Assembly: GCF_038871235.1 (NCBI RefSeq)
Contig: NZ_JAVZIN010000005.1
Location: 45,735 to 109,734 of the forward strand
Source: Candidatus Hadarchaeum sp.
GTDB taxonomy: Archaea; Hadarchaeota; Hadarchaeia; Hadarchaeales; Hadarchaeaceae
Length of the DNA: 64,000 bases
Reading direction: 5' to 3'
Part shown: piece after piece, positions 1-64,000 of the stretch
How the letters are laid out: each line of letters opens with the position of its first letter
Position numbering within the stretch: position 1 is the stretch's first letter
Translations under genes and position numbers: made by a program
Notes under the pieces: generated by a model
Told to the model about the DNA's origin: nothing
What the model saw: the letters and a program-made list of their open reading frames with translations, nothing else
The model's database searches: none

Positions 1-271
1 TAGCGATGCCCGTCCCACCGGTGATTATTATTGCATTGATTCTGTCATCCTTTAAAAATTCCTTCACCGCTCGGCGAATCTTCGTCTTTTCATCAGGGAC
101 TATCATCCTCAGCGCTTCATGACCGGACTCCCGAGCTTTCTGGACGATGATCTTTCCAGAAACATCTTCATCCAGTCCTTTCTCCATCGCTGCCGACCTC
201 GTGTCGCTGACCACAAGCACGGCGATCCTGAGCTTTTTCGGTGCTTTTTTTCTGTGTTCCTCAAAACTCAA
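1..271 (-). CDS. moaB: Molybdopterin adenylyltransferase MoaB/MogA family, truncated by window edge
   Basis: Not in track. Manual translation MSFEEHRKKAPKKLRIAVLVVSDTR...DVSG...VPDE...IITGGTGIA; TTG start overlaps the moaC stop (TTGA). Confidence 0.9.
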   Translation of the reverse strand, partial: MSFEEHRKKAPKKLRIAVLVVSDTRSAAMEKGLDEDVSGKIIVQKARESGHEALRMIVPDEKTKIRRAVKEFLKDDRINAIIITGGTGIA

Positions 272-702
272 CTTTTCACCTTCTTAACCACGCGAATCTC
301 TTCTATAGCTGTGGTTGGATATTGACCCGCCTCATCTTTTTCCAACCCTTTCACCATATCCCAGATAGCTAGAAGCGCTCCGGCCACCCCAGCTAAAGCC
401 TCCATTTCAACTCCAGTCTGCCCGACGCTTCTTACCTCCACCTCGGCACGGACGCCGTTGTCTTCAATCTTGAGGTCAACATCAACACCTGTGATCGGGA
501 TGGGGTGGGTAAGAGGAATCATATCGGTTGTCCTCTTCACAGCCATTATCGCCGCCGTCTGCGCCACCGCAAAAACATCTCCCTTTGGTACTTCCTTTGA
601 TCGTATTTTTTTCAGGGTTTCTTTCTTAAGACGGATGAAGCCGCTGGCACGAGACATTCGAAACTCCTTCTTTTTCCCCCCAATGTCGACCATATGGACC
701 AT
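268..702 (-). CDS. moaC: Cyclic pyranopterin monophosphate synthase
   Basis: MVDI, KGDVFAVA, IPLTHP and TGVEMEAL motifs. Confidence 0.95.
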   Translation of the reverse strand: MVHMVDIGGKKKEFRMSRASGFIRLKKETLKKIRSKEVPKGDVFAVAQTAAIMAVKRTTDMIPLTHPIPITGVDVDLKIEDNGVRAEVEVRSVGQTGVEMEALAGVAGALLAIWDMVKGLEKDEAGQYPTTAIEEIRVVKKVKS

Positions 703-791
703 GATATCACTTTAGAAAAATCGCTGTAGCGAAATATAAGTTTGGGTGGAGATATAATTGGCCTAAAACCGGCCACAACTCTGATGTGTCG

Positions 792-1073
792 CTAGTAATA
801 CATGGGGCTGATGTGGCGCTCCTCAACCGGCATCCAAATGAAGGTTCTCCCCATCTTTTCGCGCCTGACTCTTCCCGAACACTCCAAATGCTTCAGTACT
901 TGATTGACCTCCCTGACCTTCCAGTTTAAGGCCTTGGCAATATCGGCCGAGTTGTACAGTCCGAATCTCCTGACGACAAACTCCACCACGCTTCTCTTTA
1001 TCTCCATGGTTAGATCTTCCTCGCTCTCGAAATCGTCTTCCTCTTCCTCAACGTAGATTGGGGCCTCCCTCAT
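792..1073 (-). CDS. Small winged-helix protein with acidic N-terminus and C-terminal MYY
   Basis: SADIAKALNW..EVNQVLKHL..SGRVRR...W wHTH pattern; GGTG upstream. Confidence 0.7.
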   Translation of the reverse strand: MREAPIYVEEEEDDFESEEDLTMEIKRSVVEFVVRRFGLYNSADIAKALNWKVREVNQVLKHLECSGRVRREKMGRTFIWMPVEERHISPMYY

Positions 1074-1092
1074 TTAAATCACCAATAACAAT

Positions 1093-1515
1093 TCAGCTAG
1101 TCTTTAATTTAAACTGCGCCTCTGTGACCAAATCTTCAAAAACCTCCTCGGACAAAACCTCTCCCAACCCAATGCCAGGACAATCATCAGCAAAATTGAA
1201 AATATATTTGTTATCCTTCTTACAAACTGAAAAGGGATAAAAGCGACAAACCAAAGGACGAATATCATAAATTCTGCAAGCTTTACCATCCAAAAAAAGG
1301 CATTTACCTCCCCTCTTTTTCATCTTGTATTGATAAGCTCCTTTATTTGAAATCGGTGTCGCGAAAGCGAGAGGACTCAAACCAGTTTTTTCGGAGATCT
1401 CCTCGACCTCACTTTTGGTCAGAAGCAGGTTTCTGCCGCGATGCGATGTGTCGCCGCAGCATCTGGCACATCGCTGGCACTCAAAGCGCATATTTTTCGG
1501 CACGAGAAGATTCAT
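1093..1515 (-). CDS. YkgJ-family (CxxCxxCC) Fe-S/Zn cluster protein
   Basis: FECQRCARCC...CLFL..CRIY..RPLVCRFYPF..CPG; start trimmed to ATG 1515 because the longer call overlaps the divergent gene. Confidence 0.85.
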   Translation of the reverse strand: MNLLVPKNMRFECQRCARCCGDTSHRGRNLLLTKSEVEEISEKTGLSPLAFATPISNKGAYQYKMKKRGGKCLFLDGKACRIYDIRPLVCRFYPFSVCKKDNKYIFNFADDCPGIGLGEVLSEEVFEDLVTEAQFKLKTS

Positions 1516-1702
1516 GGTTAAAACTCTCGAAACATAAGATATAACTTTTTCGCTTTTGATCAAATTTAAAACCAAATTTTTACGCCGCTTGTGGAAACAA
1601 ACAGGCCCACGTCTGCCTAAAATTGAAAAAACTTTAGTCTTCAAAAATGACCAATTTAAAGGAAGCGACCGGTGCAATAAACTAAAAAACGTTTGGAGAT
1701 AA

Positions 1703-3004
1703 TTGGTATCAATGTTCTTAAAAAGAATTTTCAGCAGGCCTCCATCGCCTGAACCCATGGTGGAAAGATTAACCGTGGATTCTCTGCGAAAACGAGTGAT
1801 AGTTTTGAAGGAGGAAAAAATTAAAAAAAGTAGGCCAGAATTGGGCGCCCTAGTGCAGGAGACTAACAAAGAATGTGCCGCTCTCTCTGAAAGCCTGAAA
1901 GAGCTTCATAGATCAGACCCGGACGAGGCGGTTCATTATGGTCTCGTGAAAACAGCGATTGAGGCCAGAAAGCTTTTTTACGAGAAGATTTCGCGAGCCA
2001 TCACCATCATGGAGTGCGCACAGGAACTCACGGGGGCTTCTATTCCGAAGATAAATGAAAGATTTTCTAAAGCCACTAGCATCATCGGCGACGCTATGAA
2101 AGCACACGGACGCTATGTGAGGGCGGTATTCGTAAAAAAATATTCTGAGTTTGAGTTCCACTTGCGCAAACTGTACGAACTAGTCACGCAAACTCAATCG
2201 ATTCTCAACAGGATTATCGGCGAAATGAAAGCTTTAGATGATCTCATTTCGGAAATTTCAGCCTATCAGCAGATACAGCTGGAGATGGAGAAAATTAAGG
2301 AAAACATCGCTTCTTTGCAAGACAACAGCAGAAAGATTGATGCCGAAATCAATGAAGCAGTTTCTCAACTCGCTCGACTTAAGGGAAGTCCAGAATTTAA
2401 AAAGATAACTGAATCGGCTGAAGAACTTGAGAGAACTAGGCACGAAATAAACAGAGAAAAGGAAACGGCAACAAGCTTAATCTCTGAGTTGAACCGGCCG
2501 TTTCGAAAACTGGAAAAAATCTTAGACGCCGGTGAATATCAAATGGGCCCAGAGACTCGAAGGATTCTAGAAATTTGTATATATGAACCCACAGAGTTGA
2601 TTTCCTCCGATGAGAAGCTAACCCTTTTTGAGAAACTTCTCCACGAAACAACTAACCTCGCCAACTCCGGTAAGATAGATCTAGATAAGCGAGAAAGAAA
2701 AAACTTAGAGATCGCAACACGTTTTCTACCGTCGAGGCTGAAGAACATCAAAAATAATTTAGCCACTTTGGTGGAAAATGCTGAAACCAAGAAAAAGGAA
2801 TCTGAAAGCCCTGTATTCGATCAAGCCGGCAAACTGGAAAACTTGATAAAAAAGCTTGAGGAGGAGCGCAAGGAGGCTCAAAACACTGTCGATGAACTCA
2901 AAAACAGGGTTAAATTGAAGGAAGAAGAACTGGTTTCCAGAAAGAACAACTTGCAGAAGCTTGCCAGCGAAGTCCTAGGAACAAGAGTGGAAATCACTTT
3001 TTAA
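1703..3004 (+). CDS. Long coiled-coil hypothetical protein
   Basis: 433 aa, E/K/L-rich heptads, no Walker motifs. Confidence 0.75.
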
Positions 3005-3161
3005 AATCCGTGTACCCGCATTTGCCGCAGGACCATCGGTTTTTGTGGTCCGCCATGAACACTCCTGGACCACAACGGGGACACTGAGGTCTCTGACGCT
3101 TCAAGGTTTTTCCATTCAGTTTGTATAGCCTCGACTTCGATGCTTTAACCTTCTCGGCCAT
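2994..3161 (-). CDS. rps27ae: 30S ribosomal protein S27ae (55 aa)
   Basis: Not in track. [55 protein letters not shown], directly after rps24e. Confidence 0.95.
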
Positions 3162-3163
3162 AT

Positions 3164-3520
3164 TTATCCTTCTCCTTTACTTGATTCGCTCTTAGTTGGA
3201 GGCGCCTTCTTCTCCGGCTTCGCCTCAGCGGCTTTTTCCTCCTTAGGCACGCCGCGTTTAAACAGATACTCGGGCTCCATAGACTCCAGCTGCTCACGTG
3301 TGCTGTAGACACGAGCCACCCCAGTTGCCACCTGACGACCATGTGAGCTAGTGAACCGCTCAACCACCAGAAGTTCCTCAGATGTTCCCAGAATTGATGC
3401 CAGCTGAGGCTTGACTTCAAGTCGGCTGGGAGTCGGGGCCCCCGAATGATCTATCCTAAACTCGACCTCGACCCTCTTAAGCAATGGATTTTCTGTCCTT
3501 TTGATCACTTCAATCTTCAC
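3164..3520 (-). CDS. rps24e: 30S ribosomal protein S24e
   Basis: [17 protein letters not shown]...ARVY...EP. Confidence 0.95.
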
Positions 3521-3602
3521 TTTTATCCCCTTCTCAATAGAACTATACCAAAATAAACCCCACGTTTTAAATTATTTGGGTTGGGTAAGATCGCCGGTTG
3601 TA

Positions 3603-4118
3603 TCATCCCTCAAATTGGCTCAGGATCTCCCGAAATTCTTGGCGCTTTTTTTCATCGACCTCGATCAAAACGACTCCTTGTCTTGGCTGTCCGTACACCA
3701 CAACCGACCCATCCTGTGAGGTGAGCACCGCCGGGATTGTGGCAAGATCCTCTTCACCCTCCACGATGATCTTTGTGGGCGGTTTTGCCGACTCCACCGC
3801 TTTCCAGAGCTCCGGAGATATCGAGGCGGCAGGGTTCCTAACCTGAATAACTTTGGCTTCAAAGGATTCTAATGTTGACTTAATCTCCTCACCAGCCGGA
3901 GTTCTCATGATAACTAAATCTATCACAGCGATGTCGGGTTTAAACCCGGCAATGAGAAAGCCATAGGTTACCATATCGCCGACCGTGATCAACCTGTTGG
4001 GCCTGATTCTACGAAGACGATCAAAAACATCGTCTAGGTTGGTATACAGTATGCCCAATGGTCGCTGAAGCCTTGGACGCAGACTTTCCGGCAGCTTCAG
4101 TATTCTATTTTCAAGCAT
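3603..4118 (-). CDS. GTP-dependent dephospho-CoA kinase (DUF359)
   Basis: ITVGDMVT, NPAA.I, VEGEEDLA, YGQP motifs; usual position upstream of rps24e; start trimmed (4118 or 4130). Confidence 0.9.
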   Translation of the reverse strand: MLENRILKLPESLRPRLQRPLGILYTNLDDVFDRLRRIRPNRLITVGDMVTYGFLIAGFKPDIAVIDLVIMRTPAGEEIKSTLESFEAKVIQVRNPAASISPELWKAVESAKPPTKIIVEGEEDLATIPAVLTSQDGSVVVYGQPRQGVVLIEVDEKKRQEFREILSQFEG

Positions 4119-4176
4119 GCGTATCAGCATCGTTGGATTTATAACCTCAATTAAATACATCGTTTGAGCTGAATAA

Positions 4177-7014
4177 ATGGATGTTTTTTCCCAGTTGATA
4201 GAGCCGGTGAGGCGGGTCATCAAGGGCATGGGGATTAGCAGCCCCACCAAGCCACAGGAGCTGGCCCTACCCGCTATCCTAGGCGGAAAAAACGTGCTAC
4301 TGGTTGCTCCCACCGGTACTGGAAAAACCGAGGCCGCCATTCTTCCGGTACTTAGCCTTTACCTGTCGCAAAAGCGGGCCGCAGGAATCGAGATACTTTA
4401 CATCGCCCCGCTCCGGGCACTGAACCGTGATATGCTCAGCAGGTTCACGAAAATCTGTGAAGCTCTGGGAATCACTGTCGCGGTCAGACACGGCGACACA
4501 CCAGCGGGCGAACGGCAGCAGCAGAAAATGGAACCACCCAAAATGTTGATCACGACGCCAGAAACTCTTCAAGCCATACTGCCTGGAAAAATTATCGGAA
4601 AACACCTGAAAAGCGTTCGGTGGGTGATTATAGATGAAATACATGAGCTGGCCACTGACAAGCGTGGGGTTCAGCTAGCTGTGGGTTTGGAGCGCCTCTC
4701 GGAAATAGCCGGCAATTTTCAGCGCATTGGACTCTCGGCCACAGTCGGTTCAAAAAATGAGATAGCAAAGTTTCTGGTTGGTTCTGACCGCCAAGTGGAG
4801 ATTCTGGATGCCTCGATGGAGAAGAAGATTAAAATCAGGATTGAGAGCCCCCTGCCATCCAAAAATGATATCGGGCTTGCGGAGCGCCTCTCTGTTGACC
4901 CCACGATGGCAGCGAGGTTCAGAAGGCTTCATGAGCTGATCGATAAACATGGCTCAGTCCTGATCTTCGTCAACACTAGGGAGACAGCAGAAACATTGGG
5001 ATCTCGCCTTAAATTGCTCGAACCATCGCTGAAGGTAGGCATCCACCATGGTTCCTTGGCTAGGGAAATCAGGATCGAGGCTGAAGAGGGCTTCCGCAGC
5101 GGCCGTCTGAGAGGACTCATCTGCACCTCCTCCATGGAGCTTGGAATCGACATTGGGGCGGTGGATTTGGTGGTCCAGTACATGTCGCCGCGCCAAGTGA
5201 CTAGATTAATTCAACGAGTGGGCCGTTCAGGCCATCGTGCCGAAGCTAGCTCGGAAGGAATTATAATCGCGGCCAGCCCGGACGACGTTGCCGAAGCTAT
5301 GATCATCGGAAAGAAAACGTTGTTGGGTGAACTAGAGCCAGAAAAATTCCACTGCCTCCCGCTGGATGTCTTGGCCCACCAACTGGTCGGGATCTCCTTG
5401 GATCGGGGCAGACCGAGCATCGAGGAGGCCGTCTCGTTGTTGAAAAGGGCCAGACCATACCAGAGTTTGGACGCGGCTACTGCTGAACGGGTGTTAAAAC
5501 AACTTGATTCAGAAGGCATGGTGAGATTAGAAGACAAACATTTTAGGCCCCGCAAACCCGGATTTTCTTACTATTTCACCAATTTGTCAATGATACCGGA
5601 CACCCGGCGCTACACGATAAAGGACATCGTCTCAGGAAAAACAGTTGGCACTTTGGATGAGGAATTTGTCGCCTATCACGGGGACCAAGATCTAACCTTC
5701 ATAATGAAGGGCGAAGCTTGGAAAATAATTGAAATTGATAACGAACGTGGGCAAGTGTTGGTCGAGCCGAGCAACGACCTGTTGGGAGCCATTCCGGCCT
5801 GGGAAGGAGAGCTAATTCCGGTGCCTTTTGAAGTCGCCCACGAAGTTGGTTCCCTTAGGTCGAAGATATCTCAATTGCTAAAAAAGGGCCACGCTTGCGA
5901 AGAGATAGTTTCTGTACTTGCCAAGGAATACCCAGTGGACAACCAAGCTGCGGGTTGGTTGGTGGAGTATATTAATGAGCAAGTTACCAGCGGTACCGTT
6001 CCCACGCATGAAGATATCTTAGTCGAAGCTAGCGGTAACTTTGTGGTCCTGCACGCTTGCTTCGGTAGTCTCGTCAACCAGACCATGGCATTGATTTTAG
6101 CGGCCCTGCTGACAGCAAGAACGGGGGCTAGCGTCACTGTAAAGGTTGACCCCTATCGAATTGCCTTCAAGCTGGCGGTTAAAGCCGATCCGGAACTTAT
6201 CAAGACGATTATCACTGAACTCAAGCCGGAGCATCTGTTACCCCTCCTAAGGATAGCCTTGAAAGACAGCCCAATGTTCAGGTGGCGTTTAATTCAAGTT
6301 GCGAAGAGATCTGGGGCGATAAAGAGGGACGCCGACCTGACTCAGTTAAACTTACGTCGTTTGGTGGTCCATTTCGAGGGTACACCAATCTACGAGGAGG
6401 CTCTGAAGGAGATGACGGTGGAAAAACTCGACGTTGAGAAAACTGTGGAAATTCTCAGGCTTCTAAGATCAGGGGCCATCAGAATCTCGACGTTAAGCGG
6501 CGAAGAACCGACGCCGTTAGCCTGGCCTGTGTTGAACGAAATATCGGGGAGTGAACTAATTCTGCCCAAAAAGGCTGAGCGGGAGATCATCCGCGCTCTC
6601 GTTAGGCGTTTGGACCAACAAATTGTCAGGCTTCACTGTCTTAACTGCAACCAATGGTCTACAACCACCAGAGTCGGGCGCGTCGAGGACCCTCCGATAT
6701 GCAAGAACTGCGGGGCTAGGCTGATCACCCTGCTGCCTCGAGAAAATCGCGTACTTTTATTGGCAATAAAAAAACATGCGGCGGGGACAAAGCTCAACCG
6801 GGAAGAAGAACACCGGGTTAAGCGGTCTTTCCAGGCCGCAAACTTGGTCCTGAGCTACGGAAAACGGGCGGTGATCGCCCTGTCCGGCCGCGGCATTGGG
6901 CCTCAGACTGCGGCCAGAATTCTCAGCAAAAACTCCTCGGATGAAGCCTTTTACCGAGACATCCTTCAAGCGGAAAGAATTTACTCACGCACCAGACGTT
7001 TCTGGGACGTGTGA
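4177..7014 (+). CDS. lhr: Lhr-family ATP-dependent DEAD/DEAH helicase
   Basis: APTGTGKT, PLRALNRD, DEIH, LSAT, QRVGRSGH, C-terminal Zn finger CxxC..CxxC. Confidence 0.92.
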   Translation: MDVFSQLIEPVRRVIKGMGISSPTKPQELALPAILGGKNVLLVAPTGTGKTEAAILPVLSLYLSQKRAAGIEILYIAPLRALNRDMLSRFTKICEALGITVAVRHGDTPAGERQQQKMEPPKMLITTPETLQAILPGKIIGKHLKSVRWVIIDEIHELATDKRGVQLAVGLERLSEIAGNFQRIGLSATVGSKNEIAKFLVGSDRQVEILDASMEKKIKIRIESPLPSKNDIGLAERLSVDPTMAARFRRLHELIDKHGSVLIFVNTRETAETLGSRLKLLEPSLKVGIHHGSLAREIRIEAEEGFRSGRLRGLICTSSMELGIDIGAVDLVVQYMSPRQVTRLIQRVGRSGHRAEASSEGIIIAASPDDVAEAMIIGKKTLLGELEPEKFHCLPLDVLAHQLVGISLDRGRPSIEEAVSLLKRARPYQSLDAATAERVLKQLDSEGMVRLEDKHFRPRKPGFSYYFTNLSMIPDTRRYTIKDIVSGKTVGTLDEEFVAYHGDQDLTFIMKGEAWKIIEIDNERGQVLVEPSNDLLGAIPAWEGELIPVPFEVAHEVGSLRSKISQLLKKGHACEEIVSVLAKEYPVDNQAAGWLVEYINEQVTSGTVPTHEDILVEASGNFVVLHACFGSLVNQTMALILAALLTARTGASVTVKVDPYRIAFKLAVKADPELIKTIITELKPEHLLPLLRIALKDSPMFRWRLIQVAKRSGAIKRDADLTQLNLRRLVVHFEGTPIYEEALKEMTVEKLDVEKTVEILRLLRSGAIRISTLSGEEPTPLAWPVLNEISGSELILPKKAEREIIRALVRRLDQQIVRLHCLNCNQWSTTTRVGRVEDPPICKNCGARLITLLPRENRVLLLAIKKHAAGTKLNREEEHRVKRSFQAANLVLSYGKRAVIALSGRGIGPQTAARILSKNSSDEAFYRDILQAERIYSRTRRFWDV

Positions 7015-7094
7015 ATCAACCCACACCAGACCTCCAAGAAGCCAATACATTTTCATTCAAGTCAATTTTTATAAACAGACGCTTGTTCAATTGA

Positions 7095-8369
7095 TCAAGC
7101 CAAAATCCTAGTGCCGCTTTTTCCCATTTCTACTAACAGCTCTCGCAACTGCTCTAGCCTTGAATCTATCATTACCGGTTTCTCAACCATTTTCATCGCG
7201 GTGGCCACATCCTTGAGCCCACCGCCTGTGACTTCGACCACAACGATATCGGAACCCGAGATAACGCCTTCATCCAACAACCTCTTCAATCCCGCCAGAC
7301 CGGCTGCTCCGGAAGGCTCAGCAAAAATACCCTCGCTTCTGGCCAAGCGCTTAACGGCTTCCAGTATTTCCGCGTCGCTTACGGACGCTGCTGTTCCATT
7401 GGAGCGCTTGATCGCGGGGATTGCGGTATCGGCGTCCCAAGGGTAGGGATCAACCAGTCCGCCCGCTACCGTCTTCGGGTTGGGCCACGGTTGTATCTCG
7501 TATGGTGGCGTGCCTTCCTTAAATGCCTTGACAATCGGAGCACAACCCTCAGCCTGAATCGCGACGAGGCGTGGCACTTCCCTTGTCAGACCCATCTGCT
7601 GGAATTCAAAATAACCCTTAGCATTGCCCGAAAGAAGCGTGCCGGCTCCGGTGGGGACGATTACCCAATCGGGCACTTGCCAGCCCAGTTGCTCGCAGAC
7701 TTCATAGGAAATTGTCTTCGAGCCCTCGGGCTGATAGGGGTTGAAGGCCCCACCGCTGGGGATCGGATGCCAGCCGAATTTCTTCCAAGATTCCTGCATG
7801 AGCTTGTAGGTCGGGTCACCATTGCTGCGCTCCTTGGGCTGAACGACATGAGCACCGTGCATCAAAAGCTGAGCTACTTTGCTCTCTGGGGCGCCAGCGG
7901 GAACAAAGGCGTGACACTTGATGCCCGCCTTGGCCGCATAAGCGGATAGAGCTACAGCGGCGTTACCACTTGAAGCACACACCACTGCGCGAGCCCCAAA
8001 CTCCACAGCTTTTGATACGCCCACACTCATGGGCCGATCCTTGAACGAAGAGGTCGGGTTTCTGGTCTCGTCCTTTAAATAGAGGTGCTTCACCTTTAGC
8101 TCCTTCGCCAGACTTGTCGCCGGAATTAGTGGCGTCCCCCCCTCTCCAAGCGACACAATATTTTTCCGGTTCATCAACGGCAGCAGCTCAAAATACTTCC
8201 AGACACCACTTTTTCTTCTGGCGAGTTTTTCTCTATTGATTTCCTCCGCAATGAGCTGATAATCGTAAATCACATCGAGCTTCCCGCCGCAGCTCCTGCA
8301 GACATATAGGTCCTTGGCTGGCCGGTATCTTCTCCCGCACCTGAGACATCTGAGTTCTGAAAAGGGCAA
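7095..8369 (-). CDS. thrC: Threonine synthase (PLP) with N-terminal Zn ribbon
   Basis: NPTSSFKDR, ASSGN, VPTGAG, EPSGA; TTG start after GGTGAG. Confidence 0.85.
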   Translation of the reverse strand: MPFSELRCLRCGRRYRPAKDLYVCRSCGGKLDVIYDYQLIAEEINREKLARRKSGVWKYFELLPLMNRKNIVSLGEGGTPLIPATSLAKELKVKHLYLKDETRNPTSSFKDRPMSVGVSKAVEFGARAVVCASSGNAAVALSAYAAKAGIKCHAFVPAGAPESKVAQLLMHGAHVVQPKERSNGDPTYKLMQESWKKFGWHPIPSGGAFNPYQPEGSKTISYEVCEQLGWQVPDWVIVPTGAGTLLSGNAKGYFEFQQMGLTREVPRLVAIQAEGCAPIVKAFKEGTPPYEIQPWPNPKTVAGGLVDPYPWDADTAIPAIKRSNGTAASVSDAEILEAVKRLARSEGIFAEPSGAAGLAGLKRLLDEGVISGSDIVVVEVTGGGLKDVATAMKMVEKPVMIDSRLEQLRELLVEMGKSGTRILA

Positions 8370-8459
8370 CTTCTCACCCGCCTTCTCTGTTTCCCAGAAG
8401 ATAATGAAGTGCCCTGTAGTTTTAAATCCCCCTACGCTCAAACTTGTATGGGAGATGGG

Positions 8460-9041
8460 ATGACAGTTGATATCTGGATCGAAATCTTCCTTGTCGCAAT
8501 CATTCTAATTCTTCTGGGCTGGATACTCTACTCAGGTGGTGGCTCACGTCAGCGCAAGTTACAACAGGAGATCGAGGCCCAGCGTGAGGAACTCAGGCTA
8601 TTGAGGGAAGCCAATGAATCGCTGCGCAACGCCCTTGGGCTCAGTGAAGAAGGCAAGCTGAGGCGCCATCAAGAGATATTTCAATTTCTGAGAGACTTGG
8701 AGAGCCTTCGCGCAGCCATAGCTGGCTCGACCATCTCCCAAAAGGTGCTTCGAAGCAAATACGGCGATGTTGAAGGTTTTGAGCTTCTCACCCGAATAAT
8801 GGACGCTAGGCCGAACATAGACCCCGCAGTGAAGAGGAGAATCGCGGACGAAATTTTGGTTGGTGAAGCCGGAAGAACAATAATGAAGGCCTTGGATAAG
8901 GGAGCTTCGATAGACCGGGCGGCCTCCGCTGCTGGCATGCCGCTAATCGTGGCCAAAGGACAGATAAGAAGGCTCCAGATGCTGGGTTACTTGGACTCTA
9001 GGCTCAAACCGACCGAGCAGGGACGTAGGGCTTTGGAATGA
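8460..9041 (+). CDS. Membrane-anchored coiled-coil protein with C-terminal winged helix
   Basis: N-terminal TM IWIEIFLVAIILILLGWIL, coiled coil, IRRLQMLGYLD...TEQG wing. Confidence 0.7.
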   Translation: MTVDIWIEIFLVAIILILLGWILYSGGGSRQRKLQQEIEAQREELRLLREANESLRNALGLSEEGKLRRHQEIFQFLRDLESLRAAIAGSTISQKVLRSKYGDVEGFELLTRIMDARPNIDPAVKRRIADEILVGEAGRTIMKALDKGASIDRAASAAGMPLIVAKGQIRRLQMLGYLDSRLKPTEQGRRALE

Positions 9042-9257
9042 AAAGTCATTGAAAACATTTTATCGATCTCCCTAGTCGAGATTCCGGACGAACCTCTTGC
9101 CATTTCTGGGGAGTCCTGCTACTGGGCCATTTAAGTCCGATCTTGCTAAAAAATAAGAGGCCTGAGTCATAATGACGGGCATAAAGTTGCCCACTGACGG
9201 TCACTAACACTCCCGTAAAGCGTAAAAAGTAGAGTAATAGTTTATACTGGGATAAAA

Positions 9258-10229
9258 ATGGTTAGCCTCGGCCGAAACTTCAAAAATTGCCTCCTGATAG
9301 AGCACCTAGACGAGCGGGAAAAGCTCGCCTTCATTAAAGGGGAGCTAAGTTTAAGTTCAATAAATCCAAAAGTGCTAAAAAAAGCCAAGTTGAACGTTGA
9401 AAGGCAGATTGAGATAATTACTGATCTCGGGATGTCCCATCTTGAAATCGAGCTGGATTCCACCGATGCCTACTTGGATTTTTACCCTGAAAAAAGGGAG
9501 CGCATCAACGAACTGGCTAAAGCAAACGAGCTGACTTTGTCCGTGAACCTGCCCCACTCATTCACCAACGGGGGCATTGGCTCGCTCAGGGAAGAGGACA
9601 GGGAAGCTGCAACGGAGATTCAAAAAAAGCACATTCAACTCGCCGCTGATATCGGCGCAAAATATGTGAGTCTATGCCCTGGAAACGTTCCTGCTGAAAA
9701 CAGGACCGGGAATTATAGGGAGATGGTACACAACTCTTTGGTCAACAGCTTGGTGGAACTGGGAAAATTTGCCAACGAGCTGGGCCTAGCCCTTCACCTG
9801 GAGAACAACGTCGCCTTCGATGGCATCTGCTATGAAATCGATGAATGCCTCAGGTTGGTGAAAAGAGTAAGGGAGCAGGGTGTGCCCATCTACTTCAACT
9901 TTGACATTGGAAATTGGCTGACCAATGCTGAATTTACCCGACAAACAATGGCACATCCGGAAAGCTCCCTTGCATCAATATCGCCCGATTATATCAAGGA
10001 GCTTCATCTGAGCGACTATGTCCCAGAAGAAATGACCTTGCGGCCGCCATTGCACCTAGAACTGGGGATGATGAAACATTATAATCTGGAACACTACGCT
10101 AGGCTAGCTAAAATAAAAAAGGCAGAAACCGTCGTCGTGGAAACTGAGATCAAAAGCTTGGAGCAGGCGATAAATTACAAGGATGTTCTTCGCAACGAAA
10201 CGGACTACCTGTTCCACATCTTCAGATAG
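9258..10229 (+). CDS. Xylose isomerase-like/AP endonuclease 2 TIM-barrel protein
   Basis: AADIGAKYV, LHLEN, FDIGN, ELHLSD; some metal ligands degenerate. Confidence 0.75.
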   Translation: MVSLGRNFKNCLLIEHLDEREKLAFIKGELSLSSINPKVLKKAKLNVERQIEIITDLGMSHLEIELDSTDAYLDFYPEKRERINELAKANELTLSVNLPHSFTNGGIGSLREEDREAATEIQKKHIQLAADIGAKYVSLCPGNVPAENRTGNYREMVHNSLVNSLVELGKFANELGLALHLENNVAFDGICYEIDECLRLVKRVREQGVPIYFNFDIGNWLTNAEFTRQTMAHPESSLASISPDYIKELHLSDYVPEEMTLRPPLHLELGMMKHYNLEHYARLAKIKKAETVVVETEIKSLEQAINYKDVLRNETDYLFHIFR

Positions 10230-10252
10230 GTGCAGCCAGGTTGTTTAAAAAC

Positions 10253-10873
10253 TTACTTCAGTAGCTTGGCAACTTCTTCCTCAGAGAGTTCCCGGTAGCC
10301 GTTCTTATCGATGACCGCCACCATCGTCTTCTCGCCTGTGGCCGCATCCCTCTCTATTGCCGTTTTTATCGACTGCGCCGCCAGCTTGGCACATTCCTCT
10401 AGCGACATATCGTCCCGGTACATCTGCTCGAGCACACCGTAGGCAATCGTCGACCCTGTTCCGGCGCTGGCAAACTTTTCCTCCTCGATCTTCCCACCGA
10501 CGGGGTCAAGGAAGTATAGACAAGGCCCCTCCGGGTCTATTCCCGAGATAACACCTGCGACTATGTAAGGAAAAATTCTCCTGCCAAAGAGGAGGTTCGA
10601 CGCCACCTGGACTAGACCTTTGGTCGTGATGGGACGACCCCGATTCAACCGGTAAAGGTTGGCCTCGGCCCGAAGCAGGCTCACAAAGCTCTGGATGTCG
10701 CCGGAGCTTCCTGAAATCGCGGCACCGATGAAATCATCCAGCTTGAACAGCTTGGGAACCCTCTTGCTAACCACGAGATAATAAGAGGTCCCTCTAGTGT
10801 CAGAGGCTAGCGCTATGCCCTCCTTGCATCTCAGGCCCACGACGGTTCCGGTGAATCCAAACATAAAGGTCAA
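10253..10873 (-). CDS. psmB: 20S proteasome beta subunit, probably non-catalytic
   Basis: VGL.CKEGIALASD.R, KLF, GTGS, RDAATG; position 1 is Gly, not Thr. Confidence 0.9.
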   Translation of the reverse strand: MTFMFGFTGTVVGLRCKEGIALASDTRGTSYYLVVSKRVPKLFKLDDFIGAAISGSSGDIQSFVSLLRAEANLYRLNRGRPITTKGLVQVASNLLFGRRIFPYIVAGVISGIDPEGPCLYFLDPVGGKIEEEKFASAGTGSTIAYGVLEQMYRDDMSLEECAKLAAQSIKTAIERDAATGEKTMVAVIDKNGYRELSEEEVAKLLK

Positions 10874-11040
10874 AATTAACTAAACCCACGGGTTATAATA
10901 ATTATCGCCTAACCAGAAAACTAGCGGGACCACGCCAGTGTTTTCTCAGGTGTTGTCAACCAAACAACGCCAGTGACTATATAAGCTAATCTTTCCGATA
11001 TTCTTCATTTATTAATGCCCCGCGCGCAAAGCTCCGGCGG

Positions 11041-11712
11041 GTGAAAGTGGAGGTGAACACGACCAAGCTAAGCCTGATATGTTCCTTGGTGGGCTTGGTT
11101 GCTATATACGCGGCCGCTGTTACAGTCCGACCCAAGATAACCCCAATCGCTAGCCTGAACGAAAGTTTCATCGGACTCAGAGTTTCCGTTTCAGGTCAAG
11201 TTGTCGACTACCGTGACCACAAGGAGGGCCACCTTTTTCTCAAGCTGAAGGATAAATCCGGGGGGCTGGTCAATGTGCCGATATTCTCCAGAACTCGTTC
11301 GCAGCTCGAAGAATCAATTGAACTTCTTGACATCGTGGAAATAACCGGAGAAGTTGCCCTTTACCAAGGAGAACTTGAGGTAATCCCGGAGGGGGCCAAG
11401 CATGTCAAAATTGTGCACACGGCACCGACAAAGCTTTCTGAAATCGGCAAAGAAAATGCAGGCGCTCCGGTCAAGGTACAAGGTATAATTTCCAAGCGAG
11501 AAATCGTTGGGAGCGGTAACCTGGTGCTAACATTGGAGAATGACGGGAACAGACTGCCGGTTTTCGTCCCCTCTTGGATCGCCGAGGATGGTTTACCTGA
11601 GGTTCACGTCGGCGATACTGTCCGAGTTGATGGCTGGATTCAGCTCTACAATGGGGAGGTTGAGCTAAAGCTGACCAATGCCTCGCATCTGCACTTGGTT
11701 GAGGATGCTTAG
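11041..11712 (+). CDS. Membrane-anchored tandem OB-fold protein
   Basis: N-terminal TM then two repeats V.V.G.V...G.L.L.L.D...V.VF...D.V.(I/V).G....Y.GE.E. Confidence 0.8.
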   Translation: MKVEVNTTKLSLICSLVGLVAIYAAAVTVRPKITPIASLNESFIGLRVSVSGQVVDYRDHKEGHLFLKLKDKSGGLVNVPIFSRTRSQLEESIELLDIVEITGEVALYQGELEVIPEGAKHVKIVHTAPTKLSEIGKENAGAPVKVQGIISKREIVGSGNLVLTLENDGNRLPVFVPSWIAEDGLPEVHVGDTVRVDGWIQLYNGEVELKLTNASHLHLVEDA

Positions 11713-12939
11713 ATGCTGGAAACGCTCGCTTACGTCATGGCGGGTGTGGCGCTGGGAACGTTAACCGGACTGATACTAGGACTCCACGTCAACAACCTGA
11801 CCCCGATCTTGATCGCTCTGGCCGCCGGTGCCTCGAGGGAGATGGTGGCCTTGATAGTCGCGATGTCGATCACAAATGCTTTCATAAGTTATATTCCCTC
11901 AACTTTCCTCGCCGCGCCTGAAGAGGGCACCGAACTCTCCGTGTTGCCTGCCCACCGACTTCTCCTCGAGGGGAGAGGATATCAGGCAATCAGGCTCTCG
12001 GCAACCGGTTGCTTGGGTGGTGTGATGCTATCCGCGGCGCTGGCCTTGCCGTTTATGCCTGCCCTTGGTCCGATTTATGACCTCATCAAGCCACTGATGC
12101 ACTGGTTGCTCCTCGCCGTCACCGGTGTAATGATCTCCCTAGAGAGGTCTTGGAATAAAATTGTCTGGGCGTTAGCAATTTTTCTAGTGTCGGGGCTACT
12201 CGGCCTTGTCTCCCTTGACTCCGGCATCATGCCTGCTGACACCGCGCTGCTGCCCTTACTCTCAGGACTTTTCGGAGCCAGCGTGCTGCTGCCCAGCATT
12301 ATCAACTGCAGCTCACTTCCTGAACAATACACGGATGAGAAAGCGATTAAAATCCAAACTGGTCTGAAACCTGTCTGCGCTGGGACTGCCGCTGGAATCC
12401 TAACCGGAATTGTGCCAAGCATCGGCCCCTCCCAAGGTACCGTGCTGGCCCAGCTGGTTGCCCGCTCTAGGGGCACCGAAGAATTTCTGCTGTCAGTAAG
12501 CAGCGTGAACACCTCTAAGGCCATTTTTTCCTTCCTCGCGATTTTTGCCATCGGAAGGGCCAGAAGCGGGGCTGCCGTTGCTGTCCAGAAGATCATGGAG
12601 GCCGGCAACGTCAACCCGCTGCTGATAATTGGTGTGGCTCTACTCGCCGGAGGCATTGCCGCTATCCTAGAGCTCCAACTGGGAAAGCTCGCCGCCGGGC
12701 ACATGGACCGACTACCCTACCGGGGCCTCGGTGTCGCCGTCATGACTTTTATATTGGGACTTACCTTTTACTGTTCTGGGTTAATCGGGATTCTGGTGCT
12801 GGTTACGGCCACAGCAGTTGGAACGCTGCCCGCTTTAACCAAAGTAAAAAGAACCCATTGCATGGGGGTGCTCATGCTGCCCTGCATGCTCTTCTTCGCC
12901 GGAGCAAAGAATATCGCTTTAACCGCACTTGGTCTCTGA
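11713..12939 (+). CDS. Archaeal TctA/DUF112-family multi-pass membrane protein
   Basis: G.LTGL..GLHVN, IPSTFL..P...ELSVLPAH..LLEGRG, GVL motifs; ATG abuts upstream stop. Confidence 0.85.
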   Translation: MLETLAYVMAGVALGTLTGLILGLHVNNLTPILIALAAGASREMVALIVAMSITNAFISYIPSTFLAAPEEGTELSVLPAHRLLLEGRGYQAIRLSATGCLGGVMLSAALALPFMPALGPIYDLIKPLMHWLLLAVTGVMISLERSWNKIVWALAIFLVSGLLGLVSLDSGIMPADTALLPLLSGLFGASVLLPSIINCSSLPEQYTDEKAIKIQTGLKPVCAGTAAGILTGIVPSIGPSQGTVLAQLVARSRGTEEFLLSVSSVNTSKAIFSFLAIFAIGRARSGAAVAVQKIMEAGNVNPLLIIGVALLAGGIAAILELQLGKLAAGHMDRLPYRGLGVAVMTFILGLTFYCSGLIGILVLVTATAVGTLPALTKVKRTHCMGVLMLPCMLFFAGAKNIALTALGL

Positions 12940-12970
12940 AATAATTCCATGTTCAAAAAAAGCATTAAAT

Positions 12971-13393
12971 TTATTCGCCTTCCAGTTCACCCAAATGAAT
13001 TGTCTCCCAACTTACCTTGCCCGCCTCGATCACCTGTTTGAGTCTCCGCTGCAGCGGCGTGAGTTCGGCACTCTTACCGGTCTTAATGTCGACGAAAGTT
13101 ACTCTTCTTGGTTCCCCCTCTTTATAGCCATCGAAAACCACATAGTCCACTGGGGAGCCCAGAAATCTAGCATCGGCGGGCTCGTGCTTGAAAATGGGCA
13201 ATAGCGGAGCGAGCTGCTCACCTATCTTTCCCTTAAGCGCCGCCCGGCTTCTCTCAAGAACCTCCTGCCTGATCCTCCACTCGAATTCCGACTTCCAGCG
13301 TTCAAATTGGACCGACAACCGCTCCCGCAGATAGAGAAAACAGAGAAGGATCCCTAAGAAAAAGCCCAAAATAAAGATTATTATCTCGATAAT
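12971..13393 (-). CDS. Membrane-anchored Holliday-junction-resolvase-like PD-(D/E)xK endonuclease
   Basis: TM helix; SR..LKGKIGEQLAP, RFLGSPVDYVVFDG, FVDIKTG; start at TTG 13435 or ATT 13393. Confidence 0.85.
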   Translation of the reverse strand: MIEIIIFILGFFLGILLCFLYLRERLSVQFERWKSEFEWRIRQEVLERSRAALKGKIGEQLAPLLPIFKHEPADARFLGSPVDYVVFDGYKEGEPRRVTFVDIKTGKSAELTPLQRRLKQVIEAGKVSWETIHLGELEGE

Positions 13394-13512
13394 CCGCTCA
13401 CCCCCTTCAATAACCCCGTATCTCTCAACTCTCAAGAGCCTTTCCTCAGTTTACGACAGTTTATTATAGAGGTGCTCAAATAGATTCTTGAACCGGAAAA
13501 TTTGACGAGGCG

Positions 13513-14172
13513 ATGAAGGTGAAATTGATAATGCTAGGAGCACCGGGATCGGGCAAAGGCACTCAGACCTCAAGGCTAAAATCGATGCTTAGCATCCCGG
13601 CCATCTCCACGGGTGATATCTTTAGGAATGAGATTAAAGAGGGGACGGAACTGGGGAAAAGAATTAAAAAATACCTAAACGACGGCCAGCTGGTTCCAGA
13701 TGAAATCGTGATCGAGGTAATAAAAGAAAGGATCAATCAACCTGACTGTAAAAATGGCTTCATTCTTGACGGATTTCCCAGGACGCTGGAGCAGGCCAAG
13801 ACCCTGGATAAAATCGTGAAAATAGATGCCTGCATCAACTTAGCGGTACCGAAGGAAATCATCGTGAAAAGGCTATCGGCGAGGAGAATCTGCCGGAACT
13901 GCGGGGAGGTCTACAACCTCTTGGTTCTGAAGCCAGAGGTGGACGAAATTTGTGATAAATGTGGCGGGCCTTTATTCCAAAGAGATGACGACAAAGAAGA
14001 GGTCATCGAGGAAAGGTTTAGGGTATATGAAAAACAGACCGAGCCTCTTTTGGAGTACTATAGAAAAAGGCTACCGATAATCACCGTCACCTGCAATTCC
14101 GTGGATGCGCCCCCGGAACTGATAACCAATCAAATCATTAATGGTCTGAAGAAGCTAAAATTGATAAGTTAG
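13513..14172 (+). CDS. adk: Adenylate kinase (bacterial type, Zn LID)
   Basis: GAPGSGKGT, STGD, LDGFPRT, CxxC..CxxC LID, QRDDD. Confidence 0.95.
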   Translation: MKVKLIMLGAPGSGKGTQTSRLKSMLSIPAISTGDIFRNEIKEGTELGKRIKKYLNDGQLVPDEIVIEVIKERINQPDCKNGFILDGFPRTLEQAKTLDKIVKIDACINLAVPKEIIVKRLSARRICRNCGEVYNLLVLKPEVDEICDKCGGPLFQRDDDKEEVIEERFRVYEKQTEPLLEYYRKRLPIITVTCNSVDAPPELITNQIINGLKKLKLIS

Positions 14173-14310
14173 AACCTGGCTGGATAAACCCGTTCCAAAT
14201 TTCGATTCCTTCCCAATCTCTGATCAGTAAATTCCAAAGCGCACCTTCAACCGGCTTATTACGCACGGCCGCGAATTAGCTTAAATAATTTACCAATACC
14301 GACACTGCTA

Positions 14311-15168
14311 TTATATCGACAGCAGAACCAACCCGACCAAAACAGCGCAGATGCCTATCTTCTGGTTAATCTCCACCATTTCTTTGAAAAATATCCTCGC
14401 CAGAAGGATGGTGACGACAGGGAAAGTGGCCGCGACTGGAGCCACGATCGCGGTGAACTCTGAAGCTACGCCCGCTCCATAAGCGGTGAAAGCCGTGGCC
14501 TCCAGAATTCCGACTACCACTACCATCGGGACGAAGCTTCTGGGGTAAGAGATGTCTCTATTTGCAAAACCTGAATACATCAGCAAGCTAAAGACGGTGA
14601 CGGCCTTGACTAAGAGAACTGGTAAAAACCAACCGAGTTCGGCTACGAGAACATCAATGAAAATATAGTGTACGCCCCAGGCCACCATCGATATCGCTGC
14701 AAATTGCGCCCCGGTGGCAAGATTTCTCAACCTGAGCTTTAGCAAGTCACGGAATTTAAATGAGGTCAAAAAAACTCCGGAAATGGTCAAAACAACTCCG
14801 ATCGCCTGCGACCGTGAAAGGTTTTCGCCGAGAAAAGCTAGGCTCAAAATGACCGTGACCACAACCCAAGAGGCCGAAACTGGGCTGACTATGGAAACCT
14901 TACCAACCTGCAGTCCATGATAAAAAGCCAAACAGGCGACCACGTTAAGAAATCCCGCGAGCAAAATGATTATCACCAAGTAAAATGATGGAACGGCAAG
15001 ACCGACTAAAAAAGCCACGGCGATTAAAACGAGAAGGCCAACCGCTTGACCCCAGACAAGTGTTTTGAACACTCCGGCCCTTCTAATTGCTCTGGCGGCA
15101 AAGAAATCAGCTATCCCCCAAGAAAGCATCGCAACCAGCCCAAACAGCACTCCTGACGAGATATTCAT
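14311..15168 (-). CDS. DMT/EamA-family transporter
   Basis: About 10 TM helices in two repeats, AFLGE and FFKE loops. Confidence 0.85.
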   Translation of the reverse strand: MNISSGVLFGLVAMLSWGIADFFAARAIRRAGVFKTLVWGQAVGLLVLIAVAFLVGLAVPSFYLVIIILLAGFLNVVACLAFYHGLQVGKVSIVSPVSASWVVVTVILSLAFLGENLSRSQAIGVVLTISGVFLTSFKFRDLLKLRLRNLATGAQFAAISMVAWGVHYIFIDVLVAELGWFLPVLLVKAVTVFSLLMYSGFANRDISYPRSFVPMVVVVGILEATAFTAYGAGVASEFTAIVAPVAATFPVVTILLARIFFKEMVEINQKIGICAVLVGLVLLSI

Positions 15169-15272
15169 CGAATCCCCTAAATCCCAATCCGCGTTTTCTC
15201 CAAAATAAGTGGCGGCGCACCGATATCATGTGGATCAAGTCTTTTACAAACCGAGGTTCAATTATCGACTGG

Positions 15273-17184
15273 ATGTCGAGAGTGGAGCTGGTTCTGCCCG
15301 CTGGAGATGAGCTGTGCTTAAGGGCCGCAGTAAAAAATGGAGCCGACGCCATCTACCTCGGCCTAAGTAGATTCAACGCTAGGATGTTGGCCGAAAATTT
15401 TAACGAAAAAACAATCTTCAGTGCGGTAGACTACTGCCACGAGAGGGAGGTTAAAGTCTACGTGGCCTTTTAACACCTTGGTCAAAAATGAGGAGCTGGA
15501 GGACTATTTCAAGCTAATAAACGTGGCCTATTCAGCGGAGGCGGATGCCATCATTATTCAAGACCCCTGTTTTGTCCCTTTGCTCAGGCAAAACTTTCCC
15601 GATTTGGGCATTCATCTGTCCACCCAGGCGACAACGGTCAACAGCTACTCCATACCTAAAGATATCGACCGAGTCATTCTCGCCAGGGAGCTGAGTTATG
15701 ATGAGATAAAAGCAATATCTCAGAAATTCCCCACTGAGGTCTTTGTCCATGGGGCGCTTTGCTTCAGCTACAGTGGACAGTGTCTATTTTCCTCGCTTGC
15801 GGGCGGCAGAAGCGGCAACAGGGGGATGTGCGCCCAGCCCTGCCGAAAGAAATACAACAACAGATATCCGCTGAGCACCATGGATCTCTGCCTTCTGCCA
15901 AAGCTTCCTGAGATCATCGAGGCCGGCGTTACTTCCATGAAGGTAGAAGGAAGGCTGAGGGGCCCTCTCTACGTGGGCACCGTGGCACGAATCTATCGTA
16001 AGTACATCGACGCCTACTATCAGGGAAAGTTCAACATCGAGAGAAAAGATATCGAAGACCTCATGGTGGTCTTTAACAGAGGATTCACCACGGGCTTTGC
16101 CTTTAACGATAACGTTGTGGACCCAAAGAGGCCGATGAATCGGGGGTTGTTCCTAGGCACTCTCAAAGGCGGCAAATTGAAGCTCAGGGCTGACCTGAAA
16201 ATCGGTGATGGTGTGGCTATCTGGATTAACGGTGACATTATTGGCTACAAAGTAAACAAGATCTTAAAGGACGGCACCGAGGTCAGCCAAGCTTTCACCG
16301 GCGATGAGGTCGAGATTGATATCAAGGGAGCAAAAGACGGATCTCCGGTCTACAAAACCTCGTCAGTTGACATCAAGCTTGAACTGGGTGAGGAAATATG
16401 GCCTGTGGAGCCCAGACTCAGGCCGAGAAAAATCACCTTACCTAAGTTTAAGGCCGTTGAAAACGATTCAAGGATTATGATCTTTGTCAAAGCACACGAT
16501 AAGGAAATGGTCCTAGCCGCCGAAAGGGCCGGAGCTGATGTGGTTTACTACGATGTCCTCAAGGAGGATTGCAAGCAAGTTAAAAACTTGATGAGGAAAT
16601 CCCGTTTCTTTGTTTACACGCCACGAATCCTCTCCGACAAGCAAGTGACCGAGATAGCTGAAAAAATAAGCCAAATAGAGCCCGCCGGCGTGCTGGTAGG
16701 TAACCGTGGTCTGTTAAAATTTTTAAGTGGGTTTGACCTGCACTTAGATTATTCCTTCAACTGTTTCAACGATGTCGATCTTCAATGTTACCCAGGCGTC
16801 CCCATCATCTCCCCCGAGCTTAACTTTAAAGAGACGATCTCCCTGAAAAATAAGCGTTTCATCGTGATGATACATGGAGACATAATCCTGATGAGCAGCA
16901 AACAAAAATTAGGGGTTAAGGAACTCGTCGACGAACAAGGCAGGCGCTTCAGGGTTAGAATCAATCACGGCATCACTGAGATTCTCAACTGGAAACAGCT
17001 GGGGCTCTTCAACAAGGCTCGAGATTACGTTCGGGCCGGCATAAAATACTTCTACATCGATGTTGAAAAAGAAGTGGACAAATTCATCCGCATCTACCGA
17101 AAGATACTGAACTTTGAACCATTTGACGATCACAACATTAAGAAAGGTTACACGACGGGACACTTTAGCCGAGGAGTACTTTAA
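15273..17184 (+). pseudogene. Peptidase U32-family (RlhA-like RNA hydroxylation) gene split by a +1 frameshift at 15468-15473
   Basis: Frame 1 ELVLPAG..GADAIYLG..FNAR..KVYVAF* continues as NTLVK in the next frame; downstream HGALC.SYSGQC..SGNRG.CAQPCR and KVEGR. Confidence 0.8.
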
Positions 17185-17194
17185 CACCGATAGG

Positions 17195-17551
17195 TTATCT
17201 CGGTCTTAATTTCATGGCGCGGCGAAGGTAAACCATTGAAGAAACGATTAAGACGATCCCAACTCCGACAAATATCACCCTATCCATCAAAGCCAGAGCC
17301 CTGGAGACTGACTGCCAAAGCAATCCCGCGCCCAACGTTGCCAGAATGGGCAGATAGGTTACGATGGAGTTGCCTCCGAACCTCTTTTCCAAGCAGTCTC
17401 CTATCAGCGGTAGATAGGAAATGGTGAGGACTACGCCAACGACAAGCATGACCAAGTCTGTCATGAACGAAACGGTGTAAAGCTTGGATCCCTCCAGCAT
17501 CAAAAAGATTCCGACCACAAGAATAACAATAGCTATCCAAGGCCTCCTCAC
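17195..17551 (-). CDS. Small 4-TM membrane protein
   Basis: Four hydrophobic segments; fills the gap between convergent genes. Confidence 0.65.
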   Translation of the reverse strand: MRRPWIAIVILVVGIFLMLEGSKLYTVSFMTDLVMLVVGVVLTISYLPLIGDCLEKRFGGNSIVTYLPILATLGAGLLWQSVSRALALMDRVIFVGVGIVLIVSSMVYLRRAMKLRPR

Positions 17552-17624
17552 TCGGGCACCACAATTGACTCTGAATCTATCTATTTAAAGTTGCAATCGA
17601 ATCCTCCTGATTGGTCGTGCCAAG

Positions 17625-18302
17625 ATGAGGGTTGCCGTGCTCTTTACCGGTGGAAAGGACTCAACTTATGCCACTTATCTCTCCCTTAAGAAAGGCTTTG
17701 AGGTGAAGTATCTCATCACCATGGCATCCAAAAACCCATTCTCTTGGATGTTTCATTCCGTAAACATCAACGCCACCAAGCTCCAAGCCGAGGCGGTGGG
17801 GATCAAACAGATTATGAGACAAACGCTGGGTAAAAAAGAATACGAGCTGGAGGATCTTAAAGGAGCCATCGAGGAAGTAAAGGGAGAGATAGACGGAATC
17901 ATCAGCGGCAGCATCTCCAGCTCCTACCAGAAGAACCGAGTTGACCTGATCGCTAAAGAGCTGGGCTTGGTCTCCCTATCTCCACTTTGGGGTCTAGATC
18001 CGGTTGAGCTCCTTCGCGACATGATAAAGGTGGGCTTTGACATCATCATTACTAGTGTGGCCGCCCAAGGATTTGGCCCAAGCTGGCTGGGAAGGAGAAT
18101 CGACGAAAAAGCTGTCGAGGAACTGGAAAAGCTGTGCCAAAAGTACGGGATAAACCCAAGTGGTGAAGGAGGAGAATATGAGAGCTTCGTTTTAGATGCA
18201 CCCATATTCAGAAAAAGGATCGAAATCATCGACGCGGAAAGGATCTGGAGCGGGACCAACGGGTATTTACTTATCAAACAAGCTAGGATTGTGGAGAAGT
18301 GA
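17625..18302 (+). CDS. Diphthine--ammonia ligase family ATP pyrophosphatase (Dph6/MJ0570)
   Basis: TGGKDS PP-loop, S.YQKNR, PLW, GEGGEYES. Confidence 0.9.
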   Translation: MRVAVLFTGGKDSTYATYLSLKKGFEVKYLITMASKNPFSWMFHSVNINATKLQAEAVGIKQIMRQTLGKKEYELEDLKGAIEEVKGEIDGIISGSISSSYQKNRVDLIAKELGLVSLSPLWGLDPVELLRDMIKVGFDIIITSVAAQGFGPSWLGRRIDEKAVEELEKLCQKYGINPSGEGGEYESFVLDAPIFRKRIEIIDAERIWSGTNGYLLIKQARIVEK

Positions 18303-18305
18303 TCT

Positions 18306-19334
18306 ATGAGAACCGCACTTGTTTATTCGGACAAATACTTAGAACATAACCCTGGGCTGGGTCACCCGGAAAGACCGGAGCGCCTGAAGGCCATTGTCAG
18401 CGGCCTCAAGAGGTTCAACCTCTGGAACACACAGGAAATCAAGGTGGTCGAACCCTATCCAGCCAAGCTCGAGGACATTAAGCTGGTCCACGATCCTGAG
18501 TACATCTCACTGGTGGAAAAATTGAGCGCGATGGAAAGACCGATTGACGGCGATACCCCGGCTAAAAAAAATACCTTTGAACTGGCGCTGCTCGCAGCTG
18601 GTGGCGCCATCACCGCCGGCAATCTTGTGATGTCGGGTGGGGCCAAAAATGCCTTCGCTCTGGTGAGGCCACCAGGCCACCACGCCTGCAGAAGCCACGG
18701 AGGTGGTTTCTGCTACTTCAACAACATCGCCATAATGATTGAACGCCTGAAGCTGGACTTCAAGCTGAAAAGAATCTTTGTGCTCGACTTTGACGCCCAC
18801 CACGGCAACGGAACGCAGGAAATATTCTACGCAGACCCCAGCGTTCTCTATATGTCGCTGCACCAGCACCCGTTGACCCTCTACCCCGGAACTGGTTTTC
18901 CCGACGAGATTGGCGAGGGTGAAGGTATAGGGTTGAAGGTCAACGTGCCGATGGAACCCGGCAGCGGAGATATCGAATACTGGGCAGCGATGAAAGAGAT
19001 CTTCATCCCGCTCTGTGAAAAGTTTAAACCTGATTTCTTCGCCGTCTCGGCCGGGTTTGATGCTCACTTCGATGACCCGCTGACCGGCCTGCACCTGTCC
19101 ACCAAAGCGTACGGTTGGCTGGCCAGCGCTGTGATTGAGCAGGCGGAAAAATGGTGCGGCGGCAAGGCGGTTTTTCTGCTCGAGGGAGGATATGACCTGG
19201 AAGCCCTTGCCAGCGGCGCTGTTTATGTGGTCCGGGCAATGCAGGGTGAAAAGTTCACGCCGCCGGAAGAAAAAACACGCTTAAAGGTAATCGAAGAGGT
19301 AAAGAAAGCCCTCGCTGAAAAATGGTCGCTATAA
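18306..19334 (+). CDS. Zn-dependent histone deacetylase-family amidohydrolase
   Basis: HPERPER, RPPGHHA, GFCYFNN, DFDAHHGNGT, SAGFD, LEGGY. Confidence 0.92.
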   Translation: MRTALVYSDKYLEHNPGLGHPERPERLKAIVSGLKRFNLWNTQEIKVVEPYPAKLEDIKLVHDPEYISLVEKLSAMERPIDGDTPAKKNTFELALLAAGGAITAGNLVMSGGAKNAFALVRPPGHHACRSHGGGFCYFNNIAIMIERLKLDFKLKRIFVLDFDAHHGNGTQEIFYADPSVLYMSLHQHPLTLYPGTGFPDEIGEGEGIGLKVNVPMEPGSGDIEYWAAMKEIFIPLCEKFKPDFFAVSAGFDAHFDDPLTGLHLSTKAYGWLASAVIEQAEKWCGGKAVFLLEGGYDLEALASGAVYVVRAMQGEKFTPPEEKTRLKVIEEVKKALAEKWSL

Positions 19335-20537
19335 AGTTCCCATCTCTCTAGCTATCTGCCCCACCAACTCAACGAATTTTTCTACCTCAGTCTCCAAGTT
19401 GAAATAGTGTACCGAAGCGCGGGCAGTGCCGTTGATCTTAAGGTGTCTGAAAGTGGGCTGGGCACAGTGGTGTCCTGAACGAATGGCAATCTTGGCCAGC
19501 TCATCGAGCATGGAGGCCACTTCATGAGGGCCAAGCCCGCTGATGTTGAAACTAACCACTCCACCACGCCGGTTCAAGTTCATAGGACCATAGACTTCCA
19601 CTTGGCTGTATTTTCCTATCACAAGCATCCGCTCGGTAAGCTTCTTCTCCCTCTCTGCAATTTTATCAATGCCTATATCCATCACATACTCGCAGGCCTT
19701 TCCCAGACCGATGATGCCCGGAATGTTCGGCGTCCCGGCGTCGAAGAGCTGGGGTGGATCGACCAACTTTGCGCCGTGCAACTCAACATCTTCCACTATT
19801 CCACCCCCTGTTAAAAGGGGTTCAAGCTCGAAAATCTTATCTTCACGGGCATAAAGAAATCCTGTTCCCTGCGGCCCAAGAAGTCCCTTGTGTCCAGGCG
19901 CTGCCAAAAAGTCGCAGCCTATCCTACGAACATCAACAGGCATATGTCCTACCGACTGCGCAGCATCAACCAAATAAAGAACCTCATGATCCCGGGCCAG
20001 CTTCCCGATCTCCTCAACCGGCTGAATGCTACCGATCGCGTTAGAAACATGGTGGGTGGTTATGAGACGTGTGTTCTTGTCCATCGCCACCTCAAACTCA
20101 ACGGGGTCAAGCAGACATTCCTTAGAGCTTCCGACCACCTCCAGCCTCACGCCGCGTTCTTTCTCCAACCGTTGCCAGGGTAAAAGATTGCTGTGATGCT
20201 CAAACAACGAGGTTATCACCTTGTCGCCTTTTTTCAGATCCAGCCCCCTGGCCACGATATTTATGGCCTCGGTTGTGTTTTTGGTAAAAATTATTTCACT
20301 TGGCTTGGCGCCTATGACCCGAGCAACCTTTTCCCGGGCCGCCTCAAACTCCTCAGTAGCTCGCCTAGTTGCCCGATGCAATCCCCGCCCTACATTCGCG
20401 CTGAACTCGTGATAATAGCTCAGCATCGCTTCAATTACCGGTTCTGGTGTCGGCGTGGTGGCTGCGTTGTCCAAGTAGATGATCCCCGTGCGCAAAAAAG
20501 GTATGTCCGCCCTGACCTCATCAACGCTTTTCGTCAA
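19329..20537 (-). CDS. sufS: Cysteine desulfurase, SufS type
   Basis: YLDNAATT, EHHSN, DAAQ, GHK, RSGHHCAQP. Confidence 0.88.
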   Translation of the reverse strand: MTKSVDEVRADIPFLRTGIIYLDNAATTPTPEPVIEAMLSYYHEFSANVGRGLHRATRRATEEFEAAREKVARVIGAKPSEIIFTKNTTEAINIVARGLDLKKGDKVITSLFEHHSNLLPWQRLEKERGVRLEVVGSSKECLLDPVEFEVAMDKNTRLITTHHVSNAIGSIQPVEEIGKLARDHEVLYLVDAAQSVGHMPVDVRRIGCDFLAAPGHKGLLGPQGTGFLYAREDKIFELEPLLTGGGIVEDVELHGAKLVDPPQLFDAGTPNIPGIIGLGKACEYVMDIGIDKIAEREKKLTERMLVIGKYSQVEVYGPMNLNRRGGVVSFNISGLGPHEVASMLDELAKIAIRSGHHCAQPTFRHLKINGTARASVHYFNLETEVEKFVELVGQIAREMGTL

Positions 20538-20628
20538 GGTTTCAACTCCTCTTGGTCACACTCTGGTCTAAATTGTCCCGCCTGTCTTAATCTAACTTTC
20601 CTTTTAGGCAATTCATCGGTCGAAAAGC

Positions 20629-20886
20629 TCAGAGAAGCCTAGTGATGCTGGTGACTTGAACGTTACCCACGCCGGGAATGCTCAAAATCTCATTCTCCAG
20701 GGGTTCGGTTCCACCTGCTGCGTCTTCAATGACAGCAACTACCCTCAACGCTGTCAGCCCAAAGGCTATCGGCTCCCTTGAAATCGAGTGAACCTTAACG
20801 CGCGCTCGGACACTGGCCTCAAGCTGACTCAAATCCACATCAGCACTGTCAGGCATGACGCGTAGAGTAACGGCAACTTCAGCCAT
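20629..20886 (-). CDS. ef1b: Archaeal elongation factor 1-beta
   Basis: VMPDSADVDL, EPIAFGL, GGTE. Confidence 0.93.
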   Translation of the reverse strand: MAEVAVTLRVMPDSADVDLSQLEASVRARVKVHSISREPIAFGLTALRVVAVIEDAAGGTEPLENEILSIPGVGNVQVTSITRLL

Positions 20887-20895
20887 CCGATCACC

Positions 20896-21060
20896 TCAAG
20901 GCCCGGTGAACCCACACTTGGAGCAACGATAGGGATTGCTAAGGCGCCTGCATTTAGCGCAGCGCAGGATCTCGACCTCACCACAGTTGGGGCAGAGGAA
21001 TTTCACGACGATTTCACCCTGGGGGATGTCCCGATTGCAAGAGGTGCAAACGTTTACCAT
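20896..21060 (-). CDS. Zn-ribbon microprotein (DUF1610/HVO_2753-like, 54 aa)
   Basis: Not in track. MVNVCTSCNRDIPQGEIVVKFLCPNCGEVEILRCAKCRRLSNPYRCSKCGFTGP; usual position upstream of aEF-1beta. Confidence 0.92.
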   Translation of the reverse strand: MVNVCTSCNRDIPQGEIVVKFLCPNCGEVEILRCAKCRRLSNPYRCSKCGFTGP

Positions 21061-21295
21061 GGTCTCGCCATATCCGTTGGTTGTAACATCTATAAAAATT
21101 GACGCCTTACTCTTAAAGCAATAAAAGGGTTAATCCAAAACTTCCAAATTAGGCATCAAAATATCGGGAGGGTTACACAGCTCTGGTTTTTTCAGCTCCG
21201 GTTTTAGATCTGCTTCCAACCCCACCGATTTAAATTAACTTTGTTTAGACTAAGTCACCTTATCAAATTAAAACATTGAGCAACAATTTGATAAC

Positions 21296-21372
21296 GGGCC
21301 CGTAGTCTAGCCTGGATAGGACATGAGCCTGCGGAGCTTAGGACTCGGGTTCAAATCCCGACGGGCCCGCCA
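21296..21372 (+). tRNA. tRNA-Arg(GCG), intron-less, CCA encoded
   Basis: GGGCCCG/CGGGCCC acceptor stem, TGAGC-CTGCGGA-GCTTA anticodon arm, GGTTCAAATCC T arm. Confidence 0.97.
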
Positions 21373-21655
21373 ATCCGACGTTCTTCAAAAGGACTTGCCC
21401 AAATTCTCTTGCCCGCACCTTTAAATGTATTAAAAAGAGCTCGAGCCTGTTGTCCTAATCATCTGAAGTTTCCAACGCGCTATGCGGCTCTGATGAATTT
21501 CAAGCTAAATTTTTCCAATAATCCGGTTAAACTCTGGCAAAAAATCTTCATCTGCTTTACCCAACTCCGGCTGTTATTTACCGTAAAGTACGCTAATATC
21601 GCAACCAAGTTAAATTATATAACGCCAGAAAATGCTCTAGGACCCAGTTGGGTAA

Positions 21656-21856
21656 ATGGTTGTGGTCTCCAAAACAATAGACGGCTTTTTCATCAAAGAT
21701 ACGGTGGAAAAGCCCATTTTGGCAACTTATGGTAACTTGGTAAGTAAAAACATTCTGGGGGTGAGAAGTCGAATTGACGGCAGGATTATGATAATACATG
21801 ATTACGGAGTTATATGGCTTAAATTCCGCAAACACGATAAAAAGATAAGATCTTAA
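21656..21856 (+). CDS. Possible small hypothetical protein in the AT-rich islet
   Basis: 66-aa ORF followed by a T-rich tract; no recognisable motif. Confidence 0.3.
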   Translation: MVVVSKTIDGFFIKDTVEKPILATYGNLVSKNILGVRSRIDGRIMIIHDYGVIWLKFRKHDKKIRS

Positions 21857-21946
21857 TTATTTTTAATTTTTAGGTTGTAAGTAAGAAAATAAAAATTTTA
21901 AATGATCCCTGAATTTTTTCTATATCTTGGACAATGTTATTTTATC

Positions 21947-22186
21947 TTAATTCTGATTTTTACGAAACAGGCGGAGGATATCGCCTTTGTGAACTTTCGC
22001 ATGACATGATCTGCATAGTGCAACAAAATCATCAGGGTTTTTTGCAGGGTATTTTTTATGGTGAATTACTAATGGGCCAATCCGACCGCACCTATAACAT
22101 GTATGTCTCTCCCTTGCAATTATCACTCGCCGAATGTGCGTCCACCACGACATCTTATCACTATTTAAGCTTAGAAGATCGACCAT
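21947..22186 (-). CDS. Minimal Zn-binding HNH endonuclease
   Basis: R..I.ARE.HTCYRCG...IHH..Y...LCRSCHAKVH; overlaps the end of the upstream gene. Confidence 0.8.
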   Translation of the reverse strand: MVDLLSLNSDKMSWWTHIRRVIIARERHTCYRCGRIGPLVIHHKKYPAKNPDDFVALCRSCHAKVHKGDILRLFRKNQN

Positions 22187-23192
22187 TCCTAATCCTATTT
22201 AACTCCGCCTTAAGTGTATCCACTTCTGAAACAAGATTCGAAAACAGATGACGTTTAGCTTGGTCTTCTAAAATAGCTTTTACTTCAGATCGCGGCATAC
22301 TGCGTAGTACCTCTACCGCTGATGCGATTGTTTCCCAGAGAGGATCGCCCCTATCAGGATATTTGCGATATAGTGTATTTAATGCATCTTCAATGGTGCC
22401 CTTCTCAAGTTCTTTTGTAGCGTCTGTATCTTCAAGTATGTCAGGAAGCACCCTAACGTCCCTATGGGTTCTGAATTTCCCTGCTGCCAACCATTCCATG
22501 AATTTATCTCGAAATGAGCGATCTACTGTGGCCTTCTGCACGAGATAAGATTTTTTGAAAAATTCATCGAAGTAAGTGAAGCGTTTTATACCAACAGGAT
22601 CATTTGGATACTTCTTAAGAAATCTCTGGCATTCTTCATATGCAAGCAACGCACGTTTTATAGTACTCTTTGATACTCCAATATACTCTGCTATAATATC
22701 GTAAGTAAGCCCCTTATCGCGGTGCATTTTAAAAATATGACTCGCTTTGTTCAGAGCATCCCACTCCTTTTTCCCTGAAACATGCCATACAGCTAACATT
22801 ATATCCATGCGAATGGGATCAATTTTTTTTGGGATAATCTCACATGGAATCTTATCAAAATAGCTGGCTGGGAAATCATCTATTTCACCATTATCGACTG
22901 CCTCCTTCAGTTTTCGCAAGGCGACTACCCGACGATTCCCTTCTTTTATTATGTAATACCCGTCTCCCTCCATAACAAAAGGTGGCTCTATAAGCCCCTT
23001 TGCAGCTTGAATAGATTTCATGAGGTCCCTTGTTTCGTTTTCTTTCCATATTTCGTCTTCGAGTTCTTTGTCAGAAAGCGGCCCGGGCAAATGTGAGAAC
23101 CTAACGTTCGTAGGGTCTAGTTTTAATTTCCATAACGGAATACGCTCTTCCCTAGTTTCGATTTTCTCTCCTGCTACCATCCTTAACGGCAT
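22161..23192 (-). CDS. ParB/Srx-like N-terminal domain protein with HTH
   Basis: LDPTNVRF, IEPPFV, EGNRR, HVSGKKEW, then TYDIIAEYIGVSKSTI; strong GGAGG RBS. Confidence 0.82.
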   Translation of the reverse strand: MPLRMVAGEKIETREERIPLWKLKLDPTNVRFSHLPGPLSDKELEDEIWKENETRDLMKSIQAAKGLIEPPFVMEGDGYYIIKEGNRRVVALRKLKEAVDNGEIDDFPASYFDKIPCEIIPKKIDPIRMDIMLAVWHVSGKKEWDALNKASHIFKMHRDKGLTYDIIAEYIGVSKSTIKRALLAYEECQRFLKKYPNDPVGIKRFTYFDEFFKKSYLVQKATVDRSFRDKFMEWLAAGKFRTHRDVRVLPDILEDTDATKELEKGTIEDALNTLYRKYPDRGDPLWETIASAVEVLRSMPRSEVKAILEDQAKRHLFSNLVSEVDTLKAELNRIRNGRSSKLK

Positions 23193-23556
23193 TATGATTC
23201 CTCCTTTTAGCTCGAGTTAAGGCTCTGCCACCCACCCTCTGTCGGCGGGCGTTTCATCGCATTTAATAATAGTATCATAGTACTATATAAGGTTTTCGGG
23301 TTCTAAAAACAAAAGCTTAATCTCTGGCTAACCGGTTTAAGCTATTCCGTGTGGGTGGAGAAATTTACAATGGCCAACAACACATTTGGTTTTAGCTCAT
23401 TGCCACAACTACCTAATTTTTCGATTGTCTAGGAACTATATGCACGGGCTGTCTTGTCATCAAAATCCTAACAAACTTAATTAAAAATTATCTTTAAACA
23501 TTTAGAAATTAACTGGCTCGTTATTTTTATAGGTCGCGATCGAGAAACTAGTAAGT

Positions 23557-24342
23557 ATGAGGGCTGAAATTGGAATTATCGGCGGCACCGGTCTCTACGA
23601 CCCGAAACTTCTTAAAAATATCGAAGAAATCGAGGTGGAAACCCCCTATGGCTCCCCGTCCGATTCCATAACTCTGGGTGAGCTAAACGGAAGAAAGTTG
23701 GCTTTTCTCCCCCGACATGGCAAAAAACATACCATCAGGCCGACCGACATAAATTACCGCGCCAACATTTTCGCGATGAAGCAGCTCGGCGTGACTAGGG
23801 TCCTTGCACCATCGGCGGTGGGCTCCCTGAAGGAAGAATACCGGCCCGGGGACATCGTTTTCGTTGACCAGTTCATTGACAGAACCACCCGGCGAGAGGA
23901 ATCCTTCTATACGGGAAATAAGGTGTGCCACATCTCCGTGGCCGATCCGATGTGCCCTGAACTCAGAAAAACTTTGATAGAAGCGGCAAAAAGAACCGGC
24001 ATCGAGGCCCATCCTACGGGGACATACGTGTGCATCGAGGGGCCCAGATTCTCCACCAAGGCTGAATCCAGAATGTTCCAGAGTTGGGGCGCTGATGTAA
24101 TCGGCATGACCTTGGTCCCAGAATGCGTTCTGGCCCGCGAAGCCGAGATATGCTACGCTTCAATAGCCACCGTCACCGACTACGACGTGTGGAAGGAACA
24201 TCCGGTGAGTACTGAGGAAGTCCTGAAGACGATGAGAAGTAACTTGGAAAAGGTCAAACGATTGATCGCTGAAACCATAGCTATCATACCACAGGAAAGG
24301 AGCTGTGAATGTAAAAACGCGCTGAAAAACGCATTTGTTTGA
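23557..24342 (+). CDS. mtnP: S-methyl-5'-thioadenosine phosphorylase
   Basis: IGIIGGTG, TPYG.PS, RHG, EGPRFST.AES, GMT, TDYD. Confidence 0.93.
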   Translation: MRAEIGIIGGTGLYDPKLLKNIEEIEVETPYGSPSDSITLGELNGRKLAFLPRHGKKHTIRPTDINYRANIFAMKQLGVTRVLAPSAVGSLKEEYRPGDIVFVDQFIDRTTRREESFYTGNKVCHISVADPMCPELRKTLIEAAKRTGIEAHPTGTYVCIEGPRFSTKAESRMFQSWGADVIGMTLVPECVLAREAEICYASIATVTDYDVWKEHPVSTEEVLKTMRSNLEKVKRLIAETIAIIPQERSCECKNALKNAFV

Positions 24343-24354
24343 AGAGGTGATTCG

Positions 24355-24882
24355 TTGCTGGATTTAAAGTCAAAGATTAGGAGAATCCCTGAGTTCAAGG
24401 GCGTGGTCTTCTGGGACATCACCCCGTTGCTGAAGGACCGTTTGGCTTTCAGGGAAGCTATCCGGCTCTTGGCCGAGCACTTCAAGGATAAAAAAATAGA
24501 TGTGGTGGTCTCCAACGAGGCCCGAGGGTTTATAATAGCTGCCCCACTGGCATATGAACTCGGCGCTGGCTTTGTTCCCATCAGAAAAAAGGGAAAGTTG
24601 CCTGCCAAGTGCGTGGACTACTGCTACCAAAAAGAATACGAGGCCGACGTGATTGAAATTCACGAGGACGCCATTGAACCAGGCCAGAACGTTCTGCTCG
24701 TCGATGACCTCTTAGCGACCGGCGGCACGATGAAGGCCAACATTGAACTCGTCGAAAAGCTCGGTGGCAAGGTCGTTGGCATCGGCTTTCTCATCGAGCT
24801 TGGCTACCTCGGTGGAAGAGAAGCCATCGGGAAAAACTACGAGATATTTTCATTGATAAAAATCGATACTCCTGAAGGATAA
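24355..24882 (+). CDS. apt: Adenine phosphoribosyltransferase
   Basis: F.DITP, EARGF, RKKGKLP, VDDLLATGGT. Confidence 0.93.
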   Translation: MLDLKSKIRRIPEFKGVVFWDITPLLKDRLAFREAIRLLAEHFKDKKIDVVVSNEARGFIIAAPLAYELGAGFVPIRKKGKLPAKCVDYCYQKEYEADVIEIHEDAIEPGQNVLLVDDLLATGGTMKANIELVEKLGGKVVGIGFLIELGYLGGREAIGKNYEIFSLIKIDTPEG

Positions 24883-25010
24883 TCTCTCCCGTACGACCAT
24901 CGCTCAAGCCTCTAATTCTAAATTAACAAACAGGAAGAAGGTTGCTTTAAAATGGGGTTGGGATACTTTAAAAGGGTGTACAACTGATCGACGCAACGCT
25001 GAAAATAATC

Positions 25011-26261
25011 GTGCTGCTGGTCTTCGTGGCGTGCTATGGGCTAGCGATATCACGAAAGGTTAAAATCGTCTACGTCAGCCTTGCCTCCGCAGCCATTCTT
25101 CTCCTCATTCTCTTGCCCGCCAACGTGATGACCCCAGAACGGGTGTTGAACTCAATCAGGTGGGATGTCCTTGGTATTTACTGGGGCTTCATGATGGTCT
25201 CTATTATCTTCTCAGAAAGCGGGGTTCCAGACCATCTGGCCCGACATGTGCTTGCTCACACAAAAAATGAAGGGAGGGCTCTGCTCGCCCTCTGCGCCAT
25301 AACCGCCTTTCTCTCAAGCTTTCTGGAAAACGTCGGCGTGGTCCTGATAATGGCCCCCATTGCAATGGAAATTGCTAGGAGGACCAAATCACCTCTTTTC
25401 TTATACTTAATCTCAATCGCCATCAGTTCCAACATGGTGACTACGGTTTCGATGATAGCCGACCCTCCGGCGATAATTCTGGCCTCAGAAGCTGGAATGT
25501 ACTTCATGGATTTCTACTGGTTTCAAGGTAGGCTGGGGCTCGGAGTAATCTCCGCCATCGCCGCCGTAATCGGACTAGTCGCCCTTTATCTCTGCCACTT
25601 CAGAAAAATGAAAACAAAAGTCAACATCGAGGAGGAGGAGAAGATCGAGATGAACTATCTGCCGACGGTGGTTTTCATTTTTGGGATAGTTGCCCTCGCC
25701 TTAAACTCATATTTGAGGGTTGGTCCTGGAGTCATTGGTCTAATCGTGGGAGTGATTTCTACTATTCTCGGTTTCAAAAACATGTCCAAAATGATAAAGG
25801 AATTCGACTGGAACTCGTTCTTCTTCATAATTGGGATTTTCATTGTAATTGGTGCTGTCGATGAAGTTGGAATTCTCGGGGATTTTGCCCAGGGCATAAG
25901 TGCTCTCGGCTTTAACATTCCTACGTTGACATTGATTATCTTGGTCTGGCTGTCAGTTGCTCTTTCCTCATTTATAGACAACGTCCCCTACTCCGTGCTC
26001 ATGCTTCCCGTAGCTAAGAACGCGGCATTAGCACTGGGATCGGGCGGTCTGGCCTACCCATTCATGTACGGAACACTAATCGGCACGGGAATCGGTGGAA
26101 ACATAACTCCCGTCGGTGCGACGGCTAACGTCTTCGCCTGCGGTTTGCTTGAAAAAAGAGGCTATAGTGTAAAACTTAAGGAGTACCTGAAGATCAGCCT
26201 AGCTCCAACAATAGCGGCGGTTCTGGTGGCCCATCTATTGCTCCAGTTGCTCTGGATGTAA
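25011..26261 (+). CDS. ArsB/NhaD/SLC13-family anion permease
   Basis: SSFLENV, ADPPAII, SSFIDNVP, GGNITPVGATAN. Confidence 0.85.
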   Translation: MLLVFVACYGLAISRKVKIVYVSLASAAILLLILLPANVMTPERVLNSIRWDVLGIYWGFMMVSIIFSESGVPDHLARHVLAHTKNEGRALLALCAITAFLSSFLENVGVVLIMAPIAMEIARRTKSPLFLYLISIAISSNMVTTVSMIADPPAIILASEAGMYFMDFYWFQGRLGLGVISAIAAVIGLVALYLCHFRKMKTKVNIEEEEKIEMNYLPTVVFIFGIVALALNSYLRVGPGVIGLIVGVISTILGFKNMSKMIKEFDWNSFFFIIGIFIVIGAVDEVGILGDFAQGISALGFNIPTLTLIILVWLSVALSSFIDNVPYSVLMLPVAKNAALALGSGGLAYPFMYGTLIGTGIGGNITPVGATANVFACGLLEKRGYSVKLKEYLKISLAPTIAAVLVAHLLLQLLWM

Positions 26262-26275
26262 TCCCATCAAAAAAT

Positions 26276-27163
26276 TCAGATACCTCTAACCTGTAGTCGC
26301 TCCTCCGGCCTCAGCATCTTAACATCAATTCCTTTCATCGGTAGTGGCAGGTTCTTGCAGGCTTCCAAGACAACCTCAGGATCGTCATAGTATCTTGTCG
26401 CCTCAACTATCGCCTTGGCCATCCTCGGCGGATCGCTTGACTTGAAGATGCCGGAGCCGACAAAGATTCCATCCACACCCATCTGCATGACCAAAGAAGC
26501 ATCGGCTGGAGTGGCTATTCCCCCGGCGCAGAACCAAACCACTGGAAGTCTCTGAAGTTTCGCGGTTTCCTCAACCAGTTCCACCGGCACCCGATATTCG
26601 CGGGCCTTTGCCTCCAGCTCGTCGCGGCTCAACCCGGCCAGCTCCGCTATCTGGCGCTTGGTGGTCTTGATGTGCCTCACGGCCTCGACTATATTCCCTG
26701 TGCCGGCCTCGCCCTTGGTCCTGATCATGGCCGCTCCCTCGTTGATCCTCCTCAGAGCCTCCCCCAAATCACGGGAACCGCAAACAAACGGTACCTTGAA
26801 CTTGCGCTTGTCAACATGGGCCTCCTCGTCCGCCACTGTGAGGACTTCACTCTCATCTATCATATCCACACCCAAGGCCTCAAGAACTTGAGCCTCGGCA
26901 AAATGACCGATGCGGCACTTGGCCATGACAGGAATCGTCACCGCATTCATTATGGCCTCAATAATGGCAGGATCGGCCATGCGCGCGACCCCACCCGATG
27001 CCCGGATATCCGCCGGAACCGCCTGAAGCGCCATGACGGCCACCGCCCCGGCTTCCTCGGCTATGATGGCCTGCTCCGGGGTCGTGACATCCATGATGAC
27101 CCCGCCCTTCTGCATCTTGGCGAACCCACGTTTGAGCCGCTCAGAACCGAATACTATCTCCAC
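26276..27163 (-). CDS. pdxS: Pyridoxal 5'-phosphate synthase lyase subunit
   Basis: [32 protein letters not shown]; GTG start 4 nt after GGTGA. Confidence 0.96.
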
Positions 27164-27214
27164 TGAATCACCAATAGTCAATTATCGCCTAAAGGTAAAA
27201 ATATAAAGGTTTCG

Positions 27215-28336
<1,122 letters not shown>

Positions 28337-28636
28337 TTAATCTGCGCGATCTTATTTGTTCAAACTCGCATTTGATTCAAGGTGTTATTTTAAAAAATGG
28401 AAGCTATTGATCAACAATGGCTTGGACGCCAAAATTTCCACTACTTGATCTACGGCTATACTTAAAGCCTAAAACACGCCCATTAAGTTGACTAATAGAC
28501 CCAAAGGAGTTCCTTGAATAGATGACTTGAAAAACTTGGCTGAGATGTTGTATACTGCAGTTACAAAGATTTTGATCAGGCCTCGCCTAGATTAAGTAAG
28601 TTATTATAGAAGCTCGAGAAATTTTAAGCGAGGCCC

Positions 28637-29788
28637 ATGCCCATACATATTGCCGAAAGCGTACTGGGCGTCATTGCCTTTAACGACGAGGGTAAGATGA
28701 TATCCTTCAGAAAATTCCCTCGCGACCCGGTGGTGGTTGCTGGAAAAATTGCCAGCGTTCAGATGGGTACACCCACCGATGAACATCGCGAGCTAATTGC
28801 CGAGCTGGTGGGAAAAGGCCATCGCGAGTTCACCCTCGAGTCCCAGCCGCTCGTCAACAGGTTTAAGGAAGAATTCAAGAGAGCCAAGTTTGAAGTATTA
28901 ATACCAAACGTGGCCGGCTCAATTCTGCGGGACAAGCTTCAAGACATCGCGGAGGATCTGGGGTTTGAAAAAGTCGATGAGTTTACCCGGGAGGTGAACT
29001 TCATCCTCACGCGCCACAAGCTCCGAACTGAAGCTGCCCAGAGAGATAGCCTGATCATCCAGTCAATTGGGCTTCTTGACGACATCGACAGATTCACCAA
29101 CATACTTATCGTCAGGGTTAGAGAGTGGTACTCCATCCATTTCCCTGAGCTTGATCGCCTGGTCCCAGATCACGAAGTCTTCCTCCAGCTGATTACCAAA
29201 ATCGGCTTGCGGGATGATTTTACCAAGGAAGCTGTCGCCAGCGCGTCCGGGCTTTCGGAGGAGGAATCTGAAAAAATAGCCCAAGCCGCTGCGGAATCTC
29301 TCGGCGCACGGTTTGACGAAATAGACTTAAAATCGCTGAAGAATGCCTGCAAGGAGATATTCGAACTCTATGAGTTGAGGAAAGAGATATCTGAGTACAT
29401 TGACGGCTTGATGGCACAGATTGCTCCCAACTTGCGCGCGGTAGTCGGCAGCGCCATTGGAGCCCGCTTGATAGCCATCGCTGGAGGTCTTCAGGAGCTT
29501 TCCCGTATGCCGGCTAGCACCATCCAAATTTTAGGAGCCGAAAAAGCGCTTTTCCGGGCCCTGAAAAGGAAGGGTAGCCCTCCGAAACACGGCGTGATCT
29601 TCCAATATCCTGAGGTTCGCGGGGCGCCAAAAAAGCTAAGGGGCAAGATTGCGCGCGCGCTTGCTGGAAAGGTAGCCATCGCCGCGAGGGTCGATGCAAT
29701 GTCCGGCGAGTTCGTTGGCGACAGACTGGAAGCTGAACTTAAAGCGAGAATCGCCGAAATCAAAAGAAAGGTAAGGAAAAAGCCATGA
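28637..29788 (+). CDS. nop5: C/D box RNP subunit Nop5 (Nop56/58)
   Basis: REWYS.HFPEL, APNL, PASTIQILGAEKALF, PPKHGVIF. Confidence 0.95.
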   Translation: MPIHIAESVLGVIAFNDEGKMISFRKFPRDPVVVAGKIASVQMGTPTDEHRELIAELVGKGHREFTLESQPLVNRFKEEFKRAKFEVLIPNVAGSILRDKLQDIAEDLGFEKVDEFTREVNFILTRHKLRTEAAQRDSLIIQSIGLLDDIDRFTNILIVRVREWYSIHFPELDRLVPDHEVFLQLITKIGLRDDFTKEAVASASGLSEEESEKIAQAAAESLGARFDEIDLKSLKNACKEIFELYELRKEISEYIDGLMAQIAPNLRAVVGSAIGARLIAIAGGLQELSRMPASTIQILGAEKALFRALKRKGSPPKHGVIFQYPEVRGAPKKLRGKIARALAGKVAIAARVDAMSGEFVGDRLEAELKARIAEIKRKVRKKP

Positions 29789-30465
29789 AAGCTGTCGAAC
29801 ACGAACGCTTCAAATCAGTTTATTGGATCGAACTCGATGACGGCACCCGCAAGCTGGCCACGATAAATCTCGATCGCGGGGCTCAGGTCTACGGCGAAAA
29901 GTTAATCGAGCTGGATGGGGTCGAATACCGGCTCTGGGATCCCTACCGGAGCAAGCTCGCTGCTGCCATCATTAGAAATATAAAGGTCAATCCGATAACC
30001 AATGGAAAAAATGTCCTCTATCTTGGGGCGGCAAGCGGAACTACCTCTTCGCATGTCTCAGACATCGTGGGGGAAGAAGGATGCGTTTACTGCGTGGAGG
30101 TCTCCTCCCGCCCGATAAGGGATTTGCTCCGCGTCTGCGCTAAAAGGAAAAACATGCTACCCATACTGGCCGATGCCCGTTTGCCCCATTGTTACTGCTC
30201 ACTGGTTAAGAAGGTGGATGTCATCTATCAGGACATAGCACAACCGGATCAGACTGAAATTCTGCTGGCCAACGCGAAAATTTTCCTACCTAAAGGCGGC
30301 TATGCGATGCTATCATTGAAGGCCAGAAGTATCGACGTGACCAAAGAGCCACGCGAGATATTCAGAAATGAAATGGAAAAGCTGGAGAAGGAAATGGAAA
30401 TCATCGACGTGAAGGTTCTCGATCCCTACGAGAAGGACCATGCAATGTTCGTCCTGAGGAGATGA
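29785..30465 (+). CDS. flpA: Fibrillarin-like 2'-O-methyltransferase
   Basis: YR.WDP.RSKLAA, LYLGAASGTT.SH, QDIAQPDQ. Confidence 0.96.
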   Translation: MKAVEHERFKSVYWIELDDGTRKLATINLDRGAQVYGEKLIELDGVEYRLWDPYRSKLAAAIIRNIKVNPITNGKNVLYLGAASGTTSSHVSDIVGEEGCVYCVEVSSRPIRDLLRVCAKRKNMLPILADARLPHCYCSLVKKVDVIYQDIAQPDQTEILLANAKIFLPKGGYAMLSLKARSIDVTKEPREIFRNEMEKLEKEMEIIDVKVLDPYEKDHAMFVLRR

Positions 30466-30474
30466 GGTAAAACC

Positions 30475-31104
30475 ATGCCCTATAGATTTAGCTTCGACCT
30501 GTCGCGGGTGCCGCATGCTTTTTTCAATGCCTTGGTCGAGATGGCTTACCAGAAGAATATGCACAAGAAAATTGCATGGACTGTCAGACGCTTGACCGAA
30601 AAGCTCAATATTCAAGAAATTGGCGGTCTGAACATGGCGGATGTTTCAACCTTGATAGAAGACCTAGTTGATATTCATTTACACAACATCATGGAAAGAG
30701 AAAGATTTCAAAAAAGCAAACGAAGGGCACTCTTCTTGCCTCACTGTGCCAGAAAATATATGGACGGTAGATGCCAAGCAAGCTTCGACCCGGACGTGCC
30801 CTCCTACTACTGCCACAGCTGTTCCCCAGACTGTTTGGTAAACCAAGCAGTGGCGCTTGGTCGAGACTGTGGTTACGACATCTACATCTTACCAGGTGGG
30901 ACCTGTCTACCCATGATACTAGAAAGAAACCCCTATGATGGCGTGGTAGGCGTCGCCTGCAGCCAAGAGATCAAACAAGCGGAAGCATACCTTAAAAGCA
31001 GAAGTCTGCCGGCTCAAGCGGTATATCTGATCAAGAATGGCTGTGCCAACACCAAGTTCAACCTCAGGTGTTTAGAGGAAATATTACGACTCAACGTGTC
31101 GTGA
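30475..31104 (+). CDS. DUF116 protein
   Basis: LFLPHC..C..C..C..C, YILPGG, GVAC..E, C.NT. Confidence 0.85.
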   Translation: MPYRFSFDLSRVPHAFFNALVEMAYQKNMHKKIAWTVRRLTEKLNIQEIGGLNMADVSTLIEDLVDIHLHNIMERERFQKSKRRALFLPHCARKYMDGRCQASFDPDVPSYYCHSCSPDCLVNQAVALGRDCGYDIYILPGGTCLPMILERNPYDGVVGVACSQEIKQAEAYLKSRSLPAQAVYLIKNGCANTKFNLRCLEEILRLNVS

Positions 31105-31984
31105 CTTCACAGCCTGACTCGGTAACTATCACCGTGTGCTCTGCCTGTGCTACCTTACCATTGGCCCGCTCCGCCAAGACATAGTAAGGCCAGAAGGCTC
31201 CGATCCCAACCAGCTCCCTAAGGGTCAGCTCAAGGCGAAGTTTCGACATACGTTTAGCCAACCACCTCTCGGCGAAGGGCAAACCATTATAGTCACGCTT
31301 CACATCGCGCAGAAGTTCCCGCGACATCCTCAACCGGGTCGGAACGTCACGCAGATATCTGAAGATATAGAGACTCTTTCTATCCTCAACAAATCCGGCC
31401 CCATCGGTGATGAACGGCTCGATGGCCAAGACATCGCCCGCCTTCAAAATCATTCCAGTAGTTTCCTTGACGTTGGGTATCGTGAGCCCCGAGTGAAGGT
31501 CCCATCTGGCCAAGCTGTGTCCGGTCAGATTGCGAATGGGCTTGAAACCGGCTGCCGTTGCCGTTTCCTCAACCACCTTACCGATCTCCCCGACATCAAT
31601 TCCGGGCTTCACCGCTGCAATCGCGGCTTCGAGCGCTTTTTCTACTACCTGAACCATCTCGGCCTTCTCTCCTGTAGCCACCGTGAAAGCCGTGTCTGCT
31701 ATATAACCATCCACATGGGCTCCGATGTCAACTTTGACCATGTCTCCCGACTTAATCACGGTTTCATCATCGGCAGGTGGACTGTAGTGGGCCGCCACCT
31801 CGTTGACCGAAACATTGCAGGGAAAGGCCGGCTTGGCCCCCCGCTCAGTGATGAGTCCCTCGGCCGTCTCAGCTATCTCAAGCAGGCTGACCCCGGGTTT
31901 GACCATCGGCCGCAGCTGTTCGCGAACCTCGGCCAGCAACTTTCCTGCTTTCCGGTACTTTTCCAACTCCTCTGGATCCAACAC
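31091..31984 (-). CDS. map: Methionine aminopeptidase type II
   Basis: AFP.N.S.N..AAHYSP, D.G.HVDGYIAD, GH, IEPF, QAEHT; GTG start after GGTGA. Confidence 0.95.
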   Translation of the reverse strand: MLDPEELEKYRKAGKLLAEVREQLRPMVKPGVSLLEIAETAEGLITERGAKPAFPCNVSVNEVAAHYSPPADDETVIKSGDMVKVDIGAHVDGYIADTAFTVATGEKAEMVQVVEKALEAAIAAVKPGIDVGEIGKVVEETATAAGFKPIRNLTGHSLARWDLHSGLTIPNVKETTGMILKAGDVLAIEPFITDGAGFVEDRKSLYIFRYLRDVPTRLRMSRELLRDVKRDYNGLPFAERWLAKRMSKLRLELTLRELVGIGAFWPYYVLAERANGKVAQAEHTVIVTESGCEVTTR

Positions 31985-32039
31985 GACATCACCAGACGAA
32001 AGTTGTTTAATGCACGGGAGCAATTAAAACTTGGGGTAC

Positions 32040-32444
32040 ATGGAGGATACCTTTCTGACCGAGTCCCAGTTAAGAGTTCTCGAGCTCAGAATGAGGGGAC
32101 TTACCCAGGCCGAAATAGCCCGTCGGCTCAACACTTCCCGGGCCAACGTCAGTATTCTCGAGCGCAGGGCTAGGGAGAACATTGCCCGCGCAGAAAGAAC
32201 CTTGAAACTATTTGAGAGACTAAAGGCTCCGGTGACCATCACCGTGAAACCGGGGGAAGACATCCTCCAAGTGCCGAAAAAAATTTTTGATGCCGCCGAT
32301 GCCGCCAAGATCCGGGTGAAGCAGGGAACCGCCGAGATCATTGCCAGAATAAAGGAAGAGGCCGGGGATAGAATTCACGGCCGTTCCATAACTAAAAACT
32401 TTGAGATTGCCCTGACCTCAAACGGCGAAATCCTCATCTCATGA
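32040..32444 (+). CDS. tfx: Tfx-family DNA-binding protein
   Basis: FLT..Q..VL..R..G.TQAEIA..L.TSRANVS.LE.RARENI. Confidence 0.88.
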   Translation: MEDTFLTESQLRVLELRMRGLTQAEIARRLNTSRANVSILERRARENIARAERTLKLFERLKAPVTITVKPGEDILQVPKKIFDAADAAKIRVKQGTAEIIARIKEEAGDRIHGRSITKNFEIALTSNGEILIS

Positions 32445-34863
32445 ACCTGTCAAGACCAACCTGCTTCTCTTTCTCAAACTTCAAATCCTCCTCGCTGTAA
32501 CCGAGAACCTCCATAATCCTCATCACCGCTGGGAGTACCTGATGTCCGACGTAATAATCCGGATCGTACTCCTTGCCCTCAAAATCCTCCACTGGAACCG
32601 CACGGTCGCTTATACTTCCCGGACCCTTAACCTCAATGTAGGCTATCATCATGCCCGGCTCAATCTCATGACCCAGCTGTCTGAGGCGCTTTGCCGCCAC
32701 CACATGTGGCCCTATCGCCTTGTAGCTCTCGATGGGCATCTTCAACTGAGTGTAGATGATCAAATCTTCGAGGTTAACCCGCCCTTCATAGACGTCTCGG
32801 GTGGTCTTTCTGATGATCTCCGCGGCCTTCTTGGGTGACCCATCGCGCAGGATTGCCCTCAGCACTTCCTCCTGTGTTTTCTTGGCTATCGCCGCCCAGT
32901 CCCTGCGAACGAACTCCAAACCCTTGACGACCATGCGGCCCTCATCATCGATCATGGCATATCGCTTCTTGGTGATGAAAATGCCGCGCGGATAAAATCC
33001 CTCCAGCTCCAGTTCCATAATCCCGGGAAGGCTCTCGTTGACCTTCTTGAGAAAAAGCATCGCTTCCTCCCGCCTCTTGCCGTTTAGCTTGCAGTGCAGA
33101 CTGTCGGTGTCACCGTAAATCACCTCAAGGCCAAACTCTCTTGCCATTTCAATTGTCCGGTGAATATAATGTCTGCCGAAGCTGGTCACGCTCTCCGCAC
33201 ACTGCTTGGAATACCACCTAGCTCGCGGATATCCCAGCATACCGTAGAATGAGTTCGCGACTATCTTCATCGCCCACTGCCGCGCATCCAAGGCCCGATA
33301 CTCCTTGGTCTCACGGCCGATTTTTTTGAGTTCGGCTTTCAGCTTGGTTCTCTCTTCAATAATGCGTTGAAGGATTGTCGGGATAAAGCCCCTTCTCCGC
33401 TTGCAGAAGTAATAACTCAATCCCGGCACCTGCTCCCTTTCGCCCGGCTTGCAATCCTGACAGTTCAGCGTGGATGGGTCGATGTTATGGGTGACAATTA
33501 TCGAGGGATACAAGGATCTGAAATCGAAAACCACCAAATCCTCGTGGAGTCCCTTAACCGGCTCCATCACATAAGCGCCGGTAAATGTCTCCTCCACCCT
33601 TTCCTCAAATTCCTCACCAACGGGCCGCGGTGGCACCAGCTCACCAATCCGGTGCGCCTCAGCCACCAGCAACCACTCCACCAGCTGCCCCGGAGTCATC
33701 CTCTGAACGTCAAAAAGCGTCTGCCCCACAACGCGGGTCAGCCCGAGAAAAAGAGGCAGCAGCTCCAAACCAACCTCCAGCGTGGCATCGGCATCCGACA
33801 TGGAGTATTCCAGAAACCTGAGCCCGGCATCGCCCCCTTTCTCCCAAGCGTTGGTCATCTCGGAAAACTCAAAATCCGGCTTCTCCTTGCCGGTAAAGTG
33901 ACGGTAAACGTCGGTCAGTGAATAATGAATTAATCTTATCGAGCCAATGGTGGCTAGGAAATCAACCATGGCAAACACGTCGACATGAACGCGACCCCGG
34001 ATCTTTGACACGGTCGCAAATCTGCGTTTGCGCACCACCAGCTCAGAACCATCGCGGCCCCAATCCAGCTTCACCTTCAATTGCTTGGCCCGGCTTCGAA
34101 TGTAGGGCAAATCAAACAGGTCAGTATTGTATCCCAGCAAGATATCGGCGTCCCGCTCCTTCACCAACTCGACAAACCTTTTTATCATCTCCCGCTCGCT
34201 GTCGACCACCTCGACATACTCCGGTTTTCTATCGAAATTTTTCCAAGTGATGACCTTTCTCAGACCGCGGTTATCCGCTAAGCTGATCATTATTATTGGG
34301 TCCTTGTCTGGTCTAACGCTACCGGTGGGATTGTAGACCTCGATATCAAAACTCATTATGTTCAGCTTGGGCTCATCCACTGGAACCGGTTTCGGGACTC
34401 CCTCCATGACCACCGTCTTGACTCCGTTCTTCACCTCAACTCTGCCGCTGAACTCGACGCCCGACATCGGAGTTAGACCGCGGTCGATCAGGTAACGCCT
34501 AACTGAGGGGATATCAAACTCATAGATTTCCTTAACCCCAGGTAACTCACGAATCTTGTGCCTCAACTTCGCAGCATCACGCGGCTGGTGAAATGAGACC
34601 TTTATCGTATCAACCTCATTGCCCAGCAGGGTTCGCCTGACAATCTCAACACTTTTCGGCTTTATCAGCGCACCATCTTCATCCAGCTCGATCTTTTCGA
34701 TGAGCTTGCAGGTCTTGGCGGGGTTATCTGCAACCACATAAAAATATTCCTCAAACCGGCTGTCAACCGCCATTACCGTCTCCGATCCTACCTTTACAAA
34801 AAGCTTTACGCTAGGTTTGTCCTCTTCCTCTGCAAAATCAACGTCCAGCAGCAGGCCCCTCAT
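32434..34863 (-). CDS. polB: Family B DNA polymerase, intein-free
   Basis: FDIE, YN..FD, DFRSLYPS, K..ANSFYG, YGDTDS, C-terminal PIP box QVGLDRF; start trimmed. Confidence 0.96.
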   Translation of the reverse strand: MRGLLLDVDFAEEEDKPSVKLFVKVGSETVMAVDSRFEEYFYVVADNPAKTCKLIEKIELDEDGALIKPKSVEIVRRTLLGNEVDTIKVSFHQPRDAAKLRHKIRELPGVKEIYEFDIPSVRRYLIDRGLTPMSGVEFSGRVEVKNGVKTVVMEGVPKPVPVDEPKLNIMSFDIEVYNPTGSVRPDKDPIIMISLADNRGLRKVITWKNFDRKPEYVEVVDSEREMIKRFVELVKERDADILLGYNTDLFDLPYIRSRAKQLKVKLDWGRDGSELVVRKRRFATVSKIRGRVHVDVFAMVDFLATIGSIRLIHYSLTDVYRHFTGKEKPDFEFSEMTNAWEKGGDAGLRFLEYSMSDADATLEVGLELLPLFLGLTRVVGQTLFDVQRMTPGQLVEWLLVAEAHRIGELVPPRPVGEEFEERVEETFTGAYVMEPVKGLHEDLVVFDFRSLYPSIIVTHNIDPSTLNCQDCKPGEREQVPGLSYYFCKRRRGFIPTILQRIIEERTKLKAELKKIGRETKEYRALDARQWAMKIVANSFYGMLGYPRARWYSKQCAESVTSFGRHYIHRTIEMAREFGLEVIYGDTDSLHCKLNGKRREEAMLFLKKVNESLPGIMELELEGFYPRGIFITKKRYAMIDDEGRMVVKGLEFVRRDWAAIAKKTQEEVLRAILRDGSPKKAAEIIRKTTRDVYEGRVNLEDLIIYTQLKMPIESYKAIGPHVVAAKRLRQLGHEIEPGMMIAYIEVKGPGSISDRAVPVEDFEGKEYDPDYYVGHQVLPAVMRIMEVLGYSEEDLKFEKEKQVGLDRFMR

Positions 34864-35010
34864 CGACACCAAAGAAATTTTGAGCATCTGGGATAAAGAC
34901 CTTTCAGGCGGATAACCTTTCCACGATTCCGCCATCATACCAAACGGGGTCAAAATAAGCTGGGATAAAGCCTTAAATTATGAAACAAACTGTTATTCTC
35001 GGTGATTTGA

Positions 35011-36063
35011 GTGCCAATTCCAAAATATGTTGGCTCCATGAAGGGAAAAGATTTTATCAACACGCAGGATTTCACACAGGCGGAGATCAAAAAGATTCTT
35101 GATGCTGCGGATGACCTGAAGAAAAAATTCAGAAAAAGAACCCCGACAAATTATCTTCCCGGCAGAACTCTCTTCATGATCTTCTACAACCGATCGCTCC
35201 GCACGCGCAACTCATTCGAGGCGGGAATCTATCAGCTCGGGGGGCACGCACATTTCCTCAGCCCCCAAGACCTCTACACGCCGACCCTGCCCGAGGACAT
35301 GGTTCCTTACGCCACTGAGGCCATATCTGACGTGGCCCGGGTTCTGAGCCGATACGGCGACGCTATCGCCATTAGGATTTACGGGGACGCTGCTAAGTGG
35401 ACCATCGGGCGCGGTCATCGGGTAATTCAGGAGTTCGCCAAGTGGGCAGATATCCCGGTCCTAAACATGGAGGACGACATGCACCATCCATTCCAGGCTC
35501 TGGCCGACATGCAGGCGGCGCGGGCAGTCGAACCGAAACTGGAGGGCAAAAAGTTCGTCGTTTCCTACGCCTACTCTGGAGGCCTGAAACCGCTCGCCGT
35601 CCCCCAGAACGAGGTTCTCATAACCACACAGATGGGGATGGATGTGGTACTGGCCCATCCAAAGGGATTTGAGCTCGAGGACAGCATCATCAAGGCCTGC
35701 AAAGAAAACGTGGAAAAGTATGGCGGTAGCTTCGAAATCTGTTATGACATGGAGGAAGCCTTTGAGGGGGCTGACTTTGTCTATCCCAAGGCCTGGTCAC
35801 CAAAACAGTTTGTACCGCCCTACAACAATACCGTTGACAAGGAGGGAGCCTCGGCCTATCAGGCAAAATTCAAGAACTGGATAACCACCATGGAACTGCT
35901 GGACAAGACAAACAAAGCCTACTACATGCACTGCGGCCCAGCCGATCGGGGGCAGGAAGTCACCGACGAAGTCCTTGACACTTACAAACGCTCTCTCTAC
36001 TTCGAGGAAGCTGAAAACAGGTTGCACGTACAAAAAGCCGTAATGTCAATGGTAATGCCGTAA
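35011..36063 (+). CDS. Carbamoyltransferase of the YgeW/AOTCase-like (knotted) branch
   Basis: SLRTR, HPFQALAD, YAYSGGLKPLAVPQ, VYPKAW, MHCGP, AENRLH; no SMG ornithine loop. Confidence 0.8.
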   Translation: MPIPKYVGSMKGKDFINTQDFTQAEIKKILDAADDLKKKFRKRTPTNYLPGRTLFMIFYNRSLRTRNSFEAGIYQLGGHAHFLSPQDLYTPTLPEDMVPYATEAISDVARVLSRYGDAIAIRIYGDAAKWTIGRGHRVIQEFAKWADIPVLNMEDDMHHPFQALADMQAARAVEPKLEGKKFVVSYAYSGGLKPLAVPQNEVLITTQMGMDVVLAHPKGFELEDSIIKACKENVEKYGGSFEICYDMEEAFEGADFVYPKAWSPKQFVPPYNNTVDKEGASAYQAKFKNWITTMELLDKTNKAYYMHCGPADRGQEVTDEVLDTYKRSLYFEEAENRLHVQKAVMSMVMP

Positions 36064-36076
36064 ATTAAAATTCTAC

Positions 36077-36295
36077 CTATAACTCTCCGCCACCGATCAA
36101 TGGGAAAAAGGAGATGCCCTCCTTGGCCTTGGAGAGCTTCTCCTTAACCTTTTCAATATCCGAGGCATCGACATAAACTCCATCGATGATGACGGACTGA
36201 CCCTCAAAGAATCTCCGCTTTATAAGCTCTAGAGCTTCCTCTATCGTCAGCTCCTGAATTAGGTGTCCTCCTTCGAAAACCTTAACTTTGACCAT
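36077..36295 (-). CDS. Ubiquitin-like (beta-grasp) protein ending GGG-EL
   Basis: 72 aa; V.V.V start, V.IDG, ISFFPLIGGG end; starts 5 nt after the 2Fe-2S gene stop. Confidence 0.65.
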   Translation of the reverse strand: MVKVKVFEGGHLIQELTIEEALELIKRRFFEGQSVIIDGVYVDASDIEKVKEKLSKAKEGISFFPLIGGGEL

Positions 36296-36300
36296 GTTTC

Positions 36301-36777
36301 CTACGCTTGCGACATCTCAAGAGAAGCTGCCTTTATCGCCTTAATGATGTTGATGTAGCCGGTGCATCTGCAGAGGTGTCCCTTCAGTGCCTCCTTTATC
36401 TCCTCATCGGTGGGGTGGGGATTCTCATCAAGCAAGGCCTTTGTCATTATTATTATTCCAGGAATACAGAACCCACATTGGATGGCACCGTGCTTTACAA
36501 AAGCCTCTTGGATCGGATGCAGCTTTCCATTTGTCACCAGACCCTCAATGGTGGTAATCTCAGCACCGTCGACGGTCACCGCCAAGGTCAAGCAGGAAAG
36601 CCTCGGCTCGTTGTTAACTAAAACCGTGCAGGCACCACAATCTCCCGTCCCGCACCCGTACTTGGTCCCACACAGCCCCAGCTTATTCCTCAGCACATTA
36701 AGGAGAAGTTCATTCGGCTTCACGTTCAGTTCACAATCTCTTCCGTTGACCTTAATCTTAATTTTCCTCTCTTCCAC
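36301..36777 (-). CDS. Mo-hydroxylase small (2Fe-2S) subunit
   Basis: GCGTGDCGACTV, SCL, QCGFC.PG, HLCRCTGY; GTG start after GAGGTGA. Confidence 0.93.
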   Translation of the reverse strand: MEERKIKIKVNGRDCELNVKPNELLLNVLRNKLGLCGTKYGCGTGDCGACTVLVNNEPRLSCLTLAVTVDGAEITTIEGLVTNGKLHPIQEAFVKHGAIQCGFCIPGIIIMTKALLDENPHPTDEEIKEALKGHLCRCTGYINIIKAIKAASLEMSQA

Positions 36778-36782
36778 ACCAA

Positions 36783-37619
36783 TCACCTCGCCCTTTGCCA
36801 AGCTTCTTGTACCACTTTCTGAAACAGATACTTCGCAATTTCTCTGAGATACCACTCTTCAGGATCTATTCCGGCCACCGCTGCTTCGCAGGCCGCATTC
36901 ACGGCGTTGTCGTCAAAACTCCTCCCTTCAAGCAAGCTTTCCGCCTCTTTCACTCGTCTGGGCTTTTCAATATCACCGCCCATTGCTATCCTGCAGTACC
37001 TGCACTTTTCCCCTTGGCGACCAATGACCACAGCGAACTTTATCTTCCTCTTTATCTCACCGTATGCGGCGCCGCATCTCCCATCTAGCGCTGGCAGATG
37101 GATCTCGGTGAGCAGCTCATCAGGAGCCAGTGAAGTCTTGCGATCGCCGACAAACAGCTCTTCAAGGGGTACTATTCTGGAACCTCTCTTGCTAACGACT
37201 TTTACTCGTGCCTCAAGCGCCAACAGCGGTGGTGCGGCACTCGCAGTCGAAGCCGCATTGCAGATGTTTCCGCCTATTGTGCCCATTCTTCTGATCTCAA
37301 GCTGTATGCTCTCAAAGGCCTCGCGCAGTATTTGATAATCCTTGAGCTCAGGCGCTCTCATCATGTCAAAAAACGAAACGTTGGCTCCAACGACCAAATC
37401 AGATCCAACCTTCGCTATCGAACGCAACTCCGGTATCTTGCCAATATAGATCAAATGCTTTGGACTGATCTTTTCGAGTTTCATGTCAACGATCAGGTTG
37501 GTTCCTCCGGCCAGTATCTTGGCGTCCTTTCCATATCTGGCAAGAAGATCCACAGCTTCAGCAACTGTCTTAGGCTCATGGTATTCGAACTCATTAAACA
37601 ATATCCTCGTGTTCACCAT
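36783..37619 (-). CDS. Mo-hydroxylase FAD-binding subunit
   Basis: LAGGTNL, IRRMGTIGGN. Confidence 0.92.
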   Translation of the reverse strand: MVNTRILFNEFEYHEPKTVAEAVDLLARYGKDAKILAGGTNLIVDMKLEKISPKHLIYIGKIPELRSIAKVGSDLVVGANVSFFDMMRAPELKDYQILREAFESIQLEIRRMGTIGGNICNAASTASAAPPLLALEARVKVVSKRGSRIVPLEELFVGDRKTSLAPDELLTEIHLPALDGRCGAAYGEIKRKIKFAVVIGRQGEKCRYCRIAMGGDIEKPRRVKEAESLLEGRSFDDNAVNAACEAAVAGIDPEEWYLREIAKYLFQKVVQEAWQRAR

Positions 37620-37620
37620 C

Positions 37621-39966
37621 TTAATTCCCCTCCTTTTCCTTCAAGGCCTTTAAAACCTTTTCCGGCGTTATCGGCATCTCCCTGATCCAGACCCCGATTG
37701 CGTTGTAGATCGCGTTGGCAATCACGGCAGGAACTGGATTTATCGCGGCCTCTCCGATCCCCTTGGCTCCAAACGGTCCCGTATCCTCATAGGTGTTGGC
37801 GAAAAATACTTGAATATCATCAGGATTGGGCATGTCCTCGGCCTTCAAAATGTTGTAGCCTGCGAAGAATCCTTTATTAGTCAGTTCTCCGGTCTTCCTG
37901 TTGTACTTGGTATCCTCACAGAGAACGTAGCTGAGGCCACGGTAAAAGCTCCCATGTATCTGCGCCACCGCATAGATAGGATCGATGACCGTCCCGCAGT
38001 CGGCTCCTATGACGGCCCTCACCGGTTTCACCTCTCCCGTTCTCTTGTTGACCTCGACCTCGACAAAGTAGACGGTGTAGGCCGGAGGACACTGCCCCTG
38101 TCTGAGGCTGTCAACCGCGGCGATTGTCCCCCAGTTCTTATTTCTGGCGGTTGCGGCCACCTCTTTGACGGTTATCTCCTTCCCAGAAATTCCTTCGGCG
38201 TAGATTATTCCCTGCTTGAGCTTTTCATCGGGCCTGATCTTTAGCGCATGGGGATAAACTCCCAAAATCCTCGACGCGTATTCCAGCAGTTTCTGCCTCA
38301 CCTGTTCGGCGACCTTCTTTAAAGTTCCACCGCCGGCGTACACTCCTCTAGTGGCGTGCAGACAGACATCATAAACAGAGTTACAAGTGTCTGTGGGTGC
38401 CAGTTCCACGCAATCAAGTGGCACCCCAAGCGTCTCAGCCACTATTTTCAGGCCGGCTTCAAGCGCGCCGCCACCCATGTCCTGAAGCGAGGCAATAACA
38501 TCTACCGTTCCGTCTTCATTTACCTTGATCATTGCGCCGGAAAAGTCGACCGCCTCGCCGGGCAGCGGTCCTCCGGCACTTGAGGTGTGGAAACCGCGCG
38601 CCATGCCAATGCCCCTGACGATGTCCCCCTTCTTGTCCTGAGGTCTGCCACGGCTTTTCCACCCGATCATCTCGGCTCCTTTTTTGATCAGCTCTTCAAC
38701 TCCGCAGCTCCTTATTACCGATCTCACCGTTGGTCCCTGTCCCCAGAAGACATCGCCAAGTCCAACGTAGTTCTTAAGCTCAACCTCAATGGGGTCGAGG
38801 CCCAGTTTCTCCGCAACTTCGTTCATCATGGTCTGGGCGATGAAGTTCACCTGCGGATTTCCAAAGCCTTGCATCGCACAGGCCGGGGCTTTGTTGGTGT
38901 AAACGGCTTTACCAGTAAACTTCAGGTTTGGCATCTTATAGAGAGAAACCAGCCATCCGGCGGTGCAACCCAAAAGCGGGTAGGCCTGGATGTTATGGGC
39001 CCCGATATCAACGATGACCTCCATCTCTCCGGCAACGAGCTTACCGTCCTTCTTGGCACCTAACTTATACTTCAGAATCATAGGATATCGGCAGTGGTCG
39101 TACATGTCCTCCTCGCGGGTAGTGCACATTTTAACCGGCTTCCTTGCCTTCAGAGCTAGAGCAACCGTAATAGGGAGTACCGAATTCATCTGAATGCTGG
39201 AGCCGAAAGACCCACCCAACGATATCTTCTTAACGTTGACCTTGTTCAAGGGTATGCCAAAGATCTCGCCGATGAGTATCCGGCAGTTGTGGATGCTCTG
39301 CGTTGTTGTCCAGATGGTCACTCCACCGTTTGGCTCCGGAACAACGACAGCTGACTTGGTTTCTAGCTGGGCGTGATAAACCCTGCTGGTCCTTGCCGTG
39401 CCCTCAATGACAATGTCCGCCTCCTGGAAACCCTTTTCAACGTCACCCTCAGATATTTCCACCTTGGCAGCGATGTTGTTCTTTATCTCCACGACCTTGT
39501 CCTGAATAATTATCGAGTCATGGAGACTTGGTTTTCCCGGTTTCATAGCCGCTATCGGATCGAAAACCGGTTCCAGTGGTTCATACTCTACCTCAATCAA
39601 TCGAAGCGCCTTTTCGGCTTTTTCCTCCGTCTCTGCAGCGACGGCCGCGATTGCCTCGCCCACGTGCAGGGGTTTATTGGTAAGAACAGTTCTGTCCTTA
39701 AACGTCGCTGAGGGAACGCTGACGATACGTTCGTTGTACTTAATCTTAGGAACGTCATCAAAAGTGATGCAGATTGCCCCCATAGCTTCAGCCTTGCTGG
39801 TGTCGATGCGTTTGATTCTAGCATGTGGATAGCGACTTCTCAAAATTCTGCCATAAAGCATTCCCGGCACAACCACATCACAGGTAAATTTCTCCTGCCC
39901 CGTGGCCTTTGGAATCGCGTCCTTCCTGATAGACGGTTTACCTACTGTATAATATTGGGCTGCCAA
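37621..39966 (-). CDS. Xanthine dehydrogenase-family molybdopterin-binding large subunit, substrate unknown
   Basis: RS..PHARI, HAQLE, GGSFG, AMQGFG, GAKGIGE. Confidence 0.92.
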   Translation of the reverse strand: MAAQYYTVGKPSIRKDAIPKATGQEKFTCDVVVPGMLYGRILRSRYPHARIKRIDTSKAEAMGAICITFDDVPKIKYNERIVSVPSATFKDRTVLTNKPLHVGEAIAAVAAETEEKAEKALRLIEVEYEPLEPVFDPIAAMKPGKPSLHDSIIIQDKVVEIKNNIAAKVEISEGDVEKGFQEADIVIEGTARTSRVYHAQLETKSAVVVPEPNGGVTIWTTTQSIHNCRILIGEIFGIPLNKVNVKKISLGGSFGSSIQMNSVLPITVALALKARKPVKMCTTREEDMYDHCRYPMILKYKLGAKKDGKLVAGEMEVIVDIGAHNIQAYPLLGCTAGWLVSLYKMPNLKFTGKAVYTNKAPACAMQGFGNPQVNFIAQTMMNEVAEKLGLDPIEVELKNYVGLGDVFWGQGPTVRSVIRSCGVEELIKKGAEMIGWKSRGRPQDKKGDIVRGIGMARGFHTSSAGGPLPGEAVDFSGAMIKVNEDGTVDVIASLQDMGGGALEAGLKIVAETLGVPLDCVELAPTDTCNSVYDVCLHATRGVYAGGGTLKKVAEQVRQKLLEYASRILGVYPHALKIRPDEKLKQGIIYAEGISGKEITVKEVAATARNKNWGTIAAVDSLRQGQCPPAYTVYFVEVEVNKRTGEVKPVRAVIGADCGTVIDPIYAVAQIHGSFYRGLSYVLCEDTKYNRKTGELTNKGFFAGYNILKAEDMPNPDDIQVFFANTYEDTGPFGAKGIGEAAINPVPAVIANAIYNAIGVWIREMPITPEKVLKALKEKEGN

Positions 39967-40119
39967 ATTTTCACCCTTTACGTTTTTTCCATTACTTCCC
40001 GTTTCAAACGCATAGTTTTCTCTTAAAAACTTTTTTGGTAACTCCTCTAAGGCAACAATTTTAAATTAAATCCATGGGCAACCGATCACGGCGGCGGGTG
40101 CGCTATTCAAATTGAGTAA

Positions 40120-40992
40120 CTAGATGGCCCTGATCTCCTGCCTCATGAATTTCACATAGGAGATGGCGAAGATGATGAATGTAACCGCCACCAAGGCAGT
40201 TATATGCGACCAGACCAGCAGCAGGCTTTGGTCCAACGGGAGCGGGTTGGCGACCATCCCATATAACTTCTCTATCGAAACCGGGCCCAGAATTCTAACC
40301 GTTGGACTGAGCATCACATAAGCGGCCTCAAGGAAGATGTAGTTCGGTGAGAAGTACAGCAGCGTCAGGTTTTTCAGGGGTGATGCAATCATGTACATGA
40401 AAAAGCTAAAGAAAAGCCAGACAGCAACCGAAGCCAGAGCCGAAGTCCCCTCCCGCCTGAAAATCACCGAAAACAGAAGACCTAAGGCGACCCAGATGGA
40501 GAGGTAAACGACGCTAATAAGGAGAAAGACCAATATCCTGCCTATCTCCTCAAGGGTCGGCAGAGTGCTCCAGGCTCGGATGGCAAATCCAACTTCGATA
40601 AAGATCACACCGACCAAGGTGATGGCGATAGTGGCCACGCCAGCGAGAAACTTGGCGTTGATCAAGGAGTCCCTGTGCACGGGCTGGGAAAGAACGTTGC
40701 CCAAGGTGCCGCTGGAGATCTCCCGGTTGATCGTGTCAAAGGTGAAGATGAAACCCAGCAGCGGGGCAATGTAAATGACCACCCACAGAAATGAGGGCAA
40801 CCCCTGCGCCCCAATGACAAAGAGCTGAAGAAACACGTTTTCGCCCAGGGTCCTCTGCAGCCCTAAGTTTTGTACCGCACCATAGGTCATGAAAATTCCC
40901 AGCGCATAGATGATGAAAAACAGCAGCCAGAATCTCTTACTGCCCAGATTATCGGCCAGCTCTTTGATGAAGATCTCGCGCGTCCCTACCAT
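40120..40992 (-). CDS. ABC-2 type permease
   Basis: FD.IN.E..SGTL..VLSQP..R...I.AKF, KFMRQEIR. Confidence 0.88.
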   Translation of the reverse strand: MVGTREIFIKELADNLGSKRFWLLFFIIYALGIFMTYGAVQNLGLQRTLGENVFLQLFVIGAQGLPSFLWVVIYIAPLLGFIFTFDTINREISSGTLGNVLSQPVHRDSLINAKFLAGVATIAITLVGVIFIEVGFAIRAWSTLPTLEEIGRILVFLLISVVYLSIWVALGLLFSVIFRREGTSALASVAVWLFFSFFMYMIASPLKNLTLLYFSPNYIFLEAAYVMLSPTVRILGPVSIEKLYGMVANPLPLDQSLLLVWSHITALVAVTFIIFAISYVKFMRQEIRAI

Positions 40993-41924
40993 TAGCTCTC
41001 CCCCAGGTAACCCAGGTAAATCTCCTCCAAGGACCTCTCCCGCGCCCGCAGGCTGATGGGAACCGCCTTGTTGTGTAGAAAGACCTCCATTATGGCTTGC
41101 CTGATATCCTTCTCCGATCTAACCGTGATAACCTTGCCTGACCTATCGACGCCCCTTACACCGTGCAGGGAGGATAGGTCATGGATAAGCTTTGAAGTGA
41201 TATTCTCCGCTTCAATGTCGATCACCCAGTCCTCTTTAGTCTTGGTCCTCAATTCCTCGATGGTACCGATGGCAACCATCTTGCCTCTGAGCATGATGCC
41301 GATGCGGTCGCAGATGTGCTGCACATCCGCGAGCATGTGGGAGAGCAGGAGCACCGTTGTCCCCTCCTCCTTGCTGATGCGCTTCATCAGATCCAGCAGC
41401 TCGTTCTTGCCCTCAGGGTCAAGTCCCTGAGTCGGCTCATCGAAAATGGCCACCTTCGGCTTTTTCACCAGCACGCCAGCAATTCCAACCCTCTGCCTCA
41501 TCCCACGCGAAAGTTTTCCCACTTTAACGTCGGCGTAATCGGTTGCCCCAACACTGGCTAAAGCTTCCTTGATGCGCTTGCGCGCTTCCTCCTCAGGGAT
41601 CTGGTTCAGCTTGGTGATGTACCTCAGATTCTGCTCCGGCGTCAGGTCCTCATAAAGACCCATTCTCTCGGCCAGATAGCCGGTGATGCTCTTGACCTTC
41701 AGCGGCTCCCTGAACGGATCGTGACCAAAAACACTGCAGGTTCCGGCTGACGGCTCGGTGAGGCCCAGCAGCATTAAAACGGTTGTGGTCTTGCCGGCTC
41801 CATTCGGGCCCAACATCCCAAAGAGCTCGCCCGGCCTTATCGAGAGGTTCAAATGGTCGACTGCGATAAAGTCGTTGTACTTCTTGGTCAGGTCGTGGGT
41901 CTCTATGGCCAAACTCTGGTCCAT
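40992..41924 (-). CDS. ABC transporter ATPase
   Basis: GPNGAGKT, LSRGMRQR, FDEPT; start trimmed to ATG 41924. Confidence 0.93.
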   Translation of the reverse strand: MDQSLAIETHDLTKKYNDFIAVDHLNLSIRPGELFGMLGPNGAGKTTTVLMLLGLTEPSAGTCSVFGHDPFREPLKVKSITGYLAERMGLYEDLTPEQNLRYITKLNQIPEEEARKRIKEALASVGATDYADVKVGKLSRGMRQRVGIAGVLVKKPKVAIFDEPTQGLDPEGKNELLDLMKRISKEEGTTVLLLSHMLADVQHICDRIGIMLRGKMVAIGTIEELRTKTKEDWVIDIEAENITSKLIHDLSSLHGVRGVDRSGKVITVRSEKDIRQAIMEVFLHNKAVPISLRARERSLEEIYLGYLGES

Positions 41925-41928
41925 ATGA

Positions 41929-43140
41929 CTACCTTCTGCCCAAGCGCCAGAATATGAAGACCAACCCCAACACGACAACTATGATTATGACCAACCCAAC
42001 TAGGCCCCACACCATCGAACCCAAAACAGTGACTCTGAGCTCAAGCGTTTTAGAAACAGAGTTGGTGCCGCTGGTTGACGCGGTAATTCTGAGGCCGTAG
42101 TCCCCCGGTATCGCGTCGGCGGGCGGTTTTATGCTCACCGCCACCTGGACAGTGGTACCGGGCAGTACGGCATCAATCTTGTCAGGGTCGAACTTAATCT
42201 CCCACCCGCTGGGACCGCTGGACCTAAAGCTCATCTTTTCCAAAGTCCCGGAGCCTGTGTTGCTAACAACAAGGGTGACTATGGTAGCCTCTCCTTGCGG
42301 AGCATTCAAATTCAGGAGGCCATCAGATGTGGATAGATCCATGGTGTAGGTTCCAGTGATTATCGCCTTTAGATCCAAGGACTGGCTGTAGGCGCCAGAT
42401 GTTGCCAGAACTGTAATCGAATACTCCCCAGCATCGGCTGTTGAAGCCGGGGTAACTGTTATTCTCAATGTCTTTCTTTCCCCAGCTTTCATGTGAATCG
42501 CGCGTATCAGCGTCGATTCATAACCTGGAGAAAAGGTAACGGTCCAGTTGGTCGGAGCAAGATAGGAGAGGTCGATGTCACGCTCCTCCCCTGTTTCATT
42601 CACCAGATCAACCGAGAACTGGAAGCTCTTTCCCGCCGGCCCCTCGATGGACGGGCTGGTGGTGCTCAGGGTCAACCCCAGTGGCGAAACCTCGGCTACA
42701 TCGATGATGATGTTCAAGGAATCTACCACATTACCCGAACCATCCAACGCCTTGACCACCACGGTGTAGGTGCCGAGGTTCACGCCAGTTGGCTGGGTTA
42801 TCGTGAGGGAGATGGGCTGATTGTCAAAAGGTCCTAATGTAACCATTTTGACCAAGTAACCACCGCTCTTCAAGGTCGCCTGCCAGCCCTCCGGAGCCGA
42901 GACCTCCAAGCTGAGCGTCTGGTATTCCGAGCTGAGGTTACTTAGGTTCACTGAGAGCTGGATATTCTGCCCAGGGTTAACCTCAATTCGCGGAAAAGAA
43001 GTAGTGATCCTCACTTCCTCGGGGGAGGCAGCAGCCAAATATACGTTTAAAAATAAGACCATCGCCAGCAACGAAACCGCCGCCAACGAAATCCGCTTCC
43101 ATGACCGCAAACAAATCACCTTTTTATTTAATAGTTTCAA
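41929..43140 (-). CDS. Secreted Ig-like (NEW3/NPCBM-associated) repeat protein with C-terminal anchor
   Basis: Signal peptide, three P.GW..F/G.Y beta-sandwich repeats, TM ending GRR. Confidence 0.85.
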   Translation of the reverse strand: MKLLNKKVICLRSWKRISLAAVSLLAMVLFLNVYLAAASPEEVRITTSFPRIEVNPGQNIQLSVNLSNLSSEYQTLSLEVSAPEGWQATLKSGGYLVKMVTLGPFDNQPISLTITQPTGVNLGTYTVVVKALDGSGNVVDSLNIIIDVAEVSPLGLTLSTTSPSIEGPAGKSFQFSVDLVNETGEERDIDLSYLAPTNWTVTFSPGYESTLIRAIHMKAGERKTLRITVTPASTADAGEYSITVLATSGAYSQSLDLKAIITGTYTMDLSTSDGLLNLNAPQGEATIVTLVVSNTGSGTLEKMSFRSSGPSGWEIKFDPDKIDAVLPGTTVQVAVSIKPPADAIPGDYGLRITASTSGTNSVSKTLELRVTVLGSMVWGLVGLVIIIVVVLGLVFIFWRLGRR

Positions 43141-43304
43141 GCCTCATATTTAAGTTTTTATCTTGCCCTTCCAGAATGTAGAGTTCAAGTAACTGTTTTA
43201 ACCGCCTAAAGGTCTGAAATTAAAATTCCACAACCTTCGCTTACTCAGCTGTGTTTTGACCCCATCAAACTCACCGTCTTTCCATTTATGGTTGAGCCTT
43301 GAGG

Positions 43305-43320
43305 TGACATAGCTATGTCA
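43305..43320. promoter_or_regulatory. Perfect 16-bp palindrome, candidate operator
   Basis: TGACATAGCTATGTCA, about 165 bp upstream of the NEW3-ABC operon. Confidence 0.4.
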
Positions 43321-43419
43321 TGCCAGAACTTAGATTTACCAGACTGTGAACTGATTTCGGTAAAATTGCCGCTTTGGTAGTCGGACTAAAATCTTGCTGA
43401 GTTTGAGTCGGGAAATGGA

Positions 43420-43839
43420 CTATTTTTTCGTGAATTTTTCCCAGCCATTCTTCGCAATTGAAATTCCGGCAACTATCATGGCTATGCCCACGACGGTTAA
43501 AACGATGCCGTAGATGGCCTTGCTCCAGTTCGTGGAGAGCTGCGTCCCGCTAGCGACCAGCAGGCAAATCCCGACCAAGAGCAAACCGAGGTTGACCCAA
43601 GTTTTCTGGCAAACCCTGCTGGCACCGGCAAAAACGAGAAGCCCACCCGCCGCGATTAATCCGACTCCGACTATCAGGGCCATCTCGGTCTGCACCGTAT
43701 TCATCCCTTGGTTGATCAGTATGGCACCGATGGCAACCAAAGACAGGCCGATCACTATGGTCACAAAGTTCTTCGAAGGCGCAGCTGCTGGAGGGGGTGG
43801 TGGAGGTAACTCGGCTTGTGACATGAACTCAAACCCCAA
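43420..43839 (-). CDS. 4-TM membrane protein with Pro-rich N-terminus
   Basis: PPPPPP followed by four hydrophobic helices. Confidence 0.7.
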   Translation of the reverse strand: MGFEFMSQAELPPPPPPAAAPSKNFVTIVIGLSLVAIGAILINQGMNTVQTEMALIVGVGLIAAGGLLVFAGASRVCQKTWVNLGLLLVGICLLVASGTQLSTNWSKAIYGIVLTVVGIAMIVAGISIAKNGWEKFTKK

Positions 43840-43934
43840 CTAAAATCACCGCTACCTTCTAAATACCTTTAGCCAGCTGGGACCCCAAAATCAGAAAGAA
43901 CGGCGAAGTTTTATAACGAAAAAATAACAGGCTA

Positions 43935-45734
43935 TTGGAAGCTGGTGGGAAGATAAACTCAAAGATGATTTTACCGCTCGTGATCGTGATTATCATTGCA
44001 GTTGGAAGTATTGGCTTCTTTTTGATATCCGGTGGTGTTCCAACATCGCCACCCCAAACCACCTCCGCGACGACGACACCCACTTTGACGAGAAATCCCC
44101 GGGCTAATGTCACGGGCTACGTTCGCGACGAAGCCGGCAACCCAATATCTGGGGCCACCGTTCACTTAGGCGGCATGGCAGGGCTGCTGACGACCACCGA
44201 CGCCACTGGCTATTATGAATTTGAGGTGGCTAGGGAGGAAAGGGACTTCGAAATCATAGTCGAGAAAGAGGGCTACAATACCGAAATCGATACTATTCAT
44301 GTAAGCATAAATTCCGTCCAGAAGGATTTCATCCTAACCAGAGCGGGAAGAGAGCCCGTCACCGTAAAGTTCACCCTGACCGTTCCCTACGACCAAGCCG
44401 AAAGCGAATTTTCCATAAAAGTTGATGGCGATGGTCCTTTCCCAATGCAGCGGGTGAATGAGGTGACTTGGGCCTACCTGAAAAACGCGACCTCAGGGGA
44501 TTCCCTTAGCTACAGCTACTTGAAAAATGGAAGTCCGACCGGGGTCGGTGGCTCAATTACTGTGGTTAAGAGCAAGAGAACCTACGAAAGCCGCAACATG
44601 CCCGATTGGCCCAACGCCGAGGAGATGAACTACCAAAAGGTCTTCGATTTCATCCCCTACATAAACAACGGGCTTGCCCCTGACTTGGAATTAGGTCAGG
44701 GTTTCTTTGACTTGTGGGGTATTAACTACAACAAGATCGGGTTTGAGAACACCTCGGACGCCGCAGGACCATCGATGGAAAGGATGAAGAAGAAGATGAG
44801 CGTGTCGTGGGTGTTGCTTACGGACTTCGTTGAGTACACGGCCTTAGATCCACTTCCCGAGATAAGATTCATGGGTACTGGACTCAGACCAGTCAACACG
44901 ATTACCCAAGAGGAGATGAACAGGTTCGTACAAAAGGCTCACTCGCTGGGCATGAAAGTAATCGTAAACATCGGCACAGTATGGACTGAAGATGTCGATG
45001 TCTCTCTGGCAAACCGGAGCAAGGTGCGCACTAGGGAATGGCTCGATGTGGCCTGGGAAAGGTGGACCGATTTGATGGTGGAGGAAGCAGAGAAATGTCA
45101 AGCGGCTGGAGTCGATGCACTTCAGGTCAGACCCAGAGGGGATATGTGGAACGAGGGGGATGACTTTGCTTACACCTCGGAAAAAATCCGTGAATTGGTT
45201 GACAAGGTGAGGCTGGTCTATAATGGAGAGGTAACCATTGGTCTGATCGATATACTAGATGTCAACGAACCCTCATCGCTGGAATTTCTGACCATGTGGG
45301 ACGCGGCTGATTTCATCTACGTCGATCTAACCGGGCTTCACATCACGGACTCTGACCGACCCACTATAGCTGAGATGCAGGTTGTCTTTGAGGAAGCCCT
45401 TACCAAGCGAATAGAACCAGCCGCAAAAGCCTACGGCAAGAAGGTGATGCTCCATGTCCAGTTTCAGAGCTATGTTGGGGCCATCAGAATGAAGTGGGTC
45501 GAGCCCAGTGATGTTCACCCCGATCTGATCCGTGACTGGCAGCAACAGGCCGATGCCTACGAAGCTCTGCTCAGGGCTCTGGAAGGAAAGAACTACATCA
45601 ACTGCCTGATGTCGGTGGGTTATTGGTGGGATGACGCCATGGACCCATTCAACGCCAATAATTCACCCAGCATTAGCCACAGCGTTCGCGGCAAGCTAGC
45701 CGAGGCCGTCCTCGGCAAGTGGTTCGTCAAATGA
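43935..45734 (+). CDS. Membrane-anchored surface protein: carboxypeptidase-regulatory-like domain + GH113-like TIM barrel
   Basis: TM, T-rich linker, G.V.D..G.PISGATV..TD..G.Y; AH..GMKV, VR..Y.G, WD..DFI.VD, QQADAYEA. Confidence 0.7.
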   Translation: MEAGGKINSKMILPLVIVIIIAVGSIGFFLISGGVPTSPPQTTSATTTPTLTRNPRANVTGYVRDEAGNPISGATVHLGGMAGLLTTTDATGYYEFEVAREERDFEIIVEKEGYNTEIDTIHVSINSVQKDFILTRAGREPVTVKFTLTVPYDQAESEFSIKVDGDGPFPMQRVNEVTWAYLKNATSGDSLSYSYLKNGSPTGVGGSITVVKSKRTYESRNMPDWPNAEEMNYQKVFDFIPYINNGLAPDLELGQGFFDLWGINYNKIGFENTSDAAGPSMERMKKKMSVSWVLLTDFVEYTALDPLPEIRFMGTGLRPVNTITQEEMNRFVQKAHSLGMKVIVNIGTVWTEDVDVSLANRSKVRTREWLDVAWERWTDLMVEEAEKCQAAGVDALQVRPRGDMWNEGDDFAYTSEKIRELVDKVRLVYNGEVTIGLIDILDVNEPSSLEFLTMWDAADFIYVDLTGLHITDSDRPTIAEMQVVFEEALTKRIEPAAKAYGKKVMLHVQFQSYVGAIRMKWVEPSDVHPDLIRDWQQQADAYEALLRALEGKNYINCLMSVGYWWDDAMDPFNANNSPSISHSVRGKLAEAVLGKWFVK

Positions 45735-45801
45735 AATTTTGAACTCGTTTCTAAAAGTGCAGAATCTTTTAAAATAAACCTTTTTTGTTCTCATCGACTA
45801 C

Positions 45802-46668
45802 TTGAATGTTGATACTACGGAAATTAAACCGGTCACTCTGGCGCTGGGAGCTGCCTTTTTCTGGGCACTGGGGCAGGTATTGGGCAAGCTGGTAATGAAG
45901 GAATTGGACCCAATAACCTTCAACGCGATTCGCTTTTCTTCAGTGACCTTGGCACTTTTGCCCGCCTTCCTGCTCATTAGACCAAAAACCGCCAGCATCT
46001 GGTCGATAGCAATCGCCATAAATGCCGGGCTGTTTGGCCTCGCGGTTGCCCTCCTGATATTGTTTTACTGCATGAAACGTGCCCCGGCGCACAAGGTTAT
46101 CACCATCGGCAACGCCTCTCCCGTCTGGACCGCCCTGCTCGCTATTTTTCTGATTGGTGAGGAGATCAACCCCCTGCTGCCGCTTTCCCTAGCTTTAGTC
46201 GTGGGCGGGTCTCTTCTCTTCATGCCAAGGGGGAAGGAGACTAACCAATGGCGCTTCGCGGTACCGTTATCTATGATCTCGGCTGTTCTCTGGGGACTAG
46301 ATCTCGTGCTGCGAAAAATGGCAATTAACTCCGGAATGGATGTCCTAGCTTTTATCTGGATTTCAGTGGTCGCGGCGGCGGTGCTCCTGAACACGGTTGC
46401 TGCTATTAAGCGATCTTGGAGAGAACAGAAACTTGGGAAAAATATCCTGGCGCTCACCTTGGCCTCAACCTTTTTCAGTCATTTGGCCACGTTTCTTTTC
46501 ATGTTTGCCCTGGAGATGGAGAAAGTCAGTTCCCTGTCTCCTTTTTCATCCGCCGTCATCCCTTTTGGTTTTCTCCTCAGCGTCTTCATCGTTGGAGAAA
46601 AACCGCACCTCAGAGCCGCCATCGGTATGGTAGTTGTCTTTTTTGGAGTAGTTCTGGCCGCGGTCTGA
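45802..46668 (+). CDS. DMT/EamA-family transporter
   Basis: About 10 TM helices, FLIGE and IVGE repeats. Confidence 0.85.
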   Translation: MNVDTTEIKPVTLALGAAFFWALGQVLGKLVMKELDPITFNAIRFSSVTLALLPAFLLIRPKTASIWSIAIAINAGLFGLAVALLILFYCMKRAPAHKVITIGNASPVWTALLAIFLIGEEINPLLPLSLALVVGGSLLFMPRGKETNQWRFAVPLSMISAVLWGLDLVLRKMAINSGMDVLAFIWISVVAAAVLLNTVAAIKRSWREQKLGKNILALTLASTFFSHLATFLFMFALEMEKVSSLSPFSSAVIPFGFLLSVFIVGEKPHLRAAIGMVVVFFGVVLAAV

Positions 46669-46720
46669 GCCGATAATCAGGCGCTTTAAGCTTTGCCGAG
46701 TAATGTAAACATGGATCGGG

Positions 46721-47470
46721 ATGCAAAGACGCCTAGTGAGTGAAAAGGAATACCACATCGGCGTCGGACCGGGGGAGGTGGCCCGTTATGTGCTTCTGCC
46801 CGGCGATCCGGCAAGGGCGGAGTTGATAGCGAAGAAGTTCGACGAGGCAAAGGAGATCGCCTACAACAGGGAGTTTCGCACCTTCACCGGCAAGGTCGAT
46901 GGAATGCCCATCAGCGTGACATCGACCGGAATCGGTGGCCCTTCGGCTGCCATCGCCGTTGAAGAGTTGGCCCGATGTGGAGCTGACACCTTCATCAGGG
47001 TAGGCACGGCGGGCGCTCTCGGTAAAAATGTAAAAATAGGGGATGTCGTCATCGCCCACGCCGCTGTCAGAGAAGAGGGAACCTCGCAACAATATGTACC
47101 TCTCAGTTATCCCGCAGTTGCCGACCTTGAGGTGACCAACGCCCTAATTAAATCGGCCAAGAATCTAGGAATAAGATATCATCTGGGCGTGGTGGTCTCC
47201 AAGGACGCCTTTTATGCGGAGGAGCCTGGCCGTGTCCCGCTGTCCAAACAGGCAGAGGAACTCTGGGGGCTCTGGCGACGGGCCCAGGTGCTGGCGACCG
47301 AGATGGAGTGCGCGACCATCTTCACCGTGGCCGGTGTAAACGGCTGGCGCAGCGGTGGAGTGCTGGCGATAATCGGCCCGGTAGGGAAGATCGTCCGCCC
47401 TCTTCCTGCCGTTGAAAATGCGATAAAAGTCGCCATTGGCGCCGTGAAAATCCTAGCAAAAGGTCGTTAA
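46721..47470 (+). CDS. udp: Uridine/nucleoside phosphorylase
   Basis: LPGDP.R, NREF, STGIGGPS, RVGT, EME. Confidence 0.88.
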   Translation: MQRRLVSEKEYHIGVGPGEVARYVLLPGDPARAELIAKKFDEAKEIAYNREFRTFTGKVDGMPISVTSTGIGGPSAAIAVEELARCGADTFIRVGTAGALGKNVKIGDVVIAHAAVREEGTSQQYVPLSYPAVADLEVTNALIKSAKNLGIRYHLGVVVSKDAFYAEEPGRVPLSKQAEELWGLWRRAQVLATEMECATIFTVAGVNGWRSGGVLAIIGPVGKIVRPLPAVENAIKVAIGAVKILAKGR

Positions 47471-47488
47471 AAATGGTCCACAAAAGCG

Positions 47489-49159
47489 CTAAATCCTCTT
47501 GACCTGTCTCTCAAAAATTCCCCTAACTCTTTGAATAGTATCGGCCTCTATTGGCGACTTATCAGGACGTAACCTGATTATCCGGGCAAATCGAAGTGCC
47601 ATGCCGCTGGGGTACTTGGGGCTGCGCTGAATCTCATTGTAGGCGATCTCGACCACCATCTTCGGCAGAACCCAGACTCTCCTCCCCTCTTGCCTGATCA
47701 CGAGCTTCTGCAGTTCTCGGGTCATTTCCTTGATCTCCTCATCGGTTAGCCCTTTGAAGGTCTTCCCGATTATCTCAAACTTTCCCGTGTTTTCATCCCG
47801 CGCGGCCAAGTAGTAGTCCGAGAGCCACCGGTGTCTTCGACCGTAACCAAACTCGGCTCCTACGATCACGAGGTCAAGCGGTTCGAGAATCGGTTTTATC
47901 TTGAGCCAGAGTTTTCCCCTGACACCGGGAACGTAGGCGCTGCCTGGTTTCTTCGCCATCAAACCCTCATGTCCTGCTCTTAACGCTCGCTCCAAGAAAT
48001 CTTTACCGAGGTCGGCTCTGGAAGTCGTCAGCTGCTCGGTCAGTTCGATGTCCCCAACTATGGTTTTCAGTCTCTCCCGTCGCTCCTCGTAGGAACAATC
48101 CACAAGACTTCGGCCGTCGAGGTAGAGTAGGTCAAAAAGCTGGAGCCTGACCGGAATCTCCTTGGCCACTCGCTCTACCTCCCGCTCCCGCCTGAAGCGC
48201 TGCAGCAATGATTGAAAAGGCAACGGCTGGCCATCCTTACCTACCGCGATTACTTCCCCTTCCACAATCGCCTCATCGGCACGAAGCTCTTGAAGTACTA
48301 GATTTTTTATCTCCGGAAGACTCTCGGTTACATCACTTAAACGACGGCTGAATATCCTGATTTCCCCTCTTCTTTTGTGTATCTGCACTCGCGCGCCATC
48401 GAGCTTGTATTCAAAGTTCGTCGTGCCTCCGTGAGCTTCAATGGCCTCCTCAATTTCATTGCAGACTTGGGCCAGCATGGGGCTTATGGGCCGCATGGGT
48501 GAGGGACTTATGCTCTTAATTCCCGCCTCACCCGACTTAGCCGCAACCCCGGCGACAACGGCTATATCTCCTGCAAACATAACAGCCCTTCTCACCGCTT
48601 TAAAGGGAACACCGAAGGCTCGGGCCACCGCCAGTTCCATAAGCCCTTCCTGAAAACCGGTCCTCATTTCACCAGTGACGATCTTGACGAGATACTTGGC
48701 CTCAAGCGGTTCACAGCGGTTCAGCAACCCCTCGATCAACCTCTCCCTTCTCCTTCTGGCGCCCGGGCCACTCAGTCTAGCCACCTTTCTCAAAATCTCA
48801 TGAACTTCCAACAGCAGGAGTGGTCTGATTAAAAAAAGTTGCTGGTGCTTGGTCCTTGCGGTATGAAAAAGGATGGCCGTGGCGGCACCGACATCTCCTG
48901 TCCTGTCAAAGGCTGCGGCCAGCTCTCTTTGGCTGGCTCCAGTAATCCGAAGTACGACCTCGGCCAGGGTCGCCCAGCTAACGTCCAACCGCCACCGGCT
49001 CGTTTTCGGAAAAGGCCGACCGAGCAGCATGCATGAAGCAGGCTCGACTTCTTCAGGCTCCAAGCATGCCAAAAAATCAGCCACCATTCTGACCATCTCA
49101 CTGCGTTTTGTGGTGGAGGCAAGACTCTCACAAACCTCGGCCAGCTCCCGGAACAGCAT
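47489..49159 (-). CDS. lig: ATP-dependent DNA ligase
   Basis: EYKLDGAR, EGE, FDLL, EGLMAK, WLKIK, LRF.RI..R.DK; start trimmed. Confidence 0.95.
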   Translation of the reverse strand: MLFRELAEVCESLASTTKRSEMVRMVADFLACLEPEEVEPASCMLLGRPFPKTSRWRLDVSWATLAEVVLRITGASQRELAAAFDRTGDVGAATAILFHTARTKHQQLFLIRPLLLLEVHEILRKVARLSGPGARRRRERLIEGLLNRCEPLEAKYLVKIVTGEMRTGFQEGLMELAVARAFGVPFKAVRRAVMFAGDIAVVAGVAAKSGEAGIKSISPSPMRPISPMLAQVCNEIEEAIEAHGGTTNFEYKLDGARVQIHKRRGEIRIFSRRLSDVTESLPEIKNLVLQELRADEAIVEGEVIAVGKDGQPLPFQSLLQRFRREREVERVAKEIPVRLQLFDLLYLDGRSLVDCSYEERRERLKTIVGDIELTEQLTTSRADLGKDFLERALRAGHEGLMAKKPGSAYVPGVRGKLWLKIKPILEPLDLVIVGAEFGYGRRHRWLSDYYLAARDENTGKFEIIGKTFKGLTDEEIKEMTRELQKLVIRQEGRRVWVLPKMVVEIAYNEIQRSPKYPSGMALRFARIIRLRPDKSPIEADTIQRVRGIFERQVKRI

Positions 49160-49310
49160 CAACCTAAACTTTATTGTCTGTGTAAAAAGGCGTTTCAAAC
49201 AGATTCAACCGATCGAGAACGTGCACCAACTAAAACACTGGGTTATTCTAAAACTGTGAATAAAAAAAAGATCTTTAGATCCCCTTTAATTACTGTATTT
49301 TGGGATAGGG

Positions 49311-50084
49311 TTGAATTTAGAACTTAGAATCGACTTGGCTAAAGGTTACAAAAGTCCTTCCCAACAGGCTAAAGTATTAACCGAAACTTGGGCAAGTGAA
49401 AACCTGTATTGTCTCGCTTGCTCCACGGATAACTTGCAACCCACATCTTCAGGAAAAAAGGTAATCGATTTTGTCTGCCCTGAATGTGAAGAATCTTACC
49501 AACTGAAAAGCCAGAGCCACCCGTTTGGTTACCGGGTAACGAACTCCGCATACGAACCAAAAATTAAAGCAATTTACGCTGGAACAATTCCAAACTTTCT
49601 TTTTTTACATTACAACCCAAAAGCCATGGTTGTTTCTAATCTCTTTGCCGTGCCAAAGCATTTCATCTCCGAATCGATTATCGAGAAAAGAAAACCCCTC
49701 AGCGAAAAGGCGAGAAGACACGGCTGGATCGGCTCAAACATTCTGCTTGGTAACCTACCGTTAGACGCTAGGATTCCAATAATAGAAAATGGGATTGAAA
49801 TGCCTCAAAAAATTGTTAGGGAAAATTGGAAAAGATTCACCTTTTTAAGGGAGCAGTCGGTTCACTCCCGTGGATGGCTCTCTGATGTGCTTGCCAGCAT
49901 AAGACAACTTGACCGAGAAATCTTTACTCTGGCCGACATTTATGAATTCGAGGAAAAGCTAGCAAAACTTCATCCAGCTAACAAAAACATTCGACCCAAA
50001 ATTCGCCAACAATTACAGGTATTGAGGGACCATGGCATAATCGAGTTCCTAGGAAAAGGAAAGTATCGAATCAAAAAATCTTAA
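49311..50084 (+). CDS. DpnI/Dam-replacing-family restriction endonuclease
   Basis: YKS.SQ.A.VLTE.W, YC..C, DF.C..C...YQLKS, ARR.GW.G, C-terminal wH with KIRQQLQ.LRD. Confidence 0.9.
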   Translation: MNLELRIDLAKGYKSPSQQAKVLTETWASENLYCLACSTDNLQPTSSGKKVIDFVCPECEESYQLKSQSHPFGYRVTNSAYEPKIKAIYAGTIPNFLFLHYNPKAMVVSNLFAVPKHFISESIIEKRKPLSEKARRHGWIGSNILLGNLPLDARIPIIENGIEMPQKIVRENWKRFTFLREQSVHSRGWLSDVLASIRQLDREIFTLADIYEFEEKLAKLHPANKNIRPKIRQQLQVLRDHGIIEFLGKGKYRIKKS

Positions 50085-50116
50085 ACTTCTTTTTTAATAG
50101 ATCTCAGTGTGCAAGA

Positions 50117-50416
50117 ATGTTAACCTGTCCTGAATGTGGCTACTCCGCTCTACGAAAATCTGATGGACATCTGTGGACGTGTGAAGAGTGTGGAACATTG
50201 TTTAATTTTGATAAAATGAGAAATTGTCTGAATGCTCTTGTGGGACAAATCTTTCAAGAAGATTTCATCGAGGAACTTTTGGACACTTGTAAAATAAAAC
50301 CTTTTCAGAAGCTAGGCGTAAGGGCTTGGAAATGGAACGGAAAATACGGCACTTTACAAACAATTGACACAGGAAATGGTTGGCACCTTTTTATAAAAGT
50401 AAACCGAAGTTATTAA
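50117..50416 (+). CDS. Zn-ribbon hypothetical protein
   Basis: CPECG..W.CEECG N-terminus; AT-rich like the upstream nuclease gene. Confidence 0.6.
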   Translation: MLTCPECGYSALRKSDGHLWTCEECGTLFNFDKMRNCLNALVGQIFQEDFIEELLDTCKIKPFQKLGVRAWKWNGKYGTLQTIDTGNGWHLFIKVNRSY

Positions 50417-50466
50417 AACTAATCTAAAACGCAAATAACGCCCCAGCTACGATTCCAAAACGGATT

Positions 50467-50646
50467 TCACTCTTCATCCATGTCGTCCTCCGCCTGCCAA
50501 GCTTCCTCGCAGTCGGGACAGACGCCCAGCGCCGCCATCGATGGCTCCTCCTCCGCACAGCGCTCACAGTAGGCCCGTCCGCATTGGCTACAGTAACTCA
50601 TCCGCTCCTCGGAAACGGCTCGGCCGCAAACGGAGCATTTCGGCAT
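50467..50646 (-). CDS. 59-aa double-zinc-finger microprotein with acidic tail
   Basis: Not in track. MPKCSVCGRAVSEERMSYCSQCGRAYCERCAEEEPSMAALGVCPDCEEAWQAEDDMDEE. Confidence 0.8.
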   Translation of the reverse strand: MPKCSVCGRAVSEERMSYCSQCGRAYCERCAEEEPSMAALGVCPDCEEAWQAEDDMDEE

Positions 50647-50730
50647 GCTACCGATAATAAATATCGCCTCCTTTTAAAGAAAACCCACGGCTAAAAAAGG
50701 GAACGGCCACCAATATAACTCGGTGATCCT

Positions 50731-51372
50731 ATGGGGAAGCCGATCTCGATTAGCGTCACCGATCTTCAATCAGTTCTTGACTGTCCCCTCTGCTTTTGGC
50801 TGGCCGAACGTGTCGGCCCGGCACCGTCAATCTTCGCGGCCATCACCAGTCAGATGGACTCGGTAATAAAGGGCTACATGAAACAGTTCATCGGGAAATC
50901 CAACCTCCCAGAGTGGTTCCCGATAAAAGGCAAATTTTTGGACGTCACCAAGACCTTGAAAGCCACCGATCCTGCCAGCGGCGTCACGCTGAGCGGAAAA
51001 CTGGACGCCTTGGTCCAGACACCGGACAGAAGATACCACATCATTGACTACAAGACTGGCAGGCCACAACCAGAGGTCCCCTACTACTACCAGATGCAAC
51101 TGGACGGCTACGCCTACCTGCTCGAGCATAACGGTTACAGGCCAGTGGCCGGAGGCTGCCTTCTCTATTTTACCCCGGAACCGGGTGATATCTCAGAGGG
51201 ATGTTTTCCTTTTAAGATAACCGCGGTTCCGACGAAAACGGATCCCGATCGAGTTCCGCCGGTGCTGGTCAAGGCGAAGAAGATCTTGGAATCAGAGACA
51301 CCGCCCCCGCGAAGTGAGGACTGCGAGATGTGCATCTGGCTGGAGCAGGTGGGGAGGATTCTGTCTGAGTGA
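50731..51372 (+). CDS. Stand-alone Cas4/RecB-like PD-(D/E)xK nuclease
   Basis: CP.CF, GKLD, IDYKTG, QL..YA, C..C. Confidence 0.85.
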   Translation: MGKPISISVTDLQSVLDCPLCFWLAERVGPAPSIFAAITSQMDSVIKGYMKQFIGKSNLPEWFPIKGKFLDVTKTLKATDPASGVTLSGKLDALVQTPDRRYHIIDYKTGRPQPEVPYYYQMQLDGYAYLLEHNGYRPVAGGCLLYFTPEPGDISEGCFPFKITAVPTKTDPDRVPPVLVKAKKILESETPPPRSEDCEMCIWLEQVGRILSE

Positions 51373-51373
51373 G

Positions 51374-51796
51374 ATGATGAAACTAAAGATAAAATCCTCG
51401 GACATTAGAAAAATTGATGCCCACGCGCTGGAGACCTATCCCCACGAGTGCGTCGGCCTGCTGATCGGAACCTCGGAAAAGGGAGTATTCGAGGTCCGGG
51501 AAGTGGTCAGGGCCCAGAACACGCTCAACTCACCGGTGGCCTTCGAGGCCGATCCCCAGTTTGTCTACAACGTCTACAAAGAAGCGGAAAACAGGGGCCT
51601 GCAGCTCATCGGCATTTATCACTCCCATCCCAACCTCCACGCCTACGTCAGCGCTAGGGATGCGGAATTCATGAAGTTCTGGGGACATCTGGTGTGGTTG
51701 ATTCTCGGGCTGAGTCAAGAAAAAATCATCGAGCGAAAGGCGTTCATGATGAGGGATGGGAAAATCCAAGACGTCGAGCTTGAACCAGTCGAGTAG
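51374..51796 (+). CDS. JAMM/MPN+ (M67) metalloprotease
   Basis: YP.ECVG, YHSHP....S..D; ATG 1 nt after the upstream stop. Confidence 0.92.
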   Translation: MMKLKIKSSDIRKIDAHALETYPHECVGLLIGTSEKGVFEVREVVRAQNTLNSPVAFEADPQFVYNVYKEAENRGLQLIGIYHSHPNLHAYVSARDAEFMKFWGHLVWLILGLSQEKIIERKAFMMRDGKIQDVELEPVE

Positions 51797-51797
51797 T

Positions 51798-52025
51798 CTA
51801 GGCCTTCCTTACTAAGATCTGCCAGTCCTTTCCAACCCTTTTCACGCTGAGGACCTTGTGCCCATCGGCTTCCATGCTGCGCGGCACGTTTTCCACGGCG
51901 GGGTCGTGGTCCAATATGATCTCGAGAATTTGTCCACTTTCCAACTCCTCAAGGGCCAGCTTCGACTTGACGAAAGTGTAGGGGCAGACCTCGCCTCTGA
52001 TGTCGATGGTGCGGTCGGCCCTCAT
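51798..52025 (-). CDS. tusA: TusA/SirA-family sulfur carrier
   Basis: D.RGEVCPY, LE.G..LE, NVP; ATGA overlap with the E1 gene. Confidence 0.88.
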   Translation of the reverse strand: MRADRTIDIRGEVCPYTFVKSKLALEELESGQILEIILDHDPAVENVPRSMEADGHKVLSVKRVGKDWQILVRKA

Positions 52026-52891
52026 TCTGATCTCACCCTGCAGACAGTGCCATAGTCCACCTGAGACAGATCCTTAATGATGGGCCTGTCACCGCACGAG
52101 GGGCATTTGGGATTTCGCCTGAGCTCAAACTGGTCAAACCGCATACTTAAGGCGTCGAAGTAGAGCACGCGGCCGACAAGAAGGTTGCCCGCGCCGATGA
52201 TAAACTTGATCGCCTCCGTGGCCTGGATGGTGCCCATGACGCCCGGGACAGTTCCTAAAACTCCTGCTTCCTGACAGGTGGGGACCGCACCAGGTGGTGG
52301 AGCTTCTCTGATTAGGCAGCGGTAGCATGGCCCCTGCCGCGGTATAACGGTGGTCGTCATACCTATGAATCGGAGGACACCGGCATGGGAAAACGGTATG
52401 CCCTTAAGCACACAGGCGTCGTTGATGAGGAACTTTGTCCGGAAGTTGTCGCTACCATCAATAACAAAATCCCAGCCCTTCAAGAGGTCAAGGGCGTTTT
52501 CTGGCTCAAGGCGTTCCTCAATTGTGACGACATCGACCTCGGGATTCAGGGCCTGAATCGCATCTTTAGCCGATTCCGCCTTGGGTCTGCCAATCGTCCT
52601 AGTGGAGTGGATGACCTGGCGCTGCAGGTTGCTGAGGTCAACCTTATCTGAATCCATTACACCGATCTTCCCAACGCCCGCCGCAGCCAAGTAAAGGGCG
52701 GCAGGTGAGCCCAGTCCTCCAGCACCAACGACGAGCACCTTCGATGAAAACAGTTTCTTCTGTCCTTTCCCACCGACCTCCTTCAGGATCAACTGGCGGC
52801 TGTAGCGGATAATTTGATCTTGAGTCAAACCAAATGGATTTTCTCCCGACCGCCTCGGCCGTCGGTTCCGGGTCTCAGCTGACTCCCGCAT
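52022..52891 (-). CDS. MoeB/ThiF/UbaA-family E1-like adenylyltransferase
   Basis: RYSRQ, GAGGLG, D.VDLSNLQRQ, CYRC, TCQEAG, CPSC. Confidence 0.92.
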   Translation of the reverse strand: MRESAETRNRRPRRSGENPFGLTQDQIIRYSRQLILKEVGGKGQKKLFSSKVLVVGAGGLGSPAALYLAAAGVGKIGVMDSDKVDLSNLQRQVIHSTRTIGRPKAESAKDAIQALNPEVDVVTIEERLEPENALDLLKGWDFVIDGSDNFRTKFLINDACVLKGIPFSHAGVLRFIGMTTTVIPRQGPCYRCLIREAPPPGAVPTCQEAGVLGTVPGVMGTIQATEAIKFIIGAGNLLVGRVLYFDALSMRFDQFELRRNPKCPSCGDRPIIKDLSQVDYGTVCRVRSE

Positions 52892-52954
52892 CTCGACACC
52901 AAATACCAATCTCAATAGTATTATTTAACGTGTAAAAATGGGGCACAAGAAGTT

Positions 52955-54163
52955 TCAGCTCACTGCCAGACCGTGCTCTCTTGCTATCTCAAGAAAGGCC
53001 TGAGCCACTTTCTCCACTTTTTCCCGGGAAAGACCATAGGTGTTCAGCTTAAAGTGCTTGGTCAGGCCTGGTTGCACGCCAACGATGCCGCGACGCCTGA
53101 GTTCCTCGTAAAGAAAATACCCTTTCCTTTTGTGCGCCTCAGAAACCTTGAAAAAGCCGTCAGATTCTATGTGGGTCAAAGTATGATTCTTCGGCCTGAC
53201 TCCGATCTGCCGCGTCCCCTCTATCCTCTCCAGCTGCTCAACCAAGTAGCGAACATTCTCTATCTCCTGGGGCCACCTCTCAACGCGCTCGACGACATGA
53301 GGAAAGGAGGCTATTAAGGTCATCAGCGGCGCACCCATCACCGTGCAGCCGAGCAACGCGTACTCCTTAATCCCAAACTTGCGCTTGCTCCAGTCACCGA
53401 CTATTTTGGAACGAGCAAAGATCTTCTCGCCTATCTCTGACGTCGTCGCCAGTATTCCTGTAGGGGCGCTGGCAGCCCAAGACTTGTGTCCGCTGGAAGT
53501 GATAACATCCGCACCCACCTTTTTACCGTCAATGTCCATTATTCCACCAGTGTAAGCGGCGTTCAAGATGAAAGGAACTCCATATTCCTTGCAGATCTTG
53601 CCAACCACGGCGGCATCGTTGAGGTTGCCATAGAGATAATCAACGTGCGTTAGCAGGACAGCGGCTGGTAGCTTCCCGGTTTCTCTCTTAACCTCCTCAA
53701 TTTTATCAGCATAAGCTTCTAGGTTGACCCTGAACTCAGGATAGCCGCTGTGGGGGACCTCCTTAACTCTCAAGCGCGCCAACTCCACCGCGGTATAGGT
53801 GGAGTAATGGGCCAAGCTGTCCAGGACCACATAATCACCAGGATCTCCGAGCATTGTGAAGGCTATGAACTGGGCCTCCCGACAACGCGTCACAACGCGA
53901 GCAACGTCCATCCCTAAAAACTCAGCCAAGTCCTGCATAAACTGGGCAATCGGAGGCCGTTCAATCATGTCAAGCCTCGCGGTCTTCGGAGGGCACCAGT
54001 CACAGGTGGAATAACCATCAGCGAATTCAACGATGGCCTTGCGGGCCTCTGGAGTCAGAACACCGCCCCGCTGTATCGGGTGCAGGTTGATGAACTTTTC
54101 CTCCTTAAAATCACGCTTAAGGTCCCGGTAAATGCTGAGCCTTTCCTTCGGAATTTTGGGCAT
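52955..54163 (-). CDS. pscS: O-phosphoseryl-tRNA:Cys-tRNA synthase (SepCysS)
   Basis: PIQRGG.LT, DGYS.CD.C, AHYS, LN.AY, SGHKS, LLGCT. Confidence 0.93.
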   Translation of the reverse strand: MPKIPKERLSIYRDLKRDFKEEKFINLHPIQRGGVLTPEARKAIVEFADGYSTCDWCPPKTARLDMIERPPIAQFMQDLAEFLGMDVARVVTRCREAQFIAFTMLGDPGDYVVLDSLAHYSTYTAVELARLRVKEVPHSGYPEFRVNLEAYADKIEEVKRETGKLPAAVLLTHVDYLYGNLNDAAVVGKICKEYGVPFILNAAYTGGIMDIDGKKVGADVITSSGHKSWAASAPTGILATTSEIGEKIFARSKIVGDWSKRKFGIKEYALLGCTVMGAPLMTLIASFPHVVERVERWPQEIENVRYLVEQLERIEGTRQIGVRPKNHTLTHIESDGFFKVSEAHKRKGYFLYEELRRRGIVGVQPGLTKHFKLNTYGLSREKVEKVAQAFLEIAREHGLAVS

Positions 54164-54321
54164 GAACTAATTCCACCTCGCAATTCCAATCAACAAACCA
54201 TTAATATCAACTCCCCTTCATCGAATATTAACGTTCTCATACTTGTTATAAAAACAAAAGCACGTCAGATGATTTCGAAACTACATTTTCATAAGTAGAA
54301 AATAATAACATAGTTATAGGG

Positions 54322-54918
54322 GTGAACTTGAATCCGGCCCGTCTCTCGAGCGAGTTCAAGGAGGTTTTTCAGATCGTGAGCGAACCGGTTGCTATACTTG
54401 TTTCAGACAGGGAAATAGCGGGAAACAGACCAAAAGAACCGTCCCTGTTCTGCGAGTTGGTGAGAAAGGCTGCATATGAGGGGAAAAGCTATGTGGTCAC
54501 TGAGGATGATCTAAGCAACTACAGCACACGTGTGATCCTAGGTTTCAACGAACCACAATATGTTGACCTCTGCCCCCGCATCAAGCCCGCGAAAACCAAG
54601 TCAATCCTCATTGCACCGCTTGGAAAAATCGAGGTTGAACCAGACATTGTCGTCATCATTACCGACCCCGCCCATGCCATGTTAATAGTTCAAGCACTCA
54701 GCAGAGTTTTGAAAAAGCGCCTAGAGGCAAGCATGAGCTGCCAAGGCTCGGCGATAGCTGGAGAGGCGGTGGCCATACCGTTCACGGAACAGAGGCCCAA
54801 TCTGACGCTGCTCTGCGGTGGAGCCAGAGAATTGGCGGGTTATTCAGCGGATGAACTGGTGCTGGGTTTACCTTACGCGATTTTTTTAAAAATGATGAAA
54901 GAAGTGAAGAAACCATAA
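54322..54918 (+). CDS. DUF169 (COG2043) protein
   Basis: EPVAI, FCE....A, PD.V, LC.GAR...G...DEL..G.P. Confidence 0.8.
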   Translation: MNLNPARLSSEFKEVFQIVSEPVAILVSDREIAGNRPKEPSLFCELVRKAAYEGKSYVVTEDDLSNYSTRVILGFNEPQYVDLCPRIKPAKTKSILIAPLGKIEVEPDIVVIITDPAHAMLIVQALSRVLKKRLEASMSCQGSAIAGEAVAIPFTEQRPNLTLLCGGARELAGYSADELVLGLPYAIFLKMMKEVKKP

Positions 54919-54944
54919 GCGATCTTGTTATTTTAGCCACGATG

Positions 54945-55712
54945 TTAAGGCGCCAGCCCGCCTTTTCCATAACTCTGGTATTTTTCTAACGTGGTCAACA
55001 GCTCGCGAGACCCAGGATCAACACCGATTAGCTCGGGCACCCTTCCCCAGGCCCCAATGTGCTTTTCCCTCACGACCAAACAACCCCTTATCTGCGGAAT
55101 TTCCTTGGCCCTTTCCAGACCACTCCTGATGGACCTTTCTACGTCATTCCCCACTACGGCGTTGCCTATCGCTGTCGCTGCGGCATCTGCCAGAGCGGCA
55201 TCGTCGGCAACAGCTACGGCCGCATCTGCCCAGCCAAAGCTCAGCGAATGTCCCACGGTGCCGGAACTGGCGCAGATCCCGATGGGCAGCTCCTCTTTTT
55301 TAACCAAGAAACCGAGCTTTCCCGAGCCCGCCGCAAATCCTGCAAAGATGCCGACCCGAAAGTCACTTTCCCCCAATATCGAGATGTCACCGCCATTATC
55401 GACGATCACGTTTTTAGCGCCAGCTTCCACCGCCGCCTCTGCCGCGACCTGGGAAATCGCCCCGGCCACGGCAGCAAAGGGCCCGACTTTGGCCAACTCA
55501 CCAGCCCTTAACATCAGCTCAATGACGCGGGGATGATCTCCTCTCAGCTTCAAAGGTTCAAGAGACCAACGAAACTCAGGACATCTCAAGATCAACCGCT
55601 CGATTTCCATTCTGGCCTTGAACGCAGCAGAAATCGCGGCGTCTATTGCCCGATCATGGTCACACTTGATTCGCAGGTTGGTCTCCTTGAAGGACCACAC
55701 CCGTTCCAGCAT
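54945..55712 (-). CDS. UPF0280/COG2122 ApbE-like protein (MA1715-like)
   Basis: F..SLEP, VGP.AAVAG, DNGGDI, SSGTVGHS.S.G.ADA, ADAAATA.GN. Confidence 0.9.
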   Translation of the reverse strand: MLERVWSFKETNLRIKCDHDRAIDAAISAAFKARMEIERLILRCPEFRWSLEPLKLRGDHPRVIELMLRAGELAKVGPFAAVAGAISQVAAEAAVEAGAKNVIVDNGGDISILGESDFRVGIFAGFAAGSGKLGFLVKKEELPIGICASSGTVGHSLSFGWADAAVAVADDAALADAAATAIGNAVVGNDVERSIRSGLERAKEIPQIRGCLVVREKHIGAWGRVPELIGVDPGSRELLTTLEKYQSYGKGGLAP

Positions 55713-55721
55713 GACAACCGC

Positions 55722-56123
55722 CTAGAACTTGGAAAGCTCCAGCGCCTTTACCGGACAGGCTGGCACACAGAGTTCACAGTAAACGCACTTGTCCTCGTCG
55801 AGCAGCACGGTGTTATCCTTATCCTGATACAGGGCGCCGCTGGGGCAGAGAGACAAGCAGGCACCGCAATCGATACATGAATCACGGTCGAGGTGAATCG
55901 CACGTTTGATCTCCTTTACTTCCACTCCTTTCTTCTTGAAGAGTTCAACAGCCCTTTCCACCTCTGCGTCCGGAGCCTCGATGGAAAGAAGTATTTCTCC
56001 TCCACTGGCACCAAACTCAGCATAGAGGATGTTGAAGGCCAGACCGGTTTCCTTGATCACGTAGGACAATATCGGCTCCTTGACCCTCTCCAGCGAATAG
56101 TTCAACAAAATTTTCCTCACCAT
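55722..56123 (-). CDS. NIL domain + 2x[4Fe-4S] ferredoxin (MA1822-like)
   Basis: EPI...NIL.A, CIDCGAC..LCP, CVYC.LC..ACP. Confidence 0.9.
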   Translation of the reverse strand: MVRKILLNYSLERVKEPILSYVIKETGLAFNILYAEFGASGGEILLSIEAPDAEVERAVELFKKKGVEVKEIKRAIHLDRDSCIDCGACLSLCPSGALYQDKDNTVLLDEDKCVYCELCVPACPVKALELSKF

Positions 56124-56124
56124 T

Positions 56125-57639
56125 CTATCGCCTCAGCAACTTGGATAAATCATCGCTGGTGATTATACCCTTAAGCTCACCCTTTGATCCCACTACTGGA
56201 ACTCCCGAGATGCCATACTTCTCCAGCTTTCTAGCCACGAGTTCTACTGGCTCATCCTCCTTGGCCGTGATGACTTTCGCCGTCATTATCTCGGAAAGTT
56301 TCTTCTTCTTCGTCGCCACGGCCACGGCGATGTCCCATGAGGTAACTATTCCCACCAACCTTCCATCATCATCAACGATGGGCAGGTGGTCGAAACCCTT
56401 TTCGGCAATTATCTTGGCTGCGCTGACAATAGTGTCATTAGGTTTCGCCGTCACCACCGTCTTTACCATCAAGTCCTTCGCGAAAGAGACTGCCCCCGTC
56501 TGTTTCATTGGCTTGAAAATCCTATCAGTTGGGAGTCTTTCTACCGGCTCCGTGAGGAAAAATCTCTTCTCGGCTATCCACTTTTTCAAAACGTTAGCTA
56601 TCTCTCTTGCGCGCTTGAGGCTGCTCAGCGGGCTAACCGGCACGTCTCTGTCTCCAATCCTGACCTTACCCGACTTCAGTTCAGCATAAGTTACTTCCCT
56701 GAGCACCGGGCGATCTCGCCTAGGGACGCCATAATCGACGATGTTGGTCTTAATCTCATCATCCCCGGCTCCGGCAGTTTTGGCGACCCGTTCATTTATT
56801 ATCGGGATCGGGATACCCAGACCCACAAAAAGGGACGTCCCATATTTATCTATACTTGCGCCACGGATGTACCGGGCGTCCATTTCTTTAAGATTTCCAA
56901 CTGTCATGATCGTGCCCAAGGCCTTGGTGGGGTTATGCTGGGTTCCTTCCCAGAAAATGTAGCCTTGAGCCCCCCCGAGGAAGATACGCGTGCCTATTCC
57001 AATCGTTTCATAATTGGGGTCCTTATTCAGCGGGCTCAGTTCCCCAGCACCGGAATAGGTGACATTACCGTATCGTGGAAGAAGTGTACCCATATAGGTG
57101 TAGATAGTCTCGTTTCTGGAATTGGTAGCGGCGGTGTATTTCTGATAGGCGTTTCTCGGATTGCAGAGCACCGCCTGATTCAAGTCATTAATGGTAATTC
57201 GTGTCTCAATCTGGGTGCGGGGATAGCAATCGGTGCCGTAGGCGGTGGCCCTGACCTCAACCTCTTTTCCCCTGACTAAATCCTCGATAACGTGGCCGCC
57301 ACCATACTCCATACCCCTTGTCTCGCTCAGCTGCGTGGCCCCAATATAGGCGTCAACTGCCGCGACACCGGTGTAAGCCTCAACGTCATTGATCCAGACG
57401 CGCTGCATTTTTATCGGCGGATCCGAGTGGCCGAAGTTCAGCCAAGCACCAGAACTGCACATGGCACCAAAGGTCCCGGTGGTAACCACATCGACTTCCT
57501 TAGCCGCGCCTACCGGTCCCTTTTCCCTGACGATCTCGACCATTTCCTCGGCAGTAACTACCACCGCATCGCCTCGTTTGATCTTTTCGTTTATTTCCGC
57601 CACCGACTTTCTGACCGCCGTTTTCTCCAGATTCATCAC
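56125..57639 (-). CDS. Homocysteine biosynthesis aspartate-semialdehyde sulfurtransferase, DUF39 + CBS pair (MA1821-like)
   Basis: VDVVTTGTFG.MCSSG, YGGGHVIE, NPRN.YQ, TYMG.L, two C-terminal CBS domains. Confidence 0.92.
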   Translation of the reverse strand: MMNLEKTAVRKSVAEINEKIKRGDAVVVTAEEMVEIVREKGPVGAAKEVDVVTTGTFGAMCSSGAWLNFGHSDPPIKMQRVWINDVEAYTGVAAVDAYIGATQLSETRGMEYGGGHVIEDLVRGKEVEVRATAYGTDCYPRTQIETRITINDLNQAVLCNPRNAYQKYTAATNSRNETIYTYMGTLLPRYGNVTYSGAGELSPLNKDPNYETIGIGTRIFLGGAQGYIFWEGTQHNPTKALGTIMTVGNLKEMDARYIRGASIDKYGTSLFVGLGIPIPIINERVAKTAGAGDDEIKTNIVDYGVPRRDRPVLREVTYAELKSGKVRIGDRDVPVSPLSSLKRAREIANVLKKWIAEKRFFLTEPVERLPTDRIFKPMKQTGAVSFAKDLMVKTVVTAKPNDTIVSAAKIIAEKGFDHLPIVDDDGRLVGIVTSWDIAVAVATKKKKLSEIMTAKVITAKEDEPVELVARKLEKYGISGVPVVGSKGELKGIITSDDLSKLLRR

Positions 57640-57771
57640 CTTAAGTTGAAAAAAGTTAATAATTACTGGTATTTATATCTTTCTGTTATATAATTACTGT
57701 GAGGAATAAAAGGGAAAACAGGGGAAACGTAAAAACTGGAAACCGACCAAATCATGAATCAGTTTATCCCA

Positions 57772-58008
57772 TTAAGCTCGGGTTAAACGAATGACTTGCA
57801 CCGGGCACGCTTCCTCAGCACTTTTGGCACAGCCCTCCAAAGTTTCAGGAATCTTGCCCTCACTGAGACTATCTCCGGCCCGGTATTGCCCCACAACTTG
57901 GCTATGGCCATCAGCTTGATTTTGCTCAAAGACATCGGGACAAGACACCCAACAGGCACCACAGCCAATGCAATTGTCCCGGTCTATACTAACCCTTAAT
58001 TCTGACAT
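57772..58008 (-). CDS. Single-cluster ferredoxin
   Basis: CIGCGAC..SCP...ACPV. Confidence 0.9.
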   Translation of the reverse strand: MSELRVSIDRDNCIGCGACWVSCPDVFEQNQADGHSQVVGQYRAGDSLSEGKIPETLEGCAKSAEEACPVQVIRLTRA

Positions 58009-58256
58009 CTGGCACCTTCAATAAAGTTTTCCCCTTGAATAATAAGTTTTACTTTTCCTAGATAGAGCCCGGATAAAATCTGCCGTCGAACCGACCACCA
58101 TTTAGCTCAATGCGATTCTTCCCTTAATAGCTAATTAAACTCATGATCTTGACGCTCTCAATCGATCTGCAGGAGCAATCATCAATTTTTAACCCGGCAA
58201 AAATGCGGCGCAAGAGTTAAAATATTCATGAGCTAAAAAATTATATGAGGTATGAT

Positions 58257-58505
58257 ATGGGGATAAAACAACCAGAGGTTAAAATTTACACCACCCCGAC
58301 CTGTCCCTACTGCATCATGGCTAAAAACTTTCTGCGGGAAAATGGCATTGAGTTTGTCGAAAAAAACGTTGCCAGCGATAGAGCTGCCGCTGTGGAAATG
58401 GTGGAGAAATCGGGGCAAATGGGTGTGCCGGTGCTAGATATAAATGGGGAAATTATCGTCGGCTTTAACCGTGAGGCCATCAAAAGGGCACTTGATCTTA
58501 AGTAA
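58257..58505 (+). CDS. Glutaredoxin/NrdH-like redoxin
   Basis: YTTPTCPYC, SGQMGVP, VGF. Confidence 0.9.
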   Translation: MGIKQPEVKIYTTPTCPYCIMAKNFLRENGIEFVEKNVASDRAAAVEMVEKSGQMGVPVLDINGEIIVGFNREAIKRALDLK

Positions 58506-58568
58506 CTTTTTATTAAGACCATCAAGCTACTCAAAAATCCTTTATTTTATTCTACCGACTCTCGCTGG

Positions 58569-59342
58569 TTAAACTTGTCTTTTCCATCGGGTAGCATAAC
58601 GTTCGATTGCACCAAACACTATTAAGTCAAAAACAACGTAAATGGCTATCAGAACTATCGCATAGCTGTAAACGTAAACAAACATTCCCATCCCATAATA
58701 ATAAAGGAGCTGAAGGCCTGCTCCAACCGTCGTGCCTATCAATTCTGCAATTATAATCAACTTAACGCCTACGCCGAAAGCCGACCTTGCCGAGCCGATG
58801 ATGTAGGGAAACAGATAGGGCAAAAAGACCCTCCTGATCTTCTTCCATCTGCTGAACCTGAAAACATCGGCCATTTCATCGTAACGTACATCTCTGCTCT
58901 TAATTCCTTCGGTGACGCTGAAAATCATTATTGGTGACAAAACAATAACTTGTAGAAGAAACCTGCTGAATTCAGTTGATCCGAATATTATCATTAATAT
59001 TAATACCCAACATATAGCTGGTATAGAAAACAAAATGTTTATTGTAGACATTATCAAAATGTTCGCGCGCCTATACAGACCAGCTACTATGCCTACCGGC
59101 AGGCTCACCAAAAAAGCAAGAGAAAACCCGATTATAACTCGGTAAAGAGTGTAGCCGACGTGATACATGAACTTATCATGTTCAGCAAGAATCAGTTCAA
59201 ATGGTTTTTGAATAGGCGGCACCAAGTAATCTGGATAAACAAAAGTAAGCGCCAGCCAGATTAAAAGAAGAATTGATGCTCCCATCAAAGTGCCAACGAA
59301 TTTGTTCTTTAATATTTTCAGTAGCATCTCTTTTCGCTTCAT
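58569..59342 (-). CDS. NitT/TauT-family ABC permease
   Basis: TL.R...GF, IP...W, EAA-like loop, AELIG. Confidence 0.88.
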   Translation of the reverse strand: MKRKEMLLKILKNKFVGTLMGASILLLIWLALTFVYPDYLVPPIQKPFELILAEHDKFMYHVGYTLYRVIIGFSLAFLVSLPVGIVAGLYRRANILIMSTINILFSIPAICWVLILMIIFGSTEFSRFLLQVIVLSPIMIFSVTEGIKSRDVRYDEMADVFRFSRWKKIRRVFLPYLFPYIIGSARSAFGVGVKLIIIAELIGTTVGAGLQLLYYYGMGMFVYVYSYAIVLIAIYVVFDLIVFGAIERYATRWKRQV

Positions 59343-59672
59343 TTATGACCCGCCCTTCCATTTCGTGGCATAGATTTCTATGGGGTAAAGAACCCCATAA
59401 TCAACTATTAGCATGAAAACCACAACAATAACAGTCGCAGAGAGAATGAGATATAATGAGGCCACACTCCATCCGAAAGATAAAACATAGCCAATTCCAA
59501 CATTTGAACCCAATAATTCTGTAAAAACGGCTATCTTGATGAGCTCTCCGAAAGCCGACCTTGCCGAGCCGATGATGTAGGGAAACAGATAGGGCAGAAA
59601 GACCCTCCTGATCTTCTTCCATCTGCTGAACCTGAAAACATCGGCCATTTCATCGTAACGTACATCTCTGCT
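58774..59672. repeat. 125-bp direct repeat at 58774-58898 and 59548-59672, one mismatch
   Basis: Direct comparison; both copies encode SRDVRYDEMADVFRFSRWKKIRRVFLPYLFPYIIGSARSAFG. Confidence 0.95.
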
Positions 59673-60101
59673 TTTGACACCCTCAGAGACGCTGAAGGCC
59701 ACCATTGGAAACGTAGTTATCATGGCAACAAAAATCACGGACCAAGTTGTTACTCCAAACAGAATAAATGCCAAAAACGCCCATACTGTTGCTGGGATGG
59801 TTAAAACAAATCCAACGAAAGAACCTAAAATGGCCTCAACTGTCTTGAATTTACCCATACTCATTCCAAGAAACAAGCCAACAGAGATTGACAGCACAAA
59901 TCCAAACCCAATTCGATAAAGGGTTGTGAAGAAATGAGTTCCAATCTTTTCAATATCAAGCATATAAACTAAAATAACATGAGGCGGAGGCACTAGCGGA
60001 TTCAAAAGCGATAGCAAATACCACATTGCCAACACGATGACTAAGCCAATCAATAACCTCTTGAAAATTTCTATATTTCTACGCTTTGGAGGCATCGGCA
60101 A
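59343..60101 (-). CDS. NitT/TauT-family ABC permease
   Basis: PPP, TL.R...GF, EAA-like loop, ELLG..GIG. Confidence 0.88.
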   Translation of the reverse strand: MPMPPKRRNIEIFKRLLIGLVIVLAMWYLLSLLNPLVPPPHVILVYMLDIEKIGTHFFTTLYRIGFGFVLSISVGLFLGMSMGKFKTVEAILGSFVGFVLTIPATVWAFLAFILFGVTTWSVIFVAMITTFPMVAFSVSEGVKSRDVRYDEMADVFRFSRWKKIRRVFLPYLFPYIIGSARSAFGELIKIAVFTELLGSNVGIGYVLSFGWSVASLYLILSATVIVVVFMLIVDYGVLYPIEIYATKWKGGS

Positions 60102-60813
60102 GCATCCTCATGGATTTTTTCAAAACAGAGAAAAATGCCTCAGAAGTCTTGTTTCGCGGCCGTTTTAGGTTAACCTTGATTTCACCAAAGTTTCTCCCAG
60201 GTGCACCTGTCATTACAATGATCCGATCCCCAAGACAAACGGCCTCGCTTATATCGTGCGTTATGAAAATAATGGTTTTCTTGGTCTCTTGCCAGATCCT
60301 TTCCAACTCGGTTCTAAGATGCTCCGCCGTTATCTCGTCTAGGCTGCTAAAAGGCTCGTCCATAAGAAGGAGGTCTGGGTCTATGGCTAGTGCTCTAGCT
60401 ATCGAAATGCGCTGTCTCATCCCGCCCGACAATTCCAAAGGGTATTTGTGCTTGGACTCTTTCAAACGTACCAGTTCTAAAACTTTTTCCACTCGTTCCT
60501 TTTTTTCATTTGGATCGGAGTAAAATTGTTCCACGGCCAGCTCTATATTTTTTTCCGCTGTATACCATGGAAGCAAACGATCTTCCTGGAATACTGCCGC
60601 TATTTTGTGCTTTTTATGACCCTCTTCAAACTTTATCGTGCCCCCGTCAATGCTTTTTATCCCTGAAATACATCCCAATAAAGTGGATTTGCCGCATCCG
60701 GATTGTCCGATAACACAGACCAATTCACCCCGTTTTACTTCTAGCGAAAAATTAGACAGAGCCGTAACGTCTCCATATTTTTTTGTCAGGTTTTTTACTT
60801 CGAGATAGTACAT
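60079..60813 (-). CDS. NitT/TauT-family ABC ATPase
   Basis: GQSGCGKS, FQE.RLLPW, LSGGMRQR, MDEPF. Confidence 0.93.
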   Translation of the reverse strand: MYYLEVKNLTKKYGDVTALSNFSLEVKRGELVCVIGQSGCGKSTLLGCISGIKSIDGGTIKFEEGHKKHKIAAVFQEDRLLPWYTAEKNIELAVEQFYSDPNEKKERVEKVLELVRLKESKHKYPLELSGGMRQRISIARALAIDPDLLLMDEPFSSLDEITAEHLRTELERIWQETKKTIIFITHDISEAVCLGDRIIVMTGAPGRNFGEIKVNLKRPRNKTSEAFFSVLKKSMRMLADASKA

Positions 60814-60899
60814 ATTGTTAATTTTTTTTATTTTATCATTTAAAAAGTTTTATAATATTTTTCGCGGTACAATTTAAACCCACCTTCACCTAGATATTA

Positions 60900-61350
60900 A
60901 CCCTCATCCCCTGTCTAATGGCGGTCCCTCGAATAGTGCCACATGTAACAAAAAGAGGCGAGACCCAGCAGAATCTTCGCACTTTCGGAACCTGTGGTTG
61001 AAAACTATCAAACGCTCGTGTGATCTTTCATTGTCTCAAAAGTCGCTCGATATAATTTTTGTTCTTCCTCCTGTGAAGAACTTCCACATTTCTGCTCCTC
61101 CTGCTGGAGCAGCGCGCGGCCGAATTAACCGTATGCGGTCCAAGTTCCTCGCAGAGCCGCCGTATTTTTGAAGCTTGGTTCGTGGAAGTAAGGCAATAAG
61201 CGAGGCCCTTCTCCTTTGGTTTTTTATTTTTTTAAAACCTTTCAGTAGTCGCTCCGAAGGCTACGGAGGAGAGCAGACAAAGGGGCCCATGAGTTCTGTT
61301 TGCAGAGACATTGCCTCCTTTTCATTGTCCGCCTTTCCGCCAGCCTTGAG
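60900..61350 (-). mobile_element. Possible highly degraded IS6-like transposase remnant
   Basis: Minus strand 61057-61000 reads NYIER/FETMKDHT/AFDSF across frameshifts, like the IS6 N.IER.F...K.R...F motif; boundaries approximate. Confidence 0.35.
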
Positions 61351-61497
61351 ATGACTTAAAAACCAAAGCCTTGTTTAAACAGTGATTTTTCTTAGGAACC
61401 ATCCATATTAAAGTAGAAAACTATCAAACAATTGCGTTTTTAAAAAGACCGGTACTTATTTTTAAAAGTAAAAAAAGGCTATTGCGGTTTTATTATT

Positions 61498-62574
61498 TTA
61501 TTTAAGAACAACAATTCGTGAATCGGGATCAGGAACTGGCTGTTTAAACGCTCCGACGCTATAGAGTTGATCCCAAGCAAACATAATGCTCTCTTTCATT
61601 TCTTGTGTGATGAAACCGAGATGCCAGACATAATAGTTCTCATAATAGAAAGCTGCTGTCGAGGCATCCACTCCCATCTTTATCTGCAAGAATGCCTTTG
61701 CCTCCAGCGGGTGTTCTTTGAGGTAGTTCACTGCCTTTTCGAAAACTCTGCAGAATGCTCTAAGTGCTTCCTCATTTTTCTGCAAGAAATCCGATCTAGT
61801 GACCATATACTGGGCTGGTGGGTATTCCTTTCCGGTCACTTTCTTGTACTCCTCGTATAAATTGATGGAAACCATATCTGGATCATTCCAAGCTTTTGCA
61901 TACGTTACCGCATCCAAATAAGCGGCGTCTATTTCTCCTTTTTTGATCGACTCGTAAAGCGCTGGGACTGGCGCGATGACTGGATCGCCTATTGTTATTC
62001 CATATTTGCCTGCTACTATCTTGAAAAGTAGAGTACCAGTCCAGGCCGGCGCCCCTGAACCCCAAGTTTTCCCTCCCATATCCGCCACACTAGTAATTCC
62101 AGACGTCTTCAGCGCAAAATACCTCACAGGATAGGTGCAAGTAGGGTGAAACATCACTATGTCCTTACCTTCAATAATGTTGGTAGCTGCCGCTGTCAGT
62201 GACATGTCAGTCATGTCAGCGTCCCCAACAAGGAAACTTGAGTATGTGCCACCCCAGTCTGCGAAGTAAAGAAGCTCAACATCAAGCAATGGTTCTTCTT
62301 TGAACCAACCTTTTTCCTCGGCCAAAATATACGGCGCAAAAACCATCCCATAGGTGTTTACAGATAATCTAATTTTTGTAGGTGTTATGGTTTGAGTAGT
62401 TGTGGGAGTCGGAGTCGTGGGTGATGTCGTATAGGTATATATCACGGTCGTGGTAGTGCCTGGTACTACCTTTGGAACTGAAACTATAGCATAAACTGCG
62501 ATCAACAAAGCAATCACTGCAACCGCAAATAGCCCATAAATTACTACGGAAGTTTTTGCTTGACCCTTTTCCAA
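61498..62574 (-). CDS. ABC substrate-binding protein (NMT1/THI5/SsuA-like) with TM anchor and Thr-rich linker
   Basis: A.EKGWF.E..LDVE, GI.S..D..GK, GEIDAA; TTG start after GGAGG. Confidence 0.85.
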   Translation of the reverse strand: MEKGQAKTSVVIYGLFAVAVIALLIAVYAIVSVPKVVPGTTTTVIYTYTTSPTTPTPTTTQTITPTKIRLSVNTYGMVFAPYILAEEKGWFKEEPLLDVELLYFADWGGTYSSFLVGDADMTDMSLTAAATNIIEGKDIVMFHPTCTYPVRYFALKTSGITSVADMGGKTWGSGAPAWTGTLLFKIVAGKYGITIGDPVIAPVPALYESIKKGEIDAAYLDAVTYAKAWNDPDMVSINLYEEYKKVTGKEYPPAQYMVTRSDFLQKNEEALRAFCRVFEKAVNYLKEHPLEAKAFLQIKMGVDASTAAFYYENYYVWHLGFITQEMKESIMFAWDQLYSVGAFKQPVPDPDSRIVVLK

Positions 62575-62709
62575 TTTAGACCCTCCGTTTGAAAATAATA
62601 AAATAAAATTTTTAAAGCTTATGCTTCTGTAAAGTAAACCTTTTAATTTAACACCCCATAATTCCTCAGAAGTTAGACCCCCGGCAAGGGTGGATTGAGG
62701 CATCTCACG

Positions 62710-63580
62710 ATGCCTAGACAAAAACCCAGCAAACGCCGCCAGACGGCGAGTATGATTAGGAGGGGGAGAGTAAAAATTTAGTGAGAGTTTTTCGGAGTCA
62801 GCAGGCAAACGGTTTGGGAGTGGTACAAAGCGGAAAAAGCATCGTGGAAAAGAAAGCTTTAGGGACCAGCCGAGGAACTCAAGGAAGGGAAAAACCGTAA
62901 AGGTCGAGGCCGCGATCGTAGCGATCTAGACCGCGTTCGGATGGAGAACTGCAAGAGTACAGCAAGCGCTGGCCATTCTTCATAAATTTATGAGAGGAAA
63001 GCTGACTGCATGCGTTCAAGGCGTCCGCCTGTCCAGAACTGCGATGAACAACGTCCTGAAGGAACACTGGCTCAACAGGTACGGGTGGGAGGAGTAGACT
63101 GGAAGGTTTCATGGCAAAAAGGCCGGATGAGCTTTGGCAGCTGGACACCAAGAGGCCGTTCTGACTCTACGGGCAAAAATACTTGTTCCCATCTGCATTG
63201 ACAACTATGGCCGCTATTTGCTGGTCTTCGGCTTGATCACGAGCCAATACAGACGATCTGATGAGACTGCTTGAAAGGCTTCCACCGAAGCCTAAGAAGA
63301 TTCTCACAGACCACAGTGCCCAGTTTGAGGGGATGGGGAAGTGATTGTGCCGGGACAACGGCGTAGGACCACGGTCCGCACACCCTACTACTCGCAGAAA
63401 GGGAAAGTCGAATGAACCATCAGAAATATCGCCGAGGATTTCGTCAACTTGCTACGCAAGTTTAGAGTGGTTTAGCAAAATGAGTGTCCAGATGCTGATA
63501 CAACAGGCACAGAATTCACTGAAGGCATACACACAGCTAGCTAGGTTGTACAGGCGTCGTTCTGAAAACCTCTGATCTCC
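62710..63580 (+). pseudogene. IS481-family transposase pseudogene
   Basis: Fragments FGVSRQTVWEW (HTH), AFGW, AKRPDELWQLD.K.PF*, IDNY.R, ILTDH.AQF, HPYY.Q/KGKVE*TI, with many stops and frameshifts. Confidence 0.8.
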
Positions 63581-63859
63581 GTGAGCGAACTCATCCGCCA
63601 TCGTTAACCGGTGCCAGATTCATCGGCCGACGAAAGCGTGATTTTGTTACCGAGAGGGGCAACGACCATTATTCGACACTATTTCAATTACAATTCGGAG
63701 AATGGAAAATGACAGTCGAACGGTCTGGAGTTGAGTTTTGACCACGAGCGTTAACTTGGCAGCTTTACACGAACAAAAAGTTTTTATTAAATTGAAAAAT
63801 TGTTAGATATGATCGATATAATTATAAAATTCTTGAATGCTTACAAACGAGGTGACGGG

Positions 63860-63949
63860 TTGGTCAACCATTATATCGGCGCTGAGGGGTATGGCGTCGA
63901 TGCCATTGAGGCCGTGGCGGTCTGTAAGAAAATTCTCGGAAAGGAATAA
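63860..63949 (+). pseudogene. 29-aa stub matching the C-terminus of a corrinoid (B12-binding) protein
   Basis: GAGGTGA RBS + TTG; (M)VNHYIGAEGYGVDAIEAVAVCKKILGKE resembles IGADGY..DA.EAV...K.L. Confidence 0.6.
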
Positions 63950-63951
63950 CG

Positions 63952-64000
63952 ATGCCCCTAACTTTTTGGGATGTTCTTGACAGGGCGATAAACACCGGTG
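63952..64000 (+). CDS. Probable N-terminus of an MtmB-like methylamine:corrinoid methyltransferase, truncated by window edge
   Basis: MPLTFWDVLDRAINTG resembles the MtmB F.D..DRA..G start; follows the corrinoid stub; only 16 codons visible. Confidence 0.45.
   Translation, partial: MPLTFWDVLDRAINTG

Follow-up and report, generated by a model that had tools for sequence, protein, structure and literature searches.

Gene organization of the locus

The window, that is, the whole 64,000-nucleotide stretch of DNA analysed, comes from a metagenome-assembled genome (completeness 94.75%) of Candidatus Hadarchaeum, an uncultured hot-spring archaeon. Positions 11041-11712 on its forward strand encode a membrane-anchored tandem OB-fold protein of 223 amino acids, recognised from its open reading frame, Pfam matches and an AlphaFold2 model; an alternative start is possible at the GTG at 11047, which is the start annotated in relatives and would yield 221 residues. 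The gene that follows on the same strand (11713-12939; 408 amino acids) encodes a polytopic membrane protein of the TctA family (PF01970/DUF112), as judged from the reading frame, Pfam and an all-helical model. An earlier note on this DNA had claimed zero-gap TAG-ATG coupling of the two genes, with which the junction (...gct TAG ATG ctg...) agrees, the OB stop codon abutting the TctA start codon. A TATA-box-like octamer picked out by eye, TATATAAG (10978-10985, forward strand, 56-63 nt 5' of the OB start), is a possible promoter for the OB-TctA operon.

On the reverse strand, a convergent neighbour at 12971-13435, which we judge to lie outside the module, encodes a membrane-anchored PD-(D/E)xK nuclease of the Holliday-junction-resolvase-like family PF10107 (154 amino acids), its stop codon (12971) separated from that of TctA (12939) by 31 nt. 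At 58-62 kb, a stretch of low GC content holds an ordinary ABC transporter operon.

The tandem OB-fold protein

Pfam detects the OB fold PF01336 in two stretches of the first protein (E 6e-16), plus PF13742. The AlphaFold2 model (pLDDT 92.1) has a helix at residues 2-29 and then two β-barrels, from which the domains can be delimited as an N-terminal helix (~2-29), OB1 (~47-125) and OB2 (~143-219); the single hydrophobic N-terminal segment spans residues 11-29. The two Pfam OB matches, the N-terminal helix and the modelled barrels bear out the two-OB, membrane-anchored protein that the earlier note had described.

Across 39 sequences, G18 in the helix never varies and S15 and Y23 hardly do, and these residues point to an anchor that is retained and makes specific contact. 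A cleaved signal peptide at this N-terminus was also considered, and rejected because all three of these conserved residues lie within the helix. The helix is flanked by a net charge of +1.5 on its N-terminal side and −1.8 on the side that follows it, the former exceeding the latter in 34 of 35 sequences. Since these flank charges favour an N-in/OB-out arrangement, the N-terminus is probably inside the cell and the OB domains outside, and the topology check proposed earlier thus comes out as probably outward.

The tandem-OB model resembles Teb1, POT1, HIN, SSB and RPA, and its fold matches are to tandem OB proteins that bind single- or double-stranded DNA (E 2e-9 to 7e-6), with TM-scores that are low (0.26-0.48). 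The presence of an OB fold is not sufficient to show DNA binding, and the ectodomain is acidic (pI 5.4; K+R 20 versus D+E 28), which is not what would be predicted for a non-specific electrostatic DNA binder. Clusters for this protein in the protein atlas comprise Hadarchaeota and Thermoplasmatota only, which we take purely as a lead.

A TctA-family protein lacking TctB and TctC

The second protein matches PF01970 from profile position 1 to 422 of 423 (168.4 bits, cut-off 28.9; E 2.7e-49) and is encoded by a single-copy gene. Neither TctB (PF07331) nor TctC (PF03401) gave a match anywhere in the 94.75%-complete genome, in a search in which positive controls matched, in agreement with the earlier note's claim that such partners are absent nearby. 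By these profile comparisons the protein genuinely belongs to the TctA family, without TctB or TctC as partners, and it is fair to call it misannotated as a citrate transporter, as had been suggested. Bacterial TctABC is a tripartite tricarboxylate transporter, used for instance in citrate uptake by Salmonella (PMC10133366). The Hadarchaeum protein has the large membrane subunit, matched end to end, in common with that system, but its partner is instead a tethered OB-fold protein, and its substrate is likely to be nucleic acid rather than a tricarboxylate.

An alignment of 37 Hadarchaeota sequences contains 72 invariant positions, including the stretches PGLHVNN and GIGPSQGT. With the all-helical model (pLDDT 85.2), Foldseek returned no match at E ≤ 0.001, and VIA-align, at scores below the tool's own reliability level for helical proteins, retrieved the secondary transporters YS1 (Z 11.2), INDY (6.1), Pho90 (6.0) and TRAP IseQM (5.4), all of them carriers of small solutes and not of polymers. 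A sequence search of PDB chains gave no match for the TctA profile.

Conservation of the OB-TctA linkage

A contig scan with the single TctA protein recovered three close loci, in Hadarchaeum only, and for both the OB and the TctA protein, word-index searches listed relatives at the level of Hadarchaeota alone. The OB gene lies immediately upstream of TctA in all 34 Hadarchaeota loci examined, and the pairing is therefore beyond chance; the most divergent genome of the phylum (L046) keeps it. A TctA paralog with ~25% identity, also in Hadarchaeota, again lies 3' of two OB genes, as a deeply diverged module.

For other archaeal phyla, 90 loci were fetched and 77 with full-length TctA retained for survey and tree; the 13 omitted had either no profile-recognised TctA reading frame (L079, L082, L126, L130, L131, L135, L136) or one shorter than 330 amino acids (L086, L094, L101, L108, L124, L134). 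An OB gene adjoins TctA in 28 of the 77, spread over 21 GTDB families and separated from it by −28 to +98 nt, with Pfam OB matches confirming five of the 28. The other 49 are without a detectable adjacent OB gene, and a 530-nt gap 5' of TctA in L121 contains none. On a TctA tree built with FastTree, the deep branches of which are weak, presence of the OB neighbour requires 14 changes, compared to 29.6 when labels are shuffled (none of 500 shuffles gave so low a value). Enlarged versions also occur, multi-OB proteins reaching 987 amino acids (L090). The linkage across archaea that the earlier note had proposed to check is thus conserved, throughout the Hadarchaeota loci and in over a third of those from other phyla.

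Of 26 high-quality Hadarchaeota genomes, 23 have TctA. These genomes are of ~1 Mb, and such near-universality fits housekeeping uptake as well as it fits transformation.

Competence and pilus genes

Bacterial competence of the ComEA/ComEC/EndA type employs a membrane-anchored, outward-facing DNA binder and a polytopic membrane protein, both acting downstream of a type IV pilus. The Hadarchaeum pair would follow a similar logic, with an anchored, probably outward binder, a polytopic membrane protein and a type IV pilus, but differs in its components: the ComEC Competence domain (PF03772) has no match in the genome, whereas the control matched in 10 bacteria, and Pfam found neither an HhH domain nor DUF4131 in the OB protein of the window. 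Weak, sub-threshold matches to DUF4131, which we take to be the N-terminal OB region of ComEC, do appear in the OB proteins that the paralogous module of Hadarchaeota encodes. DprA was not found in the genome, and a thermonuclease homolog is encoded.

A complete type IV pilus locus lies at 58-70 kb of G000:C2 and contains genes for a T2SSE ATPase, a prepilin peptidase, a class III pilin and two T2SSF proteins, along with six that are pilin-like. The operon of these six is closed by a DUF2101 gene, and the genes for the pilus ATPase, platform and peptidase lie next to that operon. In Hadarchaeota the OB-TctA pair does not adjoin the pilus locus. In seven genomes outside Hadarchaeota DUF2101 immediately precedes OB-TctA, and in L050, L056, L065 and L067 a T2SSE ATPase gene is two genes away from TctA.

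A probable counterpart of the methanogen transformation pair

In Methanococcus maripaludis JJ, MMJJ_13020 (an OB fold with one transmembrane helix) adjoins MMJJ_13030 (TctA-like, 11 transmembrane helices); in-frame deletion of either gene abolishes natural transformation, both deletions being complemented, and the pair was recovered as screen hits apart from the pilus genes (Fonseca et al., 2023, PMC10133366). A TctA homolog is also reported to be essential for transformation in Methanoculleus thermophilus (PMC10133366). The Hadarchaeum genes share with MMJJ_13020/13030, as described there, their adjacency and their order, a single-TM OB protein and then a TctA-family protein, and the two organisms share a genome with a type IV-like pilus but without TctB, TctC or ComEC (PMC10133366). 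The Hadarchaeum OB protein has two OB folds, and its host is uncultured. We consider it fairly probable that the OB and TctA-like genes form a two-gene operon that is the Hadarchaeum counterpart of the methanogen pair, orthology being proposed on the grounds of family, architecture and gene order.

The mechanism that we envisage builds on the observed architecture, coupling and conserved linkage of the pair. The single conserved N-terminal helix of the OB protein would sit in the membrane and hold the two OB barrels outside, where they would bind nucleic acid at the cell surface, probably delivered by the type IV pilus, whose genes lie elsewhere in the genome. The OB protein would then hand the nucleic acid to the TctA-like protein in direct contact with it, or gate that protein, which would conduct or energise transfer through the membrane with no involvement of ComEC, TctB or TctC. 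A requirement of such a pair for transformation is extrapolated here from the two methanogens (PMC10133366).

This DNA-uptake reading has been published (Fonseca et al., 2023, PMC10133366), and Hadarchaeum adds an example to it. The link between archaeal TctA-like genes and methanogen transformation that the earlier note had drawn is correct, by the published deletions, and its idea of a role in transformation was accordingly right but not new. Its wider claim of a ComEC-independent import system is supported for the OB protein and orphan TctA, which match the published genetics and show conserved linkage, but not for the nuclease (see below). How DNA passes the membrane in archaea is an unsolved question, because archaea lack ComEC, and the OB/TctA-like pair is the sole genetically supported candidate. 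The Hadarchaeum results alone do not change the field; Hadarchaeota are a further phylum with a near-universal and tightly coupled pair, and the surveys add linkage in no fewer than 21 additional archaeal families, a diverged paralogous module, and DUF2101 and type IV pilus genes as recurring associates, while placing the nuclease outside.

More tentatively, the OB protein, the TctA-like protein and the uncharacterised membrane protein DUF2101 might together make up a pilus-coupled, ComEC-independent DNA translocon employed throughout the Archaea, in which the fold of a small-anion transporter has been adapted to a nucleic-acid strand; DUF2101, which in the Hadarchaeum genome remains with the minor-pilin operon, apart from OB-TctA, would then be the physical bridge between pilus and importer. 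We offer this as a possibility that we would not yet favour.

Alternative roles for the pair

Considerably less likely, in our view, is that the pair is a solute importer, with TctA as an elevator-type secondary transporter and the tethered OB protein replacing TctC as the binding subunit outside the cytoplasm, the ligand being nucleotides, short oligonucleotides or some other small anion; the methanogen defect would in that case be an indirect effect or stem from the import of degradation products. Such a role would suit the full-length TctA-family match with its conserved loop motifs, the small-solute transporters that are the nearest folds of the TctA model, the near-universality of TctA in small Hadarchaeota genomes, the acidic OB ectodomain, and the majority of TctA-like loci in other archaea (49/77) that have no OB neighbour. 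It is harder to reconcile with an OB fold of a type resembling nucleic-acid binders, with the 987-residue multi-OB protein, which would be better suited to a polymer than to a small ligand, with the association with pilus genes via DUF2101 and, above all, with the complete loss of transformation upon clean, complemented deletion of both methanogen genes (PMC10133366).

We hold it to be distinctly improbable that the pair acts in the biogenesis or function of the envelope or pilus, for example in pilus anchoring or gating, and affects DNA uptake only through the pilus. The DUF2101 gene, directly 5' of OB-TctA in other phyla and within the pilin-like operon here, and the nearby T2SSE ATPase genes would be consistent with it, but we know of no role for OB folds in pilus assembly, and the Hadarchaeota pair is not beside the pilus locus. 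The methanogen study, moreover, lists the pair apart from the pilus genes (PMC10133366).

The convergent nuclease

The neighbouring protein matches the profile of PF10107 (Endonuc_Holl) at 132.3 bits (cut-off 23.8; E 1.7e-38) and carries a hydrophobic N-terminal segment, so that the membrane-anchored PD-(D/E)xK nuclease converging at 31 bp described in the earlier note does exist; no solved structure matched it in a sequence search of PDB chains. E73, D97 and K118 are invariant among 23 sequences, and position 116 is D or E, which we read as the catalytic E...D...(D/E)xK set. Most homologs begin at the helix and have R/K right after it, and the nuclease domain is for this reason placed, probably, in the cytoplasm.

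Among Hadarchaeota genomes with both TctA and PF10107, the two genes are adjacent in four of 21, all of the genus Hadarchaeum, and on separate contigs in the remaining 17, including a genome of three contigs (G025). Of the 30 Hadarchaeota loci whose downstream sequence was long enough, 3 carry the nuclease; none of the 90 TctA neighbourhoods from other archaeal phyla does. Moreover, PF10107 finds no match in 33 of the 54 Hadarchaeota genomes that have TctA, and six have PF10107 without a TctA match. A control search matched PF10107 in Sulfolobus acidocaldarius and Methanosarcina acetivorans as well. As the nuclease and TctA genes are convergent, they are not co-transcribed.

The inclusion of the nuclease in the module, as first proposed, does not withstand these surveys, and most likely it is a separate gene, merely a neighbour within one genus. 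A three-part, ComEA/ComEC/EndA-like module of OB receptor, TctA channel and membrane nuclease, to which the closeness of the convergent gene, its intact active-site set and membrane helix, the layout kept in the four Hadarchaeum genomes and at loci L001 and L003, and a classical Hjc gene two genes 5' of OB-TctA at the unrelated locus L120 could lend some weight, is very improbable and largely refuted by the neighbourhoods surveyed, since the nuclease is linked in a single genus, is transcribed separately and is probably inward-facing, unlike the secreted EndA type. With respect to archaeal Hjc and the PF10107 family, the protein retains the family match and the E...D...(D/E)xK residues but stands apart in bearing an N-terminal membrane helix.

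Organization of the OB/TctA pair

Pfam analysis assigned three neighbouring genes to a 223-aa OB-fold protein (11041-11712, + strand; two PF01336 stretches plus PF13742), a 408-aa TctA-like protein (11713-12939, + strand; PF01970 end to end, 168 bits) and a 154-aa nuclease (12971-13435, - strand; PF10107 'Endonuc_Holl', 132 bits). These positions and families agree with an earlier note made from the sequence, which had proposed an OB receptor, a TctA channel and a nuclease as a DNA-uptake module. The TAG stop of the OB gene directly abuts the ATG of the TctA gene, and the convergent TctA and nuclease genes are separated by 31 nt, both as that note had described. Against NCBIfam, the OB protein showed sub-threshold OB similarities only (ExoVII large subunit, HAN nuclease, AspRS), and the TctA-like protein and the nuclease had no match. 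The window's genome (1.2 Mb, 94.75% complete) has this single TctA gene, and its nearest genome records are Candidatus Hadarchaeum MAGs, with TctA identities of 90, 83 and 79%.

Genes flanking the trio, assigned by Pfam to a proteasome beta subunit, a xylose-isomerase-like TIM-barrel protein, adenylate kinase and an EamA transporter, give no hint of OB/TctA function. The proteasome beta gene (10253-10873, - strand) adjoins the OB gene in nine of 34 Hadarchaeota loci from two families (L001-L005, L007, L014, L017 and L026), more often than the nuclease neighbours TctA, and this adjacency is probably plain synteny. Elsewhere in the window, a stretch of lower G+C (58569-62808, - strand; 0.41-0.42 versus ~0.50) is an ordinary ABC transporter operon encoding two permeases, an ATPase and an NMT1-type binding protein.

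Conservation of the linkage

Surveying archaeal DUF112 neighbourhoods for OB partners, a check suggested in the earlier note, revealed that the linkage is kept within the phylum and in part beyond it. PF01970 occurs in 54 of 66 Hadarchaeota genomes (23 of the 26 high-quality ones), and tblastn placed an OB homologue directly upstream of TctA in 34/34 Hadarchaeota loci (L001-L034, counting the window's own L004; a contig end truncates L028, and about 300 nt separate the two genes in L033). In the phylum's most distant genome (G001, locus L046), the start of TctA overlaps with the gene of a 200-aa protein that gives a weak OB hit.

Eleven Hadarchaeota genomes, not including the window's, carry a second TctA (TctA2; about 25% identity; L035-L045). 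The two such loci scanned with Pfam, L039 and L045, have it within a four-gene cluster (L039:696-5524, for example) of a Zn-ribbon protein (with a weak OB hit in L039), a Zn-ribbon/TM/OB protein with weak sub-threshold DUF4131 hits, TctA2 and a YdjM-like membrane hydrolase of ~395 aa; gene order and sizes match in the remaining nine. In another phylum, locus L090 combines TctA with a multi-OB protein of 987 aa and a YdjM-like protein.

Our search for relatives reached 161 genomes, about 120 of them outside Hadarchaeota, and gave a TctA match in 128. All 90 matches from other phyla were surveyed with 3 kb on each side using naive longest ORFs as gene calls, and a TctA ORF was recognised in 83 loci, at full length in 77. 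An OB gene lies immediately upstream on the same strand in at least 28 of these 77 loci, from 21 GTDB families and with gaps of -28 to +98 nt, a lower bound because OB detection there rests mostly on a home-made profile from homologues of the window's OB protein; Pfam confirmed the call in all five loci submitted (L052, L053, L063, L064 and L119). Nineteen of the 28 pairs overlap, to an extent that longest-ORF starts may exaggerate, and in L101, where the TctA ORF is short, the OB gene is 981 nt upstream. Contexts in the other 49 loci include NrdD, SecDF, Mnh/PhoU-like genes, EF1B with a T2SSE ATPase near, and an NTP transferase. In a FastTree tree of TctA proteins, whose deep branches are weak, OB-linked genes are scattered yet clustered (14 changes versus 29.6 in shuffles, with 0/500 as low). 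Closest to the window's TctA is that of L053 (42% identity), which is preceded by a 323-aa three-OB protein. On this survey, OB-TctA linkage is widespread and ancient, though not universal. One archaeal family, f11 (L107, L112, L113, L115, L117 and L119), has a conserved arrangement: a KaiC-like ATPase, a membrane protein of 229-419 aa with weak OB similarity and a short TctA (~375 aa).

Probable relation to the transformation genes of methanogens

In Methanococcus maripaludis, transposon hits were reported in the OB-fold gene MMJJ_13020 and the adjoining MMJJ_13030, which encodes a protein of the TctA family that has 11 TM helices; in-frame deletion of either abolished transformation, both deletions were complemented, and deletion of the TctA homologue in Methanoculleus thermophilus likewise abolished it (Fonseca et al., 2023; PMC10133366). 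The same authors proposed that the TctA-like protein is the DNA transporter so far missing in archaea, stated that TctB and TctC are absent from archaea, and listed the secreted thermonuclease MMJJ_16440 among further hits (PMC10133366). The hypothesis in the earlier note is therefore essentially the published one: its OB/TctA part stands, in agreement with those genetics, and its nuclease part is unsupported, the nuclease not being a conserved partner. What is new here is a further example, in the uncultured phylum Hadarchaeota. TctA, OB-fold and DUF112 all go unmentioned in the main text of a 2026 survey of type IV filaments in archaea (PMC13705601).

The pair described here is probably the Hadarchaeum version of the pair that serves transformation in archaea; its architecture, coupling and conserved linkage are shown by the present analysis, and the genetics come from the methanogen work (PMC10133366). 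A tethered, probably outward-facing OB protein would capture nucleic acid brought by the pilus, and the TctA-like protein would conduct or energise its passage; orientation, ligand, contact between the two proteins and the conduit role are inferred.

Structure and topology

The OB protein was modelled (pLDDT 92.1) as a helix (residues 2-29) followed by two barrels, and Foldseek matched tandem-OB nucleic-acid binders (Teb1, POT1, HIN domains, SSB, RPA) at E-values of 2e-9 to 7e-6 with low TM-scores. In the helix G18 is invariant, also in distant single-OB relatives, and S15 and Y23 are nearly so, which argues for a retained anchor that would make a specific intramembrane contact. In 32 of 39 and in 34 of 35 sequences, the flank before the helix has a net positive charge and the segment that follows it a net negative one, so the barrels should lie outside the cell, which supplies a predicted side for the OB domains, a point raised in the earlier note. 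With a pI of 5.4 the ectodomain is acidic, an argument against DNA binding by simple electrostatics. At E <= 0.001 the OB family numbers 677 representatives, whose OB units range from one to six or more, and its named members include Undinarchaeota and Altiarchaeales.

The TctA model (pLDDT 85.2) had no significant Foldseek match; VIA-align gave the YS1 transporter (Z 11.2) and several ion-transporter-type carriers (Z 5-6), all within the tool's possible-chance range for helical proteins. The alternative that the pair imports small solutes or oligonucleotides, with binding done by the OB protein, seems unlikely. No TctB or TctC was found anywhere in the window's genome, in line with the earlier remark that neither lies nearby, and ComEC and DprA were likewise not found in this 94.75% complete assembly.

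Type IV pilus genes and DUF2101

A complete type IV pilus locus lies on another contig of the window's genome (L137, G000:C2:58000-74000; 418-6020, + strand) and encodes a T2SSE ATPase, two T2SSF proteins, a class III pilin and a prepilin peptidase. It is abutted by a pilin operon (L137, 6007-12600, - strand) for six pilin-like proteins, whose class III signal-peptide-like N-termini were read by eye, a 242-aa protein and, as its last gene, a DUF2101 (PF09874) membrane protein. The genome also has a thermonuclease homologue and an unlinked YdjM homologue.

DUF2101 directly precedes OB-TctA in six loci by Pfam (L063, L099, L100, L106, L116 and L134) and in seven genomes by coordinates (G066, G076, G085, G111, G129, G140 and G149), spanning several unrelated archaeal families. 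It occurs in 60 of the 161 genomes, 56 of which have TctA versus 72 of the 101 without DUF2101, a co-occurrence that is only suggestive because related genomes are not independent. DUF2101, of which the literature covered by full-text search has no mention, may be a third component linking the pair to pili. An indirect role of OB/TctA through the pilus or envelope we regard as improbable; the reading as a transformation pair is preferred.

In a TctA clade that lacks an adjacent OB gene (L050, L056, L065 and L067), TctA is followed by an opposite-strand methyltransferase and next by a T2SSE (PilB-like) ATPase, so that TctA-like genes come near type IV filament genes in a second way; EF-1beta precedes TctA in L065 and L067.

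The neighbouring nuclease

Of the 66 Hadarchaeota genomes, 27 have PF10107. It adjoins TctA in four of the 21 that have both (G000, G034, G036 and G039, all of genus Hadarchaeum), and the two lie on different contigs in the other 17, the 3-contig G025 included. Sequence extends 800 nt or more past TctA in 30 Hadarchaeota loci, three of which (L001, L003 and L004) have the nuclease downstream, and tblastn and phmmer found it in 0/90 TctA loci of other phyla. A three-part module of OB protein, TctA and nuclease, as proposed in the earlier note, is accordingly very hard to credit.

Across 23 aligned family members, E73, D97 and K118 never vary and position 116 holds either D or E, so the nuclease looks active. 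The family's N-terminal membrane helix is conserved; most members start straight at this hydrophobic segment and carry R/K immediately behind it, and by the positive-inside rule the catalytic domain is probably cytoplasmic. No PDB chain matched by sequence, and we know of no role for a membrane-tethered Hjc-like nuclease. This is a real and interesting gene, but neither a conserved partner of the pair nor an analogue of EndA. In one genome, a classical Hjc resolvase gene (PF01870; L120:3815-4192, - strand) lies two genes upstream of OB-TctA, a single case that may be due to chance.
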